DNA of 50,864 nt from contig JANODG010000088.1 in the NCBI GenBank assembly GCA_031412575.1, positions 1-50,864 on the forward strand, given 5' to 3'. The notes below the pieces were generated by a model. The model made no database searches, was not told the origin of the DNA, and worked only from the letters and a program-made list of their open reading frames with translations. The translations under genes and the position numbers were made by a program. Shown piece by piece: positions 1 through 50,864 of the stretch; the first letter of the stretch is position 1; every line of letters begins with the position of its first letter. Source of the DNA: Bdellovibrionales bacterium. GTDB taxonomy: Bacteria > Bdellovibrionota > Bdellovibrionia > Bdellovibrionales > UBA1609.

Positions 1-180
1 GGGAAAACATCCGGGCAACCACGAGGAGCTTGCATTTTACTCATAAATCTTCGACCTCAAATTAAATTACTGTTAGCTTCTATCAATACCAGTCCGCAAA
101 TTAAACAGCTTTATTCGTTCTAACACAAAACAAATTAGTCTAAGATTGACAAGTCTGGCAAGTTTTCATTCAATTTTAGA

Positions 181-753
181 ATGATCAAATTCAAAAATGT
201 GAAAGGAAATTTCAAAACCATTCTGATTTTAAAAATGTTTAGCCTTATGCTATTCTTCATGATGACGCAGACGTGGAATTTCGCCCATGCAGAAAAGTGC
301 GTAAATAAACCCGGTGGAAATTTAAAAGATTTAAAAGGTAAAAGGTGTCCAGAGATGAAACCCCTAGAGCTAGTTAAGATCACAATAAAAGAAGTGAAAT
401 CTTGGAACTCATCTTACCAGCACAACAGCAAATTGCCAGAGCCTCAAAATTTATGGCAAGCTGACGCCAAAGACAAAATGTTTAAAAACCTTGCCGTTGA
501 AGTGATTAAATCTTCAAAAATAAATCAAGAGCATTTCATCTCGGATTATTTTGAAAATCGCCCACAGATCAAGCGTACAAAAGAGGACGAACAACCTAAA
601 CCTTTAGGCGCTATTCCTGCCCACGAGCTTATAAAGCTTGAATTTAGTAACGGACAATCTTTGGTTGTCGGCGAATATCCAGCTTACACATTAAGTGCCC
701 CATACGATCAGCTTTATAAATACGTAAAAACTTTAACACCAACACTTTATTAA
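181..753 (+). CDS. hypothetical secreted protein
   Basis: 190-aa ORF with a hydrophobic N-terminal segment ending ...NFAHA/EK (signal-peptide-like). No family recognised. The true start may be the internal Met at 235. Confidence 0.45.
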   Translation: MIKFKNVKGNFKTILILKMFSLMLFFMMTQTWNFAHAEKCVNKPGGNLKDLKGKRCPEMKPLELVKITIKEVKSWNSSYQHNSKLPEPQNLWQADAKDKMFKNLAVEVIKSSKINQEHFISDYFENRPQIKRTKEDEQPKPLGAIPAHELIKLEFSNGQSLVVGEYPAYTLSAPYDQLYKYVKTLTPTLY

Positions 754-785
754 CAAATCTAAAAACTAATATCCTCGGAGAAATT

Positions 786-1574
786 ATGGCCAAGAAAAAA
801 TCAAAAGAAAAAAAAGCAGCAAAAAAAGTTGTTAAAAAAGCAGCCTCAAAAGCTAAAAGCAAATCTAAAAAAGTAACTAAAAAAGTAACAAAAAAAGTAA
901 CAAAAAAAGTTGCGACAAAGAAAAAATCAGCACCTAAAAAAGTTGCAAAGAAAGTCGCGAAGAGTGCAATGAAGAATGTAGTGAAGAAAGTCGACAAAAA
1001 AGCCAGCCCAAAAAAAGCAGCAAACAAAGCTGCGATGGCACACAAGTCCGTAAGCTCAGTCAAGCCAGCTCAAACGAATTCGACGCCTGCCAAAGCAACG
1101 ACAGCTCATAAATCTTTAAGTGCAGGATTAAAAATCGGTCAAGTTGTTCCTGAATTTCACGCAAAATCAACTTCTGGTGATTTTAAATTATCAAATTTTA
1201 AAGGTAAAAATGTGGTTCTTTATTTCTATCCTAAAGACAATACACCAGGTTGCACTCTTGAAGGTCATGATTTCTCGGAAGCTTTACCTAAATTTAATTC
1301 TAAAAACACAGTTGTATTTGGGATATCTAAAGATTCTGTAAAAACGCACGAAGGCTTTATCAGTAAACAAAACTACAAACACCAATTGATCAGTGATGAA
1401 AACGAAAGTGTGTGCCAGTTGTTTGGTGTAATCCAAGAAAAAAGCATGTACGGCAGAACATACTTAGGCATAGACCGCAGCACGTTTTTAATTGATGCTC
1501 ATGGAGTGCTAAAAGCAGAGTGGAGAAGTGTGAAAGTAAACGGTCACGTTGCTGAAGTGTTAGCAAAAATTTAG
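786..1574 (+). CDS. bcp: Bcp-type peroxiredoxin (thiol peroxidase) with a ~95-aa Lys/Ala-rich histone-H1-like N-terminal extension
   Basis: GGAGA RBS 5 nt upstream. The C-terminal ~150 aa carry the peroxiredoxin motif FYPKDNTPGCTLE (peroxidatic Cys). The N-terminus is KKAAKK/KKVTKK low-complexity sequence. Confidence 0.85.
   Translation: MAKKKSKEKKAAKKVVKKAASKAKSKSKKVTKKVTKKVTKKVATKKKSAPKKVAKKVAKSAMKNVVKKVDKKASPKKAANKAAMAHKSVSSVKPAQTNSTPAKATTAHKSLSAGLKIGQVVPEFHAKSTSGDFKLSNFKGKNVVLYFYPKDNTPGCTLEGHDFSEALPKFNSKNTVVFGISKDSVKTHEGFISKQNYKHQLISDENESVCQLFGVIQEKSMYGRTYLGIDRSTFLIDAHGVLKAEWRSVKVNGHVAEVLAKI
867..914 (+). repeat. 12-bp in-frame tandem repeat (AAAAAAGTAACW x3 plus one degenerate unit) encoding KKVT-KKVT-KKVT-KKVA
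   Basis: Direct reading of 867-914 inside the bcp N-terminal extension. Confidence 0.9.
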
Positions 1575-1607
1575 ATTTTAAAGAAACCACTTGATGGCTA
1601 GGTCCAC

Positions 1608-2249
1608 ATGATTTTTGATACAGAAGGTATAAAAGAAATTTTTGATATTTCACCTTTAATACATAAAGACATCGCTGTCTTTCCGGGTGATACGCCTTTT
1701 GAAAGACAGGTTTTAATGTCCCAGTCGAATGGAAATCATTTGGATCTATCCACAATTAAAACCACTTTGCACCTTGGGGCCCATGCGGATGCATTAAATC
1801 ACTACGGGCCCAATCAACCGGGAATCGAACAAAAGGATTTGCGGGTTTATTTGGGCGGCGCGCAGGTGATAGAAGTAAAAACGTCCTTCGGGCAAAGAAT
1901 TTCGCTTTTTGACTTTGACATAAAAGACGTTCACCGAAGTCGGGTTTTGTTTAAAACGAACTCTTTCCACCCTGATCAATGGCGTGATGACTTTGTAAGT
2001 TTATCCCCAGAAGTTATTCATGCTCTTGCAGACTTAGGCGTAATCTTAGTTGGTATTGATACACCTTCAATTGATCCTTCAACTAACAAAGGTTTAGAGT
2101 CTCATAAGGCAATCCTAGATCGTGAAGTCTCTGTGCTAGAAGGCTTAGTGTTAGATGATGTTTCAGCAGGCGATTATCAACTGATTGCACTGCCCTTAAA
2201 AATTAAAGATGCAGATGCATCTCCGGTCAGAGCTATCTTATTTAGATGA
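1608..2249 (+). CDS. kynB: kynurenine formamidase / cyclase-family protein
   Basis: 213 aa with the cyclase-family metal motif HLGAHADALNH (HxGxHxDxxxH). Tryptophan 2,3-dioxygenase is encoded 3.4 kb away. Confidence 0.7.
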   Translation: MIFDTEGIKEIFDISPLIHKDIAVFPGDTPFERQVLMSQSNGNHLDLSTIKTTLHLGAHADALNHYGPNQPGIEQKDLRVYLGGAQVIEVKTSFGQRISLFDFDIKDVHRSRVLFKTNSFHPDQWRDDFVSLSPEVIHALADLGVILVGIDTPSIDPSTNKGLESHKAILDREVSVLEGLVLDDVSAGDYQLIALPLKIKDADASPVRAILFR

Positions 2250-2272
2250 TGTTTTTTAAAGTAAGTTCAAAA

Positions 2273-4216
2273 TTAAAAATAATAATTAAGGTTTACCCCT
2301 AAACTTGTGGACTCAAGGTCTTTGGACTTTAGATAATCTGCATCCAATGAAATTGAAGAGCTTAAACTTTCAAAATAGTTTTGAAATCGCACTGAAGTTT
2401 GAATGATATTTTCAAAAGCGTTTGAAAAGTCAGTCACAAAAAGTGGTTTGGTTTCAAAAACTAAATTTGTATCTTGCCTCATATTATATTTAAATCCAAA
2501 AAGTGGTGCTACACCATAACGAGCCTTATTTTTAAATCGTCCATTCACCTCAAGGGTGTTAGAAACAAAAAAGTATAATAGCCATGAATCATCTTTAAAA
2601 AGGGATTTAGAAACACCACTGTCGAAGTTAATAAAACCGACCGTCTTGGTCCAATCTTTCAGATACTGTTCGGAATCTAATCCCATTTTAAATCGCCAAC
2701 TAAATTTAGACTCTAATTTATTAATAGGGGTAAATGACTCTACAGAAAGTATGTGCAAATAATTTAAAATTATTTCGTTATCTTTCGAAGAGTCCGTTAA
2801 GGATTGCCTTTCATTTAATAATATAGAAGTGTCTAAATAGTTCAGACCCAAATGCGGATTAAATCCTCGGTTTGAATCCAAAATGTCGTGAAATCCTAAC
2901 TTGTATTTTAAATTCAAACCGCCTTGTTTATAAACGTCGTTAAAATTCTGGGTCTTATATCCAAGACCAAATCGACGGGGTGGGTGAGATAAGTGCGGCG
3001 CATTTTTTAAATCCAAAGGCTTTACGGGATCAGGCGTAGACTTGGTCTGGCTTAATGCCAAAAGTAGGGGTTGTTTTTTTTTAAGTAGTGCGTCTTCATT
3101 GGCCACGTAATCATCAGCGTTTGTGTAGTCAAAATAAAGAAGTAAGGTTTTTAAAAAGTGAGGGTCAAAAGTTTTATCTTTCCAATTAATTCCTTTTTCT
3201 ACATTAAGGTCTTTTGTTAAAGACGTTAATGTTTTAATTTCGGAAGTATTAAGTAAATTAAATCTATCTAAAAGCTGTTGTCTTAAAGAGGGACGATATC
3301 TGATATTTTTTACCAAATCTTTCGATTTTAGCAAACTTTTAACTGTCTCTATGGGAACAACAAACGTACTACTAAAGTAATCGGCTAAATTAAGATCAGG
3401 TTTAATTGCTTCTAATACACGGATCGCCCAGTAGGAACAATTTTTATCTAAAAAGTAATACTTCGACCATGCAGACCCAAGCTCCCAGATGTGAAGGTTT
3501 AGGAATAGCATTTCTGCAGCGCTTAGGTTTAATTGATATTCCCATAAATCTCTGGACTCGTAGTCATTGTATTCTCGGACTTTGTAGTAAAACGGTGTAG
3601 CAGTAAATTCGCCAGGAAAAAATCCTAAAAGACCCTTTAAAGCGTAAAAGAATGCGTTTTTAGTGTCGACTGTGGCGGCGTAGTTAATGCCGTAATTTAA
3701 AAGATCTAAATCGTTAGATTCATCTTTATTTATTTTTAAGAATGTATGCCCAAAGGCTGATGAAGGATTATTAACAAAGTAACTTGAAAAAACCATGGAA
3801 GCCGATTGTCCTTGGAGTCGGTTCATAAATTCATTCATCTTTAAACATTTCGAAAAAATATTCATAGGAAATAGTTTAAGTTTTTGATTGATCCAAAAAA
3901 ATCGAGCAGGGAATCTACAAATGGGATGTTCATCATTAATTTGGGAGTCATCAGATTTGGTTTTTAAAATTTCAATAAAGCTTTGCAGTTCGATTAGGGG
4001 ATCTTTCAGACCTTGCTTCTTTAAAAAAAACTTTTGACTAAAAACTTCACTTTTATATTTATTCAAGCCTTTTTTTTCATAATAAAGAAGTCGAAGCCAT
4101 TCTTTCGAAAAAGCCAATTGATGATCATCATCTTTAGATTGTGCTAAGGCATTTGAAATTAACGATAGGTTAACAACGAAAAAAAATTTAATAAAAACTA
4201 AAAAAAAAAGTCTCAC
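2273..4216 (-). CDS. DUF4105-like (Lnb N-terminal domain) secreted protein with a probable beta-rich C-terminal half
   Basis: 647 aa with a GTG start and signal peptide ...SNALA/QS. The SSAFGHTFLKI motif is typical of DUF4105. The C-terminus ends in ...LNYYF, as in outer-membrane barrels. Confidence 0.5.
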   Translation of the reverse strand: MRLFFLVFIKFFFVVNLSLISNALAQSKDDDHQLAFSKEWLRLLYYEKKGLNKYKSEVFSQKFFLKKQGLKDPLIELQSFIEILKTKSDDSQINDEHPICRFPARFFWINQKLKLFPMNIFSKCLKMNEFMNRLQGQSASMVFSSYFVNNPSSAFGHTFLKINKDESNDLDLLNYGINYAATVDTKNAFFYALKGLLGFFPGEFTATPFYYKVREYNDYESRDLWEYQLNLSAAEMLFLNLHIWELGSAWSKYYFLDKNCSYWAIRVLEAIKPDLNLADYFSSTFVVPIETVKSLLKSKDLVKNIRYRPSLRQQLLDRFNLLNTSEIKTLTSLTKDLNVEKGINWKDKTFDPHFLKTLLLYFDYTNADDYVANEDALLKKKQPLLLALSQTKSTPDPVKPLDLKNAPHLSHPPRRFGLGYKTQNFNDVYKQGGLNLKYKLGFHDILDSNRGFNPHLGLNYLDTSILLNERQSLTDSSKDNEIILNYLHILSVESFTPINKLESKFSWRFKMGLDSEQYLKDWTKTVGFINFDSGVSKSLFKDDSWLLYFFVSNTLEVNGRFKNKARYGVAPLFGFKYNMRQDTNLVFETKPLFVTDFSNAFENIIQTSVRFQNYFESLSSSISLDADYLKSKDLESTSLGVNLNYYF

Positions 4217-4240
4217 AGGATTGAATGTAGTCTGTGAGAC
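4201..4240 (-). terminator. intrinsic terminator (9-bp stem GTCTCACAG/CTGTGAGAC, 13-nt loop, then T9 on the minus strand)
   Basis: Inverted repeat at 4210-4218 and 4232-4240, with an A9 run at 4201-4209 on the plus strand. It lies downstream of the 4299-4778 gene and overlaps the GTG start of the next gene. Confidence 0.55.
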
Positions 4241-4298
4241 TGGTTTTGCAAATGTTTATTTGGCTGATTATTTTAACTGGTTTTTTAAATTGAATAGT

Positions 4299-4778
4299 TT
4301 AACCTAAATCGGCCTGGCACATTTTTGAACTTTGGAGAACAGCATCCATATTTTTTACGATCTGTTCTGTGCTTAACTCGCGGCTTGAAACAACATTGCT
4401 GTAGTTTGATTTCATAAGGTCGGCAAACTCCGTGGCACTCTTGCAATTATAAATGTGAGCTAATACAGAAACAGTTTCCCCTTGCCCTAAAGCAAGCTCG
4501 TTGACTACAGCATTTTTGTTAGCCGCGATGAAAACTTTAGCGCGATCTGATTTTAACGCCAATTTGTTTGCGTCACAGTTTAATGAACCAAAAGTGATTC
4601 CAAAAGTTTGGTTAAAAAACAAAGCGTTTGTTGTTGCGGCCATACCTTGCTCAAACCACTGATTTTTGCCTTCAAAAATAATCGAGCCTATTCCACATCC
4701 TGCGGCACCGTAGCCTGCGGCAAAAGTTTTTATTCCAAAGCATAACATGAGTGTTAAAGCTGCTATTATTTTCATTGC
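4299..4778 (-). CDS. DUF3015-like small secreted protein
   Basis: Start moved to MKIIAALTL..., which has an AGGAGA RBS 7 nt upstream. Signal peptide present. The AAGYGAAGCGIGS motif resembles DUF3015 proteins. Confidence 0.55.
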   Translation of the reverse strand, partial: AMKIIAALTLMLCFGIKTFAAGYGAAGCGIGSIIFEGKNQWFEQGMAATTNALFFNQTFGITFGSLNCDANKLALKSDRAKVFIAANKNAVVNELALGQGETVSVLAHIYNCKSATEFADLMKSNYSNVVSSRELSTEQIVKNMDAVLQSSKMCQADLG

Positions 4779-4858
4779 TGTTTCTCCTGGTTGGTTGATC
4801 GTACAAATATGTCTTATAATGAGGATCAAGTGTTATGACGTAGAGTCAACCTTGAAGC

Positions 4859-5557
4859 CTAATAAAAATTTAAAAGTGAATCTTGAACGTCAAAAGAAAG
4901 TTGAGTTTCCGAAGGGTTAGTTCCGACAGGTTTTGCATTGACCTTGTAAACTGAAATCACCTCTGGAAGTTTTTTATCTGAATTGTCCCTGCAAAGACCT
5001 CTAATAATAGTTGTGCAAGTCCCAGAATATAAATCAACAACTGGCGAATTTGTATATTCAATAAATTGACTTACCGTCACGCAGCCATCGTGAGTTTTAT
5101 TGGCACAGGTCTGGCCTTTAAGCTCTGGAATATAAACGACATCACCTATTTGTAAGGTTTTACGAGAACCAAACCTATCTTCGTCTCGAAAAAATTTTCC
5201 AATAGCAATAGACTCGCAAGAGTCTAAGCAAACTGGTTTACCATTAAATTGTTGAAACTTTAGGAAACCATTTTTGACTTCCGTTGCAAAGCCGTTTGGA
5301 CAATCTGATTGCTTTTGAATTGAAGAAAAGCGTTCTCTGGAACCAAAGAATAAAGTTTTATCCACGGAACCTGTCTCGATACAGTTGCTAAAAACGTTTA
5401 AGGTTTCGTCACTGCAGAAGTCTCGAACAGGCGTATAAAATTTTGTAGGATTCGAAACCTTGCCCAAGAGCTGACTTTTTGAGAGCTCGTTAGGACAACT
5501 TGCTTGAGCGAAGTTTACTAAAAAGAAACACGAAAAAAAAAGAGCAGAACATTTCAC
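4859..5557 (-). CDS. cysteine-rich secreted hypothetical protein (possible 3D/DPBB-like fold)
   Basis: 232 aa, GTG start, signal peptide ...NFAQA/SC and about 14 Cys. The GDVVYIPELKG...HDGC...VVDLY segment is weakly 3D-domain-like. Confidence 0.45.
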   Translation of the reverse strand: MKCSALFFSCFFLVNFAQASCPNELSKSQLLGKVSNPTKFYTPVRDFCSDETLNVFSNCIETGSVDKTLFFGSRERFSSIQKQSDCPNGFATEVKNGFLKFQQFNGKPVCLDSCESIAIGKFFRDEDRFGSRKTLQIGDVVYIPELKGQTCANKTHDGCVTVSQFIEYTNSPVVDLYSGTCTTIIRGLCRDNSDKKLPEVISVYKVNAKPVGTNPSETQLSFDVQDSLLNFY

Positions 5558-5667
5558 ACTTTTATTTTAACCTTAAATCGAATATAAAAGGTATCTTGTT
5601 TTTGGCTAATTTTAAAAAAACAGTTTCGATAGCTAGACCATAGTACTAAGGTGCTGCGTGATCCGCT

Positions 5668-6723
5668 TTAAATAAGATTTTCCGGCGGTTTTGGCAGATG
5701 ACTTTCGGAAATAAAAAACGTCGAAAGTTTAAAAAAGTCAGAAAAAACTTTATGTTTTTCTGCCGCACTTTTTAAGTATTCCGAACCCGAAGAGCCTCCA
5801 GTTCCTACCTTTTGCCCGATCATACGACTAACCATCTGCGCATGTCGGTAGCGCCAAATGGTCCATTTTTCGTCAATGTCCATAAGGTTCATGATCAGCT
5901 CAAAAGCTGGGTAAAGCTTAGGGCTTGACCTGTAAACCTGAATAAATAGTGCCGCCATTAAAGCTTTATATGAAAGTTTCCAAACATTTTCCTGCTTGTA
6001 AGCGTTGTAAGTGTTTTCATCGGTGATCATTTTAAAGTTTAAACGTTCTTGTTCTAGTTTTTTAAGCGAGCTTTCCAAATTTGTTGGATTTAGTACATGC
6101 TTTTTTATCGATGCAATTTCTTGATCAAACATGTGGTCGACAGCCAATTTATATTCAAGCCAAAATTCATATTTATCCGCTTGTAAGTAGGGAGTTCGCT
6201 CTAACCAACGTTCAACACATGAAAACAAGTTCGGAGATTTTTCTGAGGTTAAAACTTTTTCGGTGTCCGTTTGATCCAAGAATTGATGATAAGGGCAGCC
6301 GCCCATAATGGCGCGCTCTTTAGGCATAAGACCCATTTTATTTTCCATCAAGCGAAACTGAGCGCTTTGAAAACCTGAAGCTGAAAATAAGTAATTTCGG
6401 AATTCTAAAAAACCTAGGGGTGTCATCGTTTCTAAAACATCAATTTGCGAAATTAATAGCCTTTGGATTTCGATCACTCTTTTTAGTCTGTGGTTGATGG
6501 TTTGGATTTCAGAATCAGAAACGAAATCTTTATTAAATAAATTAATGATGGAATCGATTTCCCACAAGATCTGTTTAAACCAAAGTTCATAGGCTTGATG
6601 AACAATGATAAAAAGCATTTCGTCGTGTGCCGTTTTGTTTATTTTAGTGCTTACTAAATCCTGTAAATTTGTAAGTTCATTCACTTTTAAATAATTGGTG
6701 TAATTCAAGCTTTCGTTATTCAT
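5668..6723 (-). CDS. kynA: tryptophan 2,3-dioxygenase
   Basis: 351 aa. The N-terminal YTNYLKVNELTNLQ...HDEMLFIIVHQAYELWFKQ is the canonical TDO signature. AAGGAAA RBS upstream. Confidence 0.9.
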   Translation of the reverse strand: MNNESLNYTNYLKVNELTNLQDLVSTKINKTAHDEMLFIIVHQAYELWFKQILWEIDSIINLFNKDFVSDSEIQTINHRLKRVIEIQRLLISQIDVLETMTPLGFLEFRNYLFSASGFQSAQFRLMENKMGLMPKERAIMGGCPYHQFLDQTDTEKVLTSEKSPNLFSCVERWLERTPYLQADKYEFWLEYKLAVDHMFDQEIASIKKHVLNPTNLESSLKKLEQERLNFKMITDENTYNAYKQENVWKLSYKALMAALFIQVYRSSPKLYPAFELIMNLMDIDEKWTIWRYRHAQMVSRMIGQKVGTGGSSGSEYLKSAAEKHKVFSDFFKLSTFFISESHLPKPPENLI

Positions 6724-6943
6724 AGTTTTCCTTTTTAATAAAAGGCAATTTTAATAGCGCCAGTGTCTTCGTACAAGCTGAGGTAAGGCTTGGTCAAAGC
6801 AGCGCATATTTAATGCACTGTTCAAGCTCTTGGTTTTGAATAAAAAGCCAAGAGGTTTAAACTTCCAAATATATTGGACAATGTCCTGAGCTGAGCTATA
6901 TTAGTGCCTCGATAACACATAACACTACGATGCTGGGAATCTT

Positions 6944-7399
6944 ATGAAAACACTTTGGACCTCGTTAAAACTGACTATATTTTTAATTACTTTTGTAGCC
7001 CTCGGGGCCGTTTTGGTCATCTATTACCCATGGATTTTCGGAAAAACCGTTCAAGGTGAAATTATTGAAGTCGAGCGTGTGACTATGCCAAGTGCCGTGA
7101 TCGGCCAAGTCACTAAATTTCAAATGCATTCTTATGCTGTGTTGATTCAGGATCAGTCCGGCGAAATGTACACATCAAGCTCTGAAGACCGTAGGTGGGA
7201 AGTGGCTAAAAAAGGCATGTGTGTGATTTCTTTGTTTTACCGTCACCCACCATGGAGATTATCTTCCGCAGGAGCCTTCTATAATGCTCGTGTGCAAAGA
7301 ATTTTTAGATGCCAAGGTATAGACTATTCAAAGACTGGCGAGCAACCGGTGGAAGAGTCCTCAGAGCCAAAAGTGGATTCACTAAATCCAGAAATGTAA
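6944..7399 (+). CDS. hypothetical membrane-anchored protein
   Basis: 151 aa with one N-terminal TM helix (LTIFLITFVALGAVLVIYYPWIF). No family recognised. Confidence 0.45.
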   Translation: MKTLWTSLKLTIFLITFVALGAVLVIYYPWIFGKTVQGEIIEVERVTMPSAVIGQVTKFQMHSYAVLIQDQSGEMYTSSSEDRRWEVAKKGMCVISLFYRHPPWRLSSAGAFYNARVQRIFRCQGIDYSKTGEQPVEESSEPKVDSLNPEM

Positions 7400-7423
7400 A
7401 AAAAAGGTAACAGTTCCCTTTTT

Positions 7424-8530
7424 TTATGTTCGGGAATCGTTCGTGGGTTCCGCTTTAAATTTGTGTTTAGAAAGTTGACTGGCTTTATTGATCAGTAAAT
7501 CTAAGTCCTCATGAGTTGAATCAAAGCTTGTCATAAGGCGAACGACAGAACGCTTTTCTTCCCAAACATAAAAGAATATTTCCTGTCTAAGTTCTTTAAT
7601 CCAGGTTTTTGGAATTTCACAAAATACTGCGTTCGACTGAACAGGCAAAAGCACTTTGATTTCAGGAATAGCTTTAATGCGCGCCTCTAAGACTTTAGCT
7701 AAATGGGATGAGTGACCTGCGATCTGCTTCCACAGGTCATTTTTAAAATACGTAATAAACTGTTGGGACAAGAATCTTGTTTTGGACGGGAGTTGCATGG
7801 ACTGCTTCCGTTCAAACTTAAAATTTTGCGAAGATGGATATTTGACGAGACCTTCATTTTGGTTTTTTATCAAAACCATTTCACAACCCATAAGTCCGTT
7901 TTTAGTTCCACCAAAACTTAACGCGTCAGCATATTGAGCCATGGTTTTGAAGTCTGTATTTAAATGAACAACAGCATTTGCAAAGCGAGCGCCGTCAATA
8001 TGTAAATAAAGATGATGCTTTCGACAGATCTTATGAATCTCTTCCAATTCACTTAAGCTGTACACAGTTCCAAGTTCAGTGGGTTGTGTAATGGACACCA
8101 CTTTAGGTTGACTGTAATGCTGATCGCCACCACGAATTAATTTATTTTCAATATCTTCAGGCTTAATTTTTCCGTCACGAGTCTTGATCAAATCTAATTT
8201 GCAGCCGATAAGTTTTTCGGGCGCCCCACACTCATCTAAATTCAAATGACTTTCTTCGGCGCAGATGACCGAGTTCCATGGTTTAACCAAATGTTGTAGA
8301 GATAACACATTCGCGGCAGTGCCATTAAAAACTAAATAAGATTCGAACTGCTCACCAAAAATGTGCTTTACGATCTTTTTTAATTCTAAACTTATGTCAT
8401 CGCCTTCATAGCTATGAACATGATTGGAATTAATAGCAATAAGCGAATTCAAAATTTCGGGGTGTACGCCACTGTGGTTATCACTGGCAAGACTTCTTAA
8501 GGGAGCATTTTGTTTTGTTTGTTCGTTCAT
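7424..8530 (-). CDS. threonine aldolase / beta-eliminating lyase family PLP enzyme
   Basis: 368 aa with HIDGARFANA and SFGGTKNG (PLP-lysine region), typical of low-specificity threonine aldolases. It is the last gene of a tightly spaced three-gene minus-strand operon. Confidence 0.7.
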   Translation of the reverse strand: MNEQTKQNAPLRSLASDNHSGVHPEILNSLIAINSNHVHSYEGDDISLELKKIVKHIFGEQFESYLVFNGTAANVLSLQHLVKPWNSVICAEESHLNLDECGAPEKLIGCKLDLIKTRDGKIKPEDIENKLIRGGDQHYSQPKVVSITQPTELGTVYSLSELEEIHKICRKHHLYLHIDGARFANAVVHLNTDFKTMAQYADALSFGGTKNGLMGCEMVLIKNQNEGLVKYPSSQNFKFERKQSMQLPSKTRFLSQQFITYFKNDLWKQIAGHSSHLAKVLEARIKAIPEIKVLLPVQSNAVFCEIPKTWIKELRQEIFFYVWEEKRSVVRLMTSFDSTHEDLDLLINKASQLSKHKFKAEPTNDSRT

Positions 8531-8532
8531 GT

Positions 8533-9489
8533 TTAGATGGCCTTTAAGTTTTTATTCTGTTCTTTTGTGTTAATAAATCTGTAAGCAATTAAAGCGGCAA
8601 GTTTAGAAGTAACGTCATCAAAGTCAAGTGTTGGTGATACTTCATAAATGCCTAAACTGCGAATGTAATAATTTTCAATAAAATAATTCATCATTAAAAA
8701 AAAGAACTCAGGATTTAATCCCGTTGCAAAAGACTGACTGCAGCCCGGGGCATAGGCATTCGAAAAGGCATCAATGTCGACACTTAGAAAACAAGTGGTG
8801 TCTTCGATATTAAAAGATTTCACTAAAGTTTCAAACTTTGCAAAATCAAATTGTCCTAAAGTTAAAAGGTCGTTTAAAAAAATAACATGTCCACCTTTAG
8901 ACTTGATGTACTCATAATGGGCTTTTGTATTGCACTGTTCTTGAATTCCTATTTCTATAAAATCAAAAACGTCTTCTTCTAGAAGTCTATAAAATGGCGT
9001 CCCGCTTGTAATTCCAAAGTCTAAATTTCTGACATCAAAGTGGGCATCAAAATTTACAATTAAAGGTTTTTTTGTGCTGTCAGAGCAAAAAGTTAAAAAT
9101 GATTTTCCGTCCACGTATCCGTAATCGTGTCCACCGCCGAAGCTGATTAAGGTTTTTCCTTGGTCTAAAATACGTTCTATAAAAGTTGTTGCAGTTTTAT
9201 GTCTTGAGGCTAAATCTTTTTCAATTTTTAGATTTCCGTAATCGTAAAGTTTTGGATTTTGAAAATCATGAAACAGTGAAGGTCGCATTTTGTAAAAAAA
9301 TTTTCGAATACTATTCGGCGCAAGACTTGCACCCACTCTTCCACCGTTGTTTTTAATGCCCTCATCATCAGGATGACCTATGACCACATATTGACTGTCG
9401 TCGATATCGTCGGTTAGCCAATCAAACACCCTTGGATCTTTTTTCGGATCAGTGCCGACGATTTTTTGTAAATCTACTTTTTCAAACAT
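8533..9489 (-). CDS. arginase-family ureohydrolase (formimidoylglutamase/agmatinase-like)
   Basis: 318 aa with arginase-fold Mn motifs GGGHD, NFDAHFD and SVDIDAF. A 2-nt gap separates it from the next gene. Confidence 0.75.
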   Translation of the reverse strand: MFEKVDLQKIVGTDPKKDPRVFDWLTDDIDDSQYVVIGHPDDEGIKNNGGRVGASLAPNSIRKFFYKMRPSLFHDFQNPKLYDYGNLKIEKDLASRHKTATTFIERILDQGKTLISFGGGHDYGYVDGKSFLTFCSDSTKKPLIVNFDAHFDVRNLDFGITSGTPFYRLLEEDVFDFIEIGIQEQCNTKAHYEYIKSKGGHVIFLNDLLTLGQFDFAKFETLVKSFNIEDTTCFLSVDIDAFSNAYAPGCSQSFATGLNPEFFFLMMNYFIENYYIRSLGIYEVSPTLDFDDVTSKLAALIAYRFINTKEQNKNLKAI

Positions 9490-9492
9490 AAT

Positions 9493-10218
9493 TTAAAATC
9501 CCCAAGTTTTAATCATTTCACAAATGTGATCACAGGCTAAGTTTGCGATTTTTTTTCCATGTGCAGCTGTTGCAAGGGCAGGGTTCGACGCCATTCGCCC
9601 ATCTGGGTAAAACTTTTTCATCTCTGTTGAACTTAAAGGCCAATGAGTAATTGGTTTTTCAACTTTATAATTTATGGACTGAATGGATTTAAAAGCTTCA
9701 GGATGAAAATACTGCGTCACAGACACTTCGCCGCATGTGGCGTGAAATCCGTTTTCTTCTTTAAAAACTTCTAATTCATAGTCTTGAACACACTTTAAAT
9801 GCCACCAATTCACCAAGGATAATTTTGAGGTTTCGGACCCACGTTTGATTTCAGAAAAAGCCGAAGTCATCGGCGCAATGTTACCACCGTGTCCATTAAT
9901 GAATAAAAAGTTTTTAAAACCCTGACCCTTCCAAGATTCTACCAAATCTTTAATCACCAAAATATAAGTGGAAGGGTTTAGGCTTGCGGATCCACAAAAT
10001 GCCAAGTGATGATTGGCCATTCCATAATTCAAACTTGGCGCAACCAGTCGAGAGGCTTTTTCGCCCACCATTCGACTGATGTCCATAGCTGTTAAAAAGT
10101 CAGTTCCAATTAAAGCTGTGGGGCCATGTTGTTCTGTTGATCCGACAGGCACAATTAGAGTTTGGGAAGATTTCAAGTACTCTTCGATTTGAGTCCAAGT
10201 TTTGAAAGCCAGTTCCAT
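9493..10218 (-). CDS. creatininase-family amidohydrolase
   Basis: 241 aa with GSTEQHGP and INGHGGN, motifs characteristic of the creatininase family. Confidence 0.8.
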   Translation of the reverse strand: MELAFKTWTQIEEYLKSSQTLIVPVGSTEQHGPTALIGTDFLTAMDISRMVGEKASRLVAPSLNYGMANHHLAFCGSASLNPSTYILVIKDLVESWKGQGFKNFLFINGHGGNIAPMTSAFSEIKRGSETSKLSLVNWWHLKCVQDYELEVFKEENGFHATCGEVSVTQYFHPEAFKSIQSINYKVEKPITHWPLSSTEMKKFYPDGRMASNPALATAAHGKKIANLACDHICEMIKTWGF

Positions 10219-10318
10219 TTAGATCCTCATAAAGTAGACAAGATTGGGTATAAAAAGTTATTGTATCCAAATAACTGATTTGAACAAGTCAGACTTGTAA
10301 ACAAACACGGAGACACTC

Positions 10319-10900
10319 ATGCCTTTTAAATTGCCTGAACTTAACTATTCAAAAGATGCTTTATCACCCCATATTTCTGCTGAAACAATCGAATACCATT
10401 ACGGTAAACATCATCAGACTTATGTAGATAAATTAAATGCTGCAATTGAAGGAACTCCTGATGCAGAAAAATCGTTGGAAGATATTGTTAAAAGTTCTAC
10501 CGGTGGGATTTTTAATAATGCGGCTCAGGTTTGGAATCACACGTTCTATTGGAACTCTTTATCTCCGAATGGCGGTGGCGAACCAACAGGTGAATTAGCT
10601 TCAGCTATCAAAAAACAATGGGGTAGTTATCAAGCCTTTAAAGAAGCTTTTACGGCTGCTGCTCTAGGGCAATTTGGTTCAGGGTGGGCTTGGTTAGTTA
10701 AAAAGTCAGATGGCACACTTGCGATCACAACAACTGGAAACGCGGAAACACCACTGACTCAAAAAGGTCATACAGCTTTGTTAACGTGTGACGTTTGGGA
10801 GCATGCTTACTATGTGGATTACAGAAATGCTCGACCAAAATATGTTGAAGCTTTTTGGAGTCTTGTGAACTGGGATTTTGCAACCAAGAACTACAAATAG
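10319..10900 (+). CDS. sodB: iron superoxide dismutase
   Basis: 193 aa. It has [31 protein letters not shown] and the [14 protein letters not shown] block (the latter, from memory, matches E. coli SodB exactly), plus [16 protein letters not shown] upstream. Confidence 0.95.
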
Positions 10901-10925
10901 TTTTTTACTCCGATCAAGTTAATTC

Positions 10926-10968
10926 AAGAAATCTTAAGCTAATCTTAAGATTTCTTAAGTCTCTTTTT
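10926..10968 (+). terminator. intrinsic terminator after sodB
   Basis: Perfect 13-bp stem AAGAAATCTTAAG/CTTAAGATTTCTT with loop CTAAT, followed by a T-rich tail. Confidence 0.7.
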
Positions 10969-11104
10969 AAAGGTTTAGTGAAATCAGCTAGACCTAAATA
11001 CAGAATGTTTAATAAATGAGATTAAAGATCAAATGGTGTTAAGCCGCTTTGTTATTGTGTCGAATATAACATGTCTAAAAACTAAATTATATTAGGATGT
11101 TACG

Positions 11105-12247
11105 ATGAGCGAAGTTGAGAAAAAACATTTTAAGAATCATATTATTGCGGTGGTTATTCTTCTTACCTTTTTAGGTTTTGTCGGCTCCATTTTCTATAAA
11201 AAGTTTCAAACTCAAACAAATCTTGAAATTACAATCAACATTGCCAACCGACAAATCATGCTATCGCAAAAAATAGCAAGTTTAGTGGCTCAGTATAAAA
11301 GCGGTGACAGAAAAGTTGTTGAAGAATTAAAAACTAACTTGAAAATGTTTCGTGACTCGCACACAAGTCTTCTTAAGACTTACGATCAAACTATAATTCC
11401 TAAAAATGAATTACGAGAAATTTATTATGGCAAAGAAAAAGCTTTAAATAATAAAGTCGCGATTTTTATAAACCAAGTCGAAGAGTTCATAAAGCTTCCA
11501 CTAAAAAGTAAAAAATCAAATATTTACTACAAAAAAATCTTTGCACAAGCCAACTCTGATTTAATGCTTTACTTGGACGAAGTTGTAGGTGTGTACCAAG
11601 CTGCAGCGAAAACAAAACTTAACTATTTGTTCACTTTATATATATTGATGTTTTTTTCAGTAACGATTCTTATAGGACTACACTTCAAATATATCTTTTT
11701 ACCAATGATTCAATCTATGAAAAAATATCAAATGCAATTGTCGCAGTCACAGCTGATGGACACGCTGACACAAATACCAAACAGAAAACACTTTTTTAGC
11801 GTTGGTGAAGTAGAAGTTTTACGTTCACGCCGGTTTAGTCGCCCTCTTACAATTTTACTTTTAGACATCGACTACTTTAAGAACTTTAATGAAGCCAACG
11901 GTTATGCAGAAGGCGACAACTTGGTTATTAATGTAACGCGGATGATTAAAAACAATATGCGCACTATTGATATCGTCGGTCGAATGGAAGGTGGAAATTT
12001 TGCTATTTTACTTCCAGAAACAAATTTAAATCAGGCCGTGATATTGGCAGATAGATTAAGACGAGTGATTAGTGCCGAAAACATAGTTACGTCAAAGACC
12101 AAAACCAATAAAATAACTGTAAGTATTGGTGTTGCCGAAGTTCAATATGCCAAAAGTGGAATTGAACAAGCAATTAAAGAGGCCGAAACCAATTTGTATT
12201 TTGCGAAAGAAGCCGGAAGAAATGCTGTAGTGCCAGAAGCGGCCTAA
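11105..12247 (+). CDS. membrane sensor protein: PilJ/NIT-type periplasmic domain plus a degenerate GGDEF domain
   Basis: 380 aa with INIANRQIMLSQKIA (PilJ/NarX P-box-like) and two TM segments. The GGDEF-domain fold is present (TQIPNRKHF...LLLDIDYFKNFNE...), but the signature reads EGGNF where GG(D/E)EF is expected. Confidence 0.75.
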   Translation: MSEVEKKHFKNHIIAVVILLTFLGFVGSIFYKKFQTQTNLEITINIANRQIMLSQKIASLVAQYKSGDRKVVEELKTNLKMFRDSHTSLLKTYDQTIIPKNELREIYYGKEKALNNKVAIFINQVEEFIKLPLKSKKSNIYYKKIFAQANSDLMLYLDEVVGVYQAAAKTKLNYLFTLYILMFFSVTILIGLHFKYIFLPMIQSMKKYQMQLSQSQLMDTLTQIPNRKHFFSVGEVEVLRSRRFSRPLTILLLDIDYFKNFNEANGYAEGDNLVINVTRMIKNNMRTIDIVGRMEGGNFAILLPETNLNQAVILADRLRRVISAENIVTSKTKTNKITVSIGVAEVQYAKSGIEQAIKEAETNLYFAKEAGRNAVVPEAA

Positions 12248-12308
12248 TTAAAAAAAACGAAGTGCAAAAAAGCCTTAAATGTTAAAATGTGTTTGGAAAT
12301 GATTAGTT

Positions 12309-12560
12309 ATGAAAAAAATAAAAATCGTATTGATTATTTGTTCCCTTATAATCTCCATTTTATTCATGTGTTTTGTTTATTATGGCCAAGTGAAATCAAG
12401 TTTGATGAATTCTGAAGTGGCTTTACCTTTAATTTCGATTTGGGCTTATCGCATTTCAGAGCTTTTGATTGAACAATCAAAAGTGCTCTTTTTTGTTCAA
12501 TTGTTTTTAAATGCAGCTTTGATATTTTTAATTGTTCGTCCCAACAAAACAGAAAAGTAA
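12309..12560 (+). CDS. small hypothetical membrane protein
   Basis: 83 aa with two or three hydrophobic helices. No other support. Confidence 0.35.
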   Translation: MKKIKIVLIICSLIISILFMCFVYYGQVKSSLMNSEVALPLISIWAYRISELLIEQSKVLFFVQLFLNAALIFLIVRPNKTEK

Positions 12561-12658
12561 TCCTTCTTATTTCTACCCAAAGACTCAATTTTTAGAAATT
12601 AGTTCATCTTGGGTTTTTTGGTCTTCAACTTTTTTAGATCGAAGTGTAAGTTCTTGTC

Positions 12659-13126
12659 ATGATAAAGATCATTCCCTACGAGCCTCAATTTAAGTCCCAT
12701 TTTTATGAAATAAATAAAGAATGGATCAGTCAAATGTTTCAAATGGAACCCATCGATGAACTTGTTTTAAGTCAGCCCGAAAAAATGCTTTTAGATTCTG
12801 GGGGCTACATTTGGTTTGCCCACGACGATAAGTTGGGAATTATTGGCACTGCAGCCTTAAGAAAAACTTCAGAAGACGAATATGAGCTGACCAAAATGGG
12901 GGTTTATTCTAAGGCCCGTGGATTAAAAGCCGGTGAGTTGTTATTACAACACGTGATTCAATTTGTGAAAGATCAAAAAATTAAAAATTGTTACTTGCTT
13001 ACTAACTCGGATTGCGAAGCTGCCATTCATTTGTATTTAAAAAATGGTTTCGTTCATGATCAAGAGGTTAAGGATAAGCACGGCGCAGAGTACGCCCGCG
13101 CTGATGTGGCAATGAAGCTTAAGTAA
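12659..13126 (+). CDS. GNAT-family N-acetyltransferase
   Basis: 155 aa with an acetyl-CoA motif A-like segment, MGVYSKARGLKAGELLLQHV. Confidence 0.7.
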   Translation: MIKIIPYEPQFKSHFYEINKEWISQMFQMEPIDELVLSQPEKMLLDSGGYIWFAHDDKLGIIGTAALRKTSEDEYELTKMGVYSKARGLKAGELLLQHVIQFVKDQKIKNCYLLTNSDCEAAIHLYLKNGFVHDQEVKDKHGAEYARADVAMKLK

Positions 13127-13158
13127 ACTTTAAGTAAACCTAATCACTATAGCTTTAG

Positions 13159-14223
13159 CTATATGAGCTCAAGCACGCTGTTTTTTAACTGTTCGAGGTC
13201 TACATTTTTTAAATCAATTTTTTTTAAATCCTCTTTAATTTCTACTCCTTTCATATTCATGGCCACAATCAAAGCGTTCCTTTTTAATCCAAAACCCCTG
13301 GATCTAGATAGAGGTGTGCCAAAATATTTTTTTTCTAAGGATTTGTGGGACGATTTAAGAATGTCTAATATTTCCTGAAGAGCTTCCTCGCGGTCGAATT
13401 CATTTTTTTTGTTAATCTGATTTAAAGTGTGCAGTTTAATATTCCAGGGGCAAACATCTTGGCAAATGTCACAACCAAAAAACCAAGACTCAAATTTTTG
13501 AGCCAGGCTCAAGGGCGGCACATTTTTACTTTCGATGGTCCAATACGAAATACATTTGTTCGCATCAAGCTTTTGGGGACTGAGAGCTTTCGTAGGACAG
13601 GCCTCTATGCATTTTGTACATGTACCACATCTATCGGGGTGGTAAGCAACATCCGTCATCTCAGACGCACTGTCAGGGCCCATTAACCTTGGGGTGGGCG
13701 AATCAAGCTCTGCTACGAAATCAAGAGTTGATATGATTTCACCAATTAAAAAGTAACTTCCATAGGTTTGATGAATCAACATTGTATTTTTACCAAACCA
13801 CCCAAGCCCAGCCTGGTAAGCAAAGTCTCTTTCTAAAATTGGTTTTGAATCCGTTGATGTTTTAAAAGTTTCATTTGGAAATATCTCTTGTAGCCTAAGA
13901 ACCGCATCTTCTAGTTTTTGTTTGAAGAAAAAATGATAATCTTCGCCCTTGGCGTAACTTGCCATCTTCATGGAACTTAATTTTTTAGGCTTAGGATGAT
14001 CAAAATAATCTAAAGTGACCATAATGATGGACTTTGCCCGAGGTAAAAAATGAACTAAGTCTTTTTTTTGGTTTAAGTGTTCCTTTAAATAATTCATGTC
14101 TGCGTTTAGACCTTCATCCAACCAATTCTCGTAGAAAGAAAGGCTAATGGGTTTAGTTAAATTAATCATATTCACTTGAGCAAAGTTTAAGTCCTTAAGT
14201 GAATTGATAATTTGTGCTTTCAT
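13159..14223 (-). CDS. queG: epoxyqueuosine reductase
   Basis: Two ferredoxin-type clusters, CGTCTKCIEACP and CDICQDVCPWN, with QueG-like architecture. The start is set at MKAQIINSL to avoid overlap with the divergent cca gene. The ORF is open up to 14280. Confidence 0.8.
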   Translation of the reverse strand: MKAQIINSLKDLNFAQVNMINLTKPISLSFYENWLDEGLNADMNYLKEHLNQKKDLVHFLPRAKSIIMVTLDYFDHPKPKKLSSMKMASYAKGEDYHFFFKQKLEDAVLRLQEIFPNETFKTSTDSKPILERDFAYQAGLGWFGKNTMLIHQTYGSYFLIGEIISTLDFVAELDSPTPRLMGPDSASEMTDVAYHPDRCGTCTKCIEACPTKALSPQKLDANKCISYWTIESKNVPPLSLAQKFESWFFGCDICQDVCPWNIKLHTLNQINKKNEFDREEALQEILDILKSSHKSLEKKYFGTPLSRSRGFGLKRNALIVAMNMKGVEIKEDLKKIDLKNVDLEQLKNSVLELI

Positions 14224-14247
14224 AGGGATACGCATATATTTAAAGAG

Positions 14248-15534
14248 ATGGTGAAGCAAAGACAAATTTTGAATTTCCAAGAATTTATCAAAAACTCTAA
14301 GGTTTTAAATGTCTTAGAAGCTTTATTGAAAGAAGGTTTTGAAGCCTATCTTGCTGGTGGAGCTGTTCGAGATATGCTGTTGGATATTGCCCCTCGTGAT
14401 TTTGACATCGCCACAAATGCTAGACCAAAAGACGTAAAGCGCATGTTCCCACACCATACAAATCGCGGTGAGCGTTTTGGAACCATCGCTGTCATCGTTG
14501 AGTCAGAAACTTTTGAAATTACAACCTACAGATCTGAAGACGTCTATACGGATTTAAGACATCCTGACCAAATTAAATTTGCCGAAAGTTTATTTGAAGA
14601 TTCAAGACGAAGGGATTTTACAATCAATGCGATGTACTCCGACCACAAAGGAAATATTCAAGACCCACAAAATGGGGTTATGGATTTAGAGCAAAAAATC
14701 CTACGAACTGTTGGAATTTCTGAAGAGCGTTTTTCAGAAGACGCTTTAAGGGTGCTCAGGGCTTTTAGGTTTTCAAGCCAGCTCGGATTTTCTATTGAAG
14801 CTAAAACTTTAAATTCAGCCATTGAACATTGGTCAAATATTTCAAAAGTTTCCAGCGAGAGAGTTTATGAAGAATTTAAAAAAATGATTGTTGGAAAAGA
14901 TTTTTACAAACTTTTACCTGAATTGATCAATAATAAATTGTTCGAATATTTCGTAGAATCCAGACATTCCATCAGTCTTAAATATATGCAAGAGCGAATT
15001 AAAAGTTACTCGAAATCCAAGCTTTTGTTCGAAAATTTCCTTCTTGATCTATCCATATCTCAGAAGAATTATTTTGAATTTTACCTCAATTCTTGGAAAG
15101 ATTTTTTACCTTTAAGAAAGATTGAGAAAAATTTCTTTGAAGAGGCTTTTTATTTTATTAAATATTTGGATTTGTTTAAAAACAATTTTCAGAAAGTTAA
15201 AATGTTCGATCTCAACAAAAAAAATTCTGACCCCTTTGTAGGTCGAGCGCTAAGGCTAGCCTTAAATACATGGTCTCTTGAAGAATTGAAAATGTTTTTA
15301 AATACAGATTTTTTTAAATATTTAGACATTGACGCAAAGTTTGCTGAAGCTCTGATCTTGGCTTTAAATAAGTTACCAGAAGACTTAACACCCCTAGTTT
15401 CGGGTAAGGATTTGATTTTAGCGGGGGAGGGTCCAGGCCCAGCGCTTCGTGAAAAGATTAATTTAATTTTTGAACTTCAGCTTGAAAACCCAAGTGATGA
15501 CATTGAATCCTTATTGAAAAAAAGTAGAAGGTAA
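14248..15534 (+). CDS. cca: CCA-adding tRNA nucleotidyltransferase / poly(A) polymerase family
   Basis: Motifs LAGGAVRDMLL...DFDIAT, ERFGT and RRDFTINAM. The start is set at MVKQRQ, which has an AAAGAG RBS. Confidence 0.8.
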   Translation: MVKQRQILNFQEFIKNSKVLNVLEALLKEGFEAYLAGGAVRDMLLDIAPRDFDIATNARPKDVKRMFPHHTNRGERFGTIAVIVESETFEITTYRSEDVYTDLRHPDQIKFAESLFEDSRRRDFTINAMYSDHKGNIQDPQNGVMDLEQKILRTVGISEERFSEDALRVLRAFRFSSQLGFSIEAKTLNSAIEHWSNISKVSSERVYEEFKKMIVGKDFYKLLPELINNKLFEYFVESRHSISLKYMQERIKSYSKSKLLFENFLLDLSISQKNYFEFYLNSWKDFLPLRKIEKNFFEEAFYFIKYLDLFKNNFQKVKMFDLNKKNSDPFVGRALRLALNTWSLEELKMFLNTDFFKYLDIDAKFAEALILALNKLPEDLTPLVSGKDLILAGEGPGPALREKINLIFELQLENPSDDIESLLKKSRR

Positions 15535-15738
15535 TTACTTTTTTAGCTCTTGTTTTCCTATTGACCCACGCTTTTTACCGCTATGGTTACGCCAGTTGTA
15601 ATCACTACTTTGAGTGTATCGGGCTTGCCAAGACTCCCACTTCTTTTTGGGGTGATTGTGTCTGACAGATCCGTCTTTATCAAAAATGTCTGGGGATTTA
15701 CCAAATAAAAAACCACCGATAGCGCTGAATAAACCCAT
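15535..15738 (-). CDS. small hypothetical basic protein
   Basis: 67 aa with an AGGAG RBS 8 nt upstream. I prefer it over the overlapping alternative-frame ORF 15558-15755, which lacks an RBS. Confidence 0.45.
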   Translation of the reverse strand: MGLFSAIGGFLFGKSPDIFDKDGSVRHNHPKKKWESWQARYTQSSDYNWRNHSGKKRGSIGKQELKK

Positions 15739-15779
15739 TTGAAATCTCCTAACAATTTGAATACTAAATTCGTGAAGTG

Positions 15780-16523
15780 CTAAAATTTTGCTTTTAAAGT
15801 TGTCATGTACATTGTGTCGACACGTAATAATCCCGCAACAGCAGGCACGTTGTCAAAGCTATATCTGTAAGCTAATCCAAGTGAAAAGTTACCAGTCAAC
15901 ATAACGCTTAGCGAAGGCTCTATGCGAACTTCCACATCTTCTGTCTCTTCGACATTAAGCTTAGACTCGGCCCAAACTTTTCCAGAAAGTGTAGTGCTGA
16001 ATTTGGAATTAGCCTCAAAGTATGCACGGTAAAAATTGATATCATTTGTGTCACCACTTGCAGGGCCAATTAAATATCCAGTTTCTTGACGATAAAGGTA
16101 ACCATGTTCTGTAAAAAAGTTTTTTTCTTCAGATTTTAAAAAATGGTAAGAAAGACCAGGGCCGACTTCGAAACGATCTTCAAACCCACGAAAATTATCT
16201 TTTGACCAAGACGTAACTGCAAATGCACCAAACATTTCATTAAAAACACGATTGTATTTTAATTCTACAAGTGAATTTTCGGAAGTCAGCTGTTTTGTGC
16301 CCCCAACGACACCTTCGGATTGAAAGTATTCACCTCGGAAAGCGACTTCATCTTTATCCGTAAGTTTGTATTTATCTAAAGTTTTAATGGATACGGACTG
16401 AGAGTCTGCGTTTCCTGAATTCACAACAAGGCCGGCTTCGGTTTCACTGGACCAATTCTTTTTTTCTTGAGCGTGAGCAGATGTCACTGTTACCAAGCTC
16501 AACATAATAAACAGAAAATTCAT
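15780..16523 (-). CDS. DUF481-like outer-membrane beta-barrel protein
   Basis: 247 aa with signal peptide ...SAHA/QE, an alternating beta-strand pattern, an N-terminal W-x-ETEAGLVVNSGN motif and a C-terminal Phe. Confidence 0.6.
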   Translation of the reverse strand: MNFLFIMLSLVTVTSAHAQEKKNWSSETEAGLVVNSGNADSQSVSIKTLDKYKLTDKDEVAFRGEYFQSEGVVGGTKQLTSENSLVELKYNRVFNEMFGAFAVTSWSKDNFRGFEDRFEVGPGLSYHFLKSEEKNFFTEHGYLYRQETGYLIGPASGDTNDINFYRAYFEANSKFSTTLSGKVWAESKLNVEETEDVEVRIEPSLSVMLTGNFSLGLAYRYSFDNVPAVAGLLRVDTMYMTTLKAKF

Positions 16524-16648
16524 GCCCTATGCTCCTAGAGAAATTAGATTTTAAGGACTAGCTATATTACGGAATGACTTGAAATGGAAAGAGTTTTTAA
16601 TTTAAAGTAACAAGTATGTTATTCTATTAATCTAAAGCAGGTGAGCCC

Positions 16649-17635
16649 TTGAAAAAGAAAGAAACTTTAATTTTAAATCGCCCAAGGCGTTTAAGAAAAA
16701 ACCAAACTGTAAGATCTTCGGTAGCAGAAACGCATTTAACAGCGGCAAATTTAGTGCAGCCACTTTTTGTGTCGACAAAAACCGAAAGTATTTTATCAAT
16801 GCCGGGTCAGTCTCGTTTAAGCTTAAAAGATTTTGAAAATAAAATTGTAAGCCTAAAGGATTCTGGCTTGTTTGGCGTGGCTTTGTTTTCTCATGTTGAA
16901 GATAAATTTAAAGACCCAGAAGCTTCTATGGCCTTAAAAGACAATCTATACTTTGAAGCTATCGACTGTGTAAAAAGACTTGCGCCGAAACTTCAAGTGA
17001 TCACTGATGTGGCCCTAGACCCTTACTCTTCTGACGGTCACGACGGGTTGGTATCAAAGAATGGCGAGATTTTAAACGATGAAACTTGTGAAATTTTAGC
17101 AGAAATGGCTTTAATCCACGCAAAGATGGGAGCGGATTTTATTGCCCCTTCAGACATGATGGACGGGCGTGTTTTTGAAATTCGCCAGGCCTTAGAAAAG
17201 AATGATTACAAGAACGTCGGGATTATCAGTTACACCGCGAAATACGCATCAAGTTATTATGGTCCATTTCGTGATGCTTTAGATTCTGCCCCAAAATGGG
17301 GGAACAAAAAGACTTATCAAATGGACTTTGCAAATTCTGACGAGTCTATACGTGAGGCTTTGTTGGATAGCGAAGAGGGTGCGGATTATTTGATGGTTAA
17401 ACCAGCAGGACCCTACTTAGATATTATTTATAGATTAAAAAGTTTAAACCTGGCACCGATCGCCGCGTATCAAGTCAGCGGGGAGTATTCTAGTCTAGTG
17501 GCTGCATTTGAAAAAGATTGGTTGCCACGCCCAAAAGTCATTCACGAGTCCTTGCTGGGGATTCGTCGAGCCGGAGCAAGTTTGATATTTACATACTTTG
17601 CCGAGGAATGGGCTCTTAGAAAAATCTTAACTTGA
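16649..17635 (+). CDS. hemB: porphobilinogen synthase (ALA dehydratase)
   Basis: 328 aa with a TTG start and AGGTGA RBS. It has the N-terminal RPRRLRKN motif, the Schiff-base lysine region YLMVKPAGPYLDI, and IAAYQVSGEY. Confidence 0.93.
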   Translation: MKKKETLILNRPRRLRKNQTVRSSVAETHLTAANLVQPLFVSTKTESILSMPGQSRLSLKDFENKIVSLKDSGLFGVALFSHVEDKFKDPEASMALKDNLYFEAIDCVKRLAPKLQVITDVALDPYSSDGHDGLVSKNGEILNDETCEILAEMALIHAKMGADFIAPSDMMDGRVFEIRQALEKNDYKNVGIISYTAKYASSYYGPFRDALDSAPKWGNKKTYQMDFANSDESIREALLDSEEGADYLMVKPAGPYLDIIYRLKSLNLAPIAAYQVSGEYSSLVAAFEKDWLPRPKVIHESLLGIRRAGASLIFTYFAEEWALRKILT

Positions 17636-17785
17636 TACATTAACATGCACTTTTTTGAGACAATAATTTAAGCTTTTTAAGAAGAGTAAAATAAAAACCA
17701 AAATGCCAAACTAAAATCTTAAATTTCAAACCAAATATGACATTTCCGTGACAAAACCAGGTCTCATTTGGTTTACATTTAAAGG

Positions 17786-18730
17786 GTGAGTCATTCATTG
17801 AACGTTTACCATTTCATTAAAAACGAAGGTCAAAAAGACTTTGATCTTTTAGCGTCTTTGAAAAACTTAGAATCTTCAGACAGCGAAATCTCTTCGAATA
17901 TCATTTGCTTCGAAACATGTTTAAGAAAAATTTGGATTTCTAATTTCGATTTCAATTCAATATCTGAACAAAATAGTTCTTTAAAACTAAATTCCATTAC
18001 GTCTTCTGATTTAAATTTAGAAATCATGAATGATGATGCGGCCTATCACTTTTTACTCGAAGTTTTATGTGGTTTAAAGTCCCCGGTTATTGGTGAGACT
18101 GAAGTTTTTGGCCAGTTTAAAAATCAAGTGTTGAAGAGCTTAAGTTCTAAACACCCTTTGTTTAAAGTGATCACCTCTATAGTTGCAGATACAAAAAACA
18201 TCAGGTCTAAGCATTTAACAAATCTGGGTTCAAGCAGCTATGGAAGCTTAGCTAGAAAGTATTTAACAGGTTTTAAATCTTTAGATATTTTAGGGGCTGG
18301 TCAGTTCGTACAAAGTTTAAAACCATGGATTGAAAAATTAGATATCCACACCCATGTGTATACCCGCGGACCAGAAAAGTATGCTGAGGTCTTTCAAAGT
18401 TCAAAATGGACTTTAAATGTTATATCTGAGTTTTCACCCTTGCTTTCCGAAAAGCCAAAGGCTTTATTTATCTGCGCACCAATAGATTTAAAAAATTATG
18501 ATCTTTCAACTTATGATTTAGTGGTGGATTTCAGGGACCTTTCGAACTTAGATCAGATTCAACATAAAAACTTAAAAGTTTTGGTAGAAATCTTTAAAGA
18601 GATCCAGAAAGATAACTTACAAGCAGAACAAAAAAAGATCGAAGCCTTGGCTTCGGTCGACCAAGCCAGCCAACTGTATATTGCAACAATGAATCATCGC
18701 CCTTTTGGTTGGGACGATTTAAGCGCTTAA
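17786..18730 (+). CDS. hemA: glutamyl-tRNA reductase, short divergent form
   Basis: 314 aa with a GTG start. It has ETCLRKIW (in place of TCNR), HFLLEVLCGLKSPVIGETEVFGQFK and the Rossmann segment ILGAGQFVQ. The usual ~100-aa C-terminal dimerisation domain is missing. Confidence 0.65.
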   Translation: MSHSLNVYHFIKNEGQKDFDLLASLKNLESSDSEISSNIICFETCLRKIWISNFDFNSISEQNSSLKLNSITSSDLNLEIMNDDAAYHFLLEVLCGLKSPVIGETEVFGQFKNQVLKSLSSKHPLFKVITSIVADTKNIRSKHLTNLGSSSYGSLARKYLTGFKSLDILGAGQFVQSLKPWIEKLDIHTHVYTRGPEKYAEVFQSSKWTLNVISEFSPLLSEKPKALFICAPIDLKNYDLSTYDLVVDFRDLSNLDQIQHKNLKVLVEIFKEIQKDNLQAEQKKIEALASVDQASQLYIATMNHRPFGWDDLSA

Positions 18731-18783
18731 TCACGACAGTTCATAATAATGCAAACAATTACAATGATTGAATTCAACATTTA

Positions 18784-20457
18784 ATGATAGACTTGAAAAC
18801 AACAATGACAACATCAGAAAACATCAACTCTATCATCATCGGCTCACGTCAAAGTGACTTAGCTAGGTTACAAGCTTTAACCGTGGGCGAGCTTCTAATT
18901 AAAACAATTCCAACCCTTAAAATTGAATACTTTAATCGTCCGTCGTTTGGGGATTTAAATTTAGACATGAATTTAAAAGAAACTAATTCTAAAGGGGTTT
19001 TCACCCAAGAATTTAAGGACTTATTAAAAAACGGGGACTGTGATTTTGTCGTTCATTCTTGGAAAGACTTGCCCATTGAAAATGATCCAATGACTGAGAT
19101 CCTAACAGTGTCCGAAAGAGAAGATCAAAGAGATCTGCTATTTCTAAAAAATACATCGATTGAAAAGTTTAAAACCAAGGGTGAATCGTCGCCTGGTCAC
19201 AAAAACAAAAAAAGTAGTTTGGTGTTTTTAACATCAAGCCCAAGGCGTGAATACAGTTTAAAAAATTCATTGAAAGACCTTTTGCCTTTTGCAGTCTCCG
19301 AAATTAATTTCGAAGCGATACGAGGAAACATTCCGACCCGATTTTCGAAATTTTTAAATTCAAATGCTGATGGGTTTGTGGTTGCAAAAGCAGCTGTAGA
19401 TCGTTTGATGTCTACAAAAAACATGTCTTGTGCCGACGAGTTTAAATCTATCCGTGAACAGATTTCGAAAGTTTTTAAACACTGCCGATTTATGGTTTTA
19501 CCTTTATCGGAATTTCCTACAGCTGCCGCTCAAGGGGCTTTAGCTATCGAAATTTTAAAGGATCATCCTTTTAAAAAAAAGTTACTTCAAATCGCTGATC
19601 AAACCAATTACGATCTGGTTGAATTAGAACGTCAAACCCATAAACGGTACGGTGGGGGATGTCATCAGGCGATGGGATTTTCAGCATTGAAAACGGAACA
19701 GGGCACTGTGTTTTATTCGTCAGGTGAATTTAAGGATAAAGGTTTTAAAACGAGTCAGCTGATCCCAGACAAGAAATTAAACTCTGTGTTTAAGACGAAT
19801 CAGCTGTTTTCACAGTCGAGCCTAAAATCAGTGAGACAAAAAAGTTTTTTGCACTTAAAAGAAATTGGGGCCGAGCAACTGTTTAGACCTAATTCAGAAT
19901 TCGTCGTGACAAGATATGAAGCCCGTTTAGAGGATTTAAAAAATGAAGAATTCATTGTTTGGGCCTCTGGGACTAAAACATGGAAAAAACTTTCAGAAGA
20001 CGGATATTGGATTAGTGGATCTTTAGATGGTTTGGGAGTAGGGCATAAACCTGAGCTTCCATATTTACATTCAAGCGATGATGAAAAAGATATTTTGCCC
20101 AATAGGAATGAAGACAATTCGACGGATTATATCTGGCTCACAAATTTTTCGTCTATGAATATTTCCGAAGGTGAAGTTACAGAAAGGTTCAAGATGATGT
20201 CCACTTATGAATTGCAGTATGATTTGGATTCGATCAAAGACACTTTACTTAAAGATCTAAAAAACAAAGAATGCTTTTTTTGGATGAGTGGGCATGGGTT
20301 TGAATCCGTGCTTGAAACTTACCCCGAGCTAAAATCCAAAATTCATTTTTGCGGTTTAGGGCGAACGGTGGAAACGTTAAAAAAACATTTGCCCGAAGAT
20401 CAAATTTATTTTTGTTTAAACGAAACTGATTTTGTGAATAAGTGCACAAAATCTTAA
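18784..20457 (+). CDS. hemC: hydroxymethylbilane synthase with a ~230-aa C-terminal extension (candidate fused uroporphyrinogen-III synthase)
   Basis: HemC motifs are IIGSRQSDLARLQA, RGNIPTRFSKF, PTAAAQGALAIE and the cofactor Cys in GGCHQAMG. The protein is 557 aa against about 310 for HemC alone, and no separate hemD lies in the locus. Confidence 0.8.
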   Translation: MIDLKTTMTTSENINSIIIGSRQSDLARLQALTVGELLIKTIPTLKIEYFNRPSFGDLNLDMNLKETNSKGVFTQEFKDLLKNGDCDFVVHSWKDLPIENDPMTEILTVSEREDQRDLLFLKNTSIEKFKTKGESSPGHKNKKSSLVFLTSSPRREYSLKNSLKDLLPFAVSEINFEAIRGNIPTRFSKFLNSNADGFVVAKAAVDRLMSTKNMSCADEFKSIREQISKVFKHCRFMVLPLSEFPTAAAQGALAIEILKDHPFKKKLLQIADQTNYDLVELERQTHKRYGGGCHQAMGFSALKTEQGTVFYSSGEFKDKGFKTSQLIPDKKLNSVFKTNQLFSQSSLKSVRQKSFLHLKEIGAEQLFRPNSEFVVTRYEARLEDLKNEEFIVWASGTKTWKKLSEDGYWISGSLDGLGVGHKPELPYLHSSDDEKDILPNRNEDNSTDYIWLTNFSSMNISEGEVTERFKMMSTYELQYDLDSIKDTLLKDLKNKECFFWMSGHGFESVLETYPELKSKIHFCGLGRTVETLKKHLPEDQIYFCLNETDFVNKCTKS

Positions 20458-20532
20458 AAGTGTAAAAATTTAATTTAATGAAATGAAACATAATTTTTTT
20501 AATAAAAAAAAGGAAATGAAAAAGAGAATCTC

Positions 20533-21843
20533 ATGTATACAAAACCGATTGAAGAATTAAATTCGAATGAACTTTTTGAACGGGCCCTATTGGTGGCACC
20601 AGGCGGAGTGCATTCTCCGGTGCGAGGCTTTCAAAGTGTAGGTGGACATCCCATATTTTTCAAAAGCGGCATGGGTGCAAAGTTAACCAGTGTGGAAGGC
20701 GATGAGTACATTGATTTTTGTCAAAGCTTTGGTCCACTGATTTTTGGTCATCAAGATCCAGATGTAAAAAAAGCCGTTTTATCTATGATCGATACCATTT
20801 GGACGTCGGGCACCTGCGAGCCTTATTCTTTAAGATTAGCGGAGTGGGTGAAATGTTATTCTCCGGCGGTGGATAAACTTCGTTTTGTGTCCAGTGGCAC
20901 AGAAGCTGTGATGAGTGCGATTCGTGTCGCCAGAGGTGCAACCAAAAAAGATAAGATCATTAAGTTTGAAGGTTGTTATCATGGTCACGTGGACGCTCTA
21001 TTAGTGAAGTCTGGGAGTGGTCTTGCTGGGGAATCTGCGTCGGACTCTGCAGGTGTAACCCAATTACTAGCTTCGCAAACTCTCGTTTTACCTTTAGATA
21101 ACGAAGAAAAGTTTAAAGAGTGTATTGATAAATATAAAGATCAAGTTGCAGCCGTTATTTTAGAACCACTTCCTGCAAACTTTGGGCTTTTAATTCAACG
21201 TCCAGAGTATATAAAGTTTGTGACTGAATATGCTCAAAAAAATGATGTCTTAGTGATTTTTGATGAAGTCATATCGGGATTTAGAACATCCTTCGGCGGC
21301 ATGGCTGAAATTTTTAATCTTAAACCAGACTTAGTGACTTACGGTAAAGTTTTAGGTGGTGGACTTCCTGTGGGTTGTTACGGTGGACGAAAAGATCTTA
21401 TGGATCATGTGGCCCCATTAGGACCTGTGTACCAGGCGGGAACTTTAAGTGCATCACCATTAGGGATGGCCGCAGGACATGCGCAACTTAAAAAAATGGC
21501 GGACTGTAAAGTTCATGACGTTTTAGAAAAGCGAGGAGCTAAGTTTCAGTCTAAAATCAATCAAGAGATTACAAACAATTCATGGCCACTTCAGATGGTT
21601 CGATTTGGAAGCTTGTTTTGGTTTGTTCAGAAGTCTGAATCAGCCATCAGACAAGTGTCTGAAATCTCAAGCCACCATAAAGAGTTTTTTAAACATTTTT
21701 TTAAACATTTAATTGAAGAAAGAATTTTTATGGCTCCGAACGGCTATGAAGTTGGATTTATTGGATATGCGCATACGGATGAAATTTTAGATCAAGCCGC
21801 AAACAAAATTATAACAGCCTTGGATAAGACTTACAAAAAATGA
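20533..21843 (+). CDS. hemL: glutamate-1-semialdehyde 2,1-aminomutase
   Basis: 436 aa with PGGVHSPVR, FDEVISGFR and the PLP-lysine context TYGKVLGGGLP. Confidence 0.95.
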   Translation: MYTKPIEELNSNELFERALLVAPGGVHSPVRGFQSVGGHPIFFKSGMGAKLTSVEGDEYIDFCQSFGPLIFGHQDPDVKKAVLSMIDTIWTSGTCEPYSLRLAEWVKCYSPAVDKLRFVSSGTEAVMSAIRVARGATKKDKIIKFEGCYHGHVDALLVKSGSGLAGESASDSAGVTQLLASQTLVLPLDNEEKFKECIDKYKDQVAAVILEPLPANFGLLIQRPEYIKFVTEYAQKNDVLVIFDEVISGFRTSFGGMAEIFNLKPDLVTYGKVLGGGLPVGCYGGRKDLMDHVAPLGPVYQAGTLSASPLGMAAGHAQLKKMADCKVHDVLEKRGAKFQSKINQEITNNSWPLQMVRFGSLFWFVQKSESAIRQVSEISSHHKEFFKHFFKHLIEERIFMAPNGYEVGFIGYAHTDEILDQAANKIITALDKTYKK

Positions 21844-22742
21844 ATGGTGTCATAAGTGTCTCTAATTTAAAGAATAAAAAAGCAGTGTTGGCGCTGCTCT
21901 GGTTTGTATTTACGACTGCGCTTGGAACTTGGTGGGTTTACTTTAGTTACTTACAGTACTCATCCTTAAGTCAAACCCAGTGGGAAAATTCCAGTCAAAC
22001 TTTAAGCTATCAAAAAATGCTCGTCCAAGAAGGGCTTGTGTTTTTGATTTTGGTGATTATTGGTGGTGGGGCCTTGATTTATTATTTTTTAAAAGAAACT
22101 AAACTTTTAAAAGAACGTGAATCTTTTTTTGCGGCTTTCACTCACGATTTAAAAACGACGATCGCAACCCATAGATTGTCCTTAGAAAAAATCATTCAAG
22201 TGAATCGTTCAATCACACCCAGCGAATATAAAAAAATGTTTTCAGAAAGTCAGGCCTTGGGTTTAAAGCTAGAAAATGCACTGCTTTTATCTCAGGAAGA
22301 CAGGGCCTTTGGTGTGTTTTCAGTGTTTAAATTTTCGGAAGTGATATCTTCAGTGAAACGCATGTGGCCCGAGCTTGAAGTCAGCTTGACTAAAGATGTA
22401 TCAGTTCGCGCGGATAAAGTGTTTTTAACAAGTGTGATGATGAATCTATTTCAGAATGCGATTCAACATGCCCAAGCTACGGAAATTCAAATTGAAGTTT
22501 CGGATTCAAAAAACAGCAAGAATAAAACATCAATAGAAATAAAAACTAATGGTGTGAAGTTTGAAGGGGACGTGACCAAACTTGGAGGTAGTCATTATTA
22601 CCGCGGTCAGTATCGTGGATCCGGCCTTGGATTGTACATTTCAAAAATCCTGATTCAAAAGATGAATGGCAATTTATTTTTTCATCATCAACAAGGCCCT
22701 TTAACAGCTGTCCTTGAACTTGAAAAAGCTGGGGTTAATTAA
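21840..22742 (+). CDS. sensor histidine kinase (two TM helices, no obvious sensory domain)
   Basis: ATGA start/stop overlap with hemL. H-box FTHDLKTTIAT, N-box MMNLFQNAIQH and G-box GSGLGLYISK. Confidence 0.85.
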   Translation: MNGVISVSNLKNKKAVLALLWFVFTTALGTWWVYFSYLQYSSLSQTQWENSSQTLSYQKMLVQEGLVFLILVIIGGGALIYYFLKETKLLKERESFFAAFTHDLKTTIATHRLSLEKIIQVNRSITPSEYKKMFSESQALGLKLENALLLSQEDRAFGVFSVFKFSEVISSVKRMWPELEVSLTKDVSVRADKVFLTSVMMNLFQNAIQHAQATEIQIEVSDSKNSKNKTSIEIKTNGVKFEGDVTKLGGSHYYRGQYRGSGLGLYISKILIQKMNGNLFFHHQQGPLTAVLELEKAGVN

Positions 22743-22744
22743 AG

Positions 22745-23416
22745 ATGAAAAAGTCGCCTCATGTTTTTTTACTTGAAGATAACAAAGAGCTTGGACTTTC
22801 TTTACAAGATAAGTTTACAGACTCCGGGTACACATCAAGTTGGTTCACTCATGTTGGCCAAGCAAAAACGTATCAAAATTTTCAAGACATTGATTTATTT
22901 ATATTGGATGTGGGTTTGCCCGATGGAACAGGTTTTGAATTTGCAGAGTGGTTAAAATCTCAAAAGGTAAAACAACCCATTATGTTTTTAACAGCGATGG
23001 GGCAGCCCGAAGATCGCTTAAAGGGTTATGAGCTTGGTGCAGAGGAATATATTCCAAAGCCGTTTTTATATAAAGAATTAGAAATGCGTATTAATCATGT
23101 GTTAGAAAATCACGCCAAGAATTTAATTTTCGAATTTAAAGATTTAGTGATTGATTTTGAATCCATGACTTTTAAATGGAGTAATGGCGAAATTATTTTT
23201 CCACAGTCTAAAGATCTTTTAATTTTAAAACTTTTAATTCAGAAATCGCCACAAGTTATTTCTCGGGACGAGATCTTAAATGAAGTGTGGGGAATGGATG
23301 ATTTTCCTACGGAAAGAACTGTGGATAATAGCATTGTGAGGTTGAGGCAGAGTTTGAAGGAGCATCAAGGGTGTTTGAAGTCGGTGCGTGGGATGGGGTA
23401 TCAATGGCTGGTTTGA
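22745..23416 (+). CDS. OmpR-family response regulator
   Basis: Receiver domain with LFILDVGLPDG and a winged-helix C-terminus (...VRLRQSL...VRGMGYQW). A 2-nt gap follows the kinase gene. Confidence 0.9.
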   Translation: MKKSPHVFLLEDNKELGLSLQDKFTDSGYTSSWFTHVGQAKTYQNFQDIDLFILDVGLPDGTGFEFAEWLKSQKVKQPIMFLTAMGQPEDRLKGYELGAEEYIPKPFLYKELEMRINHVLENHAKNLIFEFKDLVIDFESMTFKWSNGEIIFPQSKDLLILKLLIQKSPQVISRDEILNEVWGMDDFPTERTVDNSIVRLRQSLKEHQGCLKSVRGMGYQWLV

Positions 23417-23581
23417 TTTTTTGGTATCTTATTTTAATGAAAGTTTAATCTTCTTAAATTCCGACACGCCCATCCATGGGCTCTGCGCGAGCCGCCTGCG
23501 GCGGGCGCATCCTGCTCTCGCGAGGTCGGAATTTAAGAAGATTAAACTTTCATTAAAATAAGATTCCAAAAAATCAAACCA
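23409..23581. repeat. 173-bp near-perfect palindrome: 57-bp AT-rich arms (one mismatch) around a 59-bp GC-rich core
   Basis: Arm 23409-23465 is the reverse complement of 23525-23581, apart from T/A at one position. The core 23466-23524 contains CCGCC-TGC-GGCGG. On the minus strand this is the same GCCCGC-NGCA-GGCGG hairpin seen in the repeat family below. The left arm covers the last codons and stop of the response regulator. Confidence 0.9.
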
Positions 23582-23810
23582 AACGTGTGTATGGTTTATA
23601 CTTAGGATTTATTTTTTTATTAATTGTGTAGGTGAGTAGGATTTTAAAATAAGTAACTAAATATGTAAGTAAGTAAGTTAGTAAAAATTTAATTAATTGT
23701 TTAAAAATTTATTGGTTTTTTTTATTTATTAAAAAGATATTTTTTTAAAATTATTTGAAAATTTAAGGATATTAAAGCCTTGTTTTTGTGTGTTTAAGAA
23801 GGGAAGTCAG

Positions 23811-24830
23811 ATGAATTTGAAGTTTCAGGGTGCGTTGAGGAATGAGGTGCAGAAGTGTCCGCCGATTTGGTTTATGAGGCAGGCAGGAAGATATCATGGG
23901 CATTATCAGAATTTGAGATCGAAGCATTCCTTTATGGATTTGTGTAAGGTGCCGGAGTTGGCTTGCGAAGTGGCTTTGGGTCCTATTATGGATTTTGATT
24001 TTGATGTTTCTATTTTGTTTTCGGATTTACTTTTTCCGCTAGAAGCTATGGGTATGGGGCTTGATTATAAGCCAGGTCCTGTATTGGGATGGCATTTAAA
24101 TGCTTCGAACATACATAAATTAAAATCTGTTGAAGATTCTTTGGCTGGTGTTCAATTTCAAAAAGAGGCCGTCGTGTTAACTCGAAGAGCTTTACCTAAA
24201 GATAAAAGTCTTGTGGGTTTTGTCGGAGGGCCTTGGACTTTATTTAGTTATGCGGTCGAAGGAAGTCATAAAGATGGTTTAAAACAAACTAAAAAGTCTT
24301 TGGCCTTATTTAATCCTTTTTGTGAAAAATTACTTCCGCTTTTGATTGAAAACATCAAACTGCAATTAGCGGGTGGGGTTGAAGTGGTTATGATGTTTGA
24401 TACGTCTGTGGGTGAAATTAGCCCCTATATTTTTAAAGCTTACATTGAACCTGTGCTTTTAGGTTTAGCTCAAAAGTTTCCAGGTAAGTTAGGGTATTAC
24501 TCTAAAGGCACGACTGAGGCGCATTATTCGGTAGAACTAAAAAATGCGCCATGGGCTGGATTTGGATTTGATCACCGGTGGGATTTACCGAAGTGGTTAA
24601 AGACTGAAAAAAAGAAAGGTTTTGTTCAGGGTAATTTTGATCAGTTGTTTTTATTTCAAGATTTTTCTGACTTTAAAAAAACTTTGGACCAATATTTAAA
24701 AACTTACCAAGATATTTCTGTAGAGGCCCGTGCCGGATGGGTGTGTGCTTTAGGGCACGGTGTCCTTCCTGAAACTCCAGAAAAAAACGTTAAATACTTT
24801 GTCGAGCGCGTTAGAGAGGTGCTTTCATGA
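23811..24830 (+). CDS. hemE: uroporphyrinogen decarboxylase
   Basis: PPIWFMRQAGRY signature. The start is set at the ATG at 23811 (GGGAAG RBS). The ORF is open from the GTG at 23790. Confidence 0.92.
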   Translation: MNLKFQGALRNEVQKCPPIWFMRQAGRYHGHYQNLRSKHSFMDLCKVPELACEVALGPIMDFDFDVSILFSDLLFPLEAMGMGLDYKPGPVLGWHLNASNIHKLKSVEDSLAGVQFQKEAVVLTRRALPKDKSLVGFVGGPWTLFSYAVEGSHKDGLKQTKKSLALFNPFCEKLLPLLIENIKLQLAGGVEVVMMFDTSVGEISPYIFKAYIEPVLLGLAQKFPGKLGYYSKGTTEAHYSVELKNAPWAGFGFDHRWDLPKWLKTEKKKGFVQGNFDQLFLFQDFSDFKKTLDQYLKTYQDISVEARAGWVCALGHGVLPETPEKNVKYFVERVREVLS

Positions 24831-26170
24831 TTGATCTATTAAGTAAGTACGATGTTCCCGTACCACGTTACACTAGCTATCCTACAGTGCCTTACTGGCA
24901 AGATAACCCGACATCCAAAGAATGGCTTTCTTCCTTAGAAAAACATTTTTCTAAAGACGATGCCACTTGGTCTATGTACTTACACATTCCTTTTTGTGAA
25001 ACCTTATGTACCTTTTGTGGCTGTAACACCATCATTACAAAAGATCATAAACGTGAACATCCTTACGTAACTCACTTGTTATCGGAATGGAAAATCTATT
25101 TAGATAAAATGCCGTATATTAAAGATAAAGAATTAAAAGAGATCCACTTAGGTGGAGGAACTCCAACTTTTTTAAGTTCTGAAAATTTAGTTTTTTTGAT
25201 GACCAATCTTTTTAAAGATATTAAAAAATCCAAAGACTTTGAAGCTTCCATCGAAGTGGACCCAAGACGCACAACTTCTGATCAGCTTAAGGCCCTATAT
25301 GACATTGGGTTTCGCAGGGTCAGTATGGGTGTACAGGATTTTGATCCTGAAGTGCAACGCCTAGTAAACCGTATACAGCCAGAAAGTATGACTTTGAATT
25401 TAACCCAAAGAGCTAGGGCCATGGGTTACACTTCCGTCAATTATGATTTGATTTACGGTTTACCAAAACAAACCAAAGCAAGTATAAAGACACTTGCTGA
25501 AAAAACCTTAGAACATAAACCAGACCGCATAGCTTTATATTCTTTTGCCTTAGTGCCATGGATTAAACCTACGCATAGGCTTTACAAAGATGAAGATTTG
25601 CCAATGGGTTTAGAAAAGCGTGAGCTTTATGAAATCGCACGAACCATTTTACTTAAAGGTGGTTACAAAGAAATCGGAATGGATCACTTTGCATTGCCAA
25701 CGGATTCTTTATCGAAAGCTTTGCAAAGTAAAAAACTTCACAGAAATTTTATGGGTTACACTCATCACAGATCAGATATATTGTTGGGTTTAGGGGTAAG
25801 TTCGATTTCTGAAACTCCAGATTGTTTTCACCAAAATGAAAAAAAATATCAGATCTATCAAAGATTTATCGAGCAAGAACAAATTCCAACTCTTCGTGGG
25901 CATAAACTTTCTGATCAAGACCGAAAACGACGAGAACAGATTTTAAAACTCATGACCACTTGGGAAACTGTTTTAGATGATTTTAAACATGAAGAAGAAG
26001 TGAAAGTGTTTTTAAATGAACTGATTCAAGATGGTTTAGCTAAAGTCGAAAATCAAAAAATTATGGTGACAGAAAAAGGTCAGCCGTTTTTAAGAAACAT
26101 ATGCATGTCTTTAGATGAACGCTTGCGCTTAAATAAGCCAACTCAACAGGTGTTTTCAAAAGCGCTATGA
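24827..26170 (+). CDS. hemN: oxygen-independent coproporphyrinogen III oxidase (radical SAM)
   Basis: ATGA overlap with hemE. It has the HemN-specific PRYTSYPTVPYW motif and the radical-SAM motif CETLCTFCGC. Confidence 0.92.
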   Translation: MIDLLSKYDVPVPRYTSYPTVPYWQDNPTSKEWLSSLEKHFSKDDATWSMYLHIPFCETLCTFCGCNTIITKDHKREHPYVTHLLSEWKIYLDKMPYIKDKELKEIHLGGGTPTFLSSENLVFLMTNLFKDIKKSKDFEASIEVDPRRTTSDQLKALYDIGFRRVSMGVQDFDPEVQRLVNRIQPESMTLNLTQRARAMGYTSVNYDLIYGLPKQTKASIKTLAEKTLEHKPDRIALYSFALVPWIKPTHRLYKDEDLPMGLEKRELYEIARTILLKGGYKEIGMDHFALPTDSLSKALQSKKLHRNFMGYTHHRSDILLGLGVSSISETPDCFHQNEKKYQIYQRFIEQEQIPTLRGHKLSDQDRKRREQILKLMTTWETVLDDFKHEEEVKVFLNELIQDGLAKVENQKIMVTEKGQPFLRNICMSLDERLRLNKPTQQVFSKAL

Positions 26171-27372
26171 AGAAAGTCGCCATCATCGGATTTGGATTTT
26201 CTGGACTGTCTGCAGCTTGGGCTTTTGCAAGGCGCGGGCATGATGTGGAAGTTTTTGAAAAAGTATCAAAAATTGGTGGAATACTTCAAACTGAAAACTC
26301 TGAGTTTGGGATTATAGAAACCGCCGCCAATGCTATTTTACGCTCGGAAAACGTAAGCGTGATGGCTAAGGACTTCGATATCACCTGGGCTGAGCGAAAG
26401 AAATCTGCTAAAGCTAAATGGGTATTCACAGATAAACCAAGACGCTGGCCACTGACTACGATTGAGACTTTAAAGTTCATAAACCCGATGTTTAAATTAG
26501 CTCTGGGATCTGAAAGTATAAAACCAAAAAGTTTAGAGTCCGTCGCTAATTGGGGACAAAGGGTTTTTAAATCTCCAGTGTTTGTCGATCATCTTTTGGG
26601 TCCTGCACTTCAAGGAGTTTATGCAAATTCATCTGATCATCTTTCAGCCTCTTTATGTTTAAACACTTTTTTTGCCACCCAAAAAATAAGACATGAAGGA
26701 TCACACGCACCAAAAAAAGGAATGTCAGACTTTTTTAATTCTGGATTAAAATTTTTAACGAAACATAATAATTTTAAATTAAATCTAAATTCTCAAATCA
26801 CAAATTATGAAAATTTAGATGCAGACATCATTTTAGACACGCGCCCAGACCCTATAAACGTAAATTATTTAAGTGTTTATTCACTAACATTATTTTTCAG
26901 AACAGAAGACCGCCCGAAGTTTCAAGGGTTCGGTTGCTTGTTTGCGAAATCTAAAAGCGTACTAGGAGTCTTATTCAACTCCGACATCTTCGAAGACCGC
27001 ACTAAAGAAGACCTTTTTAGTGAGACCTGGATTATCACGCCCGCTGCAGGCGGAAAAGTTCCAGCGAAGAGCGCAGGGCGTGCGCAGCCGCCCGAAGAGC
27101 GCTCGAGTGAACTAGACATGATCAAACACACCCTCGCTTTTCGCGAACAAGCCTTCGGCATAAAATCCGAACCTGTATTCTCGAAGCTCACTCATTGGCC
27201 ACAAGGTATTCCCAACTACAGCCTTCAACATGAGACTTTCTTACAGGATAAATTTAAATTTGAAACTTCGATGGGACAGACTAAGATATTCAAAATCGGA
27301 AACTACACGGGGCAAATTGGTCTCAATAAAATGTTAGAAGAAAATGTAAAATTAGCTCGTAAATTCAGCTGA
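26167..27372 (+). CDS. hemY: FAD-dependent protoporphyrinogen oxidase carrying an in-frame repeat-element insertion
   Basis: ATGA overlap with hemN. It has the dinucleotide-binding N-terminus KVAIIGFGFSGLSAAW...EVFEK and sits between hemN and hemH. Residues ~292-318 (AAGGKVPAKSAGRAQPPEERSSELD) are encoded by the GC-rich repeat. Confidence 0.72.
   Translation: MKKVAIIGFGFSGLSAAWAFARRGHDVEVFEKVSKIGGILQTENSEFGIIETAANAILRSENVSVMAKDFDITWAERKKSAKAKWVFTDKPRRWPLTTIETLKFINPMFKLALGSESIKPKSLESVANWGQRVFKSPVFVDHLLGPALQGVYANSSDHLSASLCLNTFFATQKIRHEGSHAPKKGMSDFFNSGLKFLTKHNNFKLNLNSQITNYENLDADIILDTRPDPINVNYLSVYSLTLFFRTEDRPKFQGFGCLFAKSKSVLGVLFNSDIFEDRTKEDLFSETWIITPAAGGKVPAKSAGRAQPPEERSSELDMIKHTLAFREQAFGIKSEPVFSKLTHWPQGIPNYSLQHETFLQDKFKFETSMGQTKIFKIGNYTGQIGLNKMLEENVKLARKFS
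27039..27118 (+). repeat. GC-rich multi-hairpin repeat, copy A (intragenic, in-frame in hemY)
   Basis: GCCCGCTGCAGGCGGAAAAGTTCCAGCGAA-GAGCGC-A-GGGCGTGCGCAGCCGCCC-GAA-GAGCGCTC-GAGTGAACTAGACA. It shares both terminal boxes and the central hairpin with copies B-F. Confidence 0.9.
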
Positions 27373-27465
27373 AACAAAAATAAATAGATAGATAAAAATT
27401 GAGTCACACGATAATGCGAAAAAAATTAATAAGAAGATTTAAGAAAAATTAAAAACTAGGAACAC

Positions 27466-28470
27466 ATGAAAAAAAAAGCAGTCATATTTTTAAATATTGG
27501 TTCACCTTCAACCACTGAAGTTAAAGATGTTAAAAAATATTTAAATCGATTTTTAATGGATCCTTATGTGATCAATCTTCCATCTTTTTTAAGATGGTTA
27601 TTTGTTACAAAACTTATCGTTCCAAGACGTGCTCCGAAATCGGCTGAAGCTTATAAAAAGGTTTGGACTAAAGATGGCTCTCCATTGGTGTCGATCACAA
27701 AGCGCCTGATGGAAAACTTAAATTTAATAGATACAGAACATGAATGGTTTTCAGCGATGAGATATTCTGAGCCTGAAGTGTTAGACGTGCTCGCTGAAAT
27801 AAAAAACAAAGGTTATGACAGCCTTGTTGTTTTCCCGGCCTATCCCCAGTACGCGGCTTCATCAACGGAATCCATTGTTCAGTATGTAAATGAAAAGTTA
27901 AAGGTTATGGGATGGAAACCTAACCTTTATCAAATTCAAGATTTTTATTTAGAGCCAGAGTTTATTGATAACATTGCTCTTGAAATTCCAAAAAATATAA
28001 ACCCTAAAGAATTTGATCATGTTCTTTTCTCATTTCACGGCCTTCCCGAAAGTCATCTTAAGAAAGTCAGCTCCACATGTCAGTTTTCAACGTGCTGTGA
28101 TCAAATCACCGAAGTGAATAAAAAATGTTACCGCGCCCAATGTTATCAAACGGCAAAAGCAGTGGCAGAAAAACTTGGTCTAGAAAAACGCAAGTGGACT
28201 ATGTCTTTTCAAAGTCGACTGGGTCCTGTCAAATGGATTGAACCTTATACCGATGTGGTTTCTGTCGAACAAGCAAAACAAAAAAATAGTCTTTTGGTGT
28301 TTTCACTGGCTTTTGTCACAGATTGTTTAGAGACTTTAGAAGAGTTAGACATTGGTTTAAGAGAAGATTTTTTCGAGCACGGTGGCGAAAAATTTGAACG
28401 TGTTCCTTGTTTAAATGAAAAATTTTATTCCGCTGTTGGAGTAGCGAAAAAAGCCATAAAACTAATATAA
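27466..28470 (+). CDS. hemH: ferrochelatase
   Basis: 334 aa with the N-terminal VIFLNIGSP, FSFHGLPE and a C-terminal ...DCLETLEELD segment, all typical of HemH. Confidence 0.92.
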   Translation: MKKKAVIFLNIGSPSTTEVKDVKKYLNRFLMDPYVINLPSFLRWLFVTKLIVPRRAPKSAEAYKKVWTKDGSPLVSITKRLMENLNLIDTEHEWFSAMRYSEPEVLDVLAEIKNKGYDSLVVFPAYPQYAASSTESIVQYVNEKLKVMGWKPNLYQIQDFYLEPEFIDNIALEIPKNINPKEFDHVLFSFHGLPESHLKKVSSTCQFSTCCDQITEVNKKCYRAQCYQTAKAVAEKLGLEKRKWTMSFQSRLGPVKWIEPYTDVVSVEQAKQKNSLLVFSLAFVTDCLETLEELDIGLREDFFEHGGEKFERVPCLNEKFYSAVGVAKKAIKLI

Positions 28471-28604
28471 AGTTTTAAAAAACGCGCAATTTTAATTAAA
28501 TTTTAATTGTGCTGAATTTTGTCAGCTGAATTGACAACCCACAAAAGAAGTAGAAATCGCAAAATAAAACCAAGAGGAATATTCCCCCTCAGTTAACCAA
28601 ACTA

Positions 28605-29744
28605 TTATTTACAAGCAGCTAGCATAATAGTTTTAAGCTCTACCAAAGCTTCTCTAACCTCATATTCTAAGGGCAACCTTTGGGCTAACGAACTACTTAG
28701 TTGAAATGACGATGTATATTTTTGTTTAAGGTTTTTTTCTTCGAGAATATCATTAATATAATTTTCTAATGATCCACAATTATCAAATATCAATCGATTA
28801 CTTGATAAAAAACGATAAGCAAGACTTAACATAATTAGGCGTTCTCTTTTTGATTTTGAAATGCTAGAAATTCGTTCTTCAATTTCGGTATAAAAGTCTT
28901 TTAATCGCTCTATATCTTCATAATTAGAAAGCACTTTGCCATCTTTGGTGATCTTATTATAGTAATTAGAGGCTGAATTAAACCCCCTTTGAAATGCATC
29001 GGCTGGGGATACGTCTAAGAATGTACCAACTCGAACAATACCAATGCCTCGCGATTTTAACCAATAAAGTGTTTCTAAATCCACAGCCTTCGTTGTTGGA
29101 ATAACTATTAACGAATCCGTGTTTGAGTAATGTCTAGAAAAGTTCACGTTTATAGATATCAAATAATCTGGTTTATTTAAGTAATAGTTATCTATACCCA
29201 TGCTGAACACGATATCTTCGTGATCTTTGAACAATACTTCAAACTCTTCTTTATAATCAATCGCACGACCTACTTTGAACAAATAATCATTCCCATCAGC
29301 AGAAGTTAACATTTCAGCATGAAGTGCATAAAAGAACGATAGCTTTTGCAACCAATCATAACTTATCCCATTCTGAGTATATCTTCTTATCAATTTGTGA
29401 GTGAATGATTGTAAGACTTCAGCAGACGCTTTTACGTCCTCTCGATCAGATTTATTTATTAATCCAGTTAAAGAATCAAGGAGGCTATTTAAAGTATGAA
29501 GTACTGGCTCAGATTTTAAAACAGCTTTTTTCTTCCAATTGATAAATGGGATTGTAAATCTCGGCTTAGAGTTTCTTATCTCTTGAGCCACTTGATAAAT
29601 TTCATCTCTGACTTGATATCTAAATTCTTCTGAATCTTTAGCGCCCTTGTCAGAGCGTAAATAAATGTCACACTGTATAGTTTTGGCGTGGGTTGTAAAA
29701 GAAAAAAGTAAAAGAACTAAATAAACTTTAATGTATTTTTTCAT
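28605..29744 (-). CDS. hypothetical secreted protein
   Basis: 379 aa with signal peptide ...TTHA/KT. No family recognised. Confidence 0.5.
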   Translation of the reverse strand: MKKYIKVYLVLLLFSFTTHAKTIQCDIYLRSDKGAKDSEEFRYQVRDEIYQVAQEIRNSKPRFTIPFINWKKKAVLKSEPVLHTLNSLLDSLTGLINKSDREDVKASAEVLQSFTHKLIRRYTQNGISYDWLQKLSFFYALHAEMLTSADGNDYLFKVGRAIDYKEEFEVLFKDHEDIVFSMGIDNYYLNKPDYLISINVNFSRHYSNTDSLIVIPTTKAVDLETLYWLKSRGIGIVRVGTFLDVSPADAFQRGFNSASNYYNKITKDGKVLSNYEDIERLKDFYTEIEERISSISKSKRERLIMLSLAYRFLSSNRLIFDNCGSLENYINDILEEKNLKQKYTSSFQLSSSLAQRLPLEYEVREALVELKTIMLAACK

Positions 29745-30235
29745 GACATCCTCTATTTAAATTTTTTTTATTGGAAATTTGCATAATCTAAGCCAATTTT
29801 AGTAATCGCTAGATCAATTCAAAACCGCAACAAAATAAAAAGCTATTCAAAAGTGCCAAATTTTGACCCATTGAAAGCTTAGCTTCGTTCAAAATGGTCT
29901 CTTGGCTTGTCTTCCAATTCATTTTTATTTCGGCCGGATTAGTGGCGAGAGTATATTTTACACCGAAAAGAGGGCCTGCTCATTAAATAATATTTAGGTC
30001 CCCTTTGATCTGTAAATGAAGAAATAGCCCGTATCTCCGGTTTTTTGGTGCAATCTATGGGAAACAAGCTGGGACATAATAAGTGGTTATATACTCCATT
30101 TGCCCTTTTGATTGGACCTATATCCTTCTTTTCTGTACTTCTACAACCCGGGATTAACGTTGACTTCAATTGCAGAAGTTCACGTTGTTTTAGAAATAGT
30201 TTTTCTAAATTAAAAGTGATGAGGGGTTTCAAATC

Positions 30236-31048
30236 GTGAATAGAATTTGTTATATTTTGCTGACACTTTTATTGAGCACCACAAGTTTTTCGGCTGATTT
30301 TGTCAAAGTTGGTATTTTTGATATTAGCTTTTATAAAGTTGAACAACTCATCCCTGAAAGCCTAACTCCAACAACAATTATGACCCCACACAATTTATAC
30401 TCTCCGCATGGTGCATCTGTGGCCTCGCTTATCTTTAATCCTGAATATGGTGGCTCGTCTCACGGGAAGTTATTGCTGATGAACACGGGTATCCAGTATG
30501 AAGACTTTTACAAAGGTATTCAAAAAGCCATTGAGCTTAAAATCCAAGTCATAAGTATATCTTTATCTTTAATAAACTCTTCGATTGCAGAATTAATCAA
30601 TCAAGCCAACCAAGATCATGGGATCCTGTTTGTCGTTTCGGCTGGTAACGCTGCCCAAAGAAAAGGGCGCGCGCTTCCTTCGTACTATAAAGATCTTAAA
30701 GCGATCATAGCGTCTTGCATCGACCTTAACGGTGATGTTCCTGATTTTGCTCAGCTCGATTCAAGCGTTGACATTCTGGCTCCGTGTGGTCGCTCTAATA
30801 TTATGACTCAGATTTATGAACTCCGTCGTGGGGTCATCGATCATCCTTTTGGAGGGACAAGTGCCGCAGTTCCGCAAGTCGTATCTTTTATGATTGATGA
30901 GCTACACAATAACAGTAGTCTGAATCTTGACGATTTTAAACAACTTATGAAATCTCAGGCGAAGTACTTTTATAATTACGAAGGTTCTGTTTATCCCGTT
31001 TTAAATAATATTCAAAAAATTAAAGTTCAACCAGAACTCTCCATGTGA
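30236..31048 (+). CDS. compact subtilisin-like (S8) serine peptidase
   Basis: 270 aa, GTG start, signal peptide. The triad contexts are GIFDIS (Asp), SPHGASVASL (His), SAGNAA (oxyanion Asn) and GGTSAAVPQV (Ser). Confidence 0.7.
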   Translation: MNRICYILLTLLLSTTSFSADFVKVGIFDISFYKVEQLIPESLTPTTIMTPHNLYSPHGASVASLIFNPEYGGSSHGKLLLMNTGIQYEDFYKGIQKAIELKIQVISISLSLINSSIAELINQANQDHGILFVVSAGNAAQRKGRALPSYYKDLKAIIASCIDLNGDVPDFAQLDSSVDILAPCGRSNIMTQIYELRRGVIDHPFGGTSAAVPQVVSFMIDELHNNSSLNLDDFKQLMKSQAKYFYNYEGSVYPVLNNIQKIKVQPELSM

Positions 31049-31159
31049 TTTCGTTTGGAAGACCTAAGTGTGAAAGGATCTTCTTAGAACTCACGAAATT
31101 ATTACATTTATTGTACATACCTTAAGACACCTCGACAGTAGTTTGATACTTACTATTTT

Positions 31160-32632
31160 ATGAAAGCTTATCTTGTTTGTTTATTATTAGTAAACTTTAT
31201 TTTATCGACCGCTTCAGCAAACAGAAACGACTCCGCGCTGTGTAGTGAATACTTGAACCAACAATCTTCTTTAAGATTGGCCGCGATATCAGTCAATGAA
31301 GCTGCACGAAGTATTAAGACCAACGAAGGCGAAATCAAAATACCAGCGACACAAGAACTTACTGATCGCTTCCTAGATGATTCGCCTTTGACTTTATTGA
31401 TAGAAAATCAATTAATTTATTCTGCATTTTTTAAAGAAAAAATCAAAAACATAGCTTTATCTAGAGCCATAAATTTTAAAGCTGAGTTTCCTGAAGAGAT
31501 TCGAGCTCTGACAGCTCAACAAATTCAAGAGCTCGCAAGAAAAATTTATTCAAATATGCTCTCTGAACTGCTGCAATTAACATCTATGGAAGATCCAAGA
31601 TACCAAACTTCGAACACTTCAAAACTTAAAACCTTAAGGTCTTTGAGTCAGGATTATGTTCTTAAGAAGTTTGAAGAGGCTCTGATTGAAATTGGCCAGC
31701 GAAATAGTTTTTTAAACTACTCTTCTGAATTGGCAGAAATGAACAAAAAAAGAGGATTTTTCACTAAAAGTAGCTTTCTTGAAAACTATATATTGGTGCC
31801 AGCACTCACGCTCCCTGGAGTCTTACTCTATAACGGAGATTACACTTCCATTATACCACATGCTTTTTTTGCAGTTGTTTTTTCAATTCTTCCTGATTTT
31901 TTAGGCGGTGATTTAAAAAAATCTATTCATCGAAGAAAACTATTAAAACAAATTCACATAAATCATGAAGTCACTAGAAAAACGCACCTGGAAAATATAT
32001 CGCCGTCTGATTATAGCGCTTTAGATTTAACTAAGTTCGACGTCTTAATTGAAAACTACAAACTAGATAAACAGCAGGGTCTAACAGCGTCAAAAAAACT
32101 TAGGCTAATTCAAGACATCTACACGCCCTTAACCAGATTTTTTATTTCAGACTATTTAACTGCAGTTCAAAAAACAAAACTTAACGATATTGATTTTTTT
32201 AATCGAATCAAAGAAAGTCTACGAACCTTTAAGCCTTTAAGCAGTGAAGATGCTAAAAAACTCAAAGAAATAAGTTCAGTTTCATCTGAAGTCCGAACTT
32301 CCGCTGAAGGCGCTTTAACTATCTTAAAATACCTAGTTGATGAAATTTCAAACTTTTCTTTTGATGAAAAAAAATCTTTAAGAGATGAAGAATTAGAAGA
32401 ATTAGCTTTATCATTAACAGTTCAAGGTCAAACGTTAATCGCTATTGAACAAACCATAAAACACGCCTCTGGTATTATTTCAGGGGCCAGAAAACTTGAA
32501 ATCGCAGAATCGGCTGTCCTTGTTAATAACTTACTAAGCACAAACAGCACAAGTTACCATGATACCTTATCTAAACTTTTTAAAGAGCTCGAACAATTTA
32601 CGAGAATTTCAGATTTTAGTAAAATTGAGTAG
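31160..32632 (+). CDS. hypothetical secreted/membrane protein
   Basis: 490 aa with a signal peptide, a central hydrophobic pair (ILVPALTLPGVLLY...AFFAVVFSILPDFLGG), and otherwise helical or coiled-coil-like sequence. Confidence 0.5.
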   Translation: MKAYLVCLLLVNFILSTASANRNDSALCSEYLNQQSSLRLAAISVNEAARSIKTNEGEIKIPATQELTDRFLDDSPLTLLIENQLIYSAFFKEKIKNIALSRAINFKAEFPEEIRALTAQQIQELARKIYSNMLSELLQLTSMEDPRYQTSNTSKLKTLRSLSQDYVLKKFEEALIEIGQRNSFLNYSSELAEMNKKRGFFTKSSFLENYILVPALTLPGVLLYNGDYTSIIPHAFFAVVFSILPDFLGGDLKKSIHRRKLLKQIHINHEVTRKTHLENISPSDYSALDLTKFDVLIENYKLDKQQGLTASKKLRLIQDIYTPLTRFFISDYLTAVQKTKLNDIDFFNRIKESLRTFKPLSSEDAKKLKEISSVSSEVRTSAEGALTILKYLVDEISNFSFDEKKSLRDEELEELALSLTVQGQTLIAIEQTIKHASGIISGARKLEIAESAVLVNNLLSTNSTSYHDTLSKLFKELEQFTRISDFSKIE

Positions 32633-32674
32633 GGCTATTCTCTTCAGGTACACCAATTGCAACGCTGAAGACAT

Positions 32675-33718
32675 ATGATTCTAAAAAAGGTTCAATTCGC
32701 CATTAAAGCGATTTTAGCATGGGTTTGTCTATCAAGCTTAGCTTTTGCTAATAGTACCGATGACAATTTTTGGCGTGATTTTCTAGCTAAGCATTACCCG
32801 CGAATAAGCTCTCAGGAAGCTTCACGATGGCAGTCACAAACTATAGAGATTTTTAAGTCTCAGGGGATTAATCATAGTCATCTGTCAAAGATTTCTCAGA
32901 GTGATTATTTTAAATTGTGGAATATCGCTTATGAATCGGCCCAAAGACCAAAGTTTGAGGATTTAATATTAATTGTTGATTTCTGGATTTCTGAATTAGG
33001 CTTAAAGAGTCTGAATCAATTTCTTAATAATACAACTCATTCAAACCCTTACCATATTTTTACAATAAATTTGGAAGGGTGGATTGCGTTTCGTGATCTG
33101 CTTTTAAATATTGGTGTTTTCGATGAAGATCCTCGCTCTGATAGAAGTGTGCAAGCATTTTTACTTAGATTTAATTGGGCGGAAGGAATTGCCACCAGCA
33201 AAAAAATGACCCCTGAGTTTTGGAATGGATGGAAAGATGTTTTTTTAAGTCATAAAACTATGAAATCTCAAGTGACCAAGTCTTTTAGTGTTTCTTACTT
33301 AAGTGATTATGCCAATCAAGATTTGATTCAACGATTATATGTTTCGCTGCCTCAGGGCTTACTTACATTATCGCTAAACAATGCAGATCTTATTTCCTCT
33401 GATTTGCTCATAGATTTTATAAACTCCGAAGATAAAATCTTGAGATCTGGGTTTGATGCCACGATCGAAGATACTCTTCGAACTCTAAATCAGTTGGTCT
33501 TAGGCAATATAAAAATATCGGGCAGACAATTCTCTGCAAGCGTTGCTAAATCGGTTGTTGCGAAATTAGTCTTTAGGGTCATGCGAGACCCTAATATAAT
33601 AAAAAACGAACGATATTTAAAATATGTAATTAAAGAAATTCTTTCGGATTTAAAAGAAGAAAGACTTCTAGAATCCACTAGGAGCGCGGGTAGAATCTGC
33701 GGGGAATATCTTAAATAA
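32675..33718 (+). CDS. hypothetical secreted protein
   Basis: 347 aa with signal peptide ...LAFA/NS. No family recognised. Confidence 0.5.
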   Translation: MILKKVQFAIKAILAWVCLSSLAFANSTDDNFWRDFLAKHYPRISSQEASRWQSQTIEIFKSQGINHSHLSKISQSDYFKLWNIAYESAQRPKFEDLILIVDFWISELGLKSLNQFLNNTTHSNPYHIFTINLEGWIAFRDLLLNIGVFDEDPRSDRSVQAFLLRFNWAEGIATSKKMTPEFWNGWKDVFLSHKTMKSQVTKSFSVSYLSDYANQDLIQRLYVSLPQGLLTLSLNNADLISSDLLIDFINSEDKILRSGFDATIEDTLRTLNQLVLGNIKISGRQFSASVAKSVVAKLVFRVMRDPNIIKNERYLKYVIKEILSDLKEERLLESTRSAGRICGEYLK

Positions 33719-33720
33719 GC

Positions 33721-33784
33721 ACACCGAAGGTGGAAAAACCAATCCGCGTGAGCTAGACAGCGCCGTATTGCGGCAGCCGGATTG
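33721..33784 (+). repeat. GC-rich repeat, truncated/degenerate copy
   Basis: CACC-GAA-GGTG hairpin plus GAAAAACC, fused to AATCCGCGTGAGCTAGACAGCGCC (compare AATCCGAGTGAACTAGACAGC in copy F). CAATCCG/CGGATTG pairing flanks it. Confidence 0.6.
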
Positions 33785-33874
33785 AAAAAAGATTAGTCAC
33801 TTAAACCTCAAATCTAAGTGAAGGACAGTACGATTAGGGAATGAAAATTGCCTTAAGTTTAATGGAGGTACGTT

Positions 33875-34804
33875 ATGAACGACATTAAAATTCAAAGAAA
33901 TTTGAAGGGGACAATTAAGGGGTTAGTTGTTTTGTTGTTAACATTAAATTTTAGTTTTATAGCAAATGCAGGACTGGTGTGTCCAAATTCAATACTCCGT
34001 GATTCTGCTTACGGTATGAGTAATTCACAATTAGTTCGTTTCAAGTCCAACCTTACAGAAAACAGAAACCGCGGTGTTACAAGAAGCGAAAAAGTGACCC
34101 GTGTTAAGGAAGCTGTCGAACATAGGAACGGAAATCTAGGATTTCCTGTTGGACACGATTCTCAGTCAGTTGCTGAAGCTGCAGTTTGGGCTGCAGGTTG
34201 TACAGGAAATGATTTCAGTGTTTTTGCTGCGATACTTAGTGTTGAATCTGGATATTGCGGAGACCTAAGAGGTGGTGGAGCAGACTCTGGATGTTCACAG
34301 TTATCTGTAAGAAAAGGAGCATCAGTTCACGAACTAAAAAGTCAGTTAAACTTAAAAGGCGGCGACGGTAAAGCAAACCCTGACGTGACCCAAGCGGCAA
34401 AAGACATGGTGATGACGTGTTTAAATAATGATAAATCCCAGTATGATGCTTTTATGACTTTTTATAATCGTCCGTTCGAAGAAATCAAAACCGATTTAAG
34501 AAGTGGCCAAAATGTTTACTTCGATGTGCTTATGGGCGCGCTCTACTTAAAATTTGTGACTGCCTTAGCTGGTGGATACATTGTTCCAGGGGATTCTCCG
34601 GGTGGGATCGCAAGATACAACGGCGGTGGAGTTCCAAATTACCTAGGCAAAGTTCAAGGACTTAACCAAGGAGAAGGTCGCTTAGAACAAATTTCAGGTA
34701 CATGTTATGAAGACAAATTTACACCTAACGTACTAGGCGAAGCCTGCGGAACTATGGGACTTAAAGGAGAACTGTGCAACAGCGTAAGTGGGATAGAGAT
34801 ATAG
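33875..34804 (+). CDS. secreted lytic-transglycosylase-like (SLT/lysozyme-like) protein
   Basis: 309 aa with a signal peptide. AILSVESGY (catalytic Glu-Ser), GCSQLS and ARYNGGG resemble the SLT motifs ES / GLMQ / AYNxG. The TAG stop abuts repeat copy B. Confidence 0.5.
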   Translation: MNDIKIQRNLKGTIKGLVVLLLTLNFSFIANAGLVCPNSILRDSAYGMSNSQLVRFKSNLTENRNRGVTRSEKVTRVKEAVEHRNGNLGFPVGHDSQSVAEAAVWAAGCTGNDFSVFAAILSVESGYCGDLRGGGADSGCSQLSVRKGASVHELKSQLNLKGGDGKANPDVTQAAKDMVMTCLNNDKSQYDAFMTFYNRPFEEIKTDLRSGQNVYFDVLMGALYLKFVTALAGGYIVPGDSPGGIARYNGGGVPNYLGKVQGLNQGEGRLEQISGTCYEDKFTPNVLGEACGTMGLKGELCNSVSGIEI

Positions 34805-34955
34805 CGCCCCACGCAGTGGGAAAAGTTCCGCCCGCTGCAGGCGGAAAAGTTCCAGCGAGCACTTGGGGGCCACTGCATGCATCGCTGTACAGCTCTCGCA
34901 TGTGGCCGTCGTGCGAAGCCGCCCAAAAGTGTGCGAGTGAACTAGACAGCGCAAC
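34805..34955 (+). repeat. GC-rich multi-hairpin repeat, copy B (long form with extra internal hairpin)
   Basis: Two [stem-GCA-stem]-GAAAAGTTCC boxes (CCCAC-GCA-GTGGG and CCGC-TGCAG-GCGG), then AGCGAG, the outer stem CACTT/AAGTG, an extra GGCCAC...GTGGCC hairpin, and GAGTGAACTAGACAGCGCAAC. Confidence 0.9.
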
Positions 34956-35877
34956 AAAAACAACTAACTATAATCTTAAAAAGATTATAGTTAGTTGTTT
35001 TTATTCACTCATCCTTCTCCTCAACCTCACATCCTGCAGCAAAGACCACACTTACATCAACGCCCCAAACCCAGACCCAAACTCTAGCTACCAAACCGGC
35101 CCCACATGGAATCGCGAAAAATTAATCCTAACCACAAATCTACCATTTCAAATTTTAAACATGAACCGTGCTTATAAGGGTGACGTGGGCGTCGGCGTTT
35201 ACTTAGGGGAATTTAAGGGAAAACACATTGGCATGACGGCGGCCCACCTTTACCCAGATCTGACATCTTGCAAAGACGAAGTTTCTTTCTTAATTCAAGA
35301 TCAAGAACAATTTCATTACTACCCTTGCGACGGGTGGAGTTTCACACTTAAAGATAACGACATTATGTTTTTTGAAATCAGCATTCAATCCGCAGACATA
35401 AACTTATTGTCCCCAGTGAACGTATCAAAAAATCCCACATCAATTAATCAGCAGCTGAAACTTATAACCTTTGAACGAAATTTCGAAGATCAGACAGTTG
35501 AACTTTATTCCGATTCAAGCACCGAATGTAAAACATTAAGCAATGAAGCTAAGCAGATCGCCGATCCTGATATCAGCGACGACCGTATGATCACCTCGTG
35601 GTCAATGGCCATGGGCTGTGATTCGAGGCACGGGGATTCGGGTGCCCCTGTTTACAATGAAGTCCAGCAATTAGTAGGTCTTCTTTGGACGGGTAAATAT
35701 CCTAAAAATCAATCCAGCCAAAGTTTTAGTTCTTTAACTGAAACTCAACTGTGGGAAGACTATAATTATTTTGTTCCCGTTGAAAAAATCAAAGAAGAAC
35801 TTGGGAAATTAATGGTTAGCTCTCAAGTGAAAACTTCCGACCAAAATACTTTATCCCAAATCTTTAACTCTTTTTAA
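34900..35877 (+). CDS. trypsin-like (S1) serine peptidase, probable lipoprotein; start uncertain
   Basis: The triad contexts are MTAAHLY (His), DNDIMFF (Asp) and GDSGAPVY (Ser), with a lipobox-like LLLNLTSC. The only in-frame ATG/GTG upstream of the signal peptide (34774, 34816, 34900) lie inside repeat copy B. Confidence 0.65.
   Translation: MWPSCEAAQKCASELDSATKTTNYNLKKIIVSCFYSLILLLNLTSCSKDHTYINAPNPDPNSSYQTGPTWNREKLILTTNLPFQILNMNRAYKGDVGVGVYLGEFKGKHIGMTAAHLYPDLTSCKDEVSFLIQDQEQFHYYPCDGWSFTLKDNDIMFFEISIQSADINLLSPVNVSKNPTSINQQLKLITFERNFEDQTVELYSDSSTECKTLSNEAKQIADPDISDDRMITSWSMAMGCDSRHGDSGAPVYNEVQQLVGLLWTGKYPKNQSSQSFSSLTETQLWEDYNYFVPVEKIKEELGKLMVSSQVKTSDQNTLSQIFNSF
34956..35007. terminator. very strong hairpin: perfect 22-bp stem, 3-nt loop, A5/T5 flanks (bidirectional terminator-like)
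   Basis: AAAAACAACTAACTATAATCTT (34956-34977) is the exact reverse complement of 34981-35002. The right arm also encodes KKIIVSCF of the downstream ORF. Confidence 0.75.
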
Positions 35878-36147
35878 AAATTCAGACTTAGTCATGAGGT
35901 TCACTGACTCGGTTGTTGGGTCGAAAACAATATGAATTTCTTTTTTATTAAGTTGCCTTTGAATCTGTTGGATCTTTAAATCCAGACTGGCTTCGAAGTT
36001 CCCGTAGTCCGTGCCTTCTCGCTGAATGAATTCCTCGATGATCGATTGAAGGATCTCGCTTGATAACTGCTCGGGCTTGATTTCAATTGGATTACTATCT
36101 GAATCATTTGTTTTTTCTTCATCAAAAATATTTTCGTTAGTCATCAT
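35851..36147 (-). CDS. YheU-family (UPF0270) protein
   Basis: 98 aa. LQSIIEEFIQREGTDYG matches the YheU signature (LIEEFVxREGTDYG). It overlaps the convergent protease gene by 27 nt. Confidence 0.7.
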   Translation of the reverse strand: MMTNENIFDEEKTNDSDSNPIEIKPEQLSSEILQSIIEEFIQREGTDYGNFEASLDLKIQQIQRQLNKKEIHIVFDPTTESVNLMTKSEFLKRVKDLG

Positions 36148-36384
36148 TAACTATCCCTAGCATAGTGTGTAATCTAAACAGTAGAACTTAGTATAAATAG
36201 CCATAAGCATAATTTAGGCCTTAAGTTTTTTAAATTTAAAAGTGCCTCAAAAAGACAGTCTTGTGTTAAAAGTAACCATTTATATTTGTGATGCAAACTT
36301 AAGTTCTCTATATCATAGCATTAAATGGCATGTTTAGTGCTGATAATAAACGGTCTAATAGTTTATAAAATCTAAGGAGTTAAA

Positions 36385-37164
36385 ATGAAGTCATTAAAAA
36401 TTGGTATTTCTGCGTTATTGGTTTTGAATACAATTAGTGTTCAAGCTCAGTCTTTAAGCCCATCCACTGAAAAGTCATTGGATCAGATTGCAAATGATAT
36501 CAATCAGTCGGAATCTATTATCTGGTCGGAAGAGCTTAAATTGCGCGGGGAATTACTTTTAAAAGAATCTATCTTAGAAGGTTTTGAGAGCATGGATTCA
36601 TTTAACGAAGCTGCTGGTTTGAACAGTGAATATGGTAAGTTTGTGGCTATTCCAGCTGCGGTAGCGAGTATTTACTTTTTAGCCGTAGGCACACCGAAAG
36701 CCATAAGCCTTGTGAATTTGTTAACCCCAGCAGAAAAATTAAAAGTATTTACAAGTGAATTAAACGCTATCGAGAGAGAAGTTAGAATTGCGAAAGGTGT
36801 TCTATCAAGTGCTGAGGCCTCGGCAAAAAAATTACAAGATGATGTTGCTAGCGGCAGAATATCTGCAGATGCGAATGCATTAGTTTCAGCAGAGGAAAAA
36901 ATCAAAGCTTCAAAATTAAGATATGAAGCAGCAATTGGTAGAAAGACATTACATCTACAAGTGAAGCCAGGCGTATTTTATAAGACTGGTCGATTTATTC
37001 GTGGGGCCGCTAAGACTACACTTGTGGTTGGTGGAGTCGTGTTGTCAGTAAGTATGATTTCAGATGTGGTGATTTTATGGCTACCAGAAAACGTTGAAGC
37101 TTATAAAAATCAAACAACTGCAGATGTTCTTGCTTTAAGAAGTTTGCTCGGACAAGACTTCTAA
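36385..37164 (+). CDS. hypothetical secreted/membrane protein with coiled-coil segment
   Basis: 259 aa with a GGAG RBS, a signal peptide and two hydrophobic helices flanking an Ala/Lys/Glu-rich helical region. Confidence 0.5.
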   Translation: MKSLKIGISALLVLNTISVQAQSLSPSTEKSLDQIANDINQSESIIWSEELKLRGELLLKESILEGFESMDSFNEAAGLNSEYGKFVAIPAAVASIYFLAVGTPKAISLVNLLTPAEKLKVFTSELNAIEREVRIAKGVLSSAEASAKKLQDDVASGRISADANALVSAEEKIKASKLRYEAAIGRKTLHLQVKPGVFYKTGRFIRGAAKTTLVVGGVVLSVSMISDVVILWLPENVEAYKNQTTADVLALRSLLGQDF

Positions 37165-37167
37165 ACA

Positions 37168-38274
37168 ATGCTTGTGTTTCTTTTTCTTTTTTTAAGTTCG
37201 CATACGCAAGCTTTTGAAAAACAATTGCAAGCTTTCGTAGTTCAAAAAGAAAAAGTCGCCAAAGAGTTTGGTGATGAGGTCTTACAAGCACTTTATGACT
37301 ATCGAAAAGAAGTCGAAAAAAATGCGTATCAAAATACGCTTCAACTGTGTGAAGGCTATCGTCGTGCAAAAGGTCTTGGGCCACACCCAGCTCACGGCAA
37401 GTATATGTTCTCGGCAAACGATGCGGCATCGGCATGGGGTAAGATTATTGTAGAAGGTGCCAAACAACCCATATCTGGAACATTTGGACAGAAGGCTGAC
37501 TTCTTACATTACGGTAGATACGGCATGTTCAGTTGGGACAGTTGGTTTCAGTCCATGTACACGATGTACTTAGTGAACTCGTTTGGTTTTTTAGGTGGGG
37601 CAGTTCATTGTTTAGGTACCATAGATGAAAGTGAAATTCAAAAATTCGCGCTAGCGATTGTGGATGTCGATATCGCAGCGTCGTCGATCACGATAGCTGG
37701 CGGTCTTATTGTTACTTTTTTTATTCCCGAACTGCTTTTCCCTAAAATTGTTCAAGCCACTAAATTTGTATTTCGTCCGGTGGTAAAGTTATTTAGTTTA
37801 ATGGGGTTTAGAATAGGAAATACGGTCCCTTTAAAAGTTGCTGGTATTACAATTAGCGGAGTTATAGCAGACAACTTTTTGATCTACTTAGAAAATAAAG
37901 ATCAATTTCAAACCGAATTACAAGATTTGATTAATCCGGACAGTGATGCAGGAAGAGATTCTGCTCAGCGGAAACGGTTTCTACTTCTGACCAAAACATT
38001 TCAGTTATTTTATAAATTATATCAAGACGAAAAAAAGTTAAGAGAACAAAGTGGCAGTGGAGCATGCCAAGCTTGTCAAAATCTTTACAAACCCTATTAT
38101 GAATATTTAATCGAGCATTATAGTAAAGAACTTTTAATAACCACAAAGGCAGATTTTGAAAATTTGTCCTCGAAATATTTTCTTTCTCAAGAAGAAACTC
38201 TTTATTTCGAATTATTAAATGCCTATTTACCCATTTTAAATGAACATTTTCTTATTTCTTTCTCGAACTTTTAA
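37168..38274 (+). CDS. hypothetical multi-pass membrane protein
   Basis: 368 aa. It starts 4 nt after the previous stop (coupled). Signal peptide plus at least 3 TM helices. No family recognised. Confidence 0.5.
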   Translation: MLVFLFLFLSSHTQAFEKQLQAFVVQKEKVAKEFGDEVLQALYDYRKEVEKNAYQNTLQLCEGYRRAKGLGPHPAHGKYMFSANDAASAWGKIIVEGAKQPISGTFGQKADFLHYGRYGMFSWDSWFQSMYTMYLVNSFGFLGGAVHCLGTIDESEIQKFALAIVDVDIAASSITIAGGLIVTFFIPELLFPKIVQATKFVFRPVVKLFSLMGFRIGNTVPLKVAGITISGVIADNFLIYLENKDQFQTELQDLINPDSDAGRDSAQRKRFLLLTKTFQLFYKLYQDEKKLREQSGSGACQACQNLYKPYYEYLIEHYSKELLITTKADFENLSSKYFLSQEETLYFELLNAYLPILNEHFLISFSNF

Positions 38275-38422
38275 TTGAACATAAGCTTAAGGCTTCGACG
38301 AACGTCTAGACTGAATTAATAATTATTTAATAAAATTTATCCAAATCAAAAATATCAACTCTGTAAGTTTAAGAATTAGAATTAAATTTTTATGTTTGAT
38401 CTTTTTATGTCGATATAAAACC

Positions 38423-40483
38423 ATGAGCCAATCCGCACTACAAAAAAATGAAGCCGAAGTCATTGAAGATCAAATTTTAAACCCGGAAGAGGAATCTGCC
38501 CAAATTGCAAATTTTGGTTTGGAAAAACCGGCAGGTCAAACTTCCAATAATAATCCAGAAAATCCCTCTGAAGCTTTTTTAACTTTTTTAAATCTTTACG
38601 AAAAAGATAAAAAAGAGGGGATTCCAAATTCTAAAACTGACATTGATGATCTAAATTCCAAGGAGCTTTTTTTAAATGATGTGGCCAGCCAACTTAAATC
38701 AGAATTTATTGGTCTAGATCAACAAATTGATAAAATCATAAATACATTACGTCCTTGGTATTTAATCCCTAAATCTTTAAATAAGCCCGTAATTTTATCT
38801 TTGTGGGGGATGTCTGGTGTTGGTAAAACAAGTTTGGTTTATCGCTTGGTTGAAAAATTAAATTTCGAAAGTACTTTTTTTAAATATGATTTGGGTAAAA
38901 TTTCTGATGTTCAAAGCGGAATGGGATATCATCTTTCATATTTTGCTAATCGCCAAAGTGTTTTATTCTTTGATGAAGTTCAAATGGCCAGAACCTTAGA
39001 TGCTGTAGGGCATGATATTGATCGCCCCCAACTTCGTGATTTCTGGACTTTATTAGACACGGGAATGCTTCCTATTTTATTCACTGAAATTGTTAGAATG
39101 AGAAACGACATCAAAAGCAGATATCAAGGTTTTGTCGCGAATCCTTATGGGCCTGAACTTTTAATGACAGATTATGATTTTGATTATTTAGCACCGGTCT
39201 TAGGGTTAAGCCGGGACTATAATACGCTTTTAAAAAAGTGTGTTGTCGACGACACCAATCGTTTGATGAATTGGATCATTAACGAAATAGAAAAAAAGAT
39301 TTCAAAAAACGTTTATGAAGATCACACCAAGGCTTTAATCATTTTAGCAGGTAACATTGACGAAGCGTATTCGCAGTTGATGACGGTAGAGCCTGATGAG
39401 TTTACGGCCGAAGAGCTTAAAGAAAATTTGAACACTGTGACGCCTACAAAAATTAAAAAGGGTTTACTGACTCGATTTAGAACCGAGCAAGTCGCAAGAA
39501 TGGGGACTTCTTTAATATTGTTTCCCACACCTTCAGAAAGTTCGTATCAAGGAATTATTAAGCAAAAGCTTTCTAGAATTGAAAACAAAATCAAAAAGGA
39601 TTTTGTTTTTGAATTTAAATTCGAACAATCAGTGCACGATATGATTTATAAAAAGGGTGTCATTCCCACTCAAGGTGTCCGCCCCATTTTATCTATGATC
39701 TCTGAACAGGTGGAATCTAGATTACCAACTTGGATTGTTGAAAGTGCAAAAAATGGATTTTCAGAATACAGCGTGAACTTCGACGGAGCTAAAAATGCTT
39801 TTACAATCAGTCACAAAAATAAAACCATATTTACAGATGTGCTATTAACGGAAATTGAAAGTATCAAAATTAAAATTCCTGATGCTAAATTCATTGAATA
39901 CTTAGCGATACACGAAGCTGCACATTTGGTTGTAGGGATTAGCTTAATGGGGATGTTGCCTCAACGAATAATTTTTAAAGAAAGTTTTGCTGGAAATGTT
40001 ATGCCTCAGGTCAGATTTAGACCTACATCCCTTTTAACTGCAAAAATTTCCATGGATTTTGTCGCAATGAACTTAGCGGGCTATGCGGCTGAAATTAAAA
40101 AGTACGGTAAGGAAGGTTTAAGTTCAGGGGCAACTATGGATCTTAAATCTGCAACAGGTTTAGTATCCCAAATGATCATGGAAATGGGTATGGGATCGCA
40201 CATAGGTGTCACACTGCCGCACCCAGATCTGGTTCACAACATCAAATCGATGCAAGCGGCCGACGACGAAGCCAAAGAAAAACTTCTTAAACAGGCCTAC
40301 GTGACTGCAGAACAAGAACTTAAAACACAATCCTTGTTTTATGATCACGTTGTTGAAGAACTAAAAACAAAACACTGTTTACCTCAAGAGCGCTTAGCCG
40401 AATTGCTGTTCAAACACTTCGAAGCCACAGACGAAGAAAAAGTAAATATCGTCAATCGTAAAAACCACAAGTATATGGATTAA
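38423..40483 (+). CDS. soluble AAA+/P-loop ATPase fused to an FtsH-type (M41) zinc-metallopeptidase domain
   Basis: Walker A is GMSGVGKTS and Walker B is VLFFDEVQ. The C-terminal AIHEAAHLVVG (HEXXH) ...NLAGYAAEIKKYG...SGATMDLKSATGLVSQMIMEMGMG parallels the FtsH protease domain. The N-terminus has no TM helix. The start is set at MSQSAL. Confidence 0.78.
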   Translation: MSQSALQKNEAEVIEDQILNPEEESAQIANFGLEKPAGQTSNNNPENPSEAFLTFLNLYEKDKKEGIPNSKTDIDDLNSKELFLNDVASQLKSEFIGLDQQIDKIINTLRPWYLIPKSLNKPVILSLWGMSGVGKTSLVYRLVEKLNFESTFFKYDLGKISDVQSGMGYHLSYFANRQSVLFFDEVQMARTLDAVGHDIDRPQLRDFWTLLDTGMLPILFTEIVRMRNDIKSRYQGFVANPYGPELLMTDYDFDYLAPVLGLSRDYNTLLKKCVVDDTNRLMNWIINEIEKKISKNVYEDHTKALIILAGNIDEAYSQLMTVEPDEFTAEELKENLNTVTPTKIKKGLLTRFRTEQVARMGTSLILFPTPSESSYQGIIKQKLSRIENKIKKDFVFEFKFEQSVHDMIYKKGVIPTQGVRPILSMISEQVESRLPTWIVESAKNGFSEYSVNFDGAKNAFTISHKNKTIFTDVLLTEIESIKIKIPDAKFIEYLAIHEAAHLVVGISLMGMLPQRIIFKESFAGNVMPQVRFRPTSLLTAKISMDFVAMNLAGYAAEIKKYGKEGLSSGATMDLKSATGLVSQMIMEMGMGSHIGVTLPHPDLVHNIKSMQAADDEAKEKLLKQAYVTAEQELKTQSLFYDHVVEELKTKHCLPQERLAELLFKHFEATDEEKVNIVNRKNHKYMD

Positions 40484-40484
40484 A

Positions 40485-40599
40485 GCCCGCAGAAGGAAAA
40501 GTTCCGCCCGCGGCAGGCGGAAAAGTTCCAGCGAGTTGGCCTTAAGGGCGTGCGAAGCCGCCCTAAAGGAAGGCCAACGAGTGAACTAGACAGCGCAAC
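40485..40599 (+). repeat. GC-rich multi-hairpin repeat, copy C (archetypal)
   Basis: GCCCGCAGAAGGAAAAGTTCC-GCCCGCGGCAGGCGGAAAAGTTCC-AGCGAG-TTGGCCTT-AA-GGGCGTGCGAAGCCGCCC-TAAAGG-AAGGCCAA-C-GAGTGAACTAGACAGCGCAAC. It begins 1 nt after the TAA stop of the upstream gene. Confidence 0.92.
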
Positions 40600-40723
40600 A
40601 ACTACCAACTTCCACTCAACATGTTAAATAGTTCAACAGCTCCTATCGCTCATAAATCACTAAATCCCTTGCTGTCTTGGCATAAACAATGCTTAGTTAA
40701 TCCTGATCCTAGAGGGCGATTCA

Positions 40724-42262
40724 ATGTACGTACGGACATTTCGATTTTTACTTTTCTGGACACTAAGTCATTTCTTTGTCTTTGCGACGTCTTGGGGTAA
40801 TTCCGAAAGTATTCACATTTCCTTTGCAGGCTGCAGACAATTTCAGGTTAAAGGTGAACTTCCATCAAGTTTAGGGGATCAAATCGTGATGGCGTCTTCC
40901 TTAAAAGTTGATGAGCGTTGGATCAAGGACTTAGAGTCAGTTTTCCTTCAACATAATCAAAATTCCGCTCACACTTTAGATCATATATTAAGCTCTCCAG
41001 CTTTCTTTCATTATCAAGCAGTCCCTTTTAATCTGTCGATGATTAATAGCTCAACCCAAGAAGCCTCAATCCATGGATCTTTTGAGTTAAACTTTAGAGC
41101 CAGTGATTTCGCTTTTGCAAAGAAAAATAATTTTATCTGGGTTAGATCAAAGGATTTTAATTTTTTAGTGCTGATCACTCCAGGCACCGATGCTTGTGAT
41201 AAAATTAGTTTTAAGGTTCAGTCGGCCTTCACGAAAGATCTTCCAAAATTCCAAAAAGTGTTATTAGCGGCACCCACCCAAAAAATCTACAAAGCCAAAG
41301 ACATGCCTAAGGATCTTGAGCCTAAAAATTTTAAACAAGTGGCAGACTCCATGCGCAGTTATGCACAACAAAACTGTTCAGGCACTTTTATCTCAACCGA
41401 TGGTTATTACTTAACGGCATTGCACTGCATAGGTCCTGTGCTGGAAAAAATGAAAAAAGCCAAAGTGCTTTCGTGGCCATTAACTACAGAAGACCCCGGG
41501 CTTAACGCCAACTTTGCTGCACGAACAATCGTCCCAATCTTACCTTTGGATAAAAATATGAAAGTATCCAGCACAGCTGATCCTTCAATGTCCGCGAAGC
41601 TTATGGGCATTGAAGATGGTGAACCCTTAATTGCTGCGATAGGAACTTCGGGTTTTACGATTCGACCTTCGATCGAACACTGGTCCGAATATCCAGAATC
41701 TATGCGCCAATTTTTTATCCTTAATGATATGGACTGGGTCATTCTTAAGTACGACTTAAAAGATAAAAAAGTACCATGCACACGGCTGGCAAATTTAAAC
41801 TCGAACTTCGGTGATCCGCTGTGGGCAATGGGTTTTCCCGCCAAAGATATTTCACAACCATCCGAGTTCTCGAATAAAAATAGGGAGCTATTCGTTTCTT
41901 TAGGTCATCATCGAAAAGACTATACAGAACTTGCGCCTCATTTGGGATTTATTGGAGAGTACATTCATGACAGTGAGTACTTCATCAGTCATTTGGCGAC
42001 AAACCAAATGCTTAACAACGAACTTTCCATACTGTCAGACCATTTAGCCACCGCCGGCATGAGTGGTGGGCCATTGATCAACGAAGAGGGGGAATTGACG
42101 GGAGTGTTGTTCGAGGCTTCTCATCGTTATAAAACAGCCGAATATTCATCCCTGTACACCAACACTATGCTTCGCTCGATTCGATCCGACGTGATTCAAA
42201 AAGAAGTTATAAAACAAGTTGGCGACGTTAAGTCCAATGCTATTTTTAGCTGTGCTTTATAA
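40724..42262 (+). CDS. secreted trypsin-like (S1/Trypsin_2) serine peptidase with a ~200-aa N-terminal domain
   Basis: 512 aa with a signal peptide. The triad contexts are YYLTALHCIGP (His), DMDWVILKY (Asp) and TAGMSGGPLIN (Ser). Confidence 0.7.
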   Translation: MYVRTFRFLLFWTLSHFFVFATSWGNSESIHISFAGCRQFQVKGELPSSLGDQIVMASSLKVDERWIKDLESVFLQHNQNSAHTLDHILSSPAFFHYQAVPFNLSMINSSTQEASIHGSFELNFRASDFAFAKKNNFIWVRSKDFNFLVLITPGTDACDKISFKVQSAFTKDLPKFQKVLLAAPTQKIYKAKDMPKDLEPKNFKQVADSMRSYAQQNCSGTFISTDGYYLTALHCIGPVLEKMKKAKVLSWPLTTEDPGLNANFAARTIVPILPLDKNMKVSSTADPSMSAKLMGIEDGEPLIAAIGTSGFTIRPSIEHWSEYPESMRQFFILNDMDWVILKYDLKDKKVPCTRLANLNSNFGDPLWAMGFPAKDISQPSEFSNKNRELFVSLGHHRKDYTELAPHLGFIGEYIHDSEYFISHLATNQMLNNELSILSDHLATAGMSGGPLINEEGELTGVLFEASHRYKTAEYSSLYTNTMLRSIRSDVIQKEVIKQVGDVKSNAIFSCAL

Positions 42263-42449
42263 ATAGTGAACACAATTATAGGGCCGAAAAACGTCACCCA
42301 AATCCCTGATTGAATACCTTAACGACCAAATTTGACCAAAAAACCCATCAATTCAGCCTAATTACATATTTAATCTGGCTTAGAATTTGCCTTATTAGAC
42401 CGAGCTAAGTCGCAGAACGATAAGGTCCACTAAGCTCTAGGTTGGAGGC

Positions 42450-43625
42450 ATGAAAATGCAACATTTAATAGTAAAACGGATTTTAAAAGGCTCAATGCTT
42501 ACGTTTCTTTTTTCAGGCTTAATGGCTTGTAAAGAATCTGATGGATTTTCATCTGCAAAAGGTGGAATCGAAGGCTTTACACATGCACGTGTACAACCGG
42601 TTGTGTTGATACCATTAACTGAAGAAGCCGCTCAAGGCATTCAAGATCGTTTAGAAGCTTTAGCTAGTTTAGAAGAAAACATCGAACTTAAAGATGAACG
42701 CATTCAACAATTAGAGGACGAACTTGCTGAACGAGTAAGTGCTTTGGATGCAAAGATTCTTGAAAATCAAACTAAACTTTTAGCAATTCAATCACAAAAC
42801 GGCGACATCACTCCAAATGATGTTCGTAAGATGAATCAAGAGCGCGCGGAATTAAAAGCACAAGTTGACCAATTTACGGAAGAGTATTTAGAAAATGTTG
42901 AAAATTACAAAGCTGAATTCGAAACCATGATCGCAAGCTTTTCTGAATTAGTGACTGAGCTGTCGAAATATGAATCTACGGAAGAACTTGAAAGTTTTAG
43001 AACTTTGATTTTAGAGAAGTTAAAAGTTTTAGAAGCTGACCGTGATTTAGTTTTAGCGCGTATCTCAGAAAAAGAATCTTCAATTTCAGAACTTCAATCA
43101 CGAATTGCAGATCTTGAAGGCGACACAAGCCCGGAAGCTATATCTGAACTTAATGGATTAAAAGAAGACCTGGTTGAAGAGCAATCAAGTCTTGCAGAAG
43201 ACGCAGCAATAGCTGGTGCATTGAATGGTTTACTTGAATCTTCTAACGAAGTTTTAGCTCCAGTAACTCCAGTAATGCCAACAGGTGCAGCTTTGGATCA
43301 GCCATCGACGCCAGTAGCAGGTGATGTTCCGGTGATCAGTAACCAGTTAACTCCAGCAGCACAGGCTATGGAAATAAATCAACAGATCAAGGATCTTAAG
43401 GCTGCTAACGAAAGTTTAAACGCCATTCTTGCTTCGTTAAACGCTGAGATTAAACAGAAGGATGATGCGATTGCATTAAACAACACGACTCAATTACAAG
43501 TACAAAAGAGTGGTTTGTTAACAGAAAAATCAGAAACTTTGGAAGCCATCACAATGAATGAAGCTAAAATCGCTCCATTAAAAGTGGCATTAACTCGCCT
43601 CCAACGAATGATCGTTGGTATGTAG
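42450..43625 (+). CDS. coiled-coil lipoprotein
   Basis: 391 aa with lipobox FSGLMAC and a long Glu/Leu/Lys heptad-like region. The TAG stop abuts repeat copy D. Confidence 0.6.
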   Translation: MKMQHLIVKRILKGSMLTFLFSGLMACKESDGFSSAKGGIEGFTHARVQPVVLIPLTEEAAQGIQDRLEALASLEENIELKDERIQQLEDELAERVSALDAKILENQTKLLAIQSQNGDITPNDVRKMNQERAELKAQVDQFTEEYLENVENYKAEFETMIASFSELVTELSKYESTEELESFRTLILEKLKVLEADRDLVLARISEKESSISELQSRIADLEGDTSPEAISELNGLKEDLVEEQSSLAEDAAIAGALNGLLESSNEVLAPVTPVMPTGAALDQPSTPVAGDVPVISNQLTPAAQAMEINQQIKDLKAANESLNAILASLNAEIKQKDDAIALNNTTQLQVQKSGLLTEKSETLEAITMNEAKIAPLKVALTRLQRMIVGM

Positions 43626-43741
43626 CCCCACGCAGTAGGAAAAGTTCCGCTCCGCGCAGCGGGAAAAGTTCCAGCGAAGTGCGCAGGGCGTGCGCAGCCG
43701 CCCGAAAAGCGCACGAGTGAACTAGACATCGCCCCCGCGCA
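43625..43741 (+). repeat. GC-rich multi-hairpin repeat, copy D
   Basis: CCCCAC-GCA-GTAGG-AAAAGTTCC, CCGC-GCA-GCGG-GAAAAGTTCC, AGCGAA, the outer stem GTGCGC/GCGCAC around GGGCGTGCGCAGCCGCCC, then GAGTGAACTAGACA. Confidence 0.92.
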
Positions 43742-43747
43742 CAAAGC

Positions 43748-43781
43748 AAAAAAAAGACACCTATCCAGGTGTCTTTTTTTT
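43748..43781 (+). terminator. intrinsic terminator (A8-GACACCT-ATCC-AGGTGTC-T8)
   Basis: Perfect 7-bp GC-containing stem with a 4-nt loop and a T8 tail. It lies immediately after repeat copy D. Confidence 0.8.
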
Positions 43782-43973
43782 GTTATCATTTAAACTTTCA
43801 AAACCTTAGACCTGATAATTCATTACAAATTTATAGGGTGAAGCTCTTATGAGACATTACGTTTCAGCTAAGTTATTACTTTACCGTCCGCTCTGTCATA
43901 TTTTCAATGCAACTTTCCTTACAGATTTAATGAATATACACTTTTCTTATTTAAACTTTTAGGAGGTAATTTT

Positions 43974-44438
43974 ATGATTAAATCTTTTTTTGTTGTTCTA
44001 TCGTTTGCATGTTTGGGAACGGCCGCACAAGCTGTTAACTTAGATGGTTACTATCAGACATATGGCTGCGTTAACTATAAAGGGCAAAATGATACTCTAT
44101 GGTCGACGGTTGTTTCAATTCACCTAAGTTCAGATGGGCAAATAGCTGTTTCTGATCAAGTATTTGAAGGTCCAGATTGTAAGACCGCATATTTTGCGAG
44201 CCACAAATACGGAACTTATTTAGTCACTGGCGATAATCTTCGATTCAGCATGAATAAATCTAATTTTATCGTTCTTTCAAATTCTGAAGAGCTAAAAGAT
44301 ATTCCATCAAGTAGCGACGACGTAATCAAAGAAGAAGGCTACTATCTTTTAGAAACCTCATTTACTGCAGCAACCCGCGATGTGTCTATAAACTACGGCG
44401 GATTCAGATTGGGTAAAATTGGAATTTCTAATAAGTAG
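43974..44438 (+). CDS. hypothetical secreted protein
   Basis: 154 aa with an AGGAGG RBS and signal peptide ...AAQA/VN. Confidence 0.55.
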   Translation: MIKSFFVVLSFACLGTAAQAVNLDGYYQTYGCVNYKGQNDTLWSTVVSIHLSSDGQIAVSDQVFEGPDCKTAYFASHKYGTYLVTGDNLRFSMNKSNFIVLSNSEELKDIPSSSDDVIKEEGYYLLETSFTAATRDVSINYGGFRLGKIGISNK

Positions 44439-44512
44439 AATACGGATACAAACCCTTTGTTTATAATCTAATTTAAAATTGTTATATTAAATTTAGCCTT
44501 TTCATTTCAGGC

Positions 44513-44545
44513 AAAAAAAAAGACACCCTTACAGGTGCCTTTTTT
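44513..44545. terminator. bidirectional intrinsic terminator (A9-GACACC...GGTGCC-T6), a paralogue of the one at 43748
   Basis: The 7-bp stem is fully paired on the minus strand (one G-U pair) and serves rpsD. It has one mismatch on the plus strand. Confidence 0.7.
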
Positions 44546-44568
44546 GATCTCAATTTAAAAAAATTAAA

Positions 44569-45198
44569 TTAAGCTTTTCTAATTGAATAATACTCAGTGA
44601 TTAAACCAGATTGAAACGCAAAAGGAATCGCTTCCAAACCAGGAATGTTCACGATTTTTCCGATTTCTTTTCCATCTTTAGCTTCTTTAGCTAAAAAGTC
44701 CGGAGTTTCCATTCTTGGGTTATCTTTTGCTCTTAAGTAACACTGATGCTCGTAAGATGTATCTTTCAAAGTAACAACATCACCAACTCTTAATACCGCA
44801 GAACCAACGTCAATTTTTTTACCATTAAGTAAAACGTGACCGTGACCAATAAGCTGTCTTGCAGCGCGGATACTAGGTGCGAAATTTAAACGAAATACAA
44901 CGTTATCTAAACGTCTCTCTAATAAACCAGCTAATGAATTAATCCAGTTCGCAGAAGAACCTTTTTTAGAGTCTCTAATGAAACGACGTAATTGTTTTTC
45001 ACGTAAGCAATAGTTGTGTAAGATCTTTTGTTTTTCTTCAAGTTGAAGAGCATAGTTAGAGAATTTTTTTCTTTTTGAACCGTGCTCACCTGGTGGATAA
45101 GGTTTTCTTTCTAAAGCTCCAGCTTTTCCTAAACCTGGAAGTTCAACACCAAGTCTTCTTTGGGTTTTGTACTTAGGTTTAACCCGTTGTTTTGACAT
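44569..45198 (-). CDS. rpsD: 30S ribosomal protein S4
   Basis: 209 aa with an N-terminal ...KYKTQRRLGVEL... segment and the S4 RNA-binding domain RLDNVVFRLNFAPSIRAARQLIGHGHVLLNGKKIDV. Confidence 0.97.
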   Translation of the reverse strand: MSKQRVKPKYKTQRRLGVELPGLGKAGALERKPYPPGEHGSKRKKFSNYALQLEEKQKILHNYCLREKQLRRFIRDSKKGSSANWINSLAGLLERRLDNVVFRLNFAPSIRAARQLIGHGHVLLNGKKIDVGSAVLRVGDVVTLKDTSYEHQCYLRAKDNPRMETPDFLAKEAKDGKEIGKIVNIPGLEAIPFAFQSGLITEYYSIRKA

Positions 45199-45371
45199 TA
45201 AGAGATCTCCTTATTATTAATAAATCTTAAATTTTGAATCTAGAAAAATACACGAAAAAGCTAGAATTACCAACTTTAAAAGTGCCCTAAACGTGAAGCT
45301 ATGCATAATACCCTAAACAGCCAAAATCAATCTAAAATTGCAAAAGGTTAAGTTTTTATCTACTTTGGGAC

Positions 45372-45806
45372 ATGGCTAATTCTATTGAAAAGATCCAAAG
45401 CGAAATCATTGAAGAGTTTTTAGGCCTCGAAAATTGGGAAATGCGTTACAAACATTTAATTCAACTTGGCAAAAAATTAGCGCCTATGGCTGAAACTGAC
45501 AAGACGGAAGACTTAAAAGTTAAAGGTTGTCAGTCCCAAGTGTGGCTAAAGGCTAATGTAACGCCCGAGGGTTTAGTTCACTTTCAAGCGGATAGTGATG
45601 CCTTGATTGTGAAAGGACTTGTGGCGTTACTTTTAAGGGTCTTTAGCGACCAAGCTCCTATGGCGATTCTTGAGGCAAAGCTTGATTTCATCGAAAAAAT
45701 TGAACTGAACCATCATTTATCAGCTAGTCGAACAAATGGCCTTAATAGTATGATTCAGCAAATTAGATACTACGCAAAAGCCTTTCATATGCTTTTAAAT
45801 CGATAG
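45372..45806 (+). CDS. sufE: SufE-type cysteine desulfuration (sulfur acceptor) protein
   Basis: 144 aa with the KVKGCQSQVWL active-site Cys motif and the N-terminal ...FLGLENWEMRYKHLIQLGKKL. Confidence 0.85.
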   Translation: MANSIEKIQSEIIEEFLGLENWEMRYKHLIQLGKKLAPMAETDKTEDLKVKGCQSQVWLKANVTPEGLVHFQADSDALIVKGLVALLLRVFSDQAPMAILEAKLDFIEKIELNHHLSASRTNGLNSMIQQIRYYAKAFHMLLNR

Positions 45807-45871
45807 CAGTGACTGAGGGCATTGATAGATTGCGCTCAATGATTAATAGATTTTTAAAAAGTAGGTGATTT

Positions 45872-46591
45872 ATGGGAAAACAGTGGAAAAAAGATTCTAA
45901 AGCAGACTCAGCCTCAAAGCGAGGAGCTCTGTTCACTAAATTTGTTAAAGAAATTCAAGTCGCGTCTAAACTGGGTGGCATTGATCCCAACACAAACATT
46001 CGCTTAAGACTCGCTATTGATGTTGCCAAAGCAGCATCTTGTCCTAAAGACACTATTGAAAAAGCCATTAAGCGCGGTGCTGGATTATTGGATGACGGCA
46101 AAGAGATCGAAAACTTAACTTACGAAGGTTACGGACCCCATCAAGTGGGCGTGATTATTGAGTGTCAGACCGACAATCGTGCGCGTACAGCTTCGGACAT
46201 GCGCTTGATTTTTAATAAGGGCGGAGGCCAACTGGGCGAGTCAGGTGCCGTCGGTTGGATGTTTGACCGCATTGGTTTATTGGAAGCCGAACGAAAGGGA
46301 ACTTTCGATTTAGATGAAGAAGCTATCGAAGCAGGGGCTAACGATGTGGAGTTGTTAGAAGAAAAAGCCGACAGCGTAAAGTCAGTGGCTTTTTACACAG
46401 CGTCTGATGAGCTTGCTTTGGTTAGAGATGTTTTGGTCGATCGAGGTTGGGACATTAAAGTGGCGGAACTTTCTTTTAAACCAAAAAATATCACTGACTT
46501 AAATGAAGAAAAGAAAAATGAAGTTTACGAGTTTTTAAATAAACTTGAAGATCATGATGATTCACATCGTGTTTATGCGACTGTTGAGTAG
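45872..46591 (+). CDS. yebC: YebC/PmpR-family transcriptional regulator
   Basis: 239 aa with N-terminal GKQWKKDSKADSASKRGALFTKFVKEI and YEGYGPHQVGVIIECQTDNRARTASD. Confidence 0.93.
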   Translation: MGKQWKKDSKADSASKRGALFTKFVKEIQVASKLGGIDPNTNIRLRLAIDVAKAASCPKDTIEKAIKRGAGLLDDGKEIENLTYEGYGPHQVGVIIECQTDNRARTASDMRLIFNKGGGQLGESGAVGWMFDRIGLLEAERKGTFDLDEEAIEAGANDVELLEEKADSVKSVAFYTASDELALVRDVLVDRGWDIKVAELSFKPKNITDLNEEKKNEVYEFLNKLEDHDDSHRVYATVE

Positions 46592-46655
46592 ATTTTCATC
46601 TGGCTCATAATATCATTACCAAAATAAATTACTAAAAAGTCTGCGCAAAAATTAT

Positions 46656-46690
46656 ATAAGTTCGTTAACCATGATGATTAACGAACTTAT
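46656..46690. terminator. 13-bp perfect hairpin between convergent yebC and serpin genes
   Basis: ATAAGTTCGTTAA / TTAACGAACTTAT with a 9-nt loop. There is no strong T-tract, so terminator function is uncertain. Confidence 0.45.
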
Positions 46691-46705
46691 TGGTATAAAT
46701 ACTAT

Positions 46706-47890
46706 TTAATTAGCAGGATTAAAAACTATACCTTCAAATACTCTTTCGTTGTTTTCATTATTACGAATCATATAAGAAAAAGGTCCATTGATTTTCATGG
46801 AAGTTACCATTGGAGCGCTAACTACTTCCATTCCTCCAATTGTTACTGCTGCGGCCTCTGCACCTTCTTCATTAACAATGATTTTAGCTTTCTGGAGAAT
46901 TTCAGAAATTTGAAGATTTTCGCTGGACATGTTTGATAATGCCCCAGCTGCGAATAAACTCGAAAGACCTACTTGATTTAATTTATCTTCGATACTCTTA
47001 ATTTCGGTCTCAATAGTAAATTTTGGAATTTCTAAAAAAAGATCTCCACCTAAATTACTTTTTTCAAGTTCGGAATTGGCTTTGGAATTAATAATATAAT
47101 CCTTAAAAATTCTTTGCAAACGCTTTCCAGATTTGTATGAAAATCCAGGATCTTGATAGTTTTCATCATCATAATCGTATTCTTTATACTGTGCGGGCAT
47201 TGCGATGATCATCGAATATTTGTCACCTTTAAATGGTAGCTCTAAAACTACAACTTTATCTTTTTCATTATACGCAAAATTGTAAGCTTCGCCAGACGTC
47301 ATAGTGTCGACTAAACCTGCGCCATGAAAATCCTTAGGCTCGGTTAAAGCTTCGTTAAATTTATCCTTCCATTCTCCTTTGAAATAAATGGCGTTTGCCA
47401 AGATAGTCGCTAAATCTGGGGTTACGAAATCTTGATTAATAACTTTTGTTATTAAATTATTTGTGTTGTCTGCGGCCCAAGAGTTTACGCTATCGACAAC
47501 TTCACTTTTATTATTCACGTCCATAATTTCCGGCACGACGGAAAATTTTGAAGACACATCTGAAATGTAGCTTGGAAGAAGATTGTATTTTTGATCGACC
47601 CAAATTTGATAGCCCACTAATACACTTACGCCAGGAGATTGCTCTTTTAATGCAGAGATATCTTTAGCTTTGTTTTCCAAAGATGTTCCATTCCAATAAG
47701 AAACCAATTCATTCTGTTGCTTCTGACCTAGGCCGAAGCTGATTAAAGATAATAAACCATCGACAGATGTGTTTGAAAAAACGTAATTTTCTTTTTGCTT
47801 TAATTTTTCGGCCATAACCGTTTCACTTAAGGTGTTGGCTTGGACTGCAGTACTTATAAATAATATGGCTACTAAATATTTAAAACTCAT
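46706..47890 (-). CDS. secreted serpin (serine protease inhibitor)
   Basis: 394 aa with a signal peptide. It has the NAIYFKGEWK serpin motif, the hinge/RCL EEGAEAAAVTIGGMEVVSAP, and a C-terminal ...F...I....G.V.NP pattern. Confidence 0.88.
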   Translation of the reverse strand: MSFKYLVAILFISTAVQANTLSETVMAEKLKQKENYVFSNTSVDGLLSLISFGLGQKQQNELVSYWNGTSLENKAKDISALKEQSPGVSVLVGYQIWVDQKYNLLPSYISDVSSKFSVVPEIMDVNNKSEVVDSVNSWAADNTNNLITKVINQDFVTPDLATILANAIYFKGEWKDKFNEALTEPKDFHGAGLVDTMTSGEAYNFAYNEKDKVVVLELPFKGDKYSMIIAMPAQYKEYDYDDENYQDPGFSYKSGKRLQRIFKDYIINSKANSELEKSNLGGDLFLEIPKFTIETEIKSIEDKLNQVGLSSLFAAGALSNMSSENLQISEILQKAKIIVNEEGAEAAAVTIGGMEVVSAPMVTSMKINGPFSYMIRNNENNERVFEGIVFNPAN

Positions 47891-47980
47891 AATTTTCTCC
47901 TTTTAGGTTTTGTTTATTAAAAGGACATTTATCAGCACGCTATAATTAACAGCAGTTAGTCTTGGTTAGTTTGTAAATAA

Positions 47981-48080
47981 GAAAAGTTCCAGCGAGCACT
48001 TGGGCGTGCGTACGGAAGTCCCAGCGAAGCGGACTGAACGGTAGCCGCCCGAAAAGCGCACGAGTGAACTAGACAGCGCC
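47981..48080 (+). repeat. GC-rich repeat, copy E (chimeric, with a nested 33-nt hairpin in the central loop)
   Basis: GAAAAGTTCCAGCGAG-CACTTGGGCGTGCG-[TACGGAAGTCCCAGCGAAGCGGACTGAACGGTA]-GCCGCCCGAAAAGCGCAC-GAGTGAACTAGACAGCGCC. The 5' half resembles copy B. The 3' half is identical to copy D. Confidence 0.85.
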
Positions 48081-48165
48081 GTCCGCAGGACGAAAAGTTC
48101 CAGCGAGGACTGGCAAGGGCGTGCGAAGCCGCCCGAGAAAGCCAATCCGAGTGAACTAGACAGCA
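48081..48165 (+). repeat. GC-rich repeat, copy F (tandem to E)
   Basis: GTCC-GCA-GGAC-GAAAAGTTCC-AGCGAG-GACTGGC-AA-GGGCGTGCGAAGCCGCCC-GAGAAA-GCCAATC-C-GAGTGAACTAGACAGC. Confidence 0.9.
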
Positions 48166-48179
48166 AGCCACACGCAAGC

Positions 48180-48896
48180 TTACCCCTGCGGCCAATCCCC
48201 CTTGATAGCCTTATCAAGAAGTTTATTAAGCCTCAACGCCTGCCTAAAATCTTCGATCACAGCATCACTAAACTTAGCTGAAGAAAAATTCTTCAATTTG
48301 ATCTCTTTCAAAACCACAAAGTTTTTTAATTTTATCCAAGCGATATCGGGGTGATCTTCAGAAAATCCTTTGGGAACTCGGCTAGCGGTATTGTCTATCG
48401 AAAACCCACTTTCAAAACGCGACTTAAATTCAGGATCTTTAAAAAGTTCATGAAAAGGTTCTGCATCTTCATTGATGGCTTCGCGGATTCGTCGGGTTTG
48501 CGGGGATGTGGGTTGCCATAAACCGCCAGCCAGCAAAATTTTTTGTTCTTCGTTCGGGAATAGTCCAAAGAATAAATGAGGATTACTTTCGAAGCGCGAT
48601 TTAGAAGGCCTAGATGCAATCATCGAAATCCAGTCTTTGTATTGAGGCTGTCCTCCTGCCACTTTAAAATCAGGACGTTTGATGCGGGCTAAGCCTTTGC
48701 TTGGAAAGTGATAATCGGGAGCTAAAGGCTTTAAAGCATTTTTAACTTTCTCAGCCAATTCAATAAAAGGTTTTTTTAAAACCTCTTCGTACTCTTCCAC
48801 ATTTTTATCTAACCAATCGGACTTTTTTTGTCGACCTGCTTTGACTAAAAAATCAAGAGAGGCTTTTGAAAATTTAAAAGATTTTGTTTTTGTCAT
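48180..48896 (-). CDS. DUF2461 (TIGR02453) family protein
   Basis: 238 aa. The N-terminal FSKASLDFLVKAGRQKKSDWLDKNVEEYEE and overall length match the DUF2461 pattern. Confidence 0.7.
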   Translation of the reverse strand: MTKTKSFKFSKASLDFLVKAGRQKKSDWLDKNVEEYEEVLKKPFIELAEKVKNALKPLAPDYHFPSKGLARIKRPDFKVAGGQPQYKDWISMIASRPSKSRFESNPHLFFGLFPNEEQKILLAGGLWQPTSPQTRRIREAINEDAEPFHELFKDPEFKSRFESGFSIDNTASRVPKGFSEDHPDIAWIKLKNFVVLKEIKLKNFSSAKFSDAVIEDFRQALRLNKLLDKAIKGDWPQG

Positions 48897-49257
48897 CTTT
48901 TAACATTCAGTTAAAATAAATTTTTTGTAAATATAAGTCTTTAAAAGATATGAATTTCCATATTTAGATTTTGCTTAAATCATCTTGGAAAGAAGATTTT
49001 TGAAACTAAACCAAATATAAATTATCTACATCCTTTAGTTTGAATGACAAAAATAAATATGAATAAAATTAATTTTTAAAATTATTGGTTGATTAAGCAG
49101 GTATTGATACTAGGTGAAGGGGGTATGTTTGTGTGTTGAACTTTTAGCTAAGTCACCAACATTTGGTCATTCTTAATTTACATTAATCACGCTAAATAAT
49201 TGAAATTACTTGATATTTTGATTTATTTTTTAGGTCATAGTATTGCAAGGCAAAAGC

Positions 49258-50169
49258 ATGAGTTTAAGCCTAAAAAAAGCCCTCAGTAGCTTTGCATTCC
49301 TCCTTGGGATAAAGCTTTTAGTCTTAAACTTCGCAAGCGCAGAAACTGCGGACTCGTACATCATTCCTACAGACTCACAAAGTGTGAGATCAAGAGCTGA
49401 GTACTCAATTTACCGCACCGGTGAATATCCAATCGGGGGCGCAACATCCGAAGAAATCACAATAGCTAAAAGAAGATTTCCAATGAACACCGTCGAAGGC
49501 CGTACAGAGCTGATTCAACTTTATCCAAGATTCAATACACGTGCTGGATTTTGCGGAAGCTATGTTTACTCTGGACCAGAAAACGTTGTTGAAGAATCAT
49601 TTGCCCACCCGGTAACTGCCTGTGTGATTACAAGACTTGCTGAAGAATGGAGAAAAAACTTCTGTCCGTCGAACAGACCATGCCGCCTTGAAATGGGAGA
49701 TATCGCACATCATACAGAGCCAGACTTTGATGGTCATAGCACTCATGATGATGGTTATTGTATTGATCTTAGACCAATAAAAACAGAAGGCGAGGGCGAG
49801 CGCGCTTTATCTAATCCTGATTACACCGGCGCATTAACCCATGAAGATCCAAATTATGATCAAGCAAAAACTAGACAGCTTTTAGGTTTAATTACACGTT
49901 TAGGTGGAGACACCTTAAAATCTAGTGACGAACAACCGGATACTTTAATATTTAATGATCCAGATTTAATTGAAGAAGGCATTGCAAGAAGAGCCGAAGA
50001 TCACGACAACCACATACATGTTTGTTTTCGTCCAGAAAATCCATTAGTTCAAAAATCATGTGCCGAATACACCCCAGACGAAAAATTATGTCCAACTGCT
50101 GGAGTTTTATTCAATCATCCAGTAATGTCTGATAAAGTAAAGGAGTTAAATGAAACTCTTAGCCAATAA
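49258..50169 (+). CDS. secreted LAS-superfamily zinc peptidase (MepA/M74-like murein endopeptidase candidate)
   Basis: Signal peptide ...FASA/ET. It has HSTHDDGYCIDL (H-x(n)-D) and the DHDNHIHVCF (HxH) metal-ligand pattern. The ORF is open from the TTG at 49243. Confidence 0.5.
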   Translation: MSLSLKKALSSFAFLLGIKLLVLNFASAETADSYIIPTDSQSVRSRAEYSIYRTGEYPIGGATSEEITIAKRRFPMNTVEGRTELIQLYPRFNTRAGFCGSYVYSGPENVVEESFAHPVTACVITRLAEEWRKNFCPSNRPCRLEMGDIAHHTEPDFDGHSTHDDGYCIDLRPIKTEGEGERALSNPDYTGALTHEDPNYDQAKTRQLLGLITRLGGDTLKSSDEQPDTLIFNDPDLIEEGIARRAEDHDNHIHVCFRPENPLVQKSCAEYTPDEKLCPTAGVLFNHPVMSDKVKELNETLSQ

Positions 50170-50725
50170 TCAAAACAAAAAAAATCATAAGGTCAAAGTA
50201 ATGATAGCACTTCTTCTAACACTACTACTTCAAACACCTTTTGCCTTAGCAAAACAGATCACTTCACCCACTTGTGATGGCGTGAAGGGCCTAAAAGTCT
50301 TTTCAGATTATACACCCGAAGGCACACCATTTATTCGTAAAGTCATTACCAATTTATTTAATGCCTTCGACGACGATCACAATTTCAATCATCTCATCAT
50401 TGACACAACAAAATTTAAATCAGGTAATATCGAAATTACTTTCGAAACCTTAAACAAAGAAAACAAACCCATCAAAAAAACAGTCTTAAAAAATTGGATC
50501 ACTGACAAAAAATTTCCAAATCAAAAAATTTCAAAAATTGCAGTTTCAAAAATCATAAAAAATAATCTTTCACAACTTCACGACAAATACATCAACCTCA
50601 CCAAAGAGCAAAAAGCCAACACAAACATGACCAAAATTCCATTCAACGGCAAATTCTATATATCTCAAAAAAACAAACCCGCGTTCTGCATCTTCGACTT
50701 CAAGTACGCCTACAAGTACCAATAA
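50150..50725 (+). CDS. hypothetical secreted protein
   Basis: 191 aa with an AAGGAG RBS 5 nt upstream. It overlaps the previous gene by 20 nt. The hydrophobic signal segment is MIALLLTLLLQTPFALA/KQ. Confidence 0.5.
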   Translation: MKLLANNQNKKNHKVKVMIALLLTLLLQTPFALAKQITSPTCDGVKGLKVFSDYTPEGTPFIRKVITNLFNAFDDDHNFNHLIIDTTKFKSGNIEITFETLNKENKPIKKTVLKNWITDKKFPNQKISKIAVSKIIKNNLSQLHDKYINLTKEQKANTNMTKIPFNGKFYISQKNKPAFCIFDFKYAYKYQ

Positions 50726-50864
50726 CAACCGCCCCAACAACCCAGCCGCCTCATTTAATTTAAACCCAAATTTTTAAATCCTTTATTCTTAAATATGAAA
50801 GTTTTATTTATCGTCAAAAATATTATTAAAAGGGATTTGCACTTCAAAAATAAGTTCGGCTTGG

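Follow-up and report, generated by a model that had tools for sequence, protein, structure and literature searches.

The REP and BIME elements of proteobacteria, which are mobilised by RAYT/TnpA-REP, a HUH enzyme of the Y1 type, are short, GC-rich imperfect palindromes found in intergenic regions and 3' UTRs, often in mosaic or clustered arrangements, and their subfamilies have different stems and a shared, conserved foot motif. For many of them the upstream stop codon is no more than 15 nt away, in-frame insertion into genes occurs now and then, and the elements have neither long terminal inverted repeats nor target duplications. A GT[AG]G or CGTC tag at the foot of the hairpin serves as a criterion for REPs (PMC6006769, PMC3733652), their in-frame insertions and use of lagging-strand single-stranded DNA (ssDNA) have been documented (PMC6006769), and, according to the passage of PMC12306157 that cites Liang 2015, ribosomes are stalled by REPs lying 15 nt or less from a stop codon. 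Comparable behaviour is seen in the Rickettsia palindromic elements (RPEs), repeats of ~40-150 nt that occur between genes and in frame within protein-coding genes, where they add a peptide segment in variable stretches, and to which no mobilising enzyme is assigned. The PATEs of the IS200/IS605 group are recognised through one-strand hairpins with extrahelical bases, lack long inverted terminal repeats and target duplications, show a strand-biased orientation consistent with use of the lagging-strand template, and insert beside a short A/T-rich motif. Integron attC sites, in turn, pair conserved outer boxes around a variable palindromic centre with extrahelical bases, work as a folded single strand and sit 3' of ORFs.

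Within the window, by which we mean the whole analysed stretch of 50,864 nucleotides, we identified seven copies of a GC-rich, hairpin-forming modular repeat, six of them full and one degenerate, all on the + strand. The family comprises 20 solid copies in five genomes, mostly intergenic; its hosts are Bdellovibrionales, with a GC content of 35-39% in the sequences examined. The best reading of these data is that the repeat represents a new REP/BIME- and RPE-like structured family of short non-autonomous elements in this clade. Going further, we tentatively propose, at slightly worse than even odds (about 0.45), a repeat family defined by its structure, copied via ssDNA by an enzyme encoded in trans and persisting 3' of stop codons.

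At its 5' end each unit has zero to two small hairpins with GCA or GAA triloops, each followed by GAAAAGTTCC, which occurs nine times without mismatch in the window, always on the + strand. These small hairpins with their GAAAAGTTCC are optional and precede a core made up of a left box (GAAAAGTTCCAGCGAG), a variable stem (P2) enclosing a conserved bulged hairpin (P3; GGGCG-T-GC-GNA-GC-CGCCC), and a right box (CGAGTGAACTAGACAG). The right box, as GAGTGAACTAGACA, is exact in six copies and has two mismatches in the degenerate seventh, at 33746. The parts of copy C (40484-40599) illustrate this arrangement:

40484-40505, + strand: module 1, a degenerate small-hairpin remnant (AGCCCGCAGAAG) with GAAAAGTTCC (40496-40505), beginning directly after the TAA stop (40481-40483) of the ORF 38396-40483.
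40506-40529, + strand: module 2, a small GC-rich hairpin CCGC-GGCAG-GCGG, then GAAAAGTTCC (40520-40529); the stem lengthens to TTCCGCC/GGCGGAA via TTCC/GGAA pairing with the adjoining boxes.
40520-40535, + strand: left box GAAAAGTTCCAGCGAG, in which AGTTC (40524-40528) is the 5' strand of the closing stem P1.
40535-40543, + strand: 5' arm of the variable stem P2, GTTGGCCTT.
40546-40563, + strand: P3 hairpin GGGCG-T-GC-GAA-GC-CGCCC, in which the T at 40551 is a conserved bulge and GCGAAGC forms the mini-hairpin cap.
40570-40578, + strand: 3' arm of P2, AAGGCCAAC.
40578-40599, + strand: right box CGAGTGAACTAGACAG with the tail CGCAAC; GAACT (40583-40587) is the 3' strand of P1, paired with AGTTC.

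P2 of copy C consists of TTGGCCTT (40536-40543) paired with AAGGCCAA (40570-40577), and the pair G40535-C40578 brings it to 9 bp. The remaining copies in the window are:

27038-27123, + strand: copy A, in frame within the hemY-like ORF 26167-27372, where it encodes ...TPAAGGKVPAKSAGRAQPPEERSSELD...; P2 is GAGCGC/GCGCTC.
33719-33788, + strand: degenerate remnant copy with a CACC-GAA-GGTG hairpin, an F-type 3' arm (CCAATCC) and the right box GTGAGCTAGACAG, beginning directly after the stop of the ORF 32675-33718.
34805-34953, + strand: copy B, two small-hairpin modules (one hairpin is CCCAC-GCA-GTGGG) and a core with P2 CACTT/AAGTG and an extra hairpin (GGCCAC...GTGGCC) nested in P3, placed between the stop codon 34802-34804 and an intrinsic-terminator-like hairpin.
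43625-43733, + strand: copy D, between the native stop of the ORF 42450-43625, whose protein has a C-terminus conserved to the last residue, and its terminator hairpin (43748-43779); P2 is GTGCGC/GCGCAC and the small hairpin CCGC-GCA-GCGG.
47981-48080, + strand: copy E, a chimera with a B-type 5' half (CACTT) and a D-type 3' half (GCGCAC), a combination that disrupts P2; the P3 loop holds a nested mini-unit whose P1 is AGTCC/GGACT.
48077-48167, + strand: copy F, in tandem with E; P2 is GGACTGGC/GCCAATCC and the small hairpin GTCC-GCA-GGAC.

The repeat unit is a single long stem-loop formed by the + strand, in most cases the sense strand. Invariant sequence makes up its base, in which P1 (AGTTC/GAACT) is followed by a CAGCGAG/CGAGT internal loop, with GAAA as the 5' and AGACAG as the 3' flank, whereas the upper part may have almost any sequence provided that it pairs, from a 2-bp mini-hairpin to P2 plus P3 with nested extras. 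On the + strand the feet of the hairpin are CAGCGA(G/A) and GAAA; the - strand reads CTGTCT and TTCACTCG. The mostly intergenic copies agree with the REP definition of a repeated imperfect palindrome of 20-65 nt, and they share with REPs and BIMEs the mosaic or clustered arrangement, the proximity to stop codons, the occasional in-frame insertion and the lack of long terminal inverted repeats and target duplications; the foot tag is absent here. They also differ from REPs in having conserved boxes on both sides of the hairpin that pair with each other, in occurring as direct and never inverted units without REPIN doublets, in a hairpin interior that varies much more, both in sequence and in length (8 to 77 nt), and in their host clade, the Bdellovibrionales. 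The resemblance to RPEs is one of behaviour only: the variable stretches that receive a peptide segment are here one in hemY and the HemC-HemD linker, but host phylum and sequence are unrelated, copies lie mostly between genes and directly against stop codons, units are built from modules and can follow one another in tandem, and a hypervariable inner stem stands between invariant boxes. Compared with the PATEs, which are defined by subterminal hairpins at both ends and a conserved cleavage tetranucleotide 5' of the left end, the basic unit is one hairpin rather than separate left-end and right-end hairpins.

The sequence-only reading had held that the stems differ in each copy and remain complementary while their flanks are constant. 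The stems that it quoted for copies A, B, C, D and F are all present where it placed them (in F with 7 of 8 positions paired), as are its small hairpins of B, F, D and the remnant, and the pattern extends to other genomes. Each P2 arm pairs far better with its own partner than with arms swapped in from other copies, the basal paired run averaging 5.6 against 2.3 and the long-form duplex energies ranging from -6.5 to -13.6 against a mean of -4.25 kcal/mol. Plain alignment with MAFFT and RNAalifold mis-registered P2, and we therefore relied on a hand-registered alignment of 12 distinct stems and then on a covariance-model-fitted alignment of 20 copies, a small sample drawn from only five genomes, both of which show covariation. 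All six P2 pairs are changed on both sides in the 12-stem alignment, where 97.4% of cells are paired, compared to 79% in shuffles and 15-36% with slid partners, and 26 cells are compensatory against 7.3±2.2, a value reached in 0 of 500 shuffles. The corresponding figures for the 20 copies are 96.5% paired against 81.0% in shuffles and 32 compensatory cells against 9.5±2.2, again reached in 0 of 500 shuffles; over both alignments the slid-partner controls drop to 14-40% paired.

Covariation is not confined to P2. P1 appears as AGCGC/GCGCT and AGCTC/GAGCT in two related loci (L033 and L042) and as AGTCC/GGACT in the unit nested in copy E, and P3 varies between genomes (GGGCG/CGCCC, GAGGG/CCCTC, GGGGG/CCCCC and GGGTG/CACCC) around an invariant bulged T. 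The claim that the boxes are nearly invariant single-stranded elements accordingly needs amendment: their near-invariance is evident, but they are not purely single-stranded, given that AGTTC and GAACT form the covarying P1. As the stems vary yet remain complementary between fixed flanks, these observations support the folded strand as what is conserved, in the other genomes as well. The base-pair exchange between copies A and D described below counts in favour of this too.

One might argue that nothing is constrained and that the covariation reflects a handful of clonal subfamilies, or palindromes that arose by chance in GC-rich inserts. The concern about clonality has some substance within the window, where P2 falls into few lineages (B groups with the left half of E, D and A group with its right half, the 33719 remnant belongs with F, and C forms a lineage of its own), and the Z-scores of single folds, -0.4 to -3.1, are modest. 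It is the addition of the other genomes that gives the covariation its strength. With them, at least 11 distinct and unrelated stems from five genomes all pair, too many for clonality to explain, and this, together with the arm-swap, shuffle and slid-partner results and the covariation of P1 and P3, contradicts an absence of constraint, which is very improbable.

A different objection is that complementarity is kept by mutation rather than by selection. Template switching in hairpins of the ssDNA of the lagging-strand template ('quasipalindrome correction'), reportedly known from Ripley in 1982 and from work of the Lovett laboratory, copies one arm onto the other, so that stems would drift in sequence and stay perfect without any functional constraint on structure. 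The stems indeed come close to perfect pairing (all 9 pairs in C; all 6 in each of A, D, L033, L117 and L121), and copies A and D, which differ at 3 of 66 positions, differ at two of these by the clean flip of a single base pair, A-T to T-A. Such correction should erase asymmetric features, yet the bulged T of P3, the CA bulge and G.A/G.U positions of the foot and the 3' linker (GAAGA, TAAAGG and so on) persist across genomes; the invariant flanking boxes and the placement at stop codons described below are left unexplained, and copy E, being a chimera, shows that repair of the arms is not automatic. As a full account this explanation hence appears unlikely, but arm-to-arm templated correction in ssDNA hairpins could, besides selection, partly maintain the complementarity.

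Related copies were recovered only in other Bdellovibrionales genomes, and there the boxes are identical while the inner hairpin is wholly different yet paired. The 15-nt and 12-nt boxes are exact in relatives from other genera in which the hemY orthologue is only 51-57% identical. Scanning a genome collection with the 15-mer GAAAAGTTCCAGCGA gave 115 loci, almost all of them chance matches to a pattern that is too short, with only L033, L036, L042, L054 and L067 being real copies. JGI metagenomes and viral contigs yielded no match to the two-box pattern, and a looser metagenome scan gave two independent, ambiguous matches, about the number estimated by chance, which were left out of the analysis. 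None of the 182 word-sharing candidates from a peptide-profile search for in-frame copies scored, and exact-protein look-ups of window proteins, aimed at strain variants or empty sites, returned a 1.1-kb contig or nothing. Rfam gave no match at the gathering score in the window and seven related loci, and only noise at E<=10; blastn against phages and plasmids and a literature search for Bdellovibrio repeats were likewise without a match. By these Rfam, phage, plasmid and literature searches, the repeat family appears to be undescribed.

The insertion sites are lineage-specific: no copy occupies an orthologous site in the syntenic loci of relatives, and the further syntenic loci L119/L120, L123, L124 and L125 have no copies. 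The element is found in frame in two haem-synthesis proteins, as copy A in a variable stretch of hemY (orthologues do not have the ~18 residues at this position) and, at locus L117, in the HemC-HemD linker; a third in-frame copy lies only within a short, probably spurious ORF. Nested, chimeric and tandem copies occur, with all arrays head-to-tail and the tandem units being whole-unit duplicates joined by linkers of 2-5 nt without spacers. Decayed copies are common (33719, the third units of L054 and L121, and the second of L036). The element thus spread to non-orthologous sites, genic in-frame ones included, and is, or was, mobile.

The ends and surroundings are in keeping with the systems introduced above that lack terminal repeats: there are no terminal inverted repeats of ~10 nt or more, the sole complementary termini being the 5-nt AGTTC/GAACT, and no direct repeat is present at the junctions of A, B, C, D, L036, L042 and L121, a provisional result as the ends are not fixed by an empty site. 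The ~40 window ORFs scanned have so far revealed no transposase of any kind and no RAYT (tnpA-REP, Y1 HUH) gene, no tnpA or tnpB was found nearby, and the window yielded no integrase. On either side of the copies lie housekeeping genes in syntenic order (the haem operon, rpsD, sufE, yebC). This bears on the idea that the repeats mark gene cassettes, as recombination sites of the attC kind or as other folded-ssDNA sites of tyrosine recombinases, for which the paired outer boxes, the palindromic centre of very variable length, the extrahelical bases and the uniform orientation directly 3' of ORFs would speak. With syntenic housekeeping genes in place of cassettes, some copies inside ORFs, a box polarity (GTTC...GAAC) that is the reverse of attC R''(..AAC)...R'(GTT..), differing box sequence without RYYYAAC/GTTRRRY cores, and no integrase in the window, this idea is contradicted, and we consider it the least probable of the explanations weighed here.

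Several other candidates were also rejected. A MITE derived from a DDE transposon does not fit the termini and the lack of a visible target duplication, nor a CRISPR array the spacerless tandem duplicates. By eye, a hammerhead-like core is contradicted by a junction that is only two-way and by the wrong invariant bases, a K-turn by the lack of a 3-nt bulge beside tandem G.A, a SECIS- or PYLIS-type recoding signal by mixed stop codons and inconsistent box frames, and a sense-direction intrinsic terminator by the lack of a T-run.

At nine intergenic loci the element starts 0-7 nt past the upstream stop codon (Fisher p=4.6e-6), and a left flank of T-A/G-A/G(+A) in 11 loci coincides with, and is indistinguishable from, the stop codon itself. 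Of 12 loci, 11 have the element in the sense direction of the gene next to it, and at 8 of 8 loci the strand that carries it shows a positive GC skew, though the skew is confounded with the coding strand. Orientation in general is confounded with gene direction, and only E and F, which lie between two minus-strand genes and are antisense to them yet on the + strand, discriminate between the two.

This placement speaks for a reading in which the repeat is primarily a cis-acting RNA element at the start of a 3' UTR or intercistronic spacer, its structure being selected at each locus for the benefit of the host. The foot (GAAAAGUUC CAGCGAG ... CGAGU GAACU AGACAG) would then either be bound by a host RNA-binding protein or nuclease, or be melted by the terminating ribosome and so modulate termination, trans-translation, mRNA 3'-end stability or coupling to the next cistron. 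Besides the proximity to stops and the sense bias, copies B and D lie upstream of native terminators, and the element must therefore be in the mRNA; the non-Watson-Crick cells of P1 are all U.G, and P1b has a conserved G.U; and the boxes are 100% identical across genera despite the divergence of hemY. Folding both strands, as the sequence-only reading had suggested, likewise favoured the + strand under RNA parameters (p=0.003) and not under DNA parameters (p=0.11), a comparison inflated by the box G.U common to all copies. Arrival at new, in-frame, nested or tandem sites is not explained by this reading, which would need a copying mechanism anyway. Moreover, decayed copies are common, the genes beside E and F run antisense to them, an RNA would rarely rely on triloop GNA caps for stability, and there is no Rfam family even at E<=10. 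We hence regard a primarily RNA-level function as possible but on the unlikely side.

The reading that we prefer, copying via ssDNA, would proceed as follows. An enzyme encoded in trans, which would be of the HUH/Y1 type like RAYT or the IS200/IS605 TnpA, would read the conserved foot of the hairpin on single-stranded DNA, on the lagging-strand template, and make copies. If the foot is read as ssDNA, the stems must pair while their sequence is free to change. Copies would survive mainly immediately 3' of stop codons, where they would be co-transcribed as 3'-UTR or intercistronic hairpins, much as REPs no more than 15 nt from a stop influence translation and the fate of the mRNA. Hints of a DNA substrate come from the caps, GCGAAGC or GCGCAGC, and the cGCAg triloops of the small hairpins, types that are exceptionally stable DNA mini-hairpin motifs, d(GCGAAGC) having a Tm of 76.5 C compared to 39 C for the RNA tetraloop octamer r(GCGAAAGC) (PMC13037366, PMC3201870). 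Further hints are the common strand of all seven window copies, including the antisense E and F, and the positive GC skew, within the limits of confounding given above. Against this, some relatives have GC-TTCA-GC or GC-TTTA-GC caps, which are not DNA mini-hairpin motifs, and a DNA-level process does not readily account for the placement at stop codons. The lack of a transposase among the ~40 window ORFs, of the REP foot tag and of inverted doublets, and the better + strand fold under RNA parameters, also tell against this reading. Between the two options that the sequence-only reading had offered, a substrate of ssDNA transposition and a structured RNA, the evidence therefore points both ways.

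Two less conventional possibilities would address the placement directly. The hairpin unit might insert into the non-template strand exposed where ribosomes leave the mRNA (an R-loop or uncoupled transcription bubble), which would account for the sense orientation as well as for the 0-7 nt between stop codon and element, or the foot might be a sensor that the terminating ribosome melts, switching the fate of the downstream RNA. Both together strike us as improbable, but if either were true the mechanism would be one undescribed for bacterial repeats.

These findings add a family of structured repeats from a predatory clade that has received little study, with an unusually clean pattern of invariant pairing boxes around a hairpin that is free in sequence and length. 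This makes the repeat a good natural system for learning what a structure-specific enzyme or RNA-binding factor actually reads. The covariance model obtained here can be used to annotate the elements, which when unannotated create spurious ORFs and false gene fusions in MAGs. Finally, the placement at stop codons and the in-frame insertions in haem enzymes bear on how selfish hairpins are tolerated or co-opted and on whether the translational effect of a REP next to a stop codon holds beyond the enterobacteria.

The window carries seven copies of the hairpin repeat: six are full and one is degenerate. All lie on the + strand, and a covariance-model search recovered no - strand copy in the window.

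Copies of the hairpin repeat in the window
27038-27123, + strand: copy A, in frame within a hemY-like ORF
33719-33788, + strand: remnant copy, degenerate
34805-34953, + strand: copy B, with an additional hairpin nested in the inner hairpin P3
40484-40599, + strand: copy C, spanning the region 40485-40599 singled out by the sequence-only reading
43625-43733, + strand: copy D, between a stop codon and a terminator
47981-48080, + strand: copy E, a chimera
48077-48167, + strand: copy F, in tandem with E

As read from the sequence, the 5' part of the repeat comprises zero to two modules, each a small GCA- or GAA-triloop hairpin followed by GAAAAGTTCC. Next come the left box GAAAAGTTCCAGCGAG, the variable stem P2 and the conserved P3 hairpin, GGGCG-T-GC-GNA-GC-CGCCC, in which the T is bulged; a short A/G-rich linker then leads into P2's 3' arm, after which come the right box CGAGTGAACTAGACAG and CGC. 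The cores in the window are 55-61% GC, as against ~37% for the genome. For A, F and E the predicted folds, and for C the centroid fold, agree on a single long stem-loop. Every stem listed by the sequence-only reading was found in the sequence. Its view of the boxes as single-stranded fails for AGTTC of the left box and GAACT of the right box, which pair as the closing stem P1, so that the boxes are partly a closing helix; above P1 stand, in order, a CA bulge, a G.U/C-G step and what may be tandem G.A pairs, with P2 and P3 beyond them.

Beyond the window, genuine matches came only from Bdellovibrionales metagenome-assembled genomes.

Loci with related repeats
GFS_9291 (L033, L117): one long form and a minimal form; L117 holds one in-frame copy
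Pseudobdellovibrionaceae MFD03250.bin.2.22 (L036, L042, L067): short forms, with three tandem units in L042, and a variant unit
JTS-AC215 (L054, L121): three tandem units apiece, the final one degenerate or truncated

In most of these copies the boxes are identical (15/15 and 12/12 nt), and the interior is unrelated sequence of 8 to 77 nt that forms a hairpin in every case (e.g. GC-AGA-GC, GC-TAAG-GC, TCGGGC-TTTGA-GCCCGA, or GCTGAC...GTCAGC enclosing GGGGG-TGCTTTAGC-CCCCC). JGI metagenome contigs (L126-L130) contain GTTCCAGCGA...AGTGAACTAGAC in two independent sequences with short palindromic centres and without the GAAAA prefix; they may be short forms that have diverged strongly, or else matches by chance.

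The claim that stem sequence varies between copies while pairing is kept was borne out. In an alignment of 20 copies fitted to the model, 96.5% of cells were paired versus 81.0±1.4, with double changes in eight pairs and 32 compensatory cells versus 9.5±2.2, a count equalled by 0/500 shuffles. A hand-registered alignment of 12 distinct stems, with apical parts replaced by GAAA and a register that we chose ourselves and that is hence biased towards pairing, gave 97.4% paired cells, changes on both sides in all six P2 pairs, and 26 compensatory cells versus 7.3±2.2 (again equalled by 0/500 shuffles); slid controls of this alignment were 15-36% paired. The mean basal paired run was 5.6 for a copy's own arms versus 2.3 for cross-paired arms, and long-form duplex energies were -6.5 to -13.6 versus a cross-paired mean of -4.25 kcal/mol. 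P1 also covaries, as AGCGC/GCGCT (L033 3486-3513), AGCTC/GAGCT (L042) and AGTCC/GGACT (a mini-unit nested in E), with U.G as the only intermediate; P3 covaries between genomes, with GTGC and AGCC invariant. A and D differ at 3/66 positions, two of which are the two sides of one base pair.

The sequence-only reading had conceded that such a pattern might come from a few clonal subfamilies. Within the window P2 types are indeed shared: E matches B in its left half and D and A in its right half, and F matches the 33719 remnant. Subfamilies therefore exist; moreover, pairing in P2 has been lost in E, a B/D chimera, and recombination is thus able to break stems. Across genomes, at least 11 unrelated stems all pair, which rules out clonality as the cause of the covariation.

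The repeat is mobile, or was so in the past. No same-site copy was present in the syntenic loci of relatives (among them the haem operon, hemH, rpsD, sufE and yebC); the hemY product of the window is 51-57% identical to its orthologues in the three related genomes, and 59% to the closest orthologue database-wide. The protein upstream of D ends in ...LQRMIVGM* and its L117 orthologue in ...LQRVVVGL*, which places D exactly between a native stop codon and a native terminator. Copy A is read in frame within the hemY-like protoporphyrinogen oxidase (26167-27372), where it encodes ...TPAAGGKVPAKSAGRAQPPEERSSELD... in a variable stretch, adding ~18 residues absent from orthologues. An independent in-frame insertion (L117 4040-4135, ORF 3029-4681) lies in the HemC-HemD linker of a fused enzyme; this insertion and copy A use different frames for the left box and the same one for the right box, the sole stop-free frame there (SELD). 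A short form in L067 is in frame only within an ORF of 71 codons that overlies an intergenic array of repeats and is probably spurious. Hairpins are nested in B and at L067 4350, and tandem arrays occur in L042, L054 and L121; the array-final unit is truncated in L121 and L036 (second unit) and degenerate in L054 and L042. The complementary termini are the 5-nt AGTTC/GAACT only, no target duplication was seen at the repeat, and none of ~40 window ORFs codes for a transposase.

A second small hairpin family, GCCAC[T/A]GCATGC...TACAGCT..GCATGTGG, is nested in the repeat in two different genomes (window 34864-34908; L067 ~4321-4365) and appears to be a distinct module, either mobile or optional. 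L067 5892-6097 holds 36-nt tandem modules, CCCACC-GCA-GGTGAGG plus GTGAAACTCGAC, the latter resembling the right box; they start 1 nt past the stop of a rhomboid-like gene, flank one short-form unit and give rise to spurious ORFs on both strands. The HemC-HemD fusion of the window (18784-20457) has its own lineage-specific inserts (e.g. EKFKTKGESSPGHKN, HSSDDEKDILPNRNED), which are not repeat-derived. An AhpC/TSA peroxiredoxin ORF (786-1574) bears a ~110-residue N-terminal extension of lysine-rich 12-nt repeats (795-1032; KKVTKKVTKK...) resembling a histone H1 tail.

In nine intergenic loci, 0-7 nt separate the upstream stop codon from the start of the repeat block (Fisher's combined p = 4.6e-6, the null placing the block anywhere in the native spacer). 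The 5' flank is TAA, TAG or TGA, at times with one or more A, and as a DNA target this triplet and the stop codon are inseparable; further triplets of this kind within those spacers are unused. The repeat is sense to the neighbouring gene in 11/12 loci, and E and F are on the + strand even though they lie between two minus-strand genes. A sigma-70-like match, TTAAAA-18-TATAAT (47917-47946, +), stands just upstream of E/F, so that these two copies might have a transcript of their own. Matches to promoters are not enriched over shuffles. On the - strand, GC-rich hairpins by the GAAAAGTTCC boxes, followed by AACTTTTCC (40502-40522, 43647-43662, 48100-48113), scored terminator-like in a scan and could weakly stop antisense transcription. 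Two bidirectional terminator-like hairpins, 88% identical (AAAAAAAAGACACC...GGTGTCTTTTTT; 43748-43779 and 44514-44545), bracket a small ORF without known domain (43974-44438).

The mechanism is the weak point of our account. We tentatively favor, at a probability of about 0.45, that a trans-acting HUH-like enzyme would read the structure as single-stranded DNA, with copies being retained as 3'-UTR hairpins. The conserved extrahelical T of the repeat recalls the extrahelical bases of attC sites and the hairpins that IS608 TnpA recognises. The GCGAAGC/GCGCAGC caps and cGCAg triloops are 'mini-hairpin DNA' motifs, which occur at ssDNA phage origins and are SSB-resistant; d(GCGAAGC) melts at 76.5 C and the RNA tetraloop octamer r(GCGAAAGC) at 39 C (PMC13037366, PMC3201870). 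Movement that involves no long terminal inverted repeats and leaves no target duplication would also be in keeping with HUH enzymes (PMC6006769). In 8/8 loci the element strand has positive GC skew, in line with a lagging-strand template as the folded strand, but the skew is confounded with the coding strand. A purely RNA-level role, to which we give a lower probability, draws on the location of copies next to stop codons and 5' of terminators, on their sense bias and on the exclusively U.G mismatches of P1. The + strand also folds better than the - strand with RNA parameters (p=0.003) but not with DNA parameters (p=0.11), a test inflated by a box G.U common to all copies; and REPs lying up to 15 nt from a stop codon cause ribosome stalling, as Liang 2015 is cited in PMC12306157. 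The ssDNA and RNA readings are not exclusive, and under either a DNA-level copying mechanism of some kind is needed.

Among known systems, REP/BIME elements and Rickettsia palindromic elements are closest in behaviour; the repeat has neither the GT[AG]G tag nor inverted doublets, and on these two counts falls outside the REPs. We rejected a MITE on terminal inverted repeats and target duplication, and attC on the polarity of the boxes, on gene content and on the lack of an integrase in the window. Neither an Rfam family nor an entry in phage or plasmid databases matched the repeat, and no paper was found in the literature on Bdellovibrio repeats. The repeat is real and had not been described before; it falls within the wide class of structured repeats known from bacteria and is distinctive in its organisation: a free-form hairpin within invariant pairing boxes, direct tandem units, stop-codon adjacency and in-frame insertions.
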